Assembly: GCA_021498095.1 (NCBI GenBank)
Contig: JAIZWK010000001.1
Span: 450,001-482,000, forward strand
DNA length: 32,000 bases
Reading direction: 5' to 3'
DNA from: Candidatus Harpocratesius repetitus
Lineage (GTDB): Archaea > Asgardarchaeota > Lokiarchaeia > Sigyniarchaeales > Promethearchaeaceae
Part shown: one piece after another, positions 1 to 32,000 of the stretch
How the letters are laid out: the number at the start of each line of letters is the position of its first letter
Numbering within the stretch: position 1 is the stretch's first letter
Notes under the pieces: model-generated
Database searches by the model: none
Seen by the model: the letters and a program-made list of their open reading frames with translations, nothing else
What the model was told of the DNA's origin: nothing
Program-made: the position numbers and the translations under genes

Positions 1-569
1 ATTAATGCAGTAATTACGAAGATTCCAGTATTAACAAAAAACCATTGAACTCCTAATCCAAAACTGGAACTAATCAGAATATTTTCCGATGAAGAGAAAG
101 GAGTAAAAATAGAGCCAATATTTATTGTTATTGTAATCCCGTAAAGGTATGGAGAGGGATTTATTTTTAAAATTCGACAGGCTCTAATAGTCAGGGGGAT
201 AAAGATAATCGAAACAGTTACATCTGCAATAATTGAAGCAGTAAAAGTTCCAATAATACAAATAAGGTAGAAGAAAAGTCTGTGATTCCCTTTTGTCAAA
301 TGTAGAGTTTTTACAGCGATCCATTGAAATATTTTATGTCGTTCTGCAATTAAAACGATTACTTGCATAGAAAGTATAAAAATCAGCGGACTCCACTCAA
401 TAGAATCGATTATATTAACATCCTCAAATCTAAAGAAAGTAATCAAACTTGAAATGGCGGCACCTAATAGAGCAAAGGCTACATAGTCTGCATTCTCTTT
501 GCTAAAAATAATCATTATTAAGACAAATATAACAAATGTAACAATAATTGCAAACCAATCATAAGCCAT
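1..569 (-). CDS. ArsB/NhaD (ion transporter superfamily) permease, N-terminal part; runs off the left edge
   Basis: Not in the ORF track; translated by hand from ATG at 569: MAYDWFAIIVTFVIFVLIMIIFSK...IEWSPLIFILSMQVIVLIAERHKIFQWIA...ASIIADVTVSIIFIPLTIRACRILKINPSPYLYGITITINIGSIFTPFSSSENILI. Multiple TM segments; the NIGSIFTPFSSSEN motif matches the N-x-G...TP...N signature of ArsB/NhaD/P-protein permeases. Confidence 0.8.
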   Translation of the reverse strand, partial: MAYDWFAIIVTFVIFVLIMIIFSKENADYVAFALLGAAISSLITFFRFEDVNIIDSIEWSPLIFILSMQVIVLIAERHKIFQWIAVKTLHLTKGNHRLFFYLICIIGTFTASIIADVTVSIIFIPLTIRACRILKINPSPYLYGITITINIGSIFTPFSSSENILISSSFGLGVQWFFVNTGIFVITAL

Positions 570-866
570 CTATAAGTGGTCTCCCCTTTTTTTTTCTCGA
601 TGTTTCTCTAATTTAGTTAGTACGGAATATTACATTTTGAAATTTAATTATTTTTTGATTTCATAGGCGAATAAAGATTTTTTTTATAAAATTTTATAAT
701 AATATTCTTGCAAATAGAAATTTATTCAAATTCCATTGAATTTTCGGATTTACAGCCATATTAATCATACCTTTTTACATAAATTATCATATATCGAGGA
801 ATTTTACAATTGAATTATAAATTAGAAAAATATTTCGAGAAGAACATCTTTAAAAAGCGAAAATCT

Positions 867-874
867 TTTTATAT
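867..874 (+). promoter_or_regulatory. Putative TATA box for RHH gene 1
   Basis: TTTTATAT preceded by a purine-rich BRE-like stretch, followed by ACATAATTA (882-890), which also follows the TATA box upstream of RHH gene 2. Confidence 0.4.
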
Positions 875-1110
875 GAATTCGACATAATTATGATTGTATA
901 TATTTGCGAAGGAAATCGAAGTATGACTATATTCTAGGAGAAATACAGATAACAATCAAAATTTGGGGGATTATATATACTCTTTCCATGAGTAGTCAGT
1001 TAAATCGTGGTATAACTTCGTTTTAGGATGCTTTTCTGAATGTCAATTCATTTTAGAGAAGAAGAGCAAATCTATAATCTTTTTTGAAAGAAATACAGGA
1101 GGATAAAAAA

Positions 1111-1371
1111 ATTAGGATTGTCACTTGTAATGTTCCAATAACGTATTTAACCGCAATTGATAAATTGATCACCTCCGGCAATCATCAAGGACTATATCCT
1201 TCTCGTTCTGAATTGATAAGAATAGCTGTGCGAGAGTTCTTGTTAAAGGAATTAGAAGCAGCTAAGGAGTTTGAAAAGTTAAAATTTCAATCAAGAAATA
1301 AAGATGAGATAATAACTGAATCAAAAGAGATTAACCAACCAGCTATATTAAAAAAAATAAAAACACCATAA
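1111..1371 (+). CDS. Ribbon-helix-helix (CopG/Arc/MetJ-like) transcriptional regulator, paralog 1; probable ATT start at 1111 (ORF track uses TTG 1084)
   Basis: IRIVTCNVP (beta strand), ITYLTAIDKL (helix A), LYPSRSELIRIAVREFL (helix B). GGAGG at 1098-1102 lies 8 nt before the in-frame ATT at 1111. Confidence 0.8.
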   Translation: MRIVTCNVPITYLTAIDKLITSGNHQGLYPSRSELIRIAVREFLLKELEAAKEFEKLKFQSRNKDEIITESKEINQPAILKKIKTP

Positions 1372-1534
1372 TATTTAATACAATAGCCAGTCTTTGCTGA
1401 AACGATTTAAATATTTACTTTTAAAGCTAGATAGCTTTAAATAGTTGACGCTTTTTCCAAAATTGATAAATTATTCTTTCTTCTGACATTTATTATCTAC
1501 TTAATACTAGATAATTTTCTATTAAAACAAAAGG

Positions 1535-1542
1535 ATTATATA
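1535..1542 (+). promoter_or_regulatory. Putative TATA box for RHH gene 2
   Basis: ATTATATA followed by ACATAATTA (1551-1559), the same arrangement as upstream of RHH gene 1. Confidence 0.4.
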
Positions 1543-1766
1543 GAAGTGCAACATAATTAACTATAGTTATTAATTCGATAATCTCGGAAAGATAACAATC
1601 ACCCTTTTACAGGATAGTGTGTTTATCATACTAGGGGAGAGTAGGATACATCAAATAAGTGAAATCATCAATATATTACCTTAACTTAAAACGTGGGTCT
1701 TGCATTTTAACACACAATTCTGTAGATTGAAGTAATGGTATTTCAACATAATAGGAGGAATAACTA

Positions 1767-2060
1767 ATTCGCATTATTACCGTTAATTTACCTGTATCAT
1801 ATCTTAAGGCTATAGATTCACTCACTGGCCAAGAAGGATTGTATCCTTCACGTTCAGAGTTAATTCGTGTAGCAGTAAGAGATTTTTTAATTAGAGAACT
1901 TGAAACTGCAAAATCGTTTCAAAAGTATCAACAAACCCAAGTACCAAATAAGATCACTCATAAACCACTCGATGAAAATATGTTTGTTCAAGTTCCCGTT
2001 AATGAAAATTCAATTAATGGAGTTACTGAATACAAAACCTACCGATTAATAAAAAAATAA
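1767..2060 (+). CDS. Ribbon-helix-helix regulator, paralog 2; probable ATT start at 1767 (ORF track TTG 1839 removes half the domain)
   Basis: The frame upstream of 1839 reads IRIITVNLPVSYLKAIDSLTGQEGLYPSRSELIRVAVRDFL, colinear with paralog 1. In-frame TAA at 1761-1763; GGAGG at 1754-1758; ATT at 1767. Confidence 0.8.
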   Translation: MRIITVNLPVSYLKAIDSLTGQEGLYPSRSELIRVAVRDFLIRELETAKSFQKYQQTQVPNKITHKPLDENMFVQVPVNENSINGVTEYKTYRLIKK

Positions 2061-2105
2061 TATTTTTTATCTCTTTCTCTTTTCTTTTCTTTTCTTTATC
2101 TTATC
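2061..2105 (+). terminator. Pyrimidine/oligo-T tract, archaeal-type terminator
   Basis: Repeated T/C runs immediately after the RHH2 stop codon. Confidence 0.45.
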
Positions 2106-2235
2106 GCATATTTCTCTATAGTCTTGAGTTGTGTGAAAAGAATAATTTCTTTATTTAAACACCATTGGATTTTTTTGGGCTCCCAGAATATTATAAACAA
2201 TAGAAATTAAATAGTAATACAAGTGAAAAATATCC

Positions 2236-4038
2236 ATGAATAACACTTCTTCCCAGATTATCGCTAAAATTGAGGGAAAAACGACTCCATTTGGATTTAA
2301 AATTCGTTTTGAATCCCAGATTCCACGCAAAGCATTTCTAGCTGCAACTCATGGAGAAAAAACGTATATCTTAACAGTAACTAATGTTTGGAATAATGAA
2401 AAGGGTAAATATGGAGAATGCCAGATTATTGGAAATCCTCCATTAACACCATTTCCATTAGATTCAAAAATAAGAAGGGCTCTTCCTGAAGAGATTAAAA
2501 CAGCCATAGGAATGGATACACCTAAAGAAAAAGCGTTGTATTTAGGAGAAATATTTGGAATTCCAGGATTATTAGCAACACCAAATGTTGAAAAACTAGG
2601 TCGAGTTTTTATTACAGGAAAATCTGGCTCTGGAAAATCTTACACTGTTGGCGTACTTATTGAAGAATTAATGAAAAAGCATGTTCCAATAATTATCATT
2701 GATAGACATGGTGAGTATTCATCATTAAAGATTTTAGATGAAACAAATATTCCTGATTCAGAAACCTTTTTCAAAAAAAATGATCCTAACTATACTTTTA
2801 GGAAGCATATTTTAGAATTTGCTGAATTGACATACAATCCTCAAGCAGATTTAGATTTAAAGTATCTTTCAGTTATACAAATGAAGGAATTAATACTACC
2901 AGGTCAATGCATTACGGTTAATTTACGAGGAGTAGATATTCCTATTCAAGAAAATATTATCCAACATTTTCTGGCCAAAATTTATAAAGCCAGTACATTG
3001 AGAGAGATTCCACCACTCTTCATCTTTTTAGATGAAGCACACCTATTTGCTGGAAAAAAATCCAGTAGTCCTCTTGAAACCGTAAAAAGAATTGCCCAAG
3101 AAGGTAGAAAATTTGGTTGCAATTTGGTGGTAATAACTCAAAAACCTCAAGCTTTGGATACTACAATTCGAGCTCAAGCAGGAACTTGGATTATCCATAA
3201 GCTTACAGATATTAACGATATTCGCATCACTACAAGTTCAGCTGAAGGCTTAGATACGCATGATGAGGAGGAAATTCAAAACTTAATGCCGGGAGAAGCA
3301 ATTATCACAGGTGATATCACCCCATTTTGCCCAATTCAAGTAAAAATACGAAAACGTTATACAATTCATGGTGGAACAGGAACAAGCATATTGGAAATTT
3401 TAGGAAAGGAAAAAGAAATTATCCGTTCTGATTTAATCAATAAATTTCGCGAGAAATATACAGAAGAAATTGTGGAAGATGCATCAAAAGAAATTTATCA
3501 AGGTGTTCAGTTATCTACAACTGAATTATTTAATCAAATAGACAATTTACGCCAAAAAAATTACGAATTACAGACAGAAATCAAAAAATTAAAAGAAAAG
3601 CAAGCAGAATTTTTAGAACAATCAAAGTATTCAATGAAACAATCTAAATCTGATGATAATATCCCAGAAGCAAGTGAATTAGCTCATGAAATAGACAAAG
3701 TTCTTACAGATTTGGAAAAAAACACGAATCAATCTACTTCAATAAATCTTCCCAAGCCAGAAGAAATGTATGATGAGAAAATGCTTGAATTAATGGGGGA
3801 ACGAGATGATTTAAAAGCAGAACTCGAGGAAAAGAACAAAATTTTGGAATCAATGAAAAGCAAATTAGATCAAATGATAGAAAAAGTTCAAACATTTGAA
3901 TTAGAAATGTCTGGAATTAAAGTAGAAAATCAAAACCTAAAAGACAAAGTAAAAGCAGAGCAAAAACGAGCAGATGATGCAGTGCAGTTAGCTGAACGAG
4001 CAGTTCAAGCGATGAAAAGAAAAGGAAAATATCGTTAA
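2236..4038 (+). CDS. HerA/FtsK-superfamily (DUF87-type) ATPase with C-terminal coiled coil
   Basis: Walker A GKSGSGKS, IIIIDRHGEY, Walker B FIFLDEAH, QEGRKFG (arginine finger), VITQKP. The last ~170 aa are E/K/Q-rich heptad-like sequence. Confidence 0.85.
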   Translation: MNNTSSQIIAKIEGKTTPFGFKIRFESQIPRKAFLAATHGEKTYILTVTNVWNNEKGKYGECQIIGNPPLTPFPLDSKIRRALPEEIKTAIGMDTPKEKALYLGEIFGIPGLLATPNVEKLGRVFITGKSGSGKSYTVGVLIEELMKKHVPIIIIDRHGEYSSLKILDETNIPDSETFFKKNDPNYTFRKHILEFAELTYNPQADLDLKYLSVIQMKELILPGQCITVNLRGVDIPIQENIIQHFLAKIYKASTLREIPPLFIFLDEAHLFAGKKSSSPLETVKRIAQEGRKFGCNLVVITQKPQALDTTIRAQAGTWIIHKLTDINDIRITTSSAEGLDTHDEEEIQNLMPGEAIITGDITPFCPIQVKIRKRYTIHGGTGTSILEILGKEKEIIRSDLINKFREKYTEEIVEDASKEIYQGVQLSTTELFNQIDNLRQKNYELQTEIKKLKEKQAEFLEQSKYSMKQSKSDDNIPEASELAHEIDKVLTDLEKNTNQSTSINLPKPEEMYDEKMLELMGERDDLKAELEEKNKILESMKSKLDQMIEKVQTFELEMSGIKVENQNLKDKVKAEQKRADDAVQLAERAVQAMKRKGKYR

Positions 4039-4121
4039 TCTTTTCATTTATATTCATAATCATTCAAATCTTTCATAATTATAAGCAAATCCTTTATTAT
4101 ATCCAAGTCTATAAAGGGATT

Positions 4122-4490
4122 ATGAACTGGAAACGTATTCTTCTCAGTATTCCTTTAGGAATGATTATGGGAATTATCTGTATAATCGGTCTTTCTCAAA
4201 GGATTCCAGCCTCTGGTGTTTATCCCAGTATTTCTGTATACCTTTGGGGTGCTTGGTATGAGCGCGTTGTTATGGGCCTTTTAATTGGTTTTGTTGGTGA
4301 TTTAGTGATTATCAAATCAAAAAGAAATCTTCTCAATTCTTTTATTCGAGGTGCGATTTTTGGGTTGATCACATCAGTTGGATATGGATTTTTTCAGCAA
4401 TTTATTGATTTACCATTTTTCTTTGCAGGACTAGTATTTGGTGGAACTATTGATGTAATAGCCACTTATTTTACACGGAAAAAAGAATAA
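4122..4490 (+). CDS. Small ~4-TM membrane protein of unknown function
   Basis: 122-aa ORF with four Gly-rich hydrophobic segments, ATG start and a basic C-terminus. Confidence 0.75.
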   Translation: MNWKRILLSIPLGMIMGIICIIGLSQRIPASGVYPSISVYLWGAWYERVVMGLLIGFVGDLVIIKSKRNLLNSFIRGAIFGLITSVGYGFFQQFIDLPFFFAGLVFGGTIDVIATYFTRKKE

Positions 4491-4516
4491 TTAAGGAGTC
4501 CTCTTAATGGAATATA

Positions 4517-6166
4517 TCATAAACAAAGAGCGGATATTGATTTTTCATACAACGGTTTTCCATTCCAATCAAAGGTAGTAACTTTAATTTTTGCTTCTTT
4601 AATTTGAATACGAACCCAAGAATGCGCAATAATGCCAAATTGTTGATACTTTTCAACTGCTTCATCATTACGAAATGCACTAGAAGACCGACCTCCAAGA
4701 TAGGGTTTGATTTGAGCACGATGTATGGTGGATTCCCAACGATAAGGTACAGTAACAAATGATTTTGGTTGTAAAATTATATCATCAAGCTTTCCTCCAC
4801 CGCCACCATTGACAATAAAAAGAGTCTCTAATTTTGTTTTAGGATTCACTCGATGAAATGCTTCAAAAATATGCGCATGGCCAGATATCACCAAAGGAAT
4901 ATTATATGCATCAATAATAGGTAGAAAAATATCAGCTAATTCATTATCACAACCAAATTCACCTGTGCAGAAAATTGAATTATGCATAATTAAGATCTTT
5001 ATCTTATCCACCTGAGATCTCTTTAAATCATTTACAAATCGCTCCATTTGATTAGAATTGGGGATACGCGGCTTTCTACCGCCATTATACAAATCAATGA
5101 AAAAAAGAATTACAGACCCAAAGTCTAAAGAATAATACAAATCATCTTTACGATAAAAATCTGGAGGCAGTATTGAAGGTTCAGTATAGGGAAACAGACG
5201 TTGCCAGTTACGAATTTTAACTCTCATATCTGCATCATGATTTCCCGAACATGTTAAAAAAGGACGTGTAGCTAAATAATCTCTAAAGGGAGCAAAAAAC
5301 CGGCCCCAATTGGTCCAAAGATAAGCATTCGATATATTATCTCCGCTACTGATAACTAAATCGGCATTAGGACATATCTTTTTTATAGTATCAGCTTCTA
5401 ATTGTATAGAATTTATATCTGAATGTAAATCACTAATAGCCACAATCTCAATCTTATCCTTTTGAAAACAGGAAATATGTTTCGATTCAAGCAAATATCG
5501 AATGGTTTTCTTAGATATATGGAAATGTTCATTTTTTTGGCAGATAGAATTCAGTCGATAAAAGAAACCTGTTGGATATTGATCAAGATTTATATCATAC
5601 CTTAAAAGATACTGTACCTTTTTCTTTGCAATAATCTGCCCTTTTTCTTTTTTTAACGAATCTAAGGATCCGCCAAGGTGAATAACCCGATTTGATTCAA
5701 TTATGTTGCATTCTGGAGTTTCACTCTCGTTGCGACTTTTTGATTTTCTTTTGTTAGGTAATCTTACTCCCCAGAATATAGAGATAATCTCATGATTTAT
5801 CGAATGAGGGATAAGATATGGCCCGAAATTACTCCAATTTTTAATAGATTTGGGTATATACGCATTTTTATCAAAGTAAAAGCGTTTCAGTTTAAACCCC
5901 AGATATATTGGAAATATAAATAAAAATGAGAGTATCAAAGTACAGAAGCATTGCGATAAAAAGAATTCTTCAAACAAGAAAAAAAACGAAATTTCTACCC
6001 CTGAATATGAAAAAAGGAGTAAAAAAAAGAAAGAAACTTTAATTCGTAATTTTTTCAGAACATACCATCTTAACATATATCGCTGTTGAAAAATTATTGT
6101 TGCATAAAAAATGATAAGAAAAAGCCATGTACTTCCATATAAAATGATAATTGTAAGAGTTTTCAT
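4517..6166 (-). CDS. Calcineurin-like metallophosphoesterase with N-terminal TM helices
   Basis: Motifs SDLH, GDN, GNHD, MH and GHAH in canonical order; about three N-terminal hydrophobic helices. Start placed at ATG 6166, which forms an ATGA overlap with the upstream stop. Confidence 0.85.
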   Translation of the reverse strand: MKTLTIIILYGSTWLFLIIFYATIIFQQRYMLRWYVLKKLRIKVSFFFLLLFSYSGVEISFFFLFEEFFLSQCFCTLILSFLFIFPIYLGFKLKRFYFDKNAYIPKSIKNWSNFGPYLIPHSINHEIISIFWGVRLPNKRKSKSRNESETPECNIIESNRVIHLGGSLDSLKKEKGQIIAKKKVQYLLRYDINLDQYPTGFFYRLNSICQKNEHFHISKKTIRYLLESKHISCFQKDKIEIVAISDLHSDINSIQLEADTIKKICPNADLVISSGDNISNAYLWTNWGRFFAPFRDYLATRPFLTCSGNHDADMRVKIRNWQRLFPYTEPSILPPDFYRKDDLYYSLDFGSVILFFIDLYNGGRKPRIPNSNQMERFVNDLKRSQVDKIKILIMHNSIFCTGEFGCDNELADIFLPIIDAYNIPLVISGHAHIFEAFHRVNPKTKLETLFIVNGGGGGKLDDIILQPKSFVTVPYRWESTIHRAQIKPYLGGRSSSAFRNDEAVEKYQQFGIIAHSWVRIQIKEAKIKVTTFDWNGKPLYEKSISALCL

Positions 6167-6993
6167 AGATCTCGTTCCAATTTCCATTGAGGTTTAGTTT
6201 TGCTCAGAAAAGCTTGTACTGCTCGTTGATGATCCTTTGTTGTAAACAAGAAAGAATTGGTCATAGCTTCTCTATCTAATCCTTTTTCTTCAGATTCTCC
6301 ATAAAGATTATCAATTAGATGTTTTCCCATTCCTACTGCCAGAGGTGCAGCTTGAAGGATGGCTTCATGTAGTGTATTCACTTTTTCTAGAAGTTCATCC
6401 ATACTTGGTGCAATATCATTGACAAAACCCATTCGATAAGCTTCGGATGCTGTAATTGAGCGCGCTGCGATGCATATTTCTTTCGCAAATGAAGGATTTA
6501 CTAATCTTGTAATTCTTGTGGTTCCACCAAGATCAGGTATTATTCCAAGCTGAGCCTCTTTCATTTGAAAAACGGAATTAGAAGTAGCGTAGCGAAAGTC
6601 GCAAGCTAAAATCAATTCAAAACCTGATCCATAACATATTCCATCAATAACTGCGATTGTTGGTTTTTCAATTGCTACCAATTTTGAAAAAATTCCTTGT
6701 AATTGGGTACGCATCATATAACGAAACGGTGCACCTTTCAAATTGAGTTTTGGGGCGTTAGGATCAAGCCCAGCCAATAATTTCACATCAATTCCAGCAG
6801 AAAATACATCTTTAACTCGGCTTTTAATATATATTATTCGGACTTCTGACTTTTTGCTTAGTAAATCCAAGTAATCGCTTAGTAGGGTGAACATTTCCCA
6901 ATTTAAAGCGTTCTTTTTCAGAGGTCTGTTAAGCCAAATGGTTGCAATTTGTCCACTTTCATCATATTCAAGTTCAACTAAGGATGATGCCAT
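6163..6993 (-). CDS. Enoyl-CoA hydratase/isomerase (crotonase) family protein
   Basis: LNRPLKKNAL, FSAGID, KPTIAVIDGICYGSGFELILACDFR, FQMKEAQLGIIPDLGGT. Confidence 0.93.
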   Translation of the reverse strand: MASSLVELEYDESGQIATIWLNRPLKKNALNWEMFTLLSDYLDLLSKKSEVRIIYIKSRVKDVFSAGIDVKLLAGLDPNAPKLNLKGAPFRYMMRTQLQGIFSKLVAIEKPTIAVIDGICYGSGFELILACDFRYATSNSVFQMKEAQLGIIPDLGGTTRITRLVNPSFAKEICIAARSITASEAYRMGFVNDIAPSMDELLEKVNTLHEAILQAAPLAVGMGKHLIDNLYGESEEKGLDREAMTNSFLFTTKDHQRAVQAFLSKTKPQWKLERDL

Positions 6994-7080
6994 ATTTTAC
7001 TAGAGCGCGCAAAGCTAATATTTATTGCTATGAATAATGAAAAATTATTAGTAGAATTTCAATTCAAAACAGAGGACATA

Positions 7081-8064
7081 ATGGTGAGAAAAAAGAAACA
7101 ATTTTGCTTAATTATTTCATTAATTTTAGGAATGAGTGTGTTATTTTCCAATTTTTCGCTTATTCGAGCTCAACAATCACAGCAATCTATTGAAACAGAA
7201 TTTAAACCAGGGAATGTTTTTCTCTATAAAAATGAACATTATGATTTAGATAGCCATGGTAATCGATTTCATAATATAACTAAGTGGAGTGAAATCAAAA
7301 TTGATGATATTATATCAAATACGAGTTTAGGAACCACAACTGTAATATTTTCGAAATATGATGCAAATAATGTGAGTTTAGAGGAAATTGAGCAAAATCC
7401 AGATGTCCTCCAGTTTGGATTTCAAACTCCTTTACCCTTTGGTGGGTTTACTTTAGGTGTTATCAATCAGAGCCAACCTTTAAGCAAGTATCAAGTTCTT
7501 TTTAATGAAAAAAATGCATCCATGCAGGATGTTACTTCCGATATACTGATAAATGGGCAGTATAGGATATTTTATTTAAATGAATTGGGATATTTCGATA
7601 CAAAAGTAAATGAATACTCCCAAAACAACGAGGTTAAATATTATAATCTCGAGGGTATCATTCAGAATCAAAGAGAGAGGACATTGCTTGCTACTTTAGA
7701 CGGTGATGCAAATATCTTATTAAACGGGAGTACATACCCAAATCATTTAGCATGGTATAATATATCATTAGATCTAAAATTATATTTGGTATACGGCCAA
7801 AAATCAAATATTCTACTTTCTTATAACATAAATTTCACTATTGCTGAACATTTTCAAGATATTAATACATTAGAAATTACCAATAGGTATCAACGTAAGA
7901 TAATCTTCTGGAATATTCGAAAACCAGATGAACTAACAAAAGATTATCCTATTTTAGAAGTTCTTGATCTACCAGAATTTAACCTAAATACTGTAGCCGG
8001 AATCTCATTAGCTTCTTTTGTTGCTTTGGTATCTGGAATATTTACTCAAAGGAGGCGTAGATAA
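7081..8064 (+). CDS. Secreted/cell-surface protein with C-terminal membrane anchor
   Basis: GAGG at 7072-7075 then ATG 7081; signal-peptide-like MVRKKKQFCLIISLILGMSVLF; C-terminal LPEF + hydrophobic helix + RRRR. Confidence 0.75.
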   Translation: MVRKKKQFCLIISLILGMSVLFSNFSLIRAQQSQQSIETEFKPGNVFLYKNEHYDLDSHGNRFHNITKWSEIKIDDIISNTSLGTTTVIFSKYDANNVSLEEIEQNPDVLQFGFQTPLPFGGFTLGVINQSQPLSKYQVLFNEKNASMQDVTSDILINGQYRIFYLNELGYFDTKVNEYSQNNEVKYYNLEGIIQNQRERTLLATLDGDANILLNGSTYPNHLAWYNISLDLKLYLVYGQKSNILLSYNINFTIAEHFQDINTLEITNRYQRKIIFWNIRKPDELTKDYPILEVLDLPEFNLNTVAGISLASFVALVSGIFTQRRRR

Positions 8065-8066
8065 AT

Positions 8067-11000
8067 TTGACATTTGAAATCACCTTTTCTGATATTCCTG
8101 TAATGTTAGTGTTTATGATTGCCTTCTTTTCAGCCATTTCATTATGGCAATTTATTGCAAAAGAATATAAAACTGCAATTCATGAAAGCTTTTTTGGAAA
8201 ATTGAATTATATTTTTTCAGGAATCTTTTTTATTGCCACAGGAACGCTTGTAATCACCTTTATCTCAGCATTAGTTATTTCTTCTTTGGCAATCAACACA
8301 ATTTTTGCCATTCAAGAAAGGAAATTAGTATATATTGATGCAATGGCGCGACCATGGCAATTTTCTCAATTGATTCCATTTGCTTTAATAGTACTCCTTG
8401 TCTTATCAATCATCTATGTGATTATTGAGTACTTTGCATTTTCAAAGCGTTCTCTTGAAGGCCCAATGGAAATTCAACAATATTTTGAACAAAAGATAAT
8501 TAAACGCGTTCCTTTTCCCTTTACGATTTTTTCAGCATTAGGATTTTTACTAATAATAATTGTTTTAATTCCATATTTGCTCAGTGAATTCTCAATATTT
8601 ATTATTAACCATCCAGAATCCTTGCTAACTCAATTTCTAAGCTATGATTTTGATTTTAACTATTTCTTCCCAGAAAATCCCCAATTATGGCAGCGAGTCT
8701 TTGTGTTTATACCTTATTTAATGCTTGGACCGATGATTTATTTAATTTATTACAGTACTTTAGGAAATTCCCAAATATTATTTCATAGTTTTCGAGTTTT
8801 AAGGACACCAAAATATCTAAGAAAGGTTAAACACTGGGGAATGATATTTGTATTGATATTAGGCTTATTATCACTTGTATCTTCAATTTATAGTTTGATT
8901 TCTGACTTTCCTATTCTTTGGGGCCAGTACTCAGATATTACTACAAGTTATAAGGATTTACAAGGAGGATTTTTAGAAAATCTTATTATGAATATTATGC
9001 GCGAGGTATTACATGTTGATCAAAGTGGATTAGATGATTTTAAATATTTTACATCAATAGTGCCCCTAGATTTTATACTATTTATCATTACTTCAGTAGG
9101 ATTTGGATTATTAGGTTTCTCATCCGAGTTTCTTAAAAAAGAACCTCTTAATCGCCCATTATTAGTTAAATTTGCTACATATATTTTAATAGGTATTGCA
9201 TTTAACATATTTCTCAATATTCTCACAACTTGGCCATGGGTACTTCCTGAAAATTTCCATTTCCTTACTCTTGAATTTTCAGATCCTGAATTTCAGAAAA
9301 TTGTTTTATTCTTCTTTGGTCCTTTGCTTGTTGTACAAAATATTTTAACGGTTTTGTTTTTAGTATATAATATTTTTGGCAATAAGCAGATGCGTTATCA
9401 AATTGATTTCAATGTTTTAAATGAGGCAATAAAAAATCGCGAATATCCAACTATAGAATTTTTAAGTCGCAATTCCAATCCAAATTTAAGGTTTATGGTT
9501 GTAAACAGCATATTGGAACAAATCGATGAATTAATTTTGATTCAAAAAGCCGAAAGTAAAGAAAAGGAAAAGATCTTGGATCCAACTCTTATAAAAATTA
9601 TACAAAATCTCTTAATTGACAAAGATATACGAATTCATCAAATAATTACTCATTTATTCGAAAAAATTGTTGATAATTGCACTATTGATGAAATACTTCC
9701 CTTAATTTCCACTATAACTTCAAACAAGGAAATAAATAATGATTTTCTGGCAGATTACGAGTCAATTTTGAATAAATTTACCACCAAGCATTCTTCTGAC
9801 TTAGAACGAATAATCAAAGAGTTATATCGCACTAAAATAACTACATCTGGAGAGCAATTAATTCTTTCATTTGTCAAAAACATCAGTCATATACATCCTT
9901 CTTCTCTTCAAAAAATTCTTATGCATCTACTTAATTCTGAAAATCCTTTCTTGCAAAAAGGTGTGTTTGATATTGTGGGTTCAAATTTGAAGATCTTATC
10001 TAACCAACTAGAAGAAATATTTGAGATTGGAATAAAATTGTACTCCCAGGCAGATTTTGCTTTGAAAAAATCAATTTTGACTGTTAATTCTCAGATTGTT
10101 ATTAAGAATTCAAGATTAATGGAAAGGTTTTTCAATACTTTTAATTTGGAAAAACTCTCCAAAGATGAAGAGAAATTGATCTTTTTAGGAGCAGCAATTC
10201 GAATTATGGGAGAAAAAAAGAACCAATTCGAATATATTTTGGAAAAAATTAAACCTTTAATGACAACTGAATCAGAATTTCTTCAAGAACAAATTGCAAT
10301 TTCTTTTGGGTCATTATTTACTTCGACAAGTTTACAGCATTACTTGGTCCATTTTCATCCATTTGCCTTACGCTTATCACAAGTGGAAAATCAGACAATT
10401 TTAGAGAATTTATTCTCCTCGTTTGATTTTATGATGAAAATTAATCCTGAAATAATAAAGAGCAATTTGTATATTAAGGGTTTATTTAACATTTTGAAGA
10501 ATAGTGAAAGAGATCTTAAGAAAAGAGTTTTGAATAGTCTTTCAAATATCCAAATATCAATTATTTTACCTAATATTGAGCAAATTATTGAAGATATTTG
10601 TGTCCCACTCATGAAAGGTCAAAAAAGATTGGATAATAAGGAAAGAGAGCTGTTAATTGCGTTAGAAGATTATTTTGCAGCAGTTGTTCCTAATAATGGA
10701 GAGCTATTCATTTCTTCACAGATTTATATAAATCTTTTATCCATCCCATGGAAAGAATTGAAACTTCAAAATTATATTACAGATTTATTCAAAATTGGTG
10801 CATTTGCAAACTTTGGATTTTTCTGTCGTTATTTGAGTTATTTTCAAACAACATCTTTACTACAAGAAGATATCCGAAAAAGATTAATATTTTCTATTAA
10901 AAGCCATTATGTAATTGCTTCACTTGATGAAAAAATCAAATCTCCCTTCTCAATTGAAAGTTCACTAATAGATTTACCAATATTTGGAGATCTAAGAAAG

Positions 11001-12749
11001 GAAAAAATAAAAGATGTTGCATCGATCATTGAAAAAGAATGTAATTATGATGTACTGAAAGAAGAAATCAATGATTTCTTGAGTACTAACTCGATCCACC
11101 TAATTCAAACAAGTTTAGATTTTATGTCCAAAATACTCGATTATATACCTCAAGAACATAAACTTTTTTATCCAAAAATTATAAAATTGATTTCAATTAA
11201 GGATGTAAATGTATATATATCAATAGTGAAAATTTTAGGGAAATGTGCGCATATCCAACCTGATTTATACATCCCTAAACATATTCAAAGGAGATATAAT
11301 AAAAAGCGAGTAAAAGATCAAATTGATCCTCAATTTTGGTCATATCAAATATTTCCATTAATCGTAAATGTTCTTTCACAGAAAAAATCAACCGATATTG
11401 AATTCATCTGGGATTTAATTGATTTCATCTTAGAAAACACTTCTGATATAATGATTTTTATAAAGTTTCTGAAAAATTCTCTGCAGAAATCAACCAATTC
11501 AGATGTGAAGGTTGCAATATTGAATGTTTTTCAAAAATTACCAGGTATTTACAAAGATAAAAGACTTTATTCTATTTTACTTAAATTAATAAAATCAAAT
11601 GATGAAAAAATAGGTCTTGCTGCTTTAAAATTATTATCAAATATGCTGGTTAGTGGATTGGAAATTTTAGAAAATATTAGATCGAGCCATAGTGATTATT
11701 CGCGTATAGATAAATCACTTCAACGTTTAATTGAGAATCAAATGGATAATTTCTTTAAAATTAAACCGAAACAATTATCTTCAATCGCACTAAAACAAGA
11801 ATACCTTAAAGTATTAGAGCAATTTATTCCTTTTTCCATCGAATTCAGTTATATTTTTGCATCTTTGGCGCAAATTCTCAAAGAAAAATCAGTTAATTTA
11901 ACTGAGAAAGCATTAAAAATAGCAATGAAAATAATATCAATTCATCCTCATGAGCTATTTATTGGAATAAAATTTTACCAAAAATCACTTTGGGTACCAG
12001 AAATTTCAACAAAAAAGCTTATTCTCCATCAAATTTCGAAAATATATAAAGAACAAATAATTAAAATCCCTAATTTAGAATCAAAGGAAAAGATAGTAGG
12101 ACAAATACTTTTTATAGTCTATAATTTTTCATATATTGAGGAAAAGGAAATAGATTCACAAATAATGAATTTAATTCATTCCATTTTCTTTGACTATCCT
12201 GATATGTTACCTAAATTTTCAGAGATTTTAATTAAAATAATAGAATATCAATACAGAAATAATTCATTCGATATTTTCTTTGAATATATAAATATATTTT
12301 TCAGCCATTTCGATCAATTAAAAACAACAGAGAAAAAGCTTCAAGTAATCAAGTTAACATATCGATTCAGCCGATACAAAAATGAGAATTTTGCATTGGG
12401 TGCAATTCAATATATACCCAAGATAATCAATTCTTTCCCTGCAAAAATATACACTGTATTGGGAATTTTATATAATTTTTGCAGAATTTCCAATTCTTCA
12501 GTTTTACTTAGGACTTTTTCCAGCTTTAATTCAATTATAGAAACAACTCCTGAATTGACAATTTCTATAATGAAAAATCTTCAAAAAATTCAATCAAAGT
12601 CTCAAAGTGTGGCAATTCATGATTATTTAGAGAAATTAGATGAGAAATATAAAGAAGAAACCAAAACCAAAGAAAAAAACAAATTGAACAAGAAAAAAAA
12701 AAGAATTGATATAAGATCAAAGCAATTATCTAAAAGGGAAAATGTATAA
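8067..12749 (+). CDS. 1560-aa protein: ~9 N-terminal TM helices plus ~1100-aa predicted alpha-helical (HEAT/ARM-like) region
   Basis: Long uninterrupted ORF; hydrophobic segments confined to about aa 10-440, the rest amphipathic and I/L-rich with no enzyme motif. The solenoid call is inference. Confidence 0.7.
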   Translation: MTFEITFSDIPVMLVFMIAFFSAISLWQFIAKEYKTAIHESFFGKLNYIFSGIFFIATGTLVITFISALVISSLAINTIFAIQERKLVYIDAMARPWQFSQLIPFALIVLLVLSIIYVIIEYFAFSKRSLEGPMEIQQYFEQKIIKRVPFPFTIFSALGFLLIIIVLIPYLLSEFSIFIINHPESLLTQFLSYDFDFNYFFPENPQLWQRVFVFIPYLMLGPMIYLIYYSTLGNSQILFHSFRVLRTPKYLRKVKHWGMIFVLILGLLSLVSSIYSLISDFPILWGQYSDITTSYKDLQGGFLENLIMNIMREVLHVDQSGLDDFKYFTSIVPLDFILFIITSVGFGLLGFSSEFLKKEPLNRPLLVKFATYILIGIAFNIFLNILTTWPWVLPENFHFLTLEFSDPEFQKIVLFFFGPLLVVQNILTVLFLVYNIFGNKQMRYQIDFNVLNEAIKNREYPTIEFLSRNSNPNLRFMVVNSILEQIDELILIQKAESKEKEKILDPTLIKIIQNLLIDKDIRIHQIITHLFEKIVDNCTIDEILPLISTITSNKEINNDFLADYESILNKFTTKHSSDLERIIKELYRTKITTSGEQLILSFVKNISHIHPSSLQKILMHLLNSENPFLQKGVFDIVGSNLKILSNQLEEIFEIGIKLYSQADFALKKSILTVNSQIVIKNSRLMERFFNTFNLEKLSKDEEKLIFLGAAIRIMGEKKNQFEYILEKIKPLMTTESEFLQEQIAISFGSLFTSTSLQHYLVHFHPFALRLSQVENQTILENLFSSFDFMMKINPEIIKSNLYIKGLFNILKNSERDLKKRVLNSLSNIQISIILPNIEQIIEDICVPLMKGQKRLDNKERELLIALEDYFAAVVPNNGELFISSQIYINLLSIPWKELKLQNYITDLFKIGAFANFGFFCRYLSYFQTTSLLQEDIRKRLIFSIKSHYVIASLDEKIKSPFSIESSLIDLPIFGDLRKEKIKDVASIIEKECNYDVLKEEINDFLSTNSIHLIQTSLDFMSKILDYIPQEHKLFYPKIIKLISIKDVNVYISIVKILGKCAHIQPDLYIPKHIQRRYNKKRVKDQIDPQFWSYQIFPLIVNVLSQKKSTDIEFIWDLIDFILENTSDIMIFIKFLKNSLQKSTNSDVKVAILNVFQKLPGIYKDKRLYSILLKLIKSNDEKIGLAALKLLSNMLVSGLEILENIRSSHSDYSRIDKSLQRLIENQMDNFFKIKPKQLSSIALKQEYLKVLEQFIPFSIEFSYIFASLAQILKEKSVNLTEKALKIAMKIISIHPHELFIGIKFYQKSLWVPEISTKKLILHQISKIYKEQIIKIPNLESKEKIVGQILFIVYNFSYIEEKEIDSQIMNLIHSIFFDYPDMLPKFSEILIKIIEYQYRNNSFDIFFEYINIFFSHFDQLKTTEKKLQVIKLTYRFSRYKNENFALGAIQYIPKIINSFPAKIYTVLGILYNFCRISNSSVLLRTFSSFNSIIETTPELTISIMKNLQKIQSKSQSVAIHDYLEKLDEKYKEETKTKEKNKLNKKKKRIDIRSKQLSKRENV

Positions 12750-13554
12750 CTTCTGAAATTTGATATATATATGGATAAGTTGGCTTAATTCCGGTTATGA
12801 TTGTATATATAATAAGAAATGCTAAATACCCAAAAATCATAGAGAGAGAGCATACATTAAACGGTTTTGTATGCTTCTTTGATTTGATCAATTGAATTAG
12901 TATAAGGATTAAAATGAGAATTAATAATCCGCTAAATACTAGTCCCCATTGACCTTCTATAAATCCAAAAGCATTTCCAATACCAATAAAAAAGCTCATT
13001 AATCGAAGAAGCTTATCTTTTTTGCTGTTATACTCATCTTTTGTGTCTATTTTTCGTTCCATCTTTAAAAAAAGGAAGATCATCATAAAATATCCCAATC
13101 CGGTAAAGAAATGAGAAGCAATTTCATCCCAAAAATATAATCCTAATTCTAATTGTTCTAATGTGGAATTAGGAGGGATAATTGTTCCTTCATCTATCAT
13201 TGAATGCATAAATTCATTAAGTTGATTGGCAACCATATGAGAAATTATTCCAAAATTATAGATAATCAAAAAAGTAATAAAAAGCGTTTTATACCAATTT
13301 CGCCAATAACGTTTTGTAGGAATTTGATCTTCTAGAATCTCAAAAACATGTAATGTATTTACTGAAAAGACAATACCCAGCAATAATATATCCATCAATT
13401 CAGCCAAATCCATAGAAAAGGAGACTTGTTTATTAAGTTCCGATATAACAAACGGTATGGTTACAACTGGAAGAAACAAACGATATATTATGGCAAATAA
13501 GAAAAGCAAGCCATATCCTCCATAAAAGAATGTAATGGTTTTACGTAATTCCAC
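12730..13554 (-). CDS. ~7-TM membrane protein of unknown function
   Basis: GTG start 6 nt after GAGGTG (rc of 13561-13566); seven hydrophobic segments. Confidence 0.75.
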   Translation of the reverse strand: MELRKTITFFYGGYGLLFLFAIIYRLFLPVVTIPFVISELNKQVSFSMDLAELMDILLLGIVFSVNTLHVFEILEDQIPTKRYWRNWYKTLFITFLIIYNFGIISHMVANQLNEFMHSMIDEGTIIPPNSTLEQLELGLYFWDEIASHFFTGLGYFMMIFLFLKMERKIDTKDEYNSKKDKLLRLMSFFIGIGNAFGFIEGQWGLVFSGLLILILILILIQLIKSKKHTKPFNVCSLSMIFGYLAFLIIYTIITGIKPTYPYIYQISEVIHFPF

Positions 13555-13695
13555 ATTTTACACCTCAGATGAATTTTATATAAGAAAATTAAAACAATCC
13601 TAAAATGAATTATTAATAAATCAATGTTATAATTAGCATTCTAATAAAACTATAGAAAAAAATGGATTATTACGACTCTCTGTACTAATTTACCT

Positions 13696-14820
13696 TTATT
13701 TACACCTATGCTCAAGATCAATTGGAGAGTAAGAACGAATAGCAAATTGTTTATCAATATAAATCAAGAAAGAATGCTCACATATTAATCCACTGGGAAC
13801 TTTAATTGATACTAGATTCTTTGGGTTTTGCGTTCTTTTTTCTATTAGAGAATCTGGAATTTCATAATAAAGGAATTTATAACATGTAGGACATTGGATT
13901 TGAATTGCAGGATGTTCTCCTGTCGATTTAGGCAAAGGCACCCAACCAATTGAACGAGAATTAAGAACTGCTGATTTTTTACTCATTATTTCGTTAATTT
14001 CTTTATCTTCAATATTATTTTCTTCTCTTTGATTTTTTTTTAACGTTTCTTCAGTAATTTTTTGGAACTTATTTGATTGTAATTTTGAAGGAATTACGAT
14101 ACCTAAATAGAAACCTGCAATACTTGTCATTCCAGAAATTACAGCAAGATAATAAAATACTGTATAACCAGAATAAAGATTAAACTCCCAATATAGAAAA
14201 TCAGCGAGAATAAAAAGAAATACTAAAATCATTGCATATTCAGCAATTAGAAAACCTATAAATCCATAACGTGCATATTTGACAGAAATTCTTCGGTATA
14301 CTTGAGAAGTTAGAATTACTGCTCGTCCAAATAGTAATATTGAATAAGCTAGCATCGCACAAGAAGAATAAAATCGAATATTATCAGATCCTTCCGATCC
14401 TGTAGGAACTCCATAATAATTCTGAGGTAGAATCACTAATATCGCAATAAAAATTCCAATTATAATATATTTCCATAAAAATTTCCAATTAATACCGAAA
14501 ATATCCTTTATAAAAAAAATAAAAAGCACGTGTCCAATAATAAAAAAGAAATAAGCTATACCCATTCCATATCTATAAATTTCCATCTTGTATCCTGTAA
14601 AGAATCCTTCCAATACTGATATCAAAAAACAAATAAATGCCAATAAATATGAAGAAAATGACCAGACTAGGTGGCGTACTGCAATAACTTTTCGAGTACG
14701 CCAACGATAATATAAGATAAAAACAAGAATGAGCACTTGTATAATAATAATAATATATAGAACAATTACAACAGGAATTTCCTTTTCAATTGGCTCAAAT
14801 TCAGAATTGGAAAAAATCAT
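13696..14820 (-). CDS. 7-TM receptor-like protein with C-terminal Cys/His zinc-binding domain
   Basis: Seven hydrophobic segments in aa ~15-245, a charged linker, then CPTC...GLICEHSFLIYID..AIRSY. Confidence 0.75.
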   Translation of the reverse strand: MIFSNSEFEPIEKEIPVVIVLYIIIIIQVLILVFILYYRWRTRKVIAVRHLVWSFSSYLLAFICFLISVLEGFFTGYKMEIYRYGMGIAYFFFIIGHVLFIFFIKDIFGINWKFLWKYIIIGIFIAILVILPQNYYGVPTGSEGSDNIRFYSSCAMLAYSILLFGRAVILTSQVYRRISVKYARYGFIGFLIAEYAMILVFLFILADFLYWEFNLYSGYTVFYYLAVISGMTSIAGFYLGIVIPSKLQSNKFQKITEETLKKNQREENNIEDKEINEIMSKKSAVLNSRSIGWVPLPKSTGEHPAIQIQCPTCYKFLYYEIPDSLIEKRTQNPKNLVSIKVPSGLICEHSFLIYIDKQFAIRSYSPIDLEHRCK

Positions 14821-14997
14821 TGTTCATTGATTATAAGAAACACCCTCTATAAAAGAATTAGCCAATATCTCGGTGATTTTCAAAGTTAGTAAATATTGAG
14901 AAAAACTGTGTCATTAATTGTGTAATCAATTATTTTTATTTTCATAAATCAGAAGAAACGAAAGAATGGAAGTGACAAAAATTAGACCATTGGAAGA

Positions 14998-15042
14998 TTT
15001 ATATATGTAGCATACCTTGAATAATATAGTATTATACCTTGA
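14998..15042 (+). promoter_or_regulatory. TATA box plus candidate operator of the padR operon
   Basis: TTTATATA (14998-15005); direct repeat ATACCTTGA at 15012-15020 and 15034-15042, bracketing the inverted repeat ATAATA-tag-TATTAT (15021-15035). Confidence 0.5.
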
Positions 15043-15054
15043 GTGGCATAGTAT

Positions 15055-15621
15055 ATGGTGAATAATATGATTAAAAGAATTAAGTCTTTTCAATCCGACA
15101 GCCTTATGAGCGATTCAGATTTTCGCAATTTTGTCGAAAAAGCCGAATCTGAAATACTACGAGGCATTTCAACCATTTCTGTATTAAAAATAATCGACAA
15201 TCACTCGATTGAGGGAATTTATGGTTATCGAATTTTACAGGAACTTGAAGTTACCACTAAGAAGATGTTAATTATTGAAGAAGGGACATTATATCCACTT
15301 TTAAAAAAATTAGAAAAAGACGCTTTAATTCAAGCAGAAAGAAAAATTGTCAATAATCGACCACGAAAATATTATTATATTACTCCAAAAGGTCGACGCA
15401 TTCAAAATCACCTCACAGGTTTTTTCAATAAACTCATTGAATCAATGTCAACCTTATTCGAAATGAAGGTGGAATTACATGATACAAACTTTTTTTGCCC
15501 GAATTGTGCAAATATTATCGATATTTCACAACCAGATGTTAGATTTTGCGAAGTATGTGGTCTTAATTTAGAAGGTTACATCGCAAATAATAAAACAATG
15601 GAGGAAAATCAGAATGAATAA
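15055..15621 (+). CDS. PadR-family transcriptional regulator with C-terminal zinc ribbon
   Basis: YGYRILQEL...IEEGTLYPLLKKLEKDALI...RPRKYYYITPKG; CPNC...CEVC. Confidence 0.9.
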   Translation: MVNNMIKRIKSFQSDSLMSDSDFRNFVEKAESEILRGISTISVLKIIDNHSIEGIYGYRILQELEVTTKKMLIIEEGTLYPLLKKLEKDALIQAERKIVNNRPRKYYYITPKGRRIQNHLTGFFNKLIESMSTLFEMKVELHDTNFFCPNCANIIDISQPDVRFCEVCGLNLEGYIANNKTMEENQNE

Positions 15622-16663
15622 ATATAATATGGAAATAGAAATTAAAGCATTTTTAAAAGATGTAGAAGAAAAACTTCCCGGATGGCTGAAAGATGATAAA
15701 TTTGAAAAACGAGAAGTGCTAAATGAACTAGAAGAACACATCTGGGATAAAGCAGAAGAATTAGCAATGGGAGGTGAAATCACCTTAGTTCATGTGCAAA
15801 AAGCAATTAACTTGATGGGAACACCTGAAAGTATTACTCGTGAATACAAAAAGCGAGGAACCCCATATATTTACATCACTAAAGAATGGTGGGAGATTTA
15901 CAAAAAAGTGCTTACCATTGCTGTAGTTTCATTAATAGCGATAAATTTAATCGTATTCTTTGCTCAAATACTCAGTGTACCTTTTTGGGATAATTTCACA
16001 AGTATTTTCAGTGGATTATGGAATTCTATTCTACCTACTCTTGTAATTATTACAGTTATCTTTGTTGCACTAAGTATACAAGGCTACTTTCCCGAAGATT
16101 TAAGTCAAGAAACATCAAAAATAAAACAATCTATAAGTAAAGAGATTCATATTGAATTTGAAACAAAAAAATCATTAAAAAAAGTTAAAGCACCAATAAA
16201 CACAAAATCTCTATTAGGTGAAGGTATTTGGGGTGCATTCTGGACAATAATGATGATCATTCAACCGATCGAAGCAATAAATAATCAATTTACACCTGAA
16301 TTCTTAGAATTCGTCCGATTGTGTGGAATGTTGGGTATGATTGAAGCAATCATCAAAATCTTTCAGGTATTTGCGGGAATTCAACGAATTCGTACTCAAC
16401 AAATGCTAATATTGGGAATGATTGTAGTAGAGATCTTCTATATTCAACGATTTTTATGTGCTGTAGAGATTCCTGAGGTTCTTCGCATGTTTTCTCAGTG
16501 GAGCTTCGATCCATCAGGAATTTTTAGAATTATTTTATGGATCTCGATTGTAGGAACTGCAATTGGGTGCCTAGAAAAATTAGAAAAAATTACTTCCTAT
16601 TCGGGAAAATTGCACAGATATAATGCTGTACATGAAAGAAGTAACTCAATAAATCGAGATTAG
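15614..16663 (+). CDS. HAAS/DUF1700-like PadR-associated membrane protein
   Basis: N-terminal FLKDVEEKLP...EVLNELEEHIWD...AINLMGTPESITREY followed by several TM helices; overlaps the padR stop, the usual PadR-HAAS arrangement. Confidence 0.8.
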   Translation: MNKYNMEIEIKAFLKDVEEKLPGWLKDDKFEKREVLNELEEHIWDKAEELAMGGEITLVHVQKAINLMGTPESITREYKKRGTPYIYITKEWWEIYKKVLTIAVVSLIAINLIVFFAQILSVPFWDNFTSIFSGLWNSILPTLVIITVIFVALSIQGYFPEDLSQETSKIKQSISKEIHIEFETKKSLKKVKAPINTKSLLGEGIWGAFWTIMMIIQPIEAINNQFTPEFLEFVRLCGMLGMIEAIIKIFQVFAGIQRIRTQQMLILGMIVVEIFYIQRFLCAVEIPEVLRMFSQWSFDPSGIFRIILWISIVGTAIGCLEKLEKITSYSGKLHRYNAVHERSNSINRD

Positions 16664-16675
16664 AATGATTAGTAG

Positions 16676-16707
16676 ACTTTTTACTTTGTTGAATCGCAGT
16701 AAAAAGT
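16676..16707 (+). terminator. Hairpin downstream of the padR-HAAS operon
   Basis: Perfect 10-bp stem ACTTTTTACT (16676-16685) / AGTAAAAAGT (16698-16707) with a 12-nt loop, between convergent genes. Confidence 0.5.
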
Positions 16708-16941
16708 TCCATAATAGCGATTTTATTGCCATTTTTTTATATTTTCTATATCAATCTAAAAATGAAAAGTTGATAACCAAATAATAGAAGAATATAATCA
16801 TTTACTCAAATTTCTTCCGCCTAATTTATTTATCTTTGTTGTAATACATTTAATGATTAAGCTAAAAAAATTTTAGTACATATGAAAAATGAAGGAAAAA
16901 ATTGTTAGGTCAGATTATTGGATAAAGATTTCCCTAGTAAA

Positions 16942-17463
16942 TTAAACGCGATCATCCAAAATTCCACCACAATGAGGACAATGACGGCCGTGTGCAATTT
17001 TTTCCCATTGTTTTCCAAATTTTTCCTTTAACTTTGTATTTAAATCGGATAAATCACTTGGAATAATTTCCATCATTGAGAGATGGTTAGTTCGATAAAA
17101 TTTACGCTTTTTTTCCATAGTTTCTTTATATTTTTTTCCTGAAAATCCAAAGAATTCCAAATAAAGATCTAGATCAGGCAAATACCAATCATATTTGTAT
17201 TGATGAGCTGCTGATTTTACAATCACATCTTCATATTTATGTGCAATTCCATTTCTGTAAAGAAAATTATCTACTAAACACTCAGAAATAGAACGTACCA
17301 CATCTCCATCCAAACATACATATCGGGAAGGATATTTTGCTTGATAGGCTTGAACAGTGCGATTTTTCTGCCACAAATTCGCAATAATAACAATTAAAAT
17401 GACTAAAATGATAATAAATCCCATTAAAAGGAGAAAAAGTTCTGTATTCCACTCCATATTCAC
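16942..17463 (-). CDS. Membrane-anchored PD-(D/E)xK-like nuclease-fold protein
   Basis: N-terminal TM helix; DGDVVRSISECLVDNFLYRNGIAHKYE...YDWYLPDLDLYLEFFG resembles the restriction-like nuclease fold; C-terminal HCPHC. Confidence 0.6.
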   Translation of the reverse strand: MNMEWNTELFLLLMGFIIILVILIVIIANLWQKNRTVQAYQAKYPSRYVCLDGDVVRSISECLVDNFLYRNGIAHKYEDVIVKSAAHQYKYDWYLPDLDLYLEFFGFSGKKYKETMEKKRKFYRTNHLSMMEIIPSDLSDLNTKLKEKFGKQWEKIAHGRHCPHCGGILDDRV

Positions 17464-17571
17464 GATATATTTCCAACTCTATTTAAATTCATAGTTCTCT
17501 TCATTCTTAATCTTGAAATTTTCAATTGAAAAATACATAGCACTTAAAAAGGATTTAAATTGATTATTTAT

Positions 17572-17860
17572 GAGCTTTTATCAACATTTGATAGATTGAT
17601 AAAAAAATAAAAATCATGCATAATTTACGCATTTACCAACATTCCATCCAAATTTGAAATTTGTCGATTAGAAATTTAGAACTTTTTTTATCAAATTCAA
17701 CTATAATATGATTAAAAATAGTCAAAAATCGACCCATAATTATATTTTTTAAAGTTCATTTTTGCCGACTGAAATAATTCTTGGATAGAATTGATTATTG
17801 TCGGAAAATGAAAGATTAAAATGGCAATTCAGTCAAAAATAAAGAAGTTGCTAGAACCTC
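17572..17860 (-). mobile_element. MITE copy A (289 bp)
   Basis: Ends GAGGTTCTAGCAAC / GAGCTTTTATCAAC (11/14 inverted match); perfect 4-bp TSD TTAT (17568-17571 and 17861-17864); alignable along its length with 20512-20798 and 29211-29813; no ORF. Confidence 0.8.
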
Positions 17861-17889
17861 TTATAACAAATTTTATTAAAATGAAAATT

Positions 17890-18498
17890 CTAAAAATTAA
17901 GCTCCTTTTTTATTTTTTTTATTAATTGAATTTCTGAATCTTCTTTTAATTTACTTAAACCAGGGCCTATTGAATGTCGATATTTATGAAAAATACTCTT
18001 TTGCGCTATATTTCTATCTAAATTTGTTATTTTATGCATCACAATTTGTGCAATTCTTAATCCAGGATATATCTTTATTGGAATGTTTCCGACATTTTTG
18101 AGTTCTAGTGTAATTACACCTGAAAATTCAGGATTAATTATAGTGGCAGTGGCAATTATTAAACCTAATCTACCCCATGATGATCGTCCAATGATGTAAG
18201 CCATGATATTACTTGGTAATTTAATAAATTCAAGGGTTGTACCAAGAATGAATTGATTAGGATGAAGAGTTATAGATTCTCCAATCTTTTTCTTTACATT
18301 CACTGCAGGCATTTCATGATGTATTTTCCCAATTGGGTCAAAATTAGAAATTTGATGCTGAGTATAAAAATAAAACTCAGTTCCTAATCTTAAATCTACA
18401 GAAGAATCTTGAATTTGTTTTTCAAAAATTAGTGGTGTAATTGTAAGTCTTTTTTCTCTAAGGAGATTAATTATTTCCTCTTTATTCAATATCATCAT
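17890..18498 (-). CDS. dcd: dCTP deaminase (trimeric dUTPase fold), variant active-site loop
   Basis: SSVDLRLG, LHPNQFILGTTLEFIKLP, GRSSWGRLGL, GVITLELKNVG..PIKIYPGLRIAQI. SD GAGGAG just upstream. Confidence 0.88.
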   Translation of the reverse strand: MMILNKEEIINLLREKRLTITPLIFEKQIQDSSVDLRLGTEFYFYTQHQISNFDPIGKIHHEMPAVNVKKKIGESITLHPNQFILGTTLEFIKLPSNIMAYIIGRSSWGRLGLIIATATIINPEFSGVITLELKNVGNIPIKIYPGLRIAQIVMHKITNLDRNIAQKSIFHKYRHSIGPGLSKLKEDSEIQLIKKIKKELNF

Positions 18499-18507
18499 TT
18501 ATCTCCT

Positions 18508-19803
18508 CTATCGATTTCTTAAAAATAAACTTTTAATGAATGAATTTTCAATTGACTTGAGTAATAAGTCAATTGTTGTTTGGTTATAATTTCCATTATT
18601 TTCTATTAGAAAAAACCATGCAGCATTTATAATTGAGGCAAAATTGACAGGAATAGGTAAAATTTCTCCAGATCGGAATATTTCACTAGGAGGAACATTT
18701 CTCTTGAGAGTATCTTTCAATTCATTAATAGTTTCTTCTTCGAATTGAAAAGATATTTTGTTAGGAAATTCAAAGTCAATTTTATCCTTAATTATTGGAC
18801 TTATTTCTTCAAAAAGATCCCAATATTCAAAATACTCTCTTTCATTTGAAAAAAGTTTAGGTTTTTTAAATATGAAATCTGTATTTTTTATTGCTTGATT
18901 TATTAGTGAGTTAAGATTGGAATTGTTGACGGAATTCATGAAATCTTCTATCCAATTTTTTCTCAATATTCGCATTCTTAACCAATTTGGAGGATGACTC
19001 TCACTTGAATCATCGTTTCCCTTTACTTCAGCCATTACAAAACAAAAAGACAAAAAATAAGGAAATCCAACGATCTTTATGGCTATATAATCCGCGATAA
19101 ATTCTCTGAGCCATTTTTTGAAAATTTGACTATATTTTTCAATAAATCTAGCAAATTCTATTAAATTTGATTTTCCTCTGATTTTCTTTCTTATTTTTTC
19201 AATCATTTTTGTTTTAATTTCATCTATTTTCTCAATATTTTCTGAATATCGATAATAAGAGTCCATAAAATGACCAATTTCATGAAATAATAATGTTAAA
19301 TGAAAAATATCATCCTTAAAATACTTAGGAAGGATTACTAAGAAGTAATTATTTGAAATACCCACATTTTTAAGTAGGTTTCTAAGATTTACTTCATAAT
19401 AATTGAGATCTTCACAAGAATTAATTATAATTCCGATGTTATCAGCTAATTTATTAATAGTATCTTCAATTAAATAGAAAACTGATGGATTAAAATCAGT
19501 TGTAGCAGAGTTTTCTATGAAATTTAAAATAGTTGAAAGATTATTTACAATCTTTATATAAATTAATAGATTTTGATGTCTATCTGAAATATTTTTATTT
19601 TTAATATGAGTTTTTTGTATTTCATGAAATTCTTTATTATATTGTGTTAGTTTTTCTTCTATCTCTATTAAAAGAGAACTGGATGAATTGGGCAAATAAT
19701 GATTATTTCTTAAGAAATTAATACGGTTTGAAAGGTTATTTACAATATTTTCTAGCGATTTTTCTAAAAGCTCTATAAAAAAAAGAGAAATTTTCATAAT
19801 CAT
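18508..19803 (-). CDS. Soluble HExxH zinc-metallopeptidase-like (gluzincin-type) protein
   Basis: LLFHEIGH, downstream REFIAD (third ligand E) and SHPPNWLR (HP..R as in M48-type peptidases); no TM helix or signal peptide; ends 9 nt before dcd. Confidence 0.7.
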   Translation of the reverse strand: MIMKISLFFIELLEKSLENIVNNLSNRINFLRNNHYLPNSSSSLLIEIEEKLTQYNKEFHEIQKTHIKNKNISDRHQNLLIYIKIVNNLSTILNFIENSATTDFNPSVFYLIEDTINKLADNIGIIINSCEDLNYYEVNLRNLLKNVGISNNYFLVILPKYFKDDIFHLTLLFHEIGHFMDSYYRYSENIEKIDEIKTKMIEKIRKKIRGKSNLIEFARFIEKYSQIFKKWLREFIADYIAIKIVGFPYFLSFCFVMAEVKGNDDSSESHPPNWLRMRILRKNWIEDFMNSVNNSNLNSLINQAIKNTDFIFKKPKLFSNEREYFEYWDLFEEISPIIKDKIDFEFPNKISFQFEEETINELKDTLKRNVPPSEIFRSGEILPIPVNFASIINAAWFFLIENNGNYNQTTIDLLLKSIENSFIKSLFLRNR

Positions 19804-20264
19804 AATTCCTTCAAAAACTTGTTATTTTTATTAATTTGCTTTATTTGAAATGCTAACAACTCATTAAAAAATTTTTTAACTTCTTTCAATTCACATGGTT
19901 TGATTTTTTTTTTTTTTTTTGCATTCACAAGACAAGATTTTAATTTAAGAACTTGAGATTCAATTTTTTCTTTGATATCATTACAATTTTTTTTCGGATC
20001 TGAGATCAAATTTAACATAATAATTGCCCTGTCTAGTGATTGAAGAGAATTGTTTGAAAGTAAATTATATGATTCAAAATCATTATCAGTAGTTTTTTTA
20101 ATTATTTCAGCACCCTCTAAAATCTGATCAATGTATTCTATTCCAAACTTAATTATATCTTCAAGTTCTTTATTTTCTATCGTTCTTTCTTCAGAAATTA
20201 ACCAATTTAACTTGTTAATCTGATAAACATCTGAAAATTCTTTATTTGGTACATAATTGTACAT
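19800..20264 (-). CDS. Hypothetical alpha-helical protein, first gene of the HExxH-dcd operon
   Basis: 154-aa ORF with an ATGA overlap into the next gene; contains an A17 run encoding KKKKK. Confidence 0.65.
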   Translation of the reverse strand: MYNYVPNKEFSDVYQINKLNWLISEERTIENKELEDIIKFGIEYIDQILEGAEIIKKTTDNDFESYNLLSNNSLQSLDRAIIMLNLISDPKKNCNDIKEKIESQVLKLKSCLVNAKKKKKIKPCELKEVKKFFNELLAFQIKQINKNNKFLKEL

Positions 20265-20511
20265 ACTCTCACCAAATTTAATACTATTTAAAGTCCTAAT
20301 AATACTTTAGAGCATAATGTATTTAAGTGTATTGCATTCTGGTTGAAATATGATGATTTTTCATAAATATGAAGAGAAAAATGAGTGAGATCATAGATGT
20401 CTACAATTATATTAATTTCTTCCTATCTATGAGGGTTTTTCCCCAATCAATAAGGCAATTAAAACTTCTTTTCATAGTCAAAAAAAAGTATCATACAATT
20501 TCAATTTATAT

Positions 20512-20798
20512 GAGGTTCTAACAACTTCTTTATTTTTGACTGAATTAGAATTTCTATATTTCATTCTTCGACATTAATCAAATTTTTCTTTCAATTATTT
20601 CAGTCGGTAAAAATAAGACTTAGAAAATATAATTACGATTCGATTTTTGATGATTTTTAATTGAAATATTATTGAATTTGATAACAATGTTTCTAAATTT
20701 TTAGTCGACAGATTTCAAATTGGGTGGAATATTGGTAAAAACGTAAACTAAGCAGAATTTTTAATTTTTTATCAATCTATCAAATGTTGATAAAGCTC
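20512..20798 (+). mobile_element. MITE copy B (287 bp, more diverged)
   Basis: Same GAGG...GCTC ends and internal blocks as copy A; flanks ATAT / ACAT (3/4 match). Confidence 0.75.
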
Positions 20799-20929
20799 AC
20801 ATATTAAAATAATTATTTATAATGAAAGAAAGATTAAACTATATTTTTTATTACCTTTATTTATCTATCTTCTATCATTTAATCTTTTAAAGAATTTTTA
20901 AACGAACAAAATACACTTCTGGTTAAGAA

Positions 20930-22096
20930 ATGAACACCATAAATTATTTTAAATCGGTTTTCCTAATGGTACCCAGAGTGAGTTCAGTGAAAGAATTTAA
21001 GCAAAAAATTCAAGAATTACGCGATAGGCTTGATTTTGATAATGGAACTGCCCAAAAAAATAAAACACTGTTGTTGACGCTAAAAGATCTTTGTCAATCC
21101 ACACTAGAAGAGACAAATGATCAAAGCCTTAAAGAATTTATATCCCAAGAATTAAAACGCATTGAGAGAGATATGACAAAAATCAAGGGAATCAGTCATG
21201 ATTTAAAATCAAGCATCCCTGGGAGATCTTCAACGTCATTTGATAATATATTCATACCAAAACGACCCCCAAAGGAGGCACTTACTTCAATTCAAGTAGG
21301 GGGATTCGATCCAAGTAGTTCCCCGATTTTACGAAAACTATCACAAAAATCTGTTTTTGCTTCTAAATCTCTAAAAAATAAAACTTACAAGAAAGTTGAA
21401 CAATCAACAGACAAATTTTCAAATCAATCGGTAATAAAACAAAAGAATAATGATTATGAAGAAGAAATTCAGACAATATCTGAAAAAATTGTACAAGACA
21501 TTGAGCAAACAGATGATCTAACTTCAAATCAATCAATCAATCAAACTAAAAGTCAAACTAAAACTCAATCTACTGAAGACATTTTTGAACAAACTGAAGA
21601 ACAAATTAAAAAACTCCAATCTTCTTTGTCTGAAATTGTCTCTGAACCATTTCCTGATTCATTAAATGAAAAAGATATTAGCGAATCGAAAGAAAAACAA
21701 AAAATGCCATCAGAATCTCCTTATAAATCTGCAAAATTGATAATTTCTCAATTAGGTTTAGAAATTCAATTAAATTTTGATCAGGCAACATATCGAATTG
21801 GTAGAAACCTATTTACAACTATAGAAATTCCTATTGAATTACCTGATAATTTCTTTGAACCTATAATTCCACTTTCAAATGAATCTGAAAAACCTTCAGA
21901 GCATTGTGTGATTGAACAATCTAAAAGGGGAGTTTTTCGTATCAAAGATCAAGCTAATCTTCAAAAAACATACATGAATAATCAATTTCTAACTTCAGAA
22001 GGATTAGATCTCCATGACGGGGATACTTTTATCCTCCCTGTGCTTATCAATGATCAATTAGCATCCCTAAGTATCGAATTTCGAATTTTGGATTAA
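20930..22096 (+). CDS. Protein with N-terminal helical bundle, low-complexity linker and C-terminal FHA-like domain
   Basis: C-terminal YRIGRN...SEHCVIEQ...FRIKD...TYMNNQFL...LHDGDTFIL matches the FHA pattern; the middle is Q/S/T/E-rich. Confidence 0.65.
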   Translation: MNTINYFKSVFLMVPRVSSVKEFKQKIQELRDRLDFDNGTAQKNKTLLLTLKDLCQSTLEETNDQSLKEFISQELKRIERDMTKIKGISHDLKSSIPGRSSTSFDNIFIPKRPPKEALTSIQVGGFDPSSSPILRKLSQKSVFASKSLKNKTYKKVEQSTDKFSNQSVIKQKNNDYEEEIQTISEKIVQDIEQTDDLTSNQSINQTKSQTKTQSTEDIFEQTEEQIKKLQSSLSEIVSEPFPDSLNEKDISESKEKQKMPSESPYKSAKLIISQLGLEIQLNFDQATYRIGRNLFTTIEIPIELPDNFFEPIIPLSNESEKPSEHCVIEQSKRGVFRIKDQANLQKTYMNNQFLTSEGLDLHDGDTFILPVLINDQLASLSIEFRILD

Positions 22097-23119
22097 TTTT
22101 AGTATTTTTTTTCTTTGATGAGAAGTTAAAATCCTTTTTTCATACATTTTTTTTATAGATTCTTCTAAAAGTTGCTTTTCTGTTTTATCTTTTTGAGAAT
22201 TCTTAGCTATTTGGATTGTATCATAGAGAATTGTTATGAGAGAATCAAAACCCAACGTTTTATATCCAGATTCAATCGATGGAGGTGTCCAAGATTCCAT
22301 TATTCTTTCTTTAATTAGATTACGGTATTGCTCATTAAGCTCAAAGCCAATTCCATGCCGATTCAATAAGCGGGTCATTTTTAATGTAGTGCCTGACCCT
22401 AAAAATGGATCTACAACTGTTTCACCCACAATAGTGTGCATTTTTATTAAGCGATATGGAATATCTTCAGGAAAAGGGGCACTATGTCCAAAAAGATTTT
22501 CACCTTTTGGATTAATTTTAATCACGGGAGAAATATCATCCCAAATACACCTAACAGCCCAATGTCGCCATTCTTCTTTTGTTAATAAACTTTGATCCAT
22601 TAGTTCCTTTGACACATTGCGCGTTTTTCCTGCTGTTACAAAGGTAAAAATCTGCTCAAATGATGTATTTGAAGCAATATTGGTTGGACGGGGATAAGAA
22701 CCCCAAGATACAGTGTTAATATATGCAGATTTATCCCAATAATGCATCCCGCTTAAAAAACAGTTGTGAGATCGAAAAAATGCTTCAATATCATGCATAA
22801 TATTCTTTATAATTCTAAAATTAAATCCAGAAAGTGAAGAAGATATAGGTAATGGTTGAACATTTATACAAATCTTTCCATTTGGTTGTAATATTCTTAA
22901 ACACTCACTCCATACTCGATTTAAAGATGCGATATAATCTTGATAACTTTGACCAAAACCTATTTGCTCCCCTCCATAATCCCGTACATTCCAATATGGA
23001 GGAGAAGTGATTACTAATGTTACAGAATTATCAGGGATCATACTCATTTTTTCTGCTGATTGAAAATATACTGTCTGTCCAGCCAACTTTAGAAGATTTG
23101 TTGATGAAGAAGCACACAT
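22067..23119 (-). CDS. Solitary N4-cytosine/N6-adenine DNA methyltransferase (beta class)
   Basis: Catalytic motif IV TSPPY precedes motif I DPFLGSGTT; also HSAPFPEDIPYRLIK and GIGFELN. Confidence 0.9.
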   Translation of the reverse strand: MCASSSTNLLKLAGQTVYFQSAEKMSMIPDNSVTLVITSPPYWNVRDYGGEQIGFGQSYQDYIASLNRVWSECLRILQPNGKICINVQPLPISSSLSGFNFRIIKNIMHDIEAFFRSHNCFLSGMHYWDKSAYINTVSWGSYPRPTNIASNTSFEQIFTFVTAGKTRNVSKELMDQSLLTKEEWRHWAVRCIWDDISPVIKINPKGENLFGHSAPFPEDIPYRLIKMHTIVGETVVDPFLGSGTTLKMTRLLNRHGIGFELNEQYRNLIKERIMESWTPPSIESGYKTLGFDSLITILYDTIQIAKNSQKDKTEKQLLEESIKKMYEKRILTSHQRKKILKLIQNSKFDT

Positions 23120-23235
23120 TATACTTAAGGTAATTAACTCATGAAATCATTTTAATGATTGGTGAATTTGATTGAAATGTTACTTAATCACAATATCGAG
23201 GTAATTAAATAGTTGCCACCATAATTAACAGTAAC

Positions 23236-23952
23236 ATGCATCCAATTCTCATTATTTTTCTATTTTTCCTTCTATGTTTACTTGCAACCCTTATTATTTG
23301 GGTTTTTATCACGTTTCGTCCAATCCCTACCCGAGAAATCTTTTCTAATGGCAAAAATTTGGTAGTTTATGCTTTAAAAGACCGAATGGTTAATAGTTAT
23401 TTGATACAATCCACTAAAGCGACTATTTTAATCGATGCTGGTATAAGCAATACTACTATTGAAGCGATAAAATCGTTAGGAATCTCACCCGCTTCAATTC
23501 AAAAGGTCTTTTTAACCCATTCTGATTATGATCATGTAGGAAGTGTTCAATCTCTTCCGAATGCAAAAATTTATTTAAACAAAAAAGAAATCCCCCTTAT
23601 TACAGGAAAAACTCCAAGATTTGGAAAAAAGAGATTTAACTCAATAACTCGCTCTGATTTTATTGGCATTGAAAATGAAAACCCAATTCAAATTGAAGAT
23701 ATTACTATTAAACCAGTTTTTACTCCAGGTCATACTATCGGTCACACATGTTTTTTGCTTAATGATTGTGTTCTCTTTACAGGTGATACTCTTCGCCTGC
23801 TTCCATCAGGAAAAATTATTCCATTCATTTTGTTTGTAAATATGAACAATGCCCAACAACGAGAATCAATTGCACGTATAAAATCTCTTCTAGCAGAGCA
23901 CCCAATTCAGATCATGGCAACTGGACATAGTGGAATTAGGAAATTTGAATAA
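23236..23952 (+). CDS. Metallo-beta-lactamase-fold hydrolase with N-terminal TM anchor
   Basis: LIDAG, THSDYDH, TPGHTIGH, GDTL, GH; hydrophobic N-terminus. Confidence 0.85.
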   Translation: MHPILIIFLFFLLCLLATLIIWVFITFRPIPTREIFSNGKNLVVYALKDRMVNSYLIQSTKATILIDAGISNTTIEAIKSLGISPASIQKVFLTHSDYDHVGSVQSLPNAKIYLNKKEIPLITGKTPRFGKKRFNSITRSDFIGIENENPIQIEDITIKPVFTPGHTIGHTCFLLNDCVLFTGDTLRLLPSGKIIPFILFVNMNNAQQRESIARIKSLLAEHPIQIMATGHSGIRKFE

Positions 23953-24444
23953 AAATTATTACAACAAAATTCCTTTTTTATTGTATAAAACCATCTTTAG
24001 AATAAAGAATGCTTACCAGATGAAAAAATGGTAAGACTTAGATAATGCTTCTCCATGAATAAGAGTAATATCATCTTTAGCTTTAATTCTATGCTTTTTT
24101 GATGATTTTGAGGAGAGAAATTAGATACTAATTAAATTATTATAAAACTTTTTTTATTACAAAAAATTATCAGAAAAAAAAGAATATTATTTGATTGTGC
24201 TGAATTATTAGCAGATTCACCCAAAATATTATATCTTTTCCTTCTATATTTTAGTTTCCATCGATAATTACCACATATTTGAAAAAAAATCCATATATTG
24301 ATCTGAGATCTCTCAAAAAATCCCCATTTTTTCTTTAGCACGTAAAAACATACTAAGATAGAACATTGACCGAATCCTTTTTGTCGACCAATCTTTCCCC
24401 CAGATCAATCCCATCGCTACAAAATTTTCCCGAAATGACAAACA

Positions 24445-24567
24445 TTTATATATCCATCCATCCATTAATACATTAGTAAGTATTGCGGGAAGGTCATATA
24501 GAACTTGCAGTTAACTGCAGGAACAATACTTCCTCATCACAATACTTCACACGGAGGATTAATCGAT
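24445..24567 (+). promoter_or_regulatory. TATA box and ~90-nt structured 5' leader of the histone pair
   Basis: TTTATATA (24445-24452); 14-bp palindrome at 24506-24519; ACAATACTTC twice (24523-24532, 24539-24548); GGAGG at 24553-24557. Confidence 0.5.
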
Positions 24568-24777
24568 ATGAAAGTATTTGCATGGAGCCCAATTCGTGAA
24601 CTTATGAAAGAAGCGGGCGCAGAAATGGTTTCCAAAGATGCTGTTGATGAACTTATCAGCTATTTGGAAAAATACGCCAAAGCACTAACAACACGTGCTC
24701 TTGAAATGACAAGACATTCTCAAAGGAAAAAACTTACAAAGTCTGACATGGAGATGGCTTTGGAATTAATGGACTAA
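24568..24777 (+). CDS. Archaeal histone (69 aa), copy 1
   Basis: MKVFAWSPIRELMKEAGAEMVSKDAV...ALEMTRHSQRKKLTKSDMEMAL aligns with the HMf histone fold (PI.R..K..GA..VS.DA; R-x6-D). ATG 24568 follows GGAGG, so the TTG 24505 start is not used here. Confidence 0.9.
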   Translation: MKVFAWSPIRELMKEAGAEMVSKDAVDELISYLEKYAKALTTRALEMTRHSQRKKLTKSDMEMALELMD

Positions 24778-24803
24778 AAATCCAAATAAGGAGTGAATGA
24801 AAA

Positions 24804-25013
24804 ATGACCAAAGTATTTGCATGGAGCCCAATTCGTGAACTCATGAAAGAAAGCGGCGCCGAGATGGTATCAAAAGATGCTGTCGATCGTATGATCGAGT
24901 TTTTAGAAGTTGAAGCGAAAAAAATTACGAATAAAGCACTTGAAATGACAAGACACAGTGGGCGTAAGAAACTAATCGCCGATGATATTAAGTTGGCTTT
25001 AGAATTGCTTTAA
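24804..25013 (+). CDS. Archaeal histone (69 aa), copy 2
   Basis: MTKVFAWSPIRELMKESGAEMVSKDAV...TRHSGRKKLIADDIKLAL; GGAGTG upstream. Confidence 0.9.
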   Translation: MTKVFAWSPIRELMKESGAEMVSKDAVDRMIEFLEVEAKKITNKALEMTRHSGRKKLIADDIKLALELL

Positions 25014-25276
25014 AATTTTAAAGAGATTATTTTTATATTTTTTTCACTTTGTTTAAATTAAAAGAACTATTTTCGAAAAAATTATTCTTAGTATCTCTCA
25101 AGTTGAAGTTCTCTTTTTCGAAGAATGAACAGTTATTTTTCGTTTAGATATTATTTTTTACGATTTCTTTAGGTATAACGATTTAGTTTTCTTTAATTTT
25201 GTATACCAACATTATATTACAAAATAATTAAAATTCTTGCTCACGTGAACAATTGCAGTGAATAATTTATACATTC

Positions 25277-25297
25277 AAGCAAATCCATAATTTGCTT
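25277..25297. terminator. Hairpin between the convergent histone and VUT genes
   Basis: AAGCAAAT-ccata-ATTTGCTT, a perfect 8-bp stem. Confidence 0.3.
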
Positions 25298-25436
25298 AAC
25301 TTAGGTTGAAAATGGGAAAAATAAATTTAAAAAAAGGCAAGCATTTCACTCTGATTTGATTCTATATAATGATCTTTTTTACCTTGATTAAATAATCATC
25401 ATTGAGTGCTTTTATTCTATAAAACTTTACAAATAA

Positions 25437-26168
25437 TTAATTGACAGATGAATGTTCACCGAAAAATCTTGATAATTTTGAAGAATTAACAATCCAACGA
25501 TCAAGATAGATAAAAGGCGTATCCATTACTCCAAAAATCCATTTTGTAATAGTTTGTGCTACGATCAATTCCCAAACTAAAAACCAAAGACCTTGAAAGA
25601 GTCCAAAGCCTAAAGTGATGAAAATTGCAGAATCTAGCATCAACATGGGAACATCAGAAAAAATACTACGCACCCAGAGATATTTACCTTTGGTAAGCTT
25701 CTTCACCCACGTGAAAATTACAGCATCTAAATTATTTGTAAGTAAAAAGGTGATCCACGAGGCTGCAACAATCGCGGTTTGTTGCTGGAAAATTGCCAAC
25801 CATGCATCAGGAGAAATCCACCAAGAATCACCCGCAGGAAGTTCGTTTGCAAAATAGATAAACATAACCATTAATATTTGAGTAATAAAAGCAATAAAAA
25901 CCATTTTATGAGTTTCTTTTTGCCCGAAATGTTCATTCATGGTGTCTGTTAGTTGAAATAAAAATGGAAAAGTAAGAACACCTGCAGGAGGTTCCCAAAT
26001 ACCAATTTTCACGATTTTTAAGGCTAAAATTTGACTTAATGCTAAATAAATGACATATACGGCGATAATTCCCTCTGATTTATGAACTTTTCGAATATAA
26101 ATCGACATAAACACAGTAGAAAGTAAAAGTGAGAGAGCCCACACGATCCAAATTCCAACTTGTGCCAT
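25437..26168 (-). CDS. VUT/YhhQ-family queuosine precursor transporter
   Basis: PAGVLTFPFLFQLTDTMNEHFG, AASWITFLLTNNLDAVIF, LWVRSIFSD..MLMLDSAIFI. Confidence 0.85.
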   Translation of the reverse strand: MAQVGIWIVWALSLLLSTVFMSIYIRKVHKSEGIIAVYVIYLALSQILALKIVKIGIWEPPAGVLTFPFLFQLTDTMNEHFGQKETHKMVFIAFITQILMVMFIYFANELPAGDSWWISPDAWLAIFQQQTAIVAASWITFLLTNNLDAVIFTWVKKLTKGKYLWVRSIFSDVPMLMLDSAIFITLGFGLFQGLWFLVWELIVAQTITKWIFGVMDTPFIYLDRWIVNSSKLSRFFGEHSSVN

Positions 26169-26227
26169 AATTCCTCTTAAATTTACAAATTTCTAAAAGA
26201 TTTTATTAGTGGGAAAACATTGGATTT

Positions 26228-26572
26228 TTGACGATGAGCTTTTTTGGTCAAAATCCGGAATGGAAGCAGTGGGCAGATCGCTTTGATGTAACTTTAGATA
26301 AAGTGGTTAAGAATAATAAGGGCTGTTGGTTGACTTTAAATTTAATAATTGATCAACAGACTTGGGAACATGTGGAGAATTTAGGTTTGGATCCGTATTT
26401 TGAAATGACCTTACCACAGTATTTCACAGGAAAAATGTGGGATCGAATTCGCATAAAGGAAATCAAAAAGGTTCCCCGAGAAAATCCAGATGAGGAGATT
26501 TTCCGGTTTGAAATCATCAGAAAATATGATCCGACTAAACCAAATCCCAAAAACTCACCAAATCCCAATTAA
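26228..26572 (+). CDS. Hypothetical protein (start TTG 26228 or ATG 26234)
   Basis: 114-aa ORF with protein-like composition, divergent from the VUT gene; no motif recognised. Confidence 0.55.
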   Translation: MTMSFFGQNPEWKQWADRFDVTLDKVVKNNKGCWLTLNLIIDQQTWEHVENLGLDPYFEMTLPQYFTGKMWDRIRIKEIKKVPRENPDEEIFRFEIIRKYDPTKPNPKNSPNPN

Positions 26573-26804
26573 ATCCTAGTATTTTTATAAAATTACAATA
26601 AGACTCTCAAATTTCCTGTAAATTATCTAAAGACTATTAAATCACCCGAATTCCCCATAAAATCATCAAAGTCACCTATAACACCACTTAAAAACCCGTA
26701 AATGCCCATAAAATCACCAAACACACAAATTTCCATTTCAAATTAATTAATATTAGCAATTTTTAACCAAATATTCAAATGTAAATTAATAAAAAAAGGA
26801 TTAT

Positions 26805-28418
26805 GTGAACATGAGTAATTCAACCCATAAACCGGATTTTTCTACGCAATCATCTTCAGAGAATATTAAGAATAATGGTTTTAATCGTCTTTATCATAAA
26901 AAAGGCAATAAAACGAAGAAAGAAAAAGAAAATAATACTGAGAAAGAAAAAGGTACTAAAACAGAGAAAAACACTAAAAATAATAAAAAATTTTCCGATG
27001 AGAGTACAGTTACTCGATTATCTATTATATTGGTTATTATTGTTTTCATAATTAAGGTAAGTGTTTCTTTTATTACCAGAAGTTTATCTTTTATAGTTGA
27101 ACTTTCTGATTCTATAATAGATTTGGTAGCAGTTTCGATTACGTTTATCGCACTGAAAGAAAGTCAAAAAGAACCTGATTTTGAGCATATGTTTGGTCAT
27201 GAAAAGATTAATTCATTTGCTGCATTTTTACAGAGTTTACTAATTTTAGGATTATATGGGGGATTACTGTTCAGCACCATAAAAAATTGGATAAACGGTA
27301 CTTTAATTGAAACATCCAACACTTTATGGGGAGTAGGGGCATTGGTTCTTATAATTACTTTAGTGTTTATTGTTTCTCATCAAATAATTCAGATTGGAAA
27401 GAAGAGTAAAAACCAATTAATTCTGGCACAAGGAACCAATTTTCGCGGCGATTTTTATCGTAATATTACTGTAATTTTCAGTTTAACTGTTTCATATTTT
27501 GGGATCAAATATATCGATGCAATTGTGGCGATTTTGTTTTCGCTTAAAGCAATTTATGAAGGATTCCAAATATTATCCCAAAGTTATAAAGAATTAATCG
27601 ATACTAACCCAATTTCGAAAGAACAGGTCGAAAAATTGCAAAAAAAACTAGAAAGTCTTCCAGGAATTCGAGAAATCCAAGATCTTAAAATCAGAACTAC
27701 AGGAAACAAACTAGATTTATCACTATGTATTAAAATTAAGGGAAAACAAAGAGCATTTCAGATAGATTTGATTAATGAACGGATGCGCAAGATAATTGAA
27801 AAAGAATTCCCAGAATACAACTGTAATACATACTTCTGTACTCAATCACCCAAAAGACACCCTCATTTGACCGACATTCAATGGATTTCTAATATAATAC
27901 GGAAATTGGCTGAAAACAATTCATTCATAACCAATGTTCACAATATTGCTATAGATCAATTTCAAGATGATTTTTTAATTCAATTACAAATAGATCTTCC
28001 AGGTTCAATCTCGTTAACGGAAGGTCATGAGATTATCACGCAATATGAAAAAGATTTAAGGAATATCATAAATCAAACTCTAAAACAAAGCACAAATATT
28101 GAAATAATTACTCATTTAGAGCCAACACATGAATATGAGAGAGTACATTCTCATCCTGTTTTAGAACAAGCTCCTGAAAATCTTAAAGTTGAAATAGAGC
28201 AACTTGTGAAAAAATTTCCCGATGTTAAGGAGATTCACGATATCCGAATATTAACAGAACCAGAAGGGTGGTTCCTTTCATTTATGATACACATCGATGG
28301 AAAAATTTCAATTATGCGGGCACATGCTCTTAACGAGCAAATTGAGCAGGTACTTTTTACTCATTATCCTCAGTTGAAGGACTGTACAATCCATACAGAA
28401 CCATATGAAAATGATTAA
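26805..28418 (+). CDS. Cation diffusion facilitator (CDF) transporter with three tandem C-terminal domains
   Basis: TM2 DSIID, PDFEHMFGHEK, TM5 NFRGD; three ZT_dimer-like repeats, the last two ending THLEP and IHTEP. Confidence 0.88.
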   Translation: MNMSNSTHKPDFSTQSSSENIKNNGFNRLYHKKGNKTKKEKENNTEKEKGTKTEKNTKNNKKFSDESTVTRLSIILVIIVFIIKVSVSFITRSLSFIVELSDSIIDLVAVSITFIALKESQKEPDFEHMFGHEKINSFAAFLQSLLILGLYGGLLFSTIKNWINGTLIETSNTLWGVGALVLIITLVFIVSHQIIQIGKKSKNQLILAQGTNFRGDFYRNITVIFSLTVSYFGIKYIDAIVAILFSLKAIYEGFQILSQSYKELIDTNPISKEQVEKLQKKLESLPGIREIQDLKIRTTGNKLDLSLCIKIKGKQRAFQIDLINERMRKIIEKEFPEYNCNTYFCTQSPKRHPHLTDIQWISNIIRKLAENNSFITNVHNIAIDQFQDDFLIQLQIDLPGSISLTEGHEIITQYEKDLRNIINQTLKQSTNIEIITHLEPTHEYERVHSHPVLEQAPENLKVEIEQLVKKFPDVKEIHDIRILTEPEGWFLSFMIHIDGKISIMRAHALNEQIEQVLFTHYPQLKDCTIHTEPYEND

Positions 28419-28567
28419 GTAATAATTCCTTTGAGAAATATTCCATTAACATTATTGAAAAGAGACAAAACTTATCAACTATTTGATTCTTATTTTGAGA
28501 AAGATCAATCTTTTTTAAGAATTCAAAATTCAATTAACTACGTGCAATAGGAGGCGATTATAAATAC

Positions 28568-29083
28568 ATGAAAGAAAAAGAAATGCACATTTCAATCAGC
28601 TGGCATCCACTGAAGCGTTATGTAAAAATACCACAGATCTTGCGCGGGCCTTCGGATATGAATATTGTCGATGTAATTTATCAAATCGATAAGCAATATT
28701 TTGAGAATCGAAAAAATTCAAAACGCAGCCATCGCTTAGATTTTATGGCTCCAAAAATAAAAAGCAGCTTGCAAATGTTGTGGAATCCGGAAACAGGAAT
28801 GTTTTATGATGATGTTGGAGTTGAATGTAGAACTCCACCTCCTGAATCCCGTACAGTTCCTGTCGAAACAGAATGGAAAACACCTGTACCTAACAATGCT
28901 TGGATAGTTTTGATGCCAGATGCACAATGTTGATGAAATGCAGTAGAAGAGAGGTTGAAACCAGGAAGATTTCTAAATGGATTAAAATCCCAGTGCGGTG
29001 AAAATTCAGAAATATATCAATTCTACTATAAGCAATATCATCAAAACATTAAATCTCAAGATTTGAATGAAGTGAAAGAATAA
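28568..29083 (+). CDS. Hypothetical protein, candidate selenoprotein; ends at 28933 unless TGA is recoded (28936 if only the first TGA is read, 29083 if both)
   Basis: ...MPDAQC-TGA-TGA, then 48 open in-frame codons to TAA 29081-29083, with a SECIS-like hairpin just downstream. The 121-aa core ORF is solid; the extension is a hypothesis. Confidence 0.5.
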
Positions 29084-29090
29084 ACTAAAA

Positions 29091-29160
29091 ATGATCAAAT
29101 TGCTTTGATCAAGGTCTTTCACCAACGCCATGCAAGAGGCTACCTTGAGAAATATTTTTT
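29091..29160 (+). promoter_or_regulatory. Candidate eukaryote-type SECIS element in the 3' UTR
   Basis: UGA (29106-29108) + UCAAGGU (29109-29115) pairs with ACCUUGA (29142-29148) + GA (29149-29150), the tandem G.A/A.G geometry of a SECIS core; unpaired AA at 29124-29125. Confidence 0.5.
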
Positions 29161-29210
29161 CTATTCTTTTTCAAGTTTAATAAAAATTCTAAATATTATT
29201 CCAAATATAA

Positions 29211-29813
29211 GAGGTTCTAGCAACTTCTTTATTTTTGACTGAATTACCATTTTAATCTTTCATTTTCCGATAATAATCAAATGTATCAAGAATTATTTCA
29301 GTCGGCAAAAAAAACTTTAGAAAATATAATTGAGGATGTTTTATCTTTTTTAATTTAAACGCTTTTTTAAATATCATTCATATATTTCCGACTTATATCT
29401 GAAATATCGCAATTCTTTTTTTGTCGAACTCGATTTTTTCAAAGAATTTATTAAAAATTACCATCCTGTTTATAAATTCTTCAATCTGATGTCGATTTAT
29501 TATAATTTTTGATTTGCATATCTTGAATTTAGCACCTTGGTAAAATCGACAAAAAATAAGGAAGGATATTTTAGATTTAAGTCGGGAGAATTAAGATGAT
29601 GAAATGAAAAACTTCGAATCTTTAAAATTTAAAATACCCTCAATTATAAGTCGATTTTTGACTATTTTTAATCATATTATAGTTGAATTTGATAAAAAAA
29701 GTTCTAAATTTCTGATCGACAAATTTCAAATTTGGATGGAATATTAGTAAATGCGTAAATTATGCAGGATTTTTATTTTTTTTTTTTAATCTATCAAATG
29801 TTGATAAAAGCTC
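29211..29813 (+). mobile_element. MITE copy C (603 bp, long form)
   Basis: Same TIRs; perfect TSD ATAA (29207-29210, 29814-29817); carries an extra 314 bp (29332-29645) relative to copy A (603-314=289). Confidence 0.8.
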
Positions 29814-30017
29814 ATAAGTTCTGAATATAAATTCTGACAATAAATTCTAAGTATTATAGCTTTGAATAATGTCAGAAGGAATTTAGGTATAGATTTCATT
29901 GTATTCATTGCGAGCAAAAAACGGATCTTAATACCATTCTGGAATAAAAGATAACCGTTTTTATAAGAAAAGAAGTAATTATAGAGATATTATTTAAATC
30001 GTAAATAGGCAACACCG

Positions 30018-31565
30018 ATGCGAAAAACTGTTCAAATTGCTGGAATTTCACTCATATTAAGTACCCCCGACGAAATACCTCGTATTCAATGGATCGGTGG
30101 TGAGTTATATTTATCCCAACTTTTGGCAGCATGGACTATAGTAGACAAAGAACATGATATTCCTATGAGTCCGCAAATTTTGGGAAAACCAGGAGTAGGA
30201 AAAACAACTTTAGCCTATAGTGCTGCAAAATCACTAAATCTTCCTGTATATATATTTCAATGCACAGTTGATACTCGTCCTGAAGATCTTTTAATAACAC
30301 CTGTAATTGGAGGGAATAATACAATCGAATATCACGCGAGTCCACTTGTCACTGCCATGATTGAGGGAGGAATTTGTATCTTAGATGAGGCAAATCGAAT
30401 GGCAGAGAAATCATGGGCATCTTTAGCACCTTTATTAGATCGTAGAAGATATGTAGAATCGGTTATTGCTGGAATTAAACTCTCTGCCCATCCAAATTTT
30501 CGAATATGTGTTACAATGAATGAAGATTCAAGCACATTTGAAATCCCAGAATATATTCACTCTCGTTTACAACCTCAAATTTTCATTGAATTTCCAGATT
30601 CAGAAGAAGAATATCAGATATTGAAATTTAATATTCCTTATTCTCCTAGACAGATAATAGACTATACTGTAAATTTTTTACAAAGAGCCCATAAAGCAAA
30701 TAAAGATTACACAATTAGAGATGGAATCAATATTTGTCGTTATTATTTAAAAATCGAACAATTTTTCTTTAATAAGTATCAGTCTCAAAAATCATTTTCA
30801 TATTTAACACCTAATGAAGAAAGAAATAACTTTATACGTGATAAGTCTAGCAATAATTCGAAAAATGATCAAGATCTGGAAAAAACATCAACAATTAGAA
30901 CTAAATCTCCAAATAAATTATCAAATGAAGTTCAAATGGATTCGTTCCATGAAAAGTCTCAAGATAAGCAAAATCAAAAGAATGGGATAAATAAAAAATT
31001 ATTTCAACAGGCAATTTTCTATATTTTAGGTGAAGAAGGTTATAATTTTTATTTAGGGAAAAAACCAACTAAATCTGACCATTTTCTTCAATTTCAAGAT
31101 ATCTTTGATCAATTAAATGCAATATTTTATGATGAGAATATTGATAATCCAGAGTATCATGATGATCTTTCTCCTGATGAAGAGAATTTTAATGAAGAAT
31201 TTGAAAATAATCAAGAAAAAACAGAGAAATATCACAATTTTAGAAATGAAGAGCCATTTTTTGATGAACTTGACGCATTCGATGAAGAAGACGAAGATTT
31301 TCTTGATTTATTGGAAAAAAGTGATGTGAAATGGAATTCAGAAAAAGAGAGAAAAGATTTTCTTGAACCAATATTGGATGATGATCTTGATGAAAGACTT
31401 AAAAAAGAACCCCTTGATAGAGATCCTAATGAAATAATCAGAGAATTTTTAGAACGCAAATATCAGGAAAAAAAGAAAAGATTAAAAAAAGAACCTTCTG
31501 AAGATTCTAAAAATAAAAAACTTAATCATGGAACTCAGGGGAAAGATTCAAATGATCCGGTATAA
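30018..31565 (+). CDS. MoxR-type AAA+ ATPase with long acidic C-terminal tail
   Basis: GKPGVGKT, FQCTVDTRPEDLL, CILDEANR, RICVTMNE, SRLQP; D/E-rich low-complexity C-terminal third. Confidence 0.88.
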   Translation: MRKTVQIAGISLILSTPDEIPRIQWIGGELYLSQLLAAWTIVDKEHDIPMSPQILGKPGVGKTTLAYSAAKSLNLPVYIFQCTVDTRPEDLLITPVIGGNNTIEYHASPLVTAMIEGGICILDEANRMAEKSWASLAPLLDRRRYVESVIAGIKLSAHPNFRICVTMNEDSSTFEIPEYIHSRLQPQIFIEFPDSEEEYQILKFNIPYSPRQIIDYTVNFLQRAHKANKDYTIRDGINICRYYLKIEQFFFNKYQSQKSFSYLTPNEERNNFIRDKSSNNSKNDQDLEKTSTIRTKSPNKLSNEVQMDSFHEKSQDKQNQKNGINKKLFQQAIFYILGEEGYNFYLGKKPTKSDHFLQFQDIFDQLNAIFYDENIDNPEYHDDLSPDEENFNEEFENNQEKTEKYHNFRNEEPFFDELDAFDEEDEDFLDLLEKSDVKWNSEKERKDFLEPILDDDLDERLKKEPLDRDPNEIIREFLERKYQEKKKRLKKEPSEDSKNKKLNHGTQGKDSNDPV

Positions 31566-32000
31566 AAATCTCTTGATCCTACCAACCTATCATGATTCCT
31601 TAGAGTTTACTACAGAAATCCGAAATGAATTCTATCGTAATCCCCCTGATTTAATTGCAGTTGAATTTCCGGAGAATTTAAAACAAGACATCTTAACTGG
31701 AGTAGCGCGTTTACCTAAAATTTCAGTTGTTCTTTACTATGATGAATTTTTAAAAACACAATTATATATTCCAATCACTCCAGTTGATTCGTTGGTGGAA
31801 GCAATTCGACTAGGAGATGAATATGGAATTCCTGTTGAATTTATTGATATTTTTATTAAAAATTACAATCCTCCTGTAATTCCGCTTCCAGATTCTTATG
31901 CACTACACTATATTTCTCTTAAAAAGTTTTATTCTATTCTTAACAACACATTAGGATTGAAAAAAAGAGCAAAACATTATTATCAAACAAAAATTCTAAA
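31552..32000 (+). CDS. Partner protein of the MoxR ATPase (TraB/ChaN-like N-terminus), runs off the right edge
   Basis: Not in the ORF track; hand translation MIRYKNLLILPTYHDSLEFTTEIRNEFYRNPPDLIAVEFPENLKQDILTGVARLPKISVV...YIPITPVDSLVEAIRLG is open to the window end and overlaps the ATPase stop. The family call is inference. Confidence 0.7.
   Translation, partial: MIRYKNLLILPTYHDSLEFTTEIRNEFYRNPPDLIAVEFPENLKQDILTGVARLPKISVVLYYDEFLKTQLYIPITPVDSLVEAIRLGDEYGIPVEFIDIFIKNYNPPVIPLPDSYALHYISLKKFYSILNNTLGLKKRAKHYYQTKIL

Follow-up and report, generated by a model that had tools for sequence, protein, structure and literature searches.

Translation from AUU is a known but rare event in Escherichia coli, where two genes, infC and pcnB, use it as their start codon. 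Animal mitochondria and the bacteria Mycoplasma and Spiroplasma (NCBI table 4), all of them A+T-rich, use ATT, ATA and ATC as starts that interchange with ATG. In the Asgard archaea, an ATT start has been inferred for the tubulin gene AtubA of Kariarchaeaceae, whose annotated ATG comes after the sequence for the first beta-strand; the ATT stands at a plausible distance from a ribosome-binding site (PMC13394414). That single-gene remark is all that our literature search, which was incomplete in its coverage, returned on initiation at AUU, AUA or AUC (collectively AUH) in this group, and we found no paper on its systematic use there.

The two genes described here lie in tandem in Candidatus Harpocratesius repetitus, whose closed genome of 4.36 Mb has 31% G+C and belongs to the same GTDB family as that of Promethearchaeum syntrophicum MK-D1. 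Each appears to encode a small ribbon-helix-helix (RHH) protein, and ATT is very probably the start codon of both, and a conserved one, judging from comparison with related genomes. The reading that we prefer, to which we assign a probability of roughly three in four, is that both genes start at AUU and that this reflects a habit of the lineage, visible in many unrelated genes, and not a device peculiar to these regulators. We refer to the whole stretch of DNA that was analysed, 32,000 nucleotides of contig JAIZWK010000001.1, as the window, and positions are counted from its first letter. The features of the locus are as follows.

947 to 958, forward strand: repeated block AGATAACAATCA upstream of gene 1, found again at 1590 to 1601 upstream of gene 2 (direct repeats D7/D11)
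968 to 977, forward strand: TATA-like repeated block GGATTATATA upstream of gene 1, found again at 1533 to 1542 upstream of gene 2 (direct repeats D7/D11)
1084 to 1086, forward strand: TTG, a canonical but unlikely alternative start for gene 1, nine codons before the ATT in the same frame
1098 to 1102, forward strand: Shine-Dalgarno (SD) sequence of gene 1, GGAGG, 8 nt before ATT 1111, read from the sequence
1111 to 1371, forward strand: gene 1, RHH protein of 86 aa by translation, from the putative start ATT 1111 to the stop at 1369 to 1371
1754 to 1758, forward strand: SD sequence of gene 2, GGAGG, 8 nt before ATT 1767, read from the sequence
1761 to 1763, forward strand: TAA, in frame, two codons before the putative start of gene 2
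1767 to 2060, forward strand: gene 2, RHH protein of 97 aa by translation, from the putative start ATT 1767 to the stop at 2058 to 2060
1776 to 1778, forward strand: ATT chosen by the stored gene call P0001 (94 aa, MTVNLP...), probably three codons too far downstream
1839 to 1841, forward strand: TTG, first canonical codon in the frame of gene 2, 24 codons in; a start here would delete the beta-strand and helix A
2236 to 4038, forward strand: downstream neighbour, a HerA/DUF87-type P-loop ATPase with a coiled-coil tail (Pfam DUF87 and HerA_C)

The two start regions are built alike. In gene 1 the GGAGG is followed by eight nucleotides, the ATT at 1111-1113 and then AGG ATT GTC ACT TGT AAT GTT CCA, which gives (M)RIVTCNVP; in gene 2 the same arrangement leads through the ATT at 1767-1769 to CGC ATT ATT ACC GTT AAT TTA CCT, or (M)RIITVNLP. 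These GGAGG-N8-ATT elements (1098-1113 and 1754-1769) had been given in the preliminary description, and on re-reading the sequence its coordinates are exact. Its observation that gene 2 has an in-frame TAA at 1761-1763 and meets its next canonical start only at TTG 1839, beyond the strand and helix A, also holds, and no canonical start yields an intact RHH domain of gene 2 in this genome. For gene 1 a canonical alternative is absent in most orthologs; TTG 1084 is present in this genome. The bare motif GGAGG-N8-ATT occurs four times in the window against an expectation of 0.91, and two of 100 shuffles reach four, so by itself its count is statistically unremarkable. Because genes 1 and 2 are tandem paralogs, and hence not independent cases, the count proves little, and the weight of the evidence for ATT starts comes from comparison across genomes. 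The repeated blocks shared by the two upstream regions suggest that the tandem duplication carried candidate promoter sequence along.

The geometry of both starts fits the initiation signals of the host. The 16S rRNA of this genome ends in ...GGATCACCTCCT, and where GGAGG stands before clean ATG starts genome-wide, the spacer peaks at 7-10 nt. SD sequences are rare in Lokiarchaea according to one review (PMC12993045); here the commonest form before ATG starts is GGTGA-N6. A perfect GGAGG precedes only about 4% of clean ATG starts, which makes the SD sequences of both RHH genes unusually strong, and they are optimally spaced from the ATT. A special initiator tRNA was considered as well, but the one CAU initiator-type gene found looks ordinary, with a GGG/CCC anticodon stem and a 3' end fitting A1:U72, in a tRNA set of which ARAGORN detects only part, many intron-containing genes escaping it here. 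In the mechanism that we envisage, GGAGG would pair with the CCUCC tail of the 16S rRNA and so set the AUU, 8 nt downstream, in the P site, where the initiator Met-tRNA would presumably accept it as near-cognate despite a mismatch in the third position, as at known AUU starts. By the same analogy the first residue would be methionine, and the RHH proteins would begin M-R-I-(V/I)-T.

Both genes are, by their sequences, small DNA-binding proteins of the ribbon-helix-helix (CopG/Arc/MetJ) type. Counted from the ATT, residues 4-43 of gene 2 match Pfam RHH_1 at 29.8 bits (cut-off 20.5), and the protein also matches RHH_8 at 28.7 bits (cut-off 25.4); gene 1 stays below threshold for the two families, at 17.8 and 22.3 bits, and is 64% identical to gene 2 across the RHH part. 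An AlphaFold2 model of gene 2 (mean pLDDT 67) shows an extended stretch at residues 1-9, followed by helices spanning 10-23 and 29-57 and by a hairpin of 73-77/89-93; the model is of a monomer, and the N-terminal strand of RHH proteins pairs only in the dimer. The conserved C-terminal motif FV.VP...EYKTYK(I/L)VKK of gene 2 is predicted to form the hairpin. The best named NCBIfam and PDB matches of these proteins are CdrS of haloarchaea, aCcr1 of Sulfolobales and the N-terminal RHH domain of NikR, with which they have size and, by prediction, fold in common. The scores fall well short of the cut-offs (CdrS: 24.1 and 26.1 bits, cut-off 100; aCcr1: 20.5 bits, cut-off 60), and the C-terminal hairpin motif of its own sets gene 2 apart from all three. 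That the RHH pair is followed by a HerA/DUF87-type ATPase is a feature confined to genomes of this family.

For gene 2 the comparative evidence converges on the ATT at 1767. The codon aligned with it is ATG in five additional RHH paralogs of the genome (MRLITVHLP, MKIVTINIP, MKLITLNLP, MKNITIALP and MKMLTVFVP). Orthologs are present in 60 of 61 related genomes, and over 80 species-level loci the aligned codon is ATG in 59, TTG in 11, ATT in seven and GTG in three; genus-level relatives have ATT, ATT, ATT, ATA (with an ATT one codon upstream) and GTG, and they maintain the GGAGG(G) in front of it. Whether ATT is kept or alternates with ATG had been named in the preliminary description as the check to make, and the alignment shows ATT swapping with ATG, TTG, GTG and ATA at the same codon, in orthologs and paralogs alike. 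Among six close relatives codons 2-9 (R-I-I-T-V-N-L-P) differ only synonymously, with the variants CGC/CGT/AGG/AGA, ATT/ATC/ATA, ACC/ACG/ACT/ACA, GTT/GTA/GTC, TTA/CTA/CTT and CCT/CCG/CCC/CCA, and the spacer between SD and start shows no codon conservation in close relatives and contains stops. Judged from these alignments, coding constraint sets in directly after the ATT 1767 codon. The ATG of the paralogs, the canonical or ATT-type codons of the orthologs and the purely synonymous change behind them together argue for ATT 1767 as the start of gene 2. Three of the four Promethearchaeum genomes have an in-frame GTG two codons before the ATT (GTG ATC ATT), at which some gene calls begin (MIIRIIT...), and so ATT is not strictly required there; the SD spacing in these genomes favours ATT over GTG, and we regard the case as ambiguous. 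Two other ideas about the region ahead of gene 2 were tried and rejected. A structured leader that sequesters the SD was sought in a consensus fold of six relatives, which proved weak (-3.35 kcal/mol, with a positive covariation term), and termination-reinitiation at TAA 1761 would require an upstream ORF, whereas the frame in question offers none with a start codon.

Gene 1 has orthologs only within the family, and in all of the at least 14 genomes examined, from four or more genera, its first codon is ATT, ATA or ATC and never canonical. ATT is found in this genome, in G001, in both genomes of genus g5 (including the 6-Mb genome of L. ossiferum type), in three Promethearchaeum genomes including MK-D1 and in g7; ATA is found in L238, L239, L240 and L015, and ATC in G002/L237. 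A G-rich SD always precedes this codon, with a spacer that is mostly N8. In G001 a TAA stands two codons before the ATT, and in L238, L016 and L015 stops lie one or two codons upstream of the ATT-type codon; L239 and L240 have 22-23 open codons that include no canonical one. The ATT at 1111 is also present in contigs of three other runs, including one of 61 kb and 92% identity from another study. The persistent absence of ATG might suggest selection against it, but only about four third-base changes are observed, too few to be informative.

The use of AUH codons extends well beyond this locus. We scanned the genome for SD-positioned non-canonical codons heading long frames that lack a canonical start both upstream of the codon and over at least the next 12 codons, and ATT came out as the top codon. 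When 20 candidates were compared with Pfam, most domains began at profile positions 1-3, just after the putative start, and in the Pfam-supported AUH candidates one has to go 12-91 codons into the domain to reach a canonical start. The candidates, named by their Pfam matches, are given with the putative start codon and the distance to the first canonical start downstream.

TFE (TFIIE_alpha): ATT, 91 codons
Glycoside hydrolase 4 (GH4): ATT, 12 codons
NrdG-like radical-SAM activase: ATT, 51 codons
Isopentenyl-phosphate kinase (IPK; AA_kinase): ATT, 70 codons
MazF, two genes: ATT, 30 and 37 codons
RpoA1 (RNA_pol_Rpb1_1, residues 9-314): ATC, 26 codons
PIN, two genes: ATA, 23 and 81 codons
HepT: ATA, 51 codons
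UPF0047: start codon not assigned, 60 codons
DRG: ATT, 42 codons free of canonical starts; the Pfam evidence is less clear, with the first domain from residue 66

A survey that took no account of the SD collected 31 long frames with at least 50 codons before the first canonical start. It added AIRS, TrmB (GGTGA-N6-ATC), a RAMP protein, a MerR-resolvase and a DUF4411 protein; several other frames in it are fragments or are fine with an ATG of their own, for example the actin gene. In N-terminal regions without a canonical start, AUH codons have a properly spaced SD 2.5 times as often as other codons (Fisher p = 0.0013). Counting by Pfam boundaries in this one genome, at least about 20 genes would need an ATT, ATA or ATC start, and the true number is probably higher. 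The starts of two core transcription genes vary among relatives as that of gene 2 does: rpoA1 begins with ATC in two genera and with ATT in Promethearchaeum, members of another family use ATG or GTG for it, and TFE has ATT, ATA/ATC or TTG/ATG. It thus appears that AUU, AUA and AUC interchange with AUG, GUG and UUG over evolutionary time across the order that contains P. syntrophicum MK-D1. Their most likely origin would be A+T mutation pressure on the third base of ATG in a genome of such low G+C, in a lineage whose initiation machinery presumably accepts AUH codons when an SD precedes them. Such codons probably lower the yield of translation, which for low-copy regulators and for toxins would be harmless or useful; a role in lowering dosage, though plausible for these classes, fits poorly with rpoA1 or TFE. 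A strong SD might be thought to compensate for the weak codon, but SD strength does not differ significantly between RHH orthologs with AUH and with canonical starts (p = 0.085), and compensation is thus not demonstrated.

Several other readings of the start sites themselves have to be weighed. Gene 1 could begin at TTG 1084, which would give a protein of 95 aa with a nine-residue extension and leave gene 2 as the only user of ATT. This TTG is in frame, with no stop before 1111, and the 92%-identical contig of an independent run keeps it, in that no change at 1084-1086 is among the differences listed. We nevertheless consider such a start unlikely: no SD precedes the TTG, the perfect GGAGG would fall inside the coding sequence, and the extension is not conserved, being interrupted by the upstream stops in G001, L238, L016 and L015 and lacking any canonical codon in L239 and L240, while the closest relatives maintain the SD-AUH geometry at about N8. 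Lacking both an SD and conservation among orthologs, the TTG is the weaker candidate, and ATT 1111 the likelier start. That gene 2 instead begins at its third isoleucine codon, ATT 1776, is the choice of an annotation pipeline, and we find it very unlikely. This codon lies 17 nt from the GGAGG, well outside the genomic optimum of 7-10 nt, the ATG, TTG and GTG of orthologs and paralogs align with 1767, and the codons at 1770-1775 (R-I), just upstream of it, are under purifying selection among the relatives. The stored call P0001 is therefore probably placed too far downstream, and the comparative data put the start at 1767. Almost no credence remains for a misread ATG or a decaying pseudogene without a start, for which nothing speaks beyond the missing canonical codon. 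The ATT-type codons recur in independent assemblies and in contigs of other runs, which excludes sequencing error. Conservation of the proteins is also high, 26 alignment columns being invariant across the order and changes next to the start being synonymous only.

A different question is whether AUU serves a purpose in this family. The preliminary description had proposed a conserved translational control special to the RHH regulators, possibly sensing aIF1 stringency. In that reading AUU would be maintained by selection, for low dosage and for a response to aIF1, by analogy with infC and IF3. The never-canonical first codon of gene 1 across its genera would suit such a control, as would the ATT of three of the eight RHH-type genes found in the genome, which is above the genome average, and the presence among other AUH-start genes of the toxins MazF, PIN and HepT, for which weak translation is plausible. 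In addition, aIF1 reportedly works against non-canonical starts in Sulfolobus, a finding cited in PMC6237735. Yet AUH codons likewise head rpoA1, TFE, DRG, IPK and metabolic enzymes, the orthologs of gene 2 swap freely between ATT, ATA, GTG, TTG and ATG even inside one genus, and the few third-base changes in gene 1 make its lack of any change to G statistically uninformative. Genes 1 and 2, moreover, are duplicates and so do not count twice, and we found no link to aIF1, whose own gene in this genome appears to start at a canonical TTG. With ATT, ATA and ATC starts in so many unrelated genes of the same genome, housekeeping genes included, and in their orthologs, the AUH start is not specific to the RHH family; the proposed control is unsupported, and we judge it quite improbable. 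A bolder form of the lineage-wide habit that we prefer can be imagined, in which AUU, AUA and AUC are regular and selectively maintained initiation codons in Promethearchaeales, on dozens of genes including rpoA1 and TFE, and reflect a heritably relaxed stringency of aIF1, aIF2 and tRNAi, so that changes in stringency would shift the output of the RHH regulators, the toxins and the remaining AUH-start genes in concert. We offer this as a doubtful and tentative extension; if true, it would concern the cultured Asgard relatives of eukaryotes.

The practical consequences begin with gene annotation. The preliminary description had expected pipelines to truncate these genes, and this is so for some calls (P0104, 63 aa; gene 1 of L240, 77 aa), but others are over-extended (P0004, 145 aa) or run at full length from ATT or ATA. 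In GenBank, QMYW01000220 and SPBL01000304 begin gene 2 at the ATT, and JBQSII010000006 has gene 2 from an ATT one codon upstream and gene 1 from ATA; altogether the public models of gene 2 and its orthologs disagree, with 94, 97, 145 or 63 aa. The ATT starts would fix the N-termini of both RHH proteins, whose DNA-binding strand is intact only when translated from ATT. More widely, gene finders restricted to ATG, GTG and TTG would cut short or overlook a measurable number of Promethearchaeales genes, core transcription genes among them, and missed AUH starts would affect comparative work on the origin of eukaryotes. The strictness with which the archaeal homologues of eIF1 and eIF2 select start codons could also be tested on these genes, which place AUU behind a strong SD and have natural counterparts with AUG, GUG or UUG in sister species.

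How, then, do these starts compare with those already described? Like bacterial infC and E. coli pcnB, the RHH genes have a near-cognate AUU behind a normally spaced SD, conserved among relatives, at the head of an ordinary protein. In infC, however, the AUU is part of a demonstrated autoregulatory loop through IF3, whereas the RHH genes show no evident loop; and the bacterial examples stand apart from an archaeal machinery (aIF1, aIF1A and aIF2) that would use AUU, AUA and AUC on dozens of genes. Mitochondria and Mycoplasma are organellar or bacterial-type systems, whereas here initiation would be SD-led and in an Asgard archaeon. The factors involved in eukaryotic near-cognate initiation, where eIF1 and eIF5 set stringency, are homologous (aIF1 to eIF1, aIF2 to eIF2), and the codons are likewise of the AUU, AUA and AUC type, but in eukaryotes such initiation relies on scanning and Kozak context and mostly produces minor isoforms or uORFs, whereas here AUH would be the sole, SD-positioned start of the main protein. 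The AtubA start (PMC13394414) is the nearest in taxonomy, and it is a methods remark on a single gene from another Asgard class, made outside any comparative or genome-wide analysis. AUU starts are thus of a kind already known, to which the RHH pair adds a well-supported further case, and it is the apparent breadth of AUH use in this lineage that we find the more interesting.

Two transcription genes elsewhere in the genome of Candidatus Harpocratesius repetitus (positions prefixed G000:C1 refer to that genome) concern the same class of start codons as the ATT starts of the tandem ribbon-helix-helix genes RHH1 and RHH2. The rpoA1 gene (G000:C1:1566379, +, locus L084) has no canonical start (ATG, GTG or TTG) upstream of its conserved FGLLSPEEIRKMS block, and in alignments its Shine-Dalgarno-positioned ATC corresponds to ATT in Promethearchaeum and to ATG or GTG in a different family of the order. 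Transcription factor E (TFE; G000:C1:926345, +, locus L077) is encoded by a gene that starts at an ATT following GGTGA-N6, with the nearest canonical start 91 codons downstream, and its orthologs use ATT, ATA/ATC, TTG or ATG.

The RHH2 start region of a close relative (loci L240/L241, 1185-1215) reads ...AAATTCGTGAGA... in place of ...AAATTCGTATA..., and a GTG 4 nt past a relic ATT now opens the same M-R-I-I-T frame. This looks like replacement of a start codon in place. Two features flank RHH2:

window ~1578-1593: palindrome-like TTCGA-N5-TCGAA block (alignment A2), ~185 nt upstream of the RHH2 start in relatives
window 2236-4038, +: P-loop ATPase of the HerA/DUF87 type with ~170 aa of C-terminal coiled coil, after the RHH pair

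The block is kept upstream of RHH2 in genus-level relatives (columns 19-34 of the alignment) and is degenerate in Harpocratesius itself, where it reads TTCGATAATCTCGGA; it may be an operator. The order RHH1-RHH2-ATPase is conserved within the family, including Promethearchaeum syntrophicum MK-D1 and a 6-Mb Lokiarchaeum-type genome, and is not kept around RHH2 orthologs of other families. Further along the window, a 1560-aa ORF (8067-12749, +) has no Pfam match, nor do the ORFs adjoining it at 7030-8064, 12730-13554 and 13696-14820.

Two other frames in the genome open directly after a stop codon. At G000:C1:3504846-3505304 (+, locus L262) a DUF4411 domain begins at residue 1, immediately past TAA (TAA TTT TCA TTC...), with neither ATG, GTG or TTG nor an ATT-type codon (ATT, ATA or ATC) within reach; initiation of this gene may be coupled to the upstream gene. 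The other (G000:C1:3600215-3600910, -, locus L257) matches only positions 73-273 of a GDP-mannose/dTDP-glucose dehydratase profile; a frameshift or a split of the gene probably accounts for this, rather than non-canonical initiation.

ARAGORN found 21 tRNA genes in the whole genome without introns allowed versus 36 with introns allowed, so many must have unusual introns. Its predictions include tRNA-SeC and one tRNA with an anticodon call of two bases.

The gene for aIF1 (SUI1; G000:C1:2952001-2952213, -, locus L242) reads MPKDLVGICPKC... from a TTG that is its sole canonical start before the zinc-knuckle motif, and thus the factor that polices start codons probably itself begins on a weaker canonical codon.

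Follow-up and report, generated by a model that had tools for sequence, protein, structure and literature searches.

The three-gene cassette described here, from the genome of the Asgard archaeon Candidatus Harpocratesius repetitus, probably represents a mobile module, hitherto undescribed, whose target is the pool of DNA precursors and whose most likely role is antiviral defence. Judged from its sequence, it is best read as a peptidase-gated module that depletes dCTP in defence or abortive infection, and we give this reading a probability of about 0.45. The evidence comes from the architecture of the cassette and its insertion into the chromosome, from the catalytic residues of its two enzymes, and from the linkage of these enzymes in distant relatives.

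Organization of the cassette

The cassette occupies about 2.4 kb on the minus strand, from position 17890 to position 20264 of the 32,000-nt stretch of DNA that was analysed (the window), and its three genes are translationally coupled (Table 1). Genes 1 and 2 meet in an ATGA stop/start overlap, and genes 2 and 3 are separated by a 9-nt gap, AGGAGATAA, which includes an SD-like AGGAG. The initial annotation had described three tightly coupled genes, and the ORFs and both junctions were found exactly as it gave them. It had also reported a low GC content, which holds for the cassette as a whole, with 25.1% in the three ORFs against 30.2% in the remaining window. Genes 1 and 2 have the lowest GC among the 19 ORFs measured in the window, and the Dcd (dCTP deaminase) ORF, at 28.1%, is lower than nearly all of the others.

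Table 1. Features of the cassette and its surroundings (positions in the window).
Feature	Position	Strand	Description
Gene 1 (P0003)	19800..20264	-	ORF; 154-aa all-helical protein, without assigned family and without a His residue
Gene 2	18508..19803	-	431-aa soluble zincin-type metallopeptidase, M48-like, HExxH + ExxAD
Gene 3	17890..18498	-	202-aa dUTPase-fold dCTP deaminase of the peptidase-linked clade
A17 homopolymer within gene 1	19904..19920	-	Codes for KKKKK; missing from the closest homologue
Operon upstream non-coding region	20265..20505	-	Read from sequence: TATA-like TTTAAATA at 20285-20292, a putative promoter, although DNA of 25% GC has many such words; GGTGA ahead of ATG
MITE copy A	~17572-17860		99% identical to other genomic copies; own TTAT/TTAT target duplication
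MITE copy B	20512-20798		Inverted relative to copy A, 82% identical to it; imperfect ATAT/ACAT duplication
Inserted segment (cassette + both MITEs)	17495..20924		3430 nt in place of a 64-nt spacer in a same-genus genome (G002)

Insertion into the chromosome

The two genes that flank the cassette are directly adjacent in both same-genus genomes, and the segment from 17495 to 20924 is therefore an insertion. One MITE copy lies on each side of the cassette, in inverted orientation, as had been noticed earlier; the genome contains at least 43 members of this family. Because copies A and B each have their own 4-nt target duplication and are only 82% alike, they represent separate insertions. A composite transposon bounded by the MITEs was ruled out on the same grounds, and also because an unrelated metagenome contig (L005) shares the cassette alone, at 68% nucleotide identity. 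The copy on that contig adjoins an integrase. The insertion polymorphism and the sharing with this contig strongly support the horizontal acquisition suggested in the initial annotation. Except for the MITEs, no recognisable mobile element was found around the chromosomal copy, and no virus genes surround it.

The dCTP deaminase

By curated cut-offs, gene 3 encodes a Dcd (PF22769, 137 bits with a cut-off of 27; TIGR02274, 149 bits with a cut-off of 92.8). Members of this family turn dCTP into dUTP as homotrimers, and gene 3 is predicted to do so too. Its residues S106, R110 and E132 align with S111, R115 and E138 of the E. coli Dcd, the deamination residues of that enzyme according to Johansson et al. 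These three are kept in 21 of 22 peptidase-linked Dcds, the exception (L013) having Thr in place of Glu. Gene 3 thus has the fold and the deamination Ser/Arg/Glu in common with housekeeping Dcd and bifunctional Dcd:Dut enzymes (E. coli, 1xs1; M. tuberculosis, 2qxx). It differs from housekeeping Dcd in a shorter loop without His, a variable motif-3 Asp and a C-terminal extension that is conserved among the linked Dcds, which form one separate clade (support 100/99). Moreover, it is a mobile, accessory enzyme whose gene is coupled to that of a zinc peptidase or fused with it.

The loop, described as unusual in the initial annotation, reads GLIIATATIINPEF in gene 3, compared with GLMVHVTAHRIDPGW in the E. 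coli Dcd and GLLTHSTAGFIDPGF in the M. tuberculosis enzyme, and the comparison bears the description out. This allosteric loop, II-ATAT in gene 3, has a one-residue deletion and no His at the position of E. coli H121. In its full length and with this His, the loop mediates a dTTP-linked switch between the active and inactive forms of Dcd (role of the loop in PMC4827122). Since the allosteric loop is shortened, the cassette enzyme probably escapes feedback control by dTTP, while its deamination chemistry would be kept.

The motif-3 Asp (E. coli D128), which in dUTPases is the catalytic residue for hydrolysis of dUTP, is replaced by Asn122 in gene 3, and a change from Asp to Asn at this motif abolishes dUTPase turnover (PMC4827122). 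Among the linked Dcds, this position is occupied by N, H, G, S, A, Q, F or D. A widespread group of free-standing Asgard Dcds also has Asn here, so the replacement, which had been stressed as distinctive, is not diagnostic and was rejected as a hallmark of the cassette.

The zinc peptidase

In the gene 2 peptidase, the HExxH motif reads HEIGH (residues 174-178) and is followed about 55 residues further towards the C-terminus by ExxAD. The residues H174, E175, H178, E234 and D238 are invariant across 41 sequences. This motif spacing is shared with M48 peptidases (Ste24, HtpX); however, these form a membrane barrel, whereas the gene 2 product appears to be a soluble protein that begins with a three-helix bundle and ends in a helical domain. 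Its AF2 model (pLDDT 90.5) has AFDB neighbours named Peptidase M48, ImmA/IrrE (rank 13) and HEXXH-motif protein, together with one peptidase-Dcd fusion (B1MMF0), and AFDB clusters named M48 match it at E 3.5e-12. Ste24 and ZMPSTE24 head the Foldseek list for the PDB, weakly (E 0.4, TM 0.27; Z 6.7), and the PDB fold searches otherwise gave mostly generic helical bundles. The Pfam family Peptidase_M48 (PF01435) did not match the window peptidase and matched only two of its 41 relatives, weakly (E 0.0026), and no match to PF06114 (ImmA/IrrE) was obtained at E <= 0.1. The peptidase thus has no family in Pfam.

The CapP/ImmA/IrrE peptidases are likewise HExxH zincins encoded beside the genes that they control. 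Their partner is an HTH repressor, which the cassette lacks, the partner of its peptidase being an enzyme to which it is sometimes fused. The third-ligand ExxAD motif and the best-named neighbours also set gene 2 apart from ImmA/IrrE, both being M48-like. Zinc peptidases of the CapP/ImmA/IrrE type switch on immune or SOS-like operons; for the logic of CapH+CapP, see PMC13373217.

The small helical protein

The gene 1 protein had no match in Pfam, NCBIfam or PADLOC. Its AF2 model is a helical bundle (pLDDT 81.7), for which fold searches gave weak matches to FliS/HEPN-like helical bundles, none of them convincing, and a search of Atlas features returned noise (0.80). An active HEPN was ruled out, since the protein contains no His. 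Complex prediction of the peptidase with the small protein gave ipSAE values of 0.10 and 0.03, which lie under the mark and count neither for nor against an interaction. In nearly all relatives examined, the position of gene 1 is filled by a small ORF of 101-169 aa, and these equivalents evolve fast (15-56% identity). In Freyarchaeia, the small protein is in frame with the peptidase, as a fusion of the two.

A compact, coupled, AT-rich and mobile module whose first gene is small and evolves at this pace might also be a toxin-antitoxin-like addiction module that stabilises its carrier elements. The Dcd would then be the toxin and the small protein a labile antitoxin degraded by the peptidase, with any antiviral effect being secondary. 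Such an addiction role is in keeping with the copies that reside on plasmids or phage-plasmids or that neighbour integrases or transposases, and with an RHH pair that adjoins one copy. However, the present copy is chromosomal and has no element but the MITEs around it, Pfam and fold searches found no HTH or other DNA-binding domain in the small protein, and the cassette has persisted for long in two Asgard lineages. An addiction role is thus rather unlikely.

Distribution and linkage

The same trio recurs across Bacteria and Archaea. The Dcd adjoins the peptidase in all eight metagenome look-ups, which span the whole E-value range, and in 17/17 strong Asgard matches. Further, the two are fused in all five long representatives, at six further loci and in B1MMF0. 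The linkage, which the initial annotation had proposed to follow in homologues, is therefore conserved over very large distances, with the fusions in support. Weaker relatives of the peptidase (L036-L044) are without a Dcd, and their neighbours are without a Pfam family. Among 80 Dcds with the same signature, 35 have no such peptidase (Sulfobacillus-like Bacillota and Synergistota). The Sulfobacillus Dcd belongs to the same clade and lies in a chromosomal setting; the ORF upstream of it was rejected as a cryptic peptidase (hhalign probability 0.2%).

The trio is also carried by a P1-like phage-plasmid of E. coli and by a conjugative plasmid of Bradyrhizobium (peptidase hhalign 98% and 99.8%, respectively). 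The E. coli trio has the same gene order, with the Dcd after a homologous peptidase (E 2.5e-13), but its proteins are smaller (101 + 361 + 205 aa) and have diverged strongly, with 31% identity for the Dcd. It is located on a phage-plasmid, whereas the copy studied here lies between MITEs in an archaeal chromosome. When the plasmid collection was searched by tblastn with the window peptidase, a single weak match was obtained, to Bradyrhizobium, and the E. coli peptidase was missed; the homology of the latter was recognised by hhalign.

Many archaeal and bacterial viruses encode a stand-alone Dcd, often next to thymidylate synthase, and phage Dcds support the synthesis of dU-DNA (PMC12697855). 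The cassette could accordingly serve the nucleotide metabolism of a virus or mobile element, in which its Dcd, like those of phages, would raise dUTP/dTTP to suit a genome that is rich in AT or contains dU. The viral Dcds found, however, reach no more than about 36% identity and lack a linked peptidase, and no cassette-type Dcd was found among 2.9 million viral contigs. With no virus genes around the present copy either, this explanation is highly improbable.

Occurrence in the lineage

No Dcd other than that of the cassette occurs in the genome, which elsewhere contains a Dut and a dCMP-deaminase-like gene. The initial annotation had held that a sole, vertically inherited dcd would speak against a defence system. 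The gene is indeed the sole dcd, but vertical inheritance does not stand, as the congeners have an uninterrupted site. Within its order, 153 genomes were sampled, and 146 of them lack a Dcd match at E <= 1e-20; one genome (G115) has a canonical Dcd in addition to the cassette. The cassette is thus accessory. It is also present in all five sampled genomes of Jordarchaeia and in five of six of Freyarchaeia, and in the two of these that were checked (G155 and G157) it provides the only strong Dcd match. In these two lineages the cassette looks fixed, with a stable and possibly housekeeping role.

Such a role would make the cassette a regulated housekeeping module, with a Dcd that feeds dUTP/dUMP to thymidylate synthesis. 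The peptidase and the small protein would be maturation or regulatory subunits (for example, for trimming of the C-terminal arm or control of turnover), and the cassette would spread by completing pyrimidine metabolism. Besides the pattern in Jordarchaeia and Freyarchaeia, where ribosomal protein and SpoU genes adjoin the copies, this explanation draws on the lack of a second Dcd in the genome, on a score above the TIGR02274 equivalog cut-off and on the chromosomal Sulfobacillus Dcd. Against it stand the absence of the cassette from both congeners, the scarcity of Dcd matches in the order and the Dut and dCMP-deaminase-like gene already present. Further, carriers such as the E. coli phage-plasmids, the conjugative plasmid and G115 either possess a canonical Dcd or can draw on one, and no housekeeping Dcd is known to require a peptidase. 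We therefore regard it as unlikely. If it were nevertheless correct, the cassette would reveal that the synthesis of pyrimidine deoxynucleotides is subject to a new level of control that depends on a peptidase.

Proposed mechanism and its implications

In the preferred reading, a dCTP-depleting defence gated by the peptidase, the three proteins of the mobile module would act as one complex with the specialised dCTP deaminase as effector. In the resting cell, the Dcd would be held harmless. A trigger, most plausibly virus infection, would set the M48-like peptidase to work. It would free the deaminase by cutting the Dcd in its conserved C-terminal extension or, alternatively, by cutting the small helical protein. 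The freed Dcd would convert dCTP to dUTP, which host Dut would hydrolyse to dUMP. A shortage of dCTP, uracil in DNA or both would then stall the replication of the invader and perhaps that of the cell itself. Several observations speak against this reading: the known defence genes among the neighbours are few, PADLOC has no model that fits, the cassette looks fixed in two Asgard lineages, 35 of the 80 Dcds with its signature lack the peptidase, and the 2.9 million viral contigs yielded no copy.

A bolder version would make the cassette a pan-prokaryotic immune module, found in carriers as distant as E. coli phage-plasmids and Asgard archaea and equipped with the first effector of the dUTPase fold. 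Here, the peptidase would license a Dcd that depletes dCTP and at the same time overloads the cell with dUTP, because it is insensitive to feedback and has lost the Asp for dUTP hydrolysis. Abortive infection would then follow from uracil poisoning and not from simple starvation. Archaeal family-B polymerases stall on uracil-containing templates, and uracil poisoning would exploit this stalling. This version is decidedly unlikely in its full extent.

Should the cassette prove to be a defence system, the deamination of dCTP against viruses would have arisen twice, in unrelated enzyme folds, and a protease-licensed metabolic effector would be added to prokaryotic immunity. It would also be a rare candidate for an immune module common to Bacteria and Asgard archaea. 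The homologue on an E. coli plasmid makes the defence idea directly testable by standard phage challenge.

Genomic neighbourhood and known defence systems

The 50 immediate neighbours of the cassette at 25 loci include a few known defence genes, mixed with housekeeping genes; these are raw counts and no measure of enrichment near defence genes. In some relatives, the direct neighbours are DrmA (DISARM), type I RM S and R subunits, mad5 (MADS) and HEAT-ARM, and in some also CHAT/WD40 proteins and an IS110 transposase. Other neighbours are ribosomal protein L16, SpoU and RuvC. None of the three proteins is represented by a model in PADLOC 2.0.0, the Dcd has no NF041025 match in NCBIfam, and no system of a Dcd-fold enzyme with an HExxH protein was described in the literature searched.

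Deamination of dCTP is an established defence strategy (10.1101/2021.04.26.441389; PMC10511110). The outcome predicted for the cassette is the same as for the defensive dCTP deaminase (10.1101/2021.04.26.441389) and for AvcD of AvcID (PMC10511110), namely deamination of deoxycytidine nucleotides on infection, by which viral replication is starved. However, the known defensive deaminases are zinc-dependent enzymes of the cytidine-deaminase fold, encoded by a single gene or with an sRNA antitoxin, whereas the cassette Dcd has the dUTPase fold and two protein partners. Similarly, the PADLOC dCTPdeaminase/NF041025 family, which the cassette proteins do not match, combines an N-terminal kinase with a zinc domain of the cytidine-deaminase fold. 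The Dcd at one locus (L013) is fused to a P-loop kinase-like domain, an arrangement that echoes the kinase-deaminase architecture of the known defensive deaminases.

Organization and insertion of the cassette

Genes 1 and 2 of the cassette in Candidatus Harpocratesius repetitus are joined by an ATGA overlap, and the spacer AGGAGATAA, which includes an SD-like AGGAG, lies between genes 2 and 3. The GC contents of genes 1, 2 and 3 are 23.0, 24.4 and 28.1%, respectively, versus 30.2% in the rest of the window, and genes 1 and 2 have the lowest values among the 19 window ORFs measured. All elements described in the initial annotation (three coupled ORFs, low GC and MITE copies on both sides) were found to be real. 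Gene 1 also carries an A17 homopolymer coding for KKKKK, a run that does not occur in the closest homologue on the metagenome contig L005; slippage at this tract could switch the coupled operon on and off.

Coordinates of the cassette, its surroundings and selected related loci
Feature	Sequence	Position	Strand	Product or length
Gene 1, small helical protein	window	20264..19800	-	154 aa
Gene 2, putative zinc peptidase	window	19803..18508	-	431 aa
Gene 3, Dcd	window	18498..17890	-	202 aa
A17 homopolymer in gene 1	window	19904-19920	-	17 nt
MITE copy A	window	17572-17860		
MITE copy B	window	20512-20798		
Third MITE copy, long form	window	29206-29808		
PD-(D/E)XK-like gene	window	16942..17463	-	173 aa
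FHA gene and N4/N6 DNA methyltransferase gene	window	20930-23119		388 aa and 350 aa
Interval between PD-(D/E)XK-like and FHA genes	window	17495-20924		3430 nt
Segment shared with L005	window	17910-20272		
Dcd fused to kinase-like domain	L013	1541-2746		
ORF preceding Dcd, Sulfobacillus-like Bacillota	L078	5141-5956		~265 aa
Split Dcd, soil metagenome trio	L154	2820-3454		83 aa and 104 aa
Divergently encoded protein upstream of trio	L004	1559-1981		~140 aa
Divergently encoded protein upstream of trio	L012	6575-7009		~140 aa

The cassette is inserted between the PD-(D/E)XK-like gene and the FHA gene, beyond which lies the methyltransferase gene. A BLAST comparison of 20 kb around the cassette with two genomes of the same genus (G001 and G002) showed collinear flanks in both, indicating that the flanking genes are ancestral to the genus. 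On contig C53 of G002 only 64 nt lie between the two genes, which are likewise adjacent in G001, and neither peptidase nor Dcd was found in either genome. In the L005 homologue the peptidase is 54% identical at the protein level and nucleotide identity is 68%; only the cassette is shared with the window, and the L005 trio adjoins a tyrosine integrase and a series of small ORFs. The uninterrupted site in both congeners and the restriction of L005 similarity to the cassette strongly support the earlier proposal of horizontal acquisition.

The flanking MITEs, inverted relative to each other, belong to a family of ~290-nt repeats with at least 43 copies, mostly 92-99% identical, in the 4.36-Mb single-contig genome. 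Copies A and B each have their own 4-nt target duplication and are only 82% alike, and are therefore later, independent insertions; the same features rule them out as the vehicle of the cassette. Copy A shares 99% identity with further copies in the genome, and the third window copy appears as two pieces in BLAST output.

The 173-aa protein directly beside the insertion site, syntenic in the congeners, has an N-terminal hydrophobic segment and matches the C-terminal PD-(D/E)XK part of the PADLOC candidates PDC-S69 (2e-21) and HEAT_CxxC_PD-DEXK. The FHA and type II-like methyltransferase genes converge with a 30-nt overlap; no cognate nuclease was recognised.

Conserved linkage and fusions

An exhaustive HMMER search recovered 189 representatives of the gene 2 family. 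Linkage to Dcd, which the initial annotation had suggested examining, was conserved: Dcd lay directly downstream on the same strand in 8/8 look-ups (E 1e-135 to 2e-4) and in all 17 strong Asgard matches, with a small ORF of ~150 aa upstream of the peptidase wherever the contig reached. Dcd was absent beside nine relatives that were shorter and matched less well (E 1e-10 to 1e-18). Peptidase and Dcd are fused in 5/5 representatives of 599-739 aa, and in Freyarchaeia the peptidase ORF is extended in frame at its N terminus by ~165 aa matching the gene 1 profile (hhalign 77%, E 2e-5). Two plasmids, a P1-like phage-plasmid of E. coli and a conjugative one of Bradyrhizobium, also carry the trio, and their middle proteins match the gene 2 family profile at 98% and 99.8%, respectively; no copy was found on IMG/VR viral contigs.

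A Dcd-signature scan across genomes gave 80 loci from Asgard archaea, Nitrososphaeria, Bacillota, Nitrospirota, Planctomycetota, Acidobacteriota, Synergistota and other phyla: 39 with an adjacent peptidase, six further fusions and 35 without peptidase. The last are mainly from Sulfobacillus-like Bacillota and Synergistota, where a different, unrelated ORF precedes Dcd. In the Sulfobacillus-like Bacillota this ORF (L078; equivalents in L075, L088, L091, L096 and L098) is conserved, precedes a Dcd of the cassette clade and has neither HExxH nor similarity to the peptidase family.

The L154 trio, with a divergently oriented RHH_1 gene pair upstream, is probably a decaying copy, since its Dcd is split. 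The proteins encoded divergently ahead of the trio at L004 and L012, from two family f3 genomes, resemble each other and may be a fourth, lineage-specific component.

Properties of the three proteins

PADLOC matched none of the three proteins, and the gene 2 protein has no family in Pfam or NCBIfam either. An alignment of 41 of the 189 representatives showed H174, E175, H178, E234 and D238 to be invariant, which at sequence level is the HExxH...ExxAD pattern of gluzincins/M48. Its AF2 model is confident (pLDDT 90.5); AlphaFold-DB neighbours include entries named Peptidase M48, HEXXH-motif protein and ImmA/IrrE, as well as a 654-aa protein annotated as dCTP deaminase whose first 408 residues align with the model, and matches to solved structures are weak. 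The gene 1 protein is a helical bundle for which family and fold searches gave no recognisable relatives.

Gene 3 encodes a dUTPase-fold dCTP deaminase (PF22769, 6.8e-40; TIGR02274, 149 bits, cut-off 92.8), with M. tuberculosis Dcd:Dut as nearest solved relative. Maximum-likelihood analysis of 46 Dcds placed the 22 linked or fused proteins in one group (support 100/99). These share GRSSWGRLGL(I/V)I-ATAT and a C-terminal extension, KY..S..P.FS.I..D.D, and retain the Ser, Arg and Glu that correspond to E. coli S111, R115 and E138, residues whose roles come from structural work on the E. coli enzyme. Their allosteric loop is one residue shorter, with loss of His, and the motif-3 Asp position holds N, H, G, S, A, Q, F or rarely D. 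PMC4827122 assigns to this loop the switch between active and dTTP-bound inactive states, and reports loss of dUTP hydrolysis in dUTPase on Asp-to-Asn substitution. The linked Dcd is thus predicted to be monofunctional, a deaminase whose dTTP feedback is altered or absent.

Asn at motif 3 is not unique to the cassette, as a large free-standing Asgard Dcd group also has it. This group (L052-L059, L061, L065, L066 and L068) forms its own clade, with Asn or Gln at that position and a 4-residue insertion (VNPGTGxxKP). The linked Dcd of L013 carries an AAA_17/AAA_18 kinase-like domain fused at its C terminus and may be a non-deaminating variant because Thr replaces the catalytic Glu.

Dcd complement of the host and phylum

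The initial annotation had called for a check for a separate housekeeping dcd. None exists in the genome, where gene 3 is the sole Dcd, the other PF22769 match being a classical Dut, but it is not vertically inherited. A ComEB-like dCMP deaminase candidate is present. A regulated housekeeping Dcd is an unlikely alternative, although the peptidase-Dcd pair occurs in 5/5 Jordarchaeia and 5/6 Freyarchaeia genomes sampled and is the only strong Dcd match in the two of these checked (G155 and G157), a near-fixation that counts against accessory status. Against a housekeeping role, the order to which the host belongs is almost without Dcd (seven matches at E <= 1e-20 among 153 sampled genomes), and G115 has a canonical Dcd together with the cassette. 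Three of the seven matches are cassette copies (G173, G033 and G015), and the other four, in G003, G189, G016 and G018, lack the peptidase and are weak or variant Dcds. Free-standing Dcds without peptidase occur in many families elsewhere in the phylum. The divergent 178-aa Dcd of G018 and G016 (L009 and L010) has Gln at the Asp position and RSRF in place of RSSW, and adjoins an apparent N6-adenine methyltransferase fragment; these are higher-GC relatives.

Proposed function

At 25 peptidase-linked loci, the 50 directly adjoining genes include DrmA, type I RM S and R subunits, mad5, a CHAT/WD40 protein and an IS110 transposase, alongside ribosomal protein L16, SpoU, RuvC and metabolic enzymes. 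In this uncontrolled comparison the mix is only suggestive of an association with defence.

The mobile, patchy, AT-rich and accessory nature of the cassette argues for a conflict or selfish function. A peptidase-gated, dCTP-depleting module would be the most economical reading (probability roughly 0.45), since antiviral dCTP deamination by enzymes unrelated to Dcd is an established precedent (10.1101/2021.04.26.441389; PMC10511110). An addiction module appears somewhat less probable than the regulated housekeeping Dcd, and a role in the nucleotide metabolism of a mobile element is improbable. No description of a Dcd-fold/HExxH system was found in the full-text literature searched. The window adds an Asgard copy of the trio that is cleanly polymorphic for presence or absence, as well as the gene 1-peptidase fusion and the monophyly of linked Dcds. 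It also adds counter-evidence, in the form of lineages with a fixed pair and lineages whose Dcd lacks a peptidase.

In the proposed depletion module, the three proteins would act as one complex, as fusions run in both directions (gene 1-peptidase and peptidase-Dcd), and both activities would matter, given that catalytic residues are conserved in both enzymes. Candidate peptidase substrates would be the C-terminal extension of the linked Dcds or the fast-evolving gene 1 protein.

Follow-up and report, generated by a model that had tools for sequence, protein, structure and literature searches.

A candidate family of tandem-selenocysteine proteins with a sulfur-carrier-like fold in Lokiarchaeia

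One gene in a 32,000-nucleotide stretch of the genome of Candidatus Harpocratesius repetitus (the window, by which we mean the whole of the DNA that was analysed) very probably encodes a selenoprotein of 171 residues. The gene covers positions 28568-29083 of the forward strand, on which all of the features described below are located, and both of its adjacent UGA codons would be decoded as selenocysteine (Sec) with the help of an Asgard SECIS element. A previous, sequence-only reading of the window had already proposed a selenoprotein of this length, with Cys-Sec or Cys-Sec-Sec. We find support for that proposal in the conservation of the TGA-TGA pair, in purifying selection on the peptide that follows it, in a SECIS that is shared by the family and in the Sec machinery of the genome. 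The protein would represent a new family of tandem-Sec selenoproteins with a ubiquitin-like fold, one that is missing from the archaeal catalogues that we searched.

The reading frame beyond the tandem UGA

The sequence contains a Shine-Dalgarno-like GGAGG (28550-28554) 13 nt 5′ of the ATG. Codons 1-121 (28568-28930) encode what the ORF and an AF2 model suggest is a beta-grasp domain like those of MoaD, SAMP and CysO, the last residue of which is Cys121 (TGT, 28928-28930). The conventional ORF (28568-28933) terminates here, with ...LMPDAQC followed by TGA at 28931-28933, and a second TGA follows directly at 28934-28936. We propose that this pair (28931-28936) encodes Sec122 and Sec123. The frame then continues for 48 codons (28937-29080), which on the evidence of alignments and pN/pS values form a C-terminal tail with three predicted helices, and ends in a TAA (29081-29083) that forms part of AUAAAC, an A-rich motif in the apical region of the SECIS. 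The earlier description of a ...DAQC-TGA-TGA arrangement with an open frame of 48 codons matches the sequence, coordinates included, and the chance of so long a stop-free stretch, previously put at about 2%, is 0.020 when recomputed at the genome's GC content of 31%. Just 3′ of the SECIS there are oligo-T tracts (T6 at 29155-29160 and T5 at 29167-29171) that are likely to be an archaeal transcription terminator (29155-29171), judging from the sequence; T-runs also follow the SECIS in loci L001, L002, L004 and L006.

The family is widespread within a single class. Of 400 genomes sampled from the phylum, 119 contain a match (about 150 matches in total), and all of these belong to one class, which we infer to be the Lokiarchaeia; there are often two or three copies per genome, and single-contig genomes of the same GTDB family also carry the gene. 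Every match in the 119 genomes has at least two in-frame TGA codons (scored as '2 TGA' or '3 TGA'), and the tandem motif was read from the sequence itself in about 50 copies of the gene. Cys-TGA-TGA is followed by a conserved in-frame peptide in all eight of the close homologues. A comparison of homologues at these codons had been suggested as a check, and it shows the TGA pair kept throughout, with none of them stopping at TAA or TAG and with a conserved peptide downstream. In a second group of paralogues the pair is preceded by Asp (Asp-TGA-TGA, or HAD-U-U), and because of this group it is the predicted Sec-Sec pair, and not the preceding Cys, that is the invariant feature of the family at the sequence level.

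The tail has a recognizable signature in the family alignments, x-x-[VIF]-x-x-R-[LMI]-x4-[FY]...[FY]G...Y. Across the 33 codons that follow the UGAs, a comparison of 14 pairs puts pN far under pS, much as in the body of the protein, e.g. 0.22 versus 0.74, 0.08 versus 0.84 and, for the window gene and its closest relative L007, 0.05 versus 0.16 with an intact frame in both. These values indicate that the tail is translated and under purifying selection. An in-frame TAA in L001 was considered as an argument against translation of the tail and was rejected; the sister genome L030 reads CAA there, so the TAA either arose in one lineage or is an error. A profile search of 1.84 billion representatives returned no Cys-for-Sec homologues, only TGA-truncated forms, one metagenomic gene call (P0008) that renders the TGA pair as 'WW', and two non-Sec homologues, P0011 (C-V-S) and P0033 (C-I-T), in which body and tail form a single polypeptide. 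Cys-for-Sec homologues are usual for selenoproteins, but they are not obligatory.

The SECIS element and the Sec machinery

The hallmarks of Asgard SECIS elements are an AUGA...GA kink-turn core, an 8-bp helix and an A-rich loop (PMC11227280), and the family was judged by a GA_[G/A]A core, an upper stem of 7-15 bp and an apical loop or bulge rich in A. Of 29 loci of the family, 25 have a hairpin of the form AUGA-N-8bp-A-rich loop-8bp-N-GA that begins 101 to 143 nt past the TGA pair, against a chance expectation of 0.018 per locus, or about 0.5 over the 29. All eight pairs of its stem covary, while the percentage of stem pairing is partly circular, as the elements were picked by a scan that demanded pairing. 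At the level of the family, then, the eukaryote-like SECIS that had been claimed for this gene is present. It resembles the SECIS of SelD in the same genome. In six loci the UGA within the SECIS core also serves as the stop codon. The scan left L035 and L066 (where the 3′ side is 'UA', not GA), L038 and L058 without a resolved element.

The training set of a covariance model, R1, came mostly from the largest GTDB family and represents branches other than that of the window. The model gave 21 hits in 309 kb and, by coordinates, 21 of 21 lie just 3′ of family genes, including Asp-type paralogues that were absent from the training set. R1 misses the element of the window, those of its close relatives L001, L004, L007, L029 and L030, those of L066 and L080, and also that of SelD.

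For the window gene, we propose that the conserved SECIS is a type II element of the Asgard eukaryote-like kind at 29067-29125, based on homology to L004 and L033 and on the minimum free energy (MFE) fold. Its 5′ side consists of AUGA (29067-29070), an A (29071), the 5′ arm GUGAAAGA (29072-29079) and an A-rich bulge (29080-29091). The apical part is a ministem (29092-29099 paired with 29104-29111) with the loop UUGC, followed by AGG (29112-29114), and the 3′ side comprises the arm UCUUUCAC (29115-29122), a C (29123) and AA (29124-29125). The element matches those of L004 and L033 in position and sequence, and differs from them in one compensatory pair (U-A/A-U) and in 25 extra nucleotides inserted into the apical loop. 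It is both the MFE and the centroid fold (z = -3.09), starts 130 nt past the TGA pair, an offset identical to that in L034, and spans the TAA stop, so partly overlapping the coding region. Its 8-bp stem, 12-nt bulge, 8-bp ministem and 4-nt loop fall within the published limits for type II elements, and both the AUGA_AA core and the type II ministem have been reported from Lokiarchaeia as natural variation (PMC11227280). The element is atypical in having AA, not GA, in its 3′ core and an apical region of 35 nt versus about 11. Because of this, and because R1 misses it, decoding in this genome may be weak. Searches of the locus against Rfam were negative for SECIS and for every other family, at gathering and permissive thresholds alike.

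The sequence-only reading had placed the SECIS further downstream, in a hairpin at 29106-29150 built from UGA (29106-29108), UCAAGGU (29109-29115), ACCUUGA (29142-29148) and GA (29149-29150). The letters are as it gave them, and so is a second AUGA at 29091, but this hairpin is not the conserved element and is probably not a functional SECIS. Its folding is no better than that of shuffled sequence (z = -0.33), and it is displaced by about 40 nt in the 3′ direction from the position at which the family conserves its SECIS. In L007 the UGA has become CGA and the stem has acquired a U.C mismatch, both substitutions falling in the core or stem. The two folds are mutually exclusive, as both need 29115-29122, and the element at 29067-29125 remains the MFE and centroid structure even when the hairpin is included in the folded stretch.

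The Sec machinery, which had been named as a further check, was looked for in this genome only. A tRNA-Sec (59.8 bits) and SelB/EFSec (247 bits) score above their cut-offs, as do SepSecS (443 bits) and SelD, which itself carries one in-frame TGA and so contains Sec. The candidate for PSTK is weak, at 94.8 bits (E = 8e-27) versus an NCBIfam cut-off of 290.5 bits.

Alternative readings of the tandem UGA

The most conventional alternative is that TGA-TGA is a genuine double stop, that the product is a 121-residue 'GC-tailed' ubiquitin-like carrier, and that the sequence downstream is a re-initiated small ORF or a conserved untranslated RNA. Every public gene call does end at the Cys, tandem stops are a common fail-safe, and a TTG at 28955 could begin an ORF of 42 amino acids, which is a separate gene call in L007 and also P0027. 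Yet conservation starts at the first codon past the pair, ahead of the possible starts, and no start codon is conserved. A fail-safe would be expected to drift between TAA, TAG and TGA, whereas some 150 copies all have TGA-TGA. With P0011 and P0033 continuous through the site, a large, protein-like excess of pS over pN in frame 0 of the tail and a SECIS that keeps its distance from the TGA pair in nearly all loci, we consider a double stop extremely improbable. Read-through of the UGAs without Sec fares little better, and we think it very unlikely that near-cognate Trp, Cys or Arg, or a local change of code, accounts for the frame, with the hairpin as a general stimulator of read-through. The Trp-Trp call of P0008 and the failure to find Cys-for-Sec homologues speak for it. 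Against it, TGA is an ordinary stop in this genome, where it terminates 329 of 1969 ORFs of at least 250 amino acids (17%), so there is no change of code; the hairpin bears the hallmarks of Asgard SECIS elements and looks like that of SelD; and the family is limited to lineages of one class, most Lokiarchaeia being users of Sec (PMC11227280).

A third reading accepts the selenoprotein family but holds that the copy in the window is decaying, its SECIS crippled by the 25-nt insertion and a GA-to-AA change, so that mainly or only the 121-residue form is made. That R1 does not detect the element, that its 3′ core is AA and that its apical region is so long are all in keeping with this. However, L007 shares both the insertion and the AA core, with frames intact in both genes and the constraint on the tail described above; the differences between the two elements all lie in bulges or the ministem, none in the core or upper stem, and the variant features are reported as natural in Lokiarchaeia and lie within type II limits (PMC11227280). 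Decay of this copy is thus unlikely, if less so than the two preceding readings, and decoding of both UGAs as Sec is the reading that we prefer.

Fold, gene neighbourhood and known systems

The sequence-only reading had offered a beta-grasp core as a weak guess, and structure prediction agrees with it. AF2, run with Cys replacing Sec, gave an unusable model from six sequences (pLDDT 48.9) that was superseded by one from a 26-sequence alignment (pLDDT 90.1, pTM 0.86). With residues 1-122 of this model, VIA-align finds HVO_2177 (Z 7.5), CysO (7.2), SAMP1 (7.1) and MoaD (6.7); the Z-scores, which range from 6.3 to 7.5, are moderate, with 81-91 residues aligned and the target chains nearly fully covered. 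Foldseek points to the same superfamily (probability 0.9-0.99, E about 0.02). According to the model, the N-terminal domain (residues 1-121) is a beta-grasp of the MoaD/SAMP/CysO/Urm1 type. Sequence searches do not see this relationship: Pfam has no model at E <= 1 beyond scattered noise for 26 members of the family, the ThiS/MoaD models being unmatched, and NCBIfam and PDB sequence searches returned no meaningful match.

The predicted fold is like that of MoaD, ThiS, CysO, SAMP and Urm1 (PDB 2m19, 4n6e_B, 4hro and 1vjk), apart from large insertions at about residues 48-66 and 89-110. The structural matches end at model residues 119-122, where the last strand and '..PD-A-G-C' of the family correspond to the '..PP-x-S-G-G' end of the sulfur carriers. 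The latter have Gly-Gly and a free C-terminus for adenylation and thiocarboxylation; the family instead has G/Q-C-U-U and a tail of about 45 residues.

The neighbours of the gene hint, through gene order, at metal(loid) handling. Immediately upstream in the window is a gene for a cation diffusion facilitator (CDF) efflux transporter (26805-28418; TIGR01297, 187 bits), and Pfam Cation_efflux and ZT_dimer domains are found in the syntenic loci. The same order of CDF and family gene, both on the forward strand, recurs in L079, which belongs to another GTDB family, and CDF adjoins the family gene in four loci from two other GTDB families. The arrangement ArsR, ACR3 and family gene, within about 3 kb, occurs in 13 of the 20 loci sampled, from two GTDB families, and a neighbouring ACR3 scores 288 bits, above the equivalog cut-off; these counts come from related genomes and are not independent samples. 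In five other lineages sampled the neighbours are unrelated to metals. The contigs that encode P0014 and P0026 are short and tell nothing useful of their neighbourhood. No search of the family gave an ArsD-like match.

We can outline how such a protein might work. The UGA pair at 28931-28936 would be decoded as Sec by machinery of the archaeal/eukaryotic type, directed by the element at 29067-29125, and would place Cys-Sec-Sec exactly at the Gly-Gly end of the sulfur carriers, ahead of the conserved helical tail. The C-U-U (or D-U-U) site could bind or relay a soft metal(loid), e.g. As(III), or sulfur or selenium species, a role that would tie it to the ArsR-ACR3 or CDF efflux genes that adjoin most copies. 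Inefficient decoding of the double UGA would probably also give a 121-residue product ending in Cys. Taken to its full extent, this outline describes a carrier of a new type that uses selenium to chaperone metal(loid)s, or to relay Se or S, and hands As(III) or some other soft ligand on to ACR3 or CDF pumps, with selenium supply switching between the full-length and the Gly-Cys-tailed 121-residue form, and an Asgard machinery that routinely decodes consecutive UGAs about 100-140 nt 5′ of a SECIS. We put this forward tentatively, as a speculation that we think rather unlikely to hold in all its parts. A somewhat stronger possibility, though still one that we would not favour, is that Cys-Sec-Sec is not a metal(loid) site and is instead a redox centre (a selenenylsulfide or diselenide) or an S/Se relay that feeds Fe-S or selenophosphate metabolism. 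The scaffold is that of a sulfur carrier, G-C-U makes up the first three residues of the GCUG of thioredoxin reductase, a NifU_N/IscU gene starts 5 nt downstream of the non-Sec homologue P0011, and redox enzymes, among them prismane, AFOR and a hydrogenase subunit, are encoded next to the gene in several lineages. However, ArsR-ACR3 and CDF are the conserved neighbours met with most often, no E1-like (MoeB/ThiF/UbaA), rhodanese or reductase partner is found among the recurrent linked genes of 24 loci, and the Asp-Sec-Sec paralogues have no Cys for a Cys-Sec selenenylsulfide.

The Asgard selenoproteins in print, identified by homology to known families, belong to seven families with eukaryote-like SECIS elements, namely SelD, HdrA, VhuD/FrhD, VhuU/FrhA, Prx-like, AhpF-N-like and DsbA-like proteins (Mariotti 2016 PMC4989117; Huang 2024 PMC11227280), and a 2026 review lists 11 archaeal families. 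Neither the 2024 nor the 2026 catalogue includes the present family, which is unrelated to any that they list, in line with the earlier remark that it matched no recognised archaeal selenoprotein. A literature search for a beta-grasp or MoaD-like selenoprotein, or for a new Lokiarchaeial selenoprotein family, found none, and Haft's 2022 preprint does not contain it. The family shares with the known Asgard selenoproteins a SECIS at or just past the 3′ end of the CDS, built from AUGA...GA (or AA), some 8 bp of helix and an apical loop rich in A, as well as the use of one SECIS for more than one UGA and of a UGA near the SECIS as a stop. Unlike them, it has Sec codons that are directly adjacent and a SECIS that lies partly within the coding region.

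If correct, an uncatalogued family in 119 of 400 genomes means that the Lokiarchaeial selenoproteome is larger than reported, and that the genes of this family are systematically truncated in annotations. The family would also offer a natural system in which to study how an archaeal/eukaryote-like machinery inserts two Sec residues in a row, with a very short spacing from UGA to SECIS, a SECIS that overlaps the CDS and, in some copies, a SECIS core whose UGA doubles as the stop. Furthermore, it would bring selenium chemistry together with a ubiquitin/sulfur-carrier fold among the archaea most closely related to eukaryotes.

Judging by their names, the only catalogued prokaryotic models with Sec-Sec are NCBIfam NF041537 (ArsM_AhpD_UU) and NF041536 (ArsM_DUF2284_UU), which are related to arsenic. 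By those names they belong to other protein families, being ArsM (arsenite methyltransferase) fusions from bacteria, which use a bacterial SECIS. Both models surfaced as weak hits of a neighbouring methyltransferase. A more distant comparison is with thioredoxin reductase, whose C-terminal redox motif is Gly-Cys-Sec-Gly (GCUG). The two have in common a vicinal Cys-Sec that follows a Gly, in a flexible segment. In the family, however, the final Gly gives way to a second Sec, the motif lies within the chain and not at its end, a flavoprotein domain is lacking and one group of paralogues has no Cys.

Predicted read-through of a conserved TGA pair

The gene in the window begins with an ATG at 28568 on the forward strand, behind a GGAGG at 28550-54, and its first part ends ...LMPDAQC, with the final Cys codon TGT at 28928-30. 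As the sequence-only reading had described, two in-frame TGAs follow (28931-33 and 28934-36), and beyond them the next 48 codons are free of stops until a TAA at 29081-83 closes the frame; at the genome's 31% GC a stop-free run of this length has a chance of 0.020. The pair could be a fail-safe double stop that happens to precede an unrelated ORF, and in the databases the annotated protein stops at this Cys in all five homologues (63-96% identity). In the DNA of all loci, comprising the five homologue contigs and two from genome and metagenome scans, TG[TC]-TGA-TGA is followed in frame by the conserved peptide N/D-A-V/L-x-E-R-L-x-P-x-x-F-L...G-E-x-S...Y-x-F/L-Y...Y-H. One of these loci, the MAG locus L001, has an additional in-frame TAA, which is lineage-specific since its sister L030 reads CAA at that codon.

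A profile search of 1.84 billion representative proteins returned 32 relatives. Most of those inspected end in ...PDAGC, one has been called with 'WW' across both TGAs, and in two V-S or I-T replaces the pair and the same tail follows in a single polypeptide. By six-frame search the family is found in 119 of 400 genomes of the phylum, across seven GTDB families of one class only, and in the largest of these families it is present in 100 of 135 genomes. All of the matches, some 150, have two in-frame TGAs; a few have three, the third being the terminator where examined. Most copies in the fetched loci carry a [PD]-[ASP]-G-C-U-U motif. Another group of paralogues, whose genes often lie close by, reads V-H-A-D-U-U with Asp in place of the Cys, and therefore the constant feature of the family is the Sec-Sec pair rather than the Cys. 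In 14 pairwise comparisons pN is far below pS over the 33 codons that follow the TGAs, much as it is over the 31 preceding codons. Together, the conserved pair, the in-frame tail and the pN/pS results exclude a double stop with an unrelated ORF.

A change of genetic code is likewise excluded, because TGA is an ordinary terminator in the host, closing 329 of 1969 long ORFs. The tandem-Sec family is, as predicted from these comparisons, a real selenoprotein family. It is apparently undescribed: literature searches for such a family found nothing. The available text of the 2016 (PMC4989117) and 2024 (PMC11227280) Asgard papers and of a 2026 review gives seven Asgard and 11 archaeal selenoprotein families; there is no beta-grasp protein among these, and that text makes no mention of adjacent Sec residues.

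SECIS elements of the family and the proposed element of the window gene

Family loci were scanned with a simple pattern modelled on the Asgard criteria published in PMC11227280. In 25 of 29 loci an AUGA-N-(8 bp)-(A-rich loop of ~11 nt)-(8 bp)-N-GA element starts 101-143 nt past the TGA pair, against a background rate elsewhere of 3.2e-4 per nt, or 0.018 expected per locus. The stems are wholly different between branches, yet still paired, with double-sided changes at all 8 stem pairs; the observed covariation was reached in 0 of 500 shuffles, although there is some circularity in the percent-paired figure, pairing being a condition of the scan. From 16 family elements a covariance model was built, which gave 21 hits in 309 kb, by coordinates all directly behind a family gene and none elsewhere, and these take in the D-U-U paralogues and L085, a locus that the pattern scan missed. 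In six loci (L040, L042, L045, L047, L056 and L061) the UGA of the AUGA core is the gene terminator, so that one triplet belongs to the kink-turn motif and also serves as stop codon, in keeping with the minimal distance that Mariotti et al. (PMC4989117) propose as a rule for lokiSECIS. In the window gene, L001, L004 and L033 it is the TAA stop that falls within the A-rich apical motif.

For the window gene, the sequence-only reading had proposed a hairpin from UGA 29106 to GA 29150, and noted a second AUGA at 29091; both are present in the sequence. Alignment of the window and L007 with L004 and L033 identifies a different element at 29067-29125, the same AAUGA-N-GNGNANGA-AUAAAC ... G-UCUUUCNC in all four. 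Its AUGA core is at 29067-70, its stem arms are at 29072-79 and 29115-22, and its A-rich bulge holds the TAA stop. What sets the window gene and L007 apart from L004 and L033 is a U-A/A-U compensatory pair, a 3′ side that reads AA where the others have GA, and 25 nt inserted into the apical loop; this insertion contains an 8-bp ministem (29092-29111) and turns the element into a type II form. The element lies within the published type II limits, and AUGA_AA cores have been reported as a variant in Lokiarchaeia (PMC11227280). The proposed element is nevertheless unusual in this family, and the covariance model does not find it. This element is both the MFE and the centroid fold (z = -3.09), even with the rival hairpin included in the folded stretch; that hairpin, folded alone, has z = -0.33. 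Furthermore, the three differences in L007 fall in bulges or the ministem of the 29067-29125 fold, but in the core or stem of the other, which we reject as the SECIS. The earlier interpretation stands in substance and fails only in its SECIS placement.

The insertion forms a near-perfect 8-bp palindromic hairpin, UGAUCAAA/UUUGAUCA, common to the window and L007 only. T-runs follow the proposed SECIS at 29155-71, and a MITE-like repeat (29168-29835, arms 80-96% identical; further copies at 17550-17866, inverted, and 20469-20794) begins directly after this likely T-rich terminator, leaving the SECIS untouched.

Selenocysteine in the host genome

The window comes from a 4.36-Mb genome in a single contig; of the relatives that have a name, 'Candidatus Harpocratesius sp.' and Promethearchaeota MAGs come closest to it. 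The Sec machinery that the sequence-only reading asked to confirm is largely in place: tRNA-Sec (found by aragorn; Rfam RF01852, 59.8 bits, above cut-off), SepSecS (443 bits), EFSec/SelB (above the NCBIfam cut-off) and a SelD gene with one in-frame TGA of its own; a PSTK-like match is weak and falls short of the cut-off (94.8 bits). The SelD 3′ UTR carries a SECIS on the minus strand (contig 3802250-3802287; L014:1257-1298) of the form ACGA-C-(8 bp)-GUAAAC...-(8 bp)-C-GA. Its core is ACGA...GA, not AUGA...GA, and the covariance model does not detect it; the GUAAAC apical motif is common to the new family's elements. Aragorn's count of tRNA genes for the entire genome is just 21, probably since it misses intron-containing archaeal tRNAs. 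It also lists a tRNA-like gene of 90 nt whose two-base anticodon, '(ta)', it leaves undetermined (contig 1531718-1531807, minus strand).

Two small ORFs on the minus strand have an in-frame TGA within an ...IYRG-U-C-G... motif, and the family SECIS model scores 39.5 and 27.5 bits behind them. One lies at contig 1470511-1470807 (L062:1557-1853; SECIS 1470455-1470493) and the second copy has its SECIS at 3231679-3231729. NCBIfam NF041239, 'CC/Se motif family (seleno)protein', scores 32 bits against the first of them, short of its cut-off of 40. On sequence grounds these are predicted to be another selenoprotein family missing from Asgard catalogues.

Gene neighbourhood, fold and likeness to sulfur carriers

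Of 20 sampled loci, 13, belonging to two GTDB families, have the order [ArsR][ACR3][unknown 205 aa][family gene][YdjM]; the ACR3 scores 288 bits (above the TIGR00832 equivalog cut-off). A CpaM/HgcA-like corrinoid methyltransferase sometimes joins this order. A CDF efflux transporter gene lies immediately upstream of the gene in the window's lineage and in a further GTDB family, and a Na+/H+ exchanger gene precedes it in one lineage. Elsewhere its neighbours are unrelated; a NifU_N gene follows P0011, a homologue without Sec at the TGA positions. A cluster of two selenols, with or without one thiol beside them, would be well suited to binding As(III) or soft metals, or to carrying S or Se. Gene order among related genomes slightly favours metal(loid) handling over a redox or relay role.

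In the window's CDF transporter (26805-28418) the N-terminus is extended by ~65 residues rich in Lys and Asn, and ~200 residues lie C-terminal to the CDF core; two stretches are reported for the CDF model. In L082 (7160-8830, minus strand; homologues in L076 and L081) a CpaM-like methyltransferase is fused to an HgcA-like corrinoid protein (NF040863, 163 bits; NF043039, 174 bits; both below cut-off). In some genomes this fusion sits beside the family gene and ACR3; it is possibly a metal(loid) methylation enzyme in Lokiarchaeia.

Sequence searches of Pfam, NCBIfam and PDB gave no match for any of 26 family members. AlphaFold2, with the 26-sequence alignment, predicts a beta-grasp domain over residues 1 to about 121 and then three helices (pLDDT 90.1, pTM 0.86). 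In an exhaustive structural comparison the top matches to this model were HVO_2177 (Z 7.5), CysO (7.2), SAMP1 (7.1) and MoaD proteins (6.3-6.7). Foldseek found the same proteins and Urm1, and the AFDB clusters were uncharacterised proteins and the MoaD/ThiS families. What the sequence-only reading offered as a weak guess, a beta-grasp core, thus agrees with the predicted structure.

HVO_2177, CysO, SAMP1 and MoaD are each aligned nearly full length and the alignments end at model residues 119-122; the C-U-U would therefore occupy the position of the sulfur carriers' Gly-Gly terminus. The carriers (MoaD/ThiS/CysO/SAMP/Urm1) end in Gly-Gly, whereas the family has neither Gly-Gly nor a free end there, no HMM match to the group and no linked E1 among its recurrent neighbours in 24 loci. 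It is not a member of the sulfur-carrier group, with which, according to the model, it has the beta-grasp fold in common.
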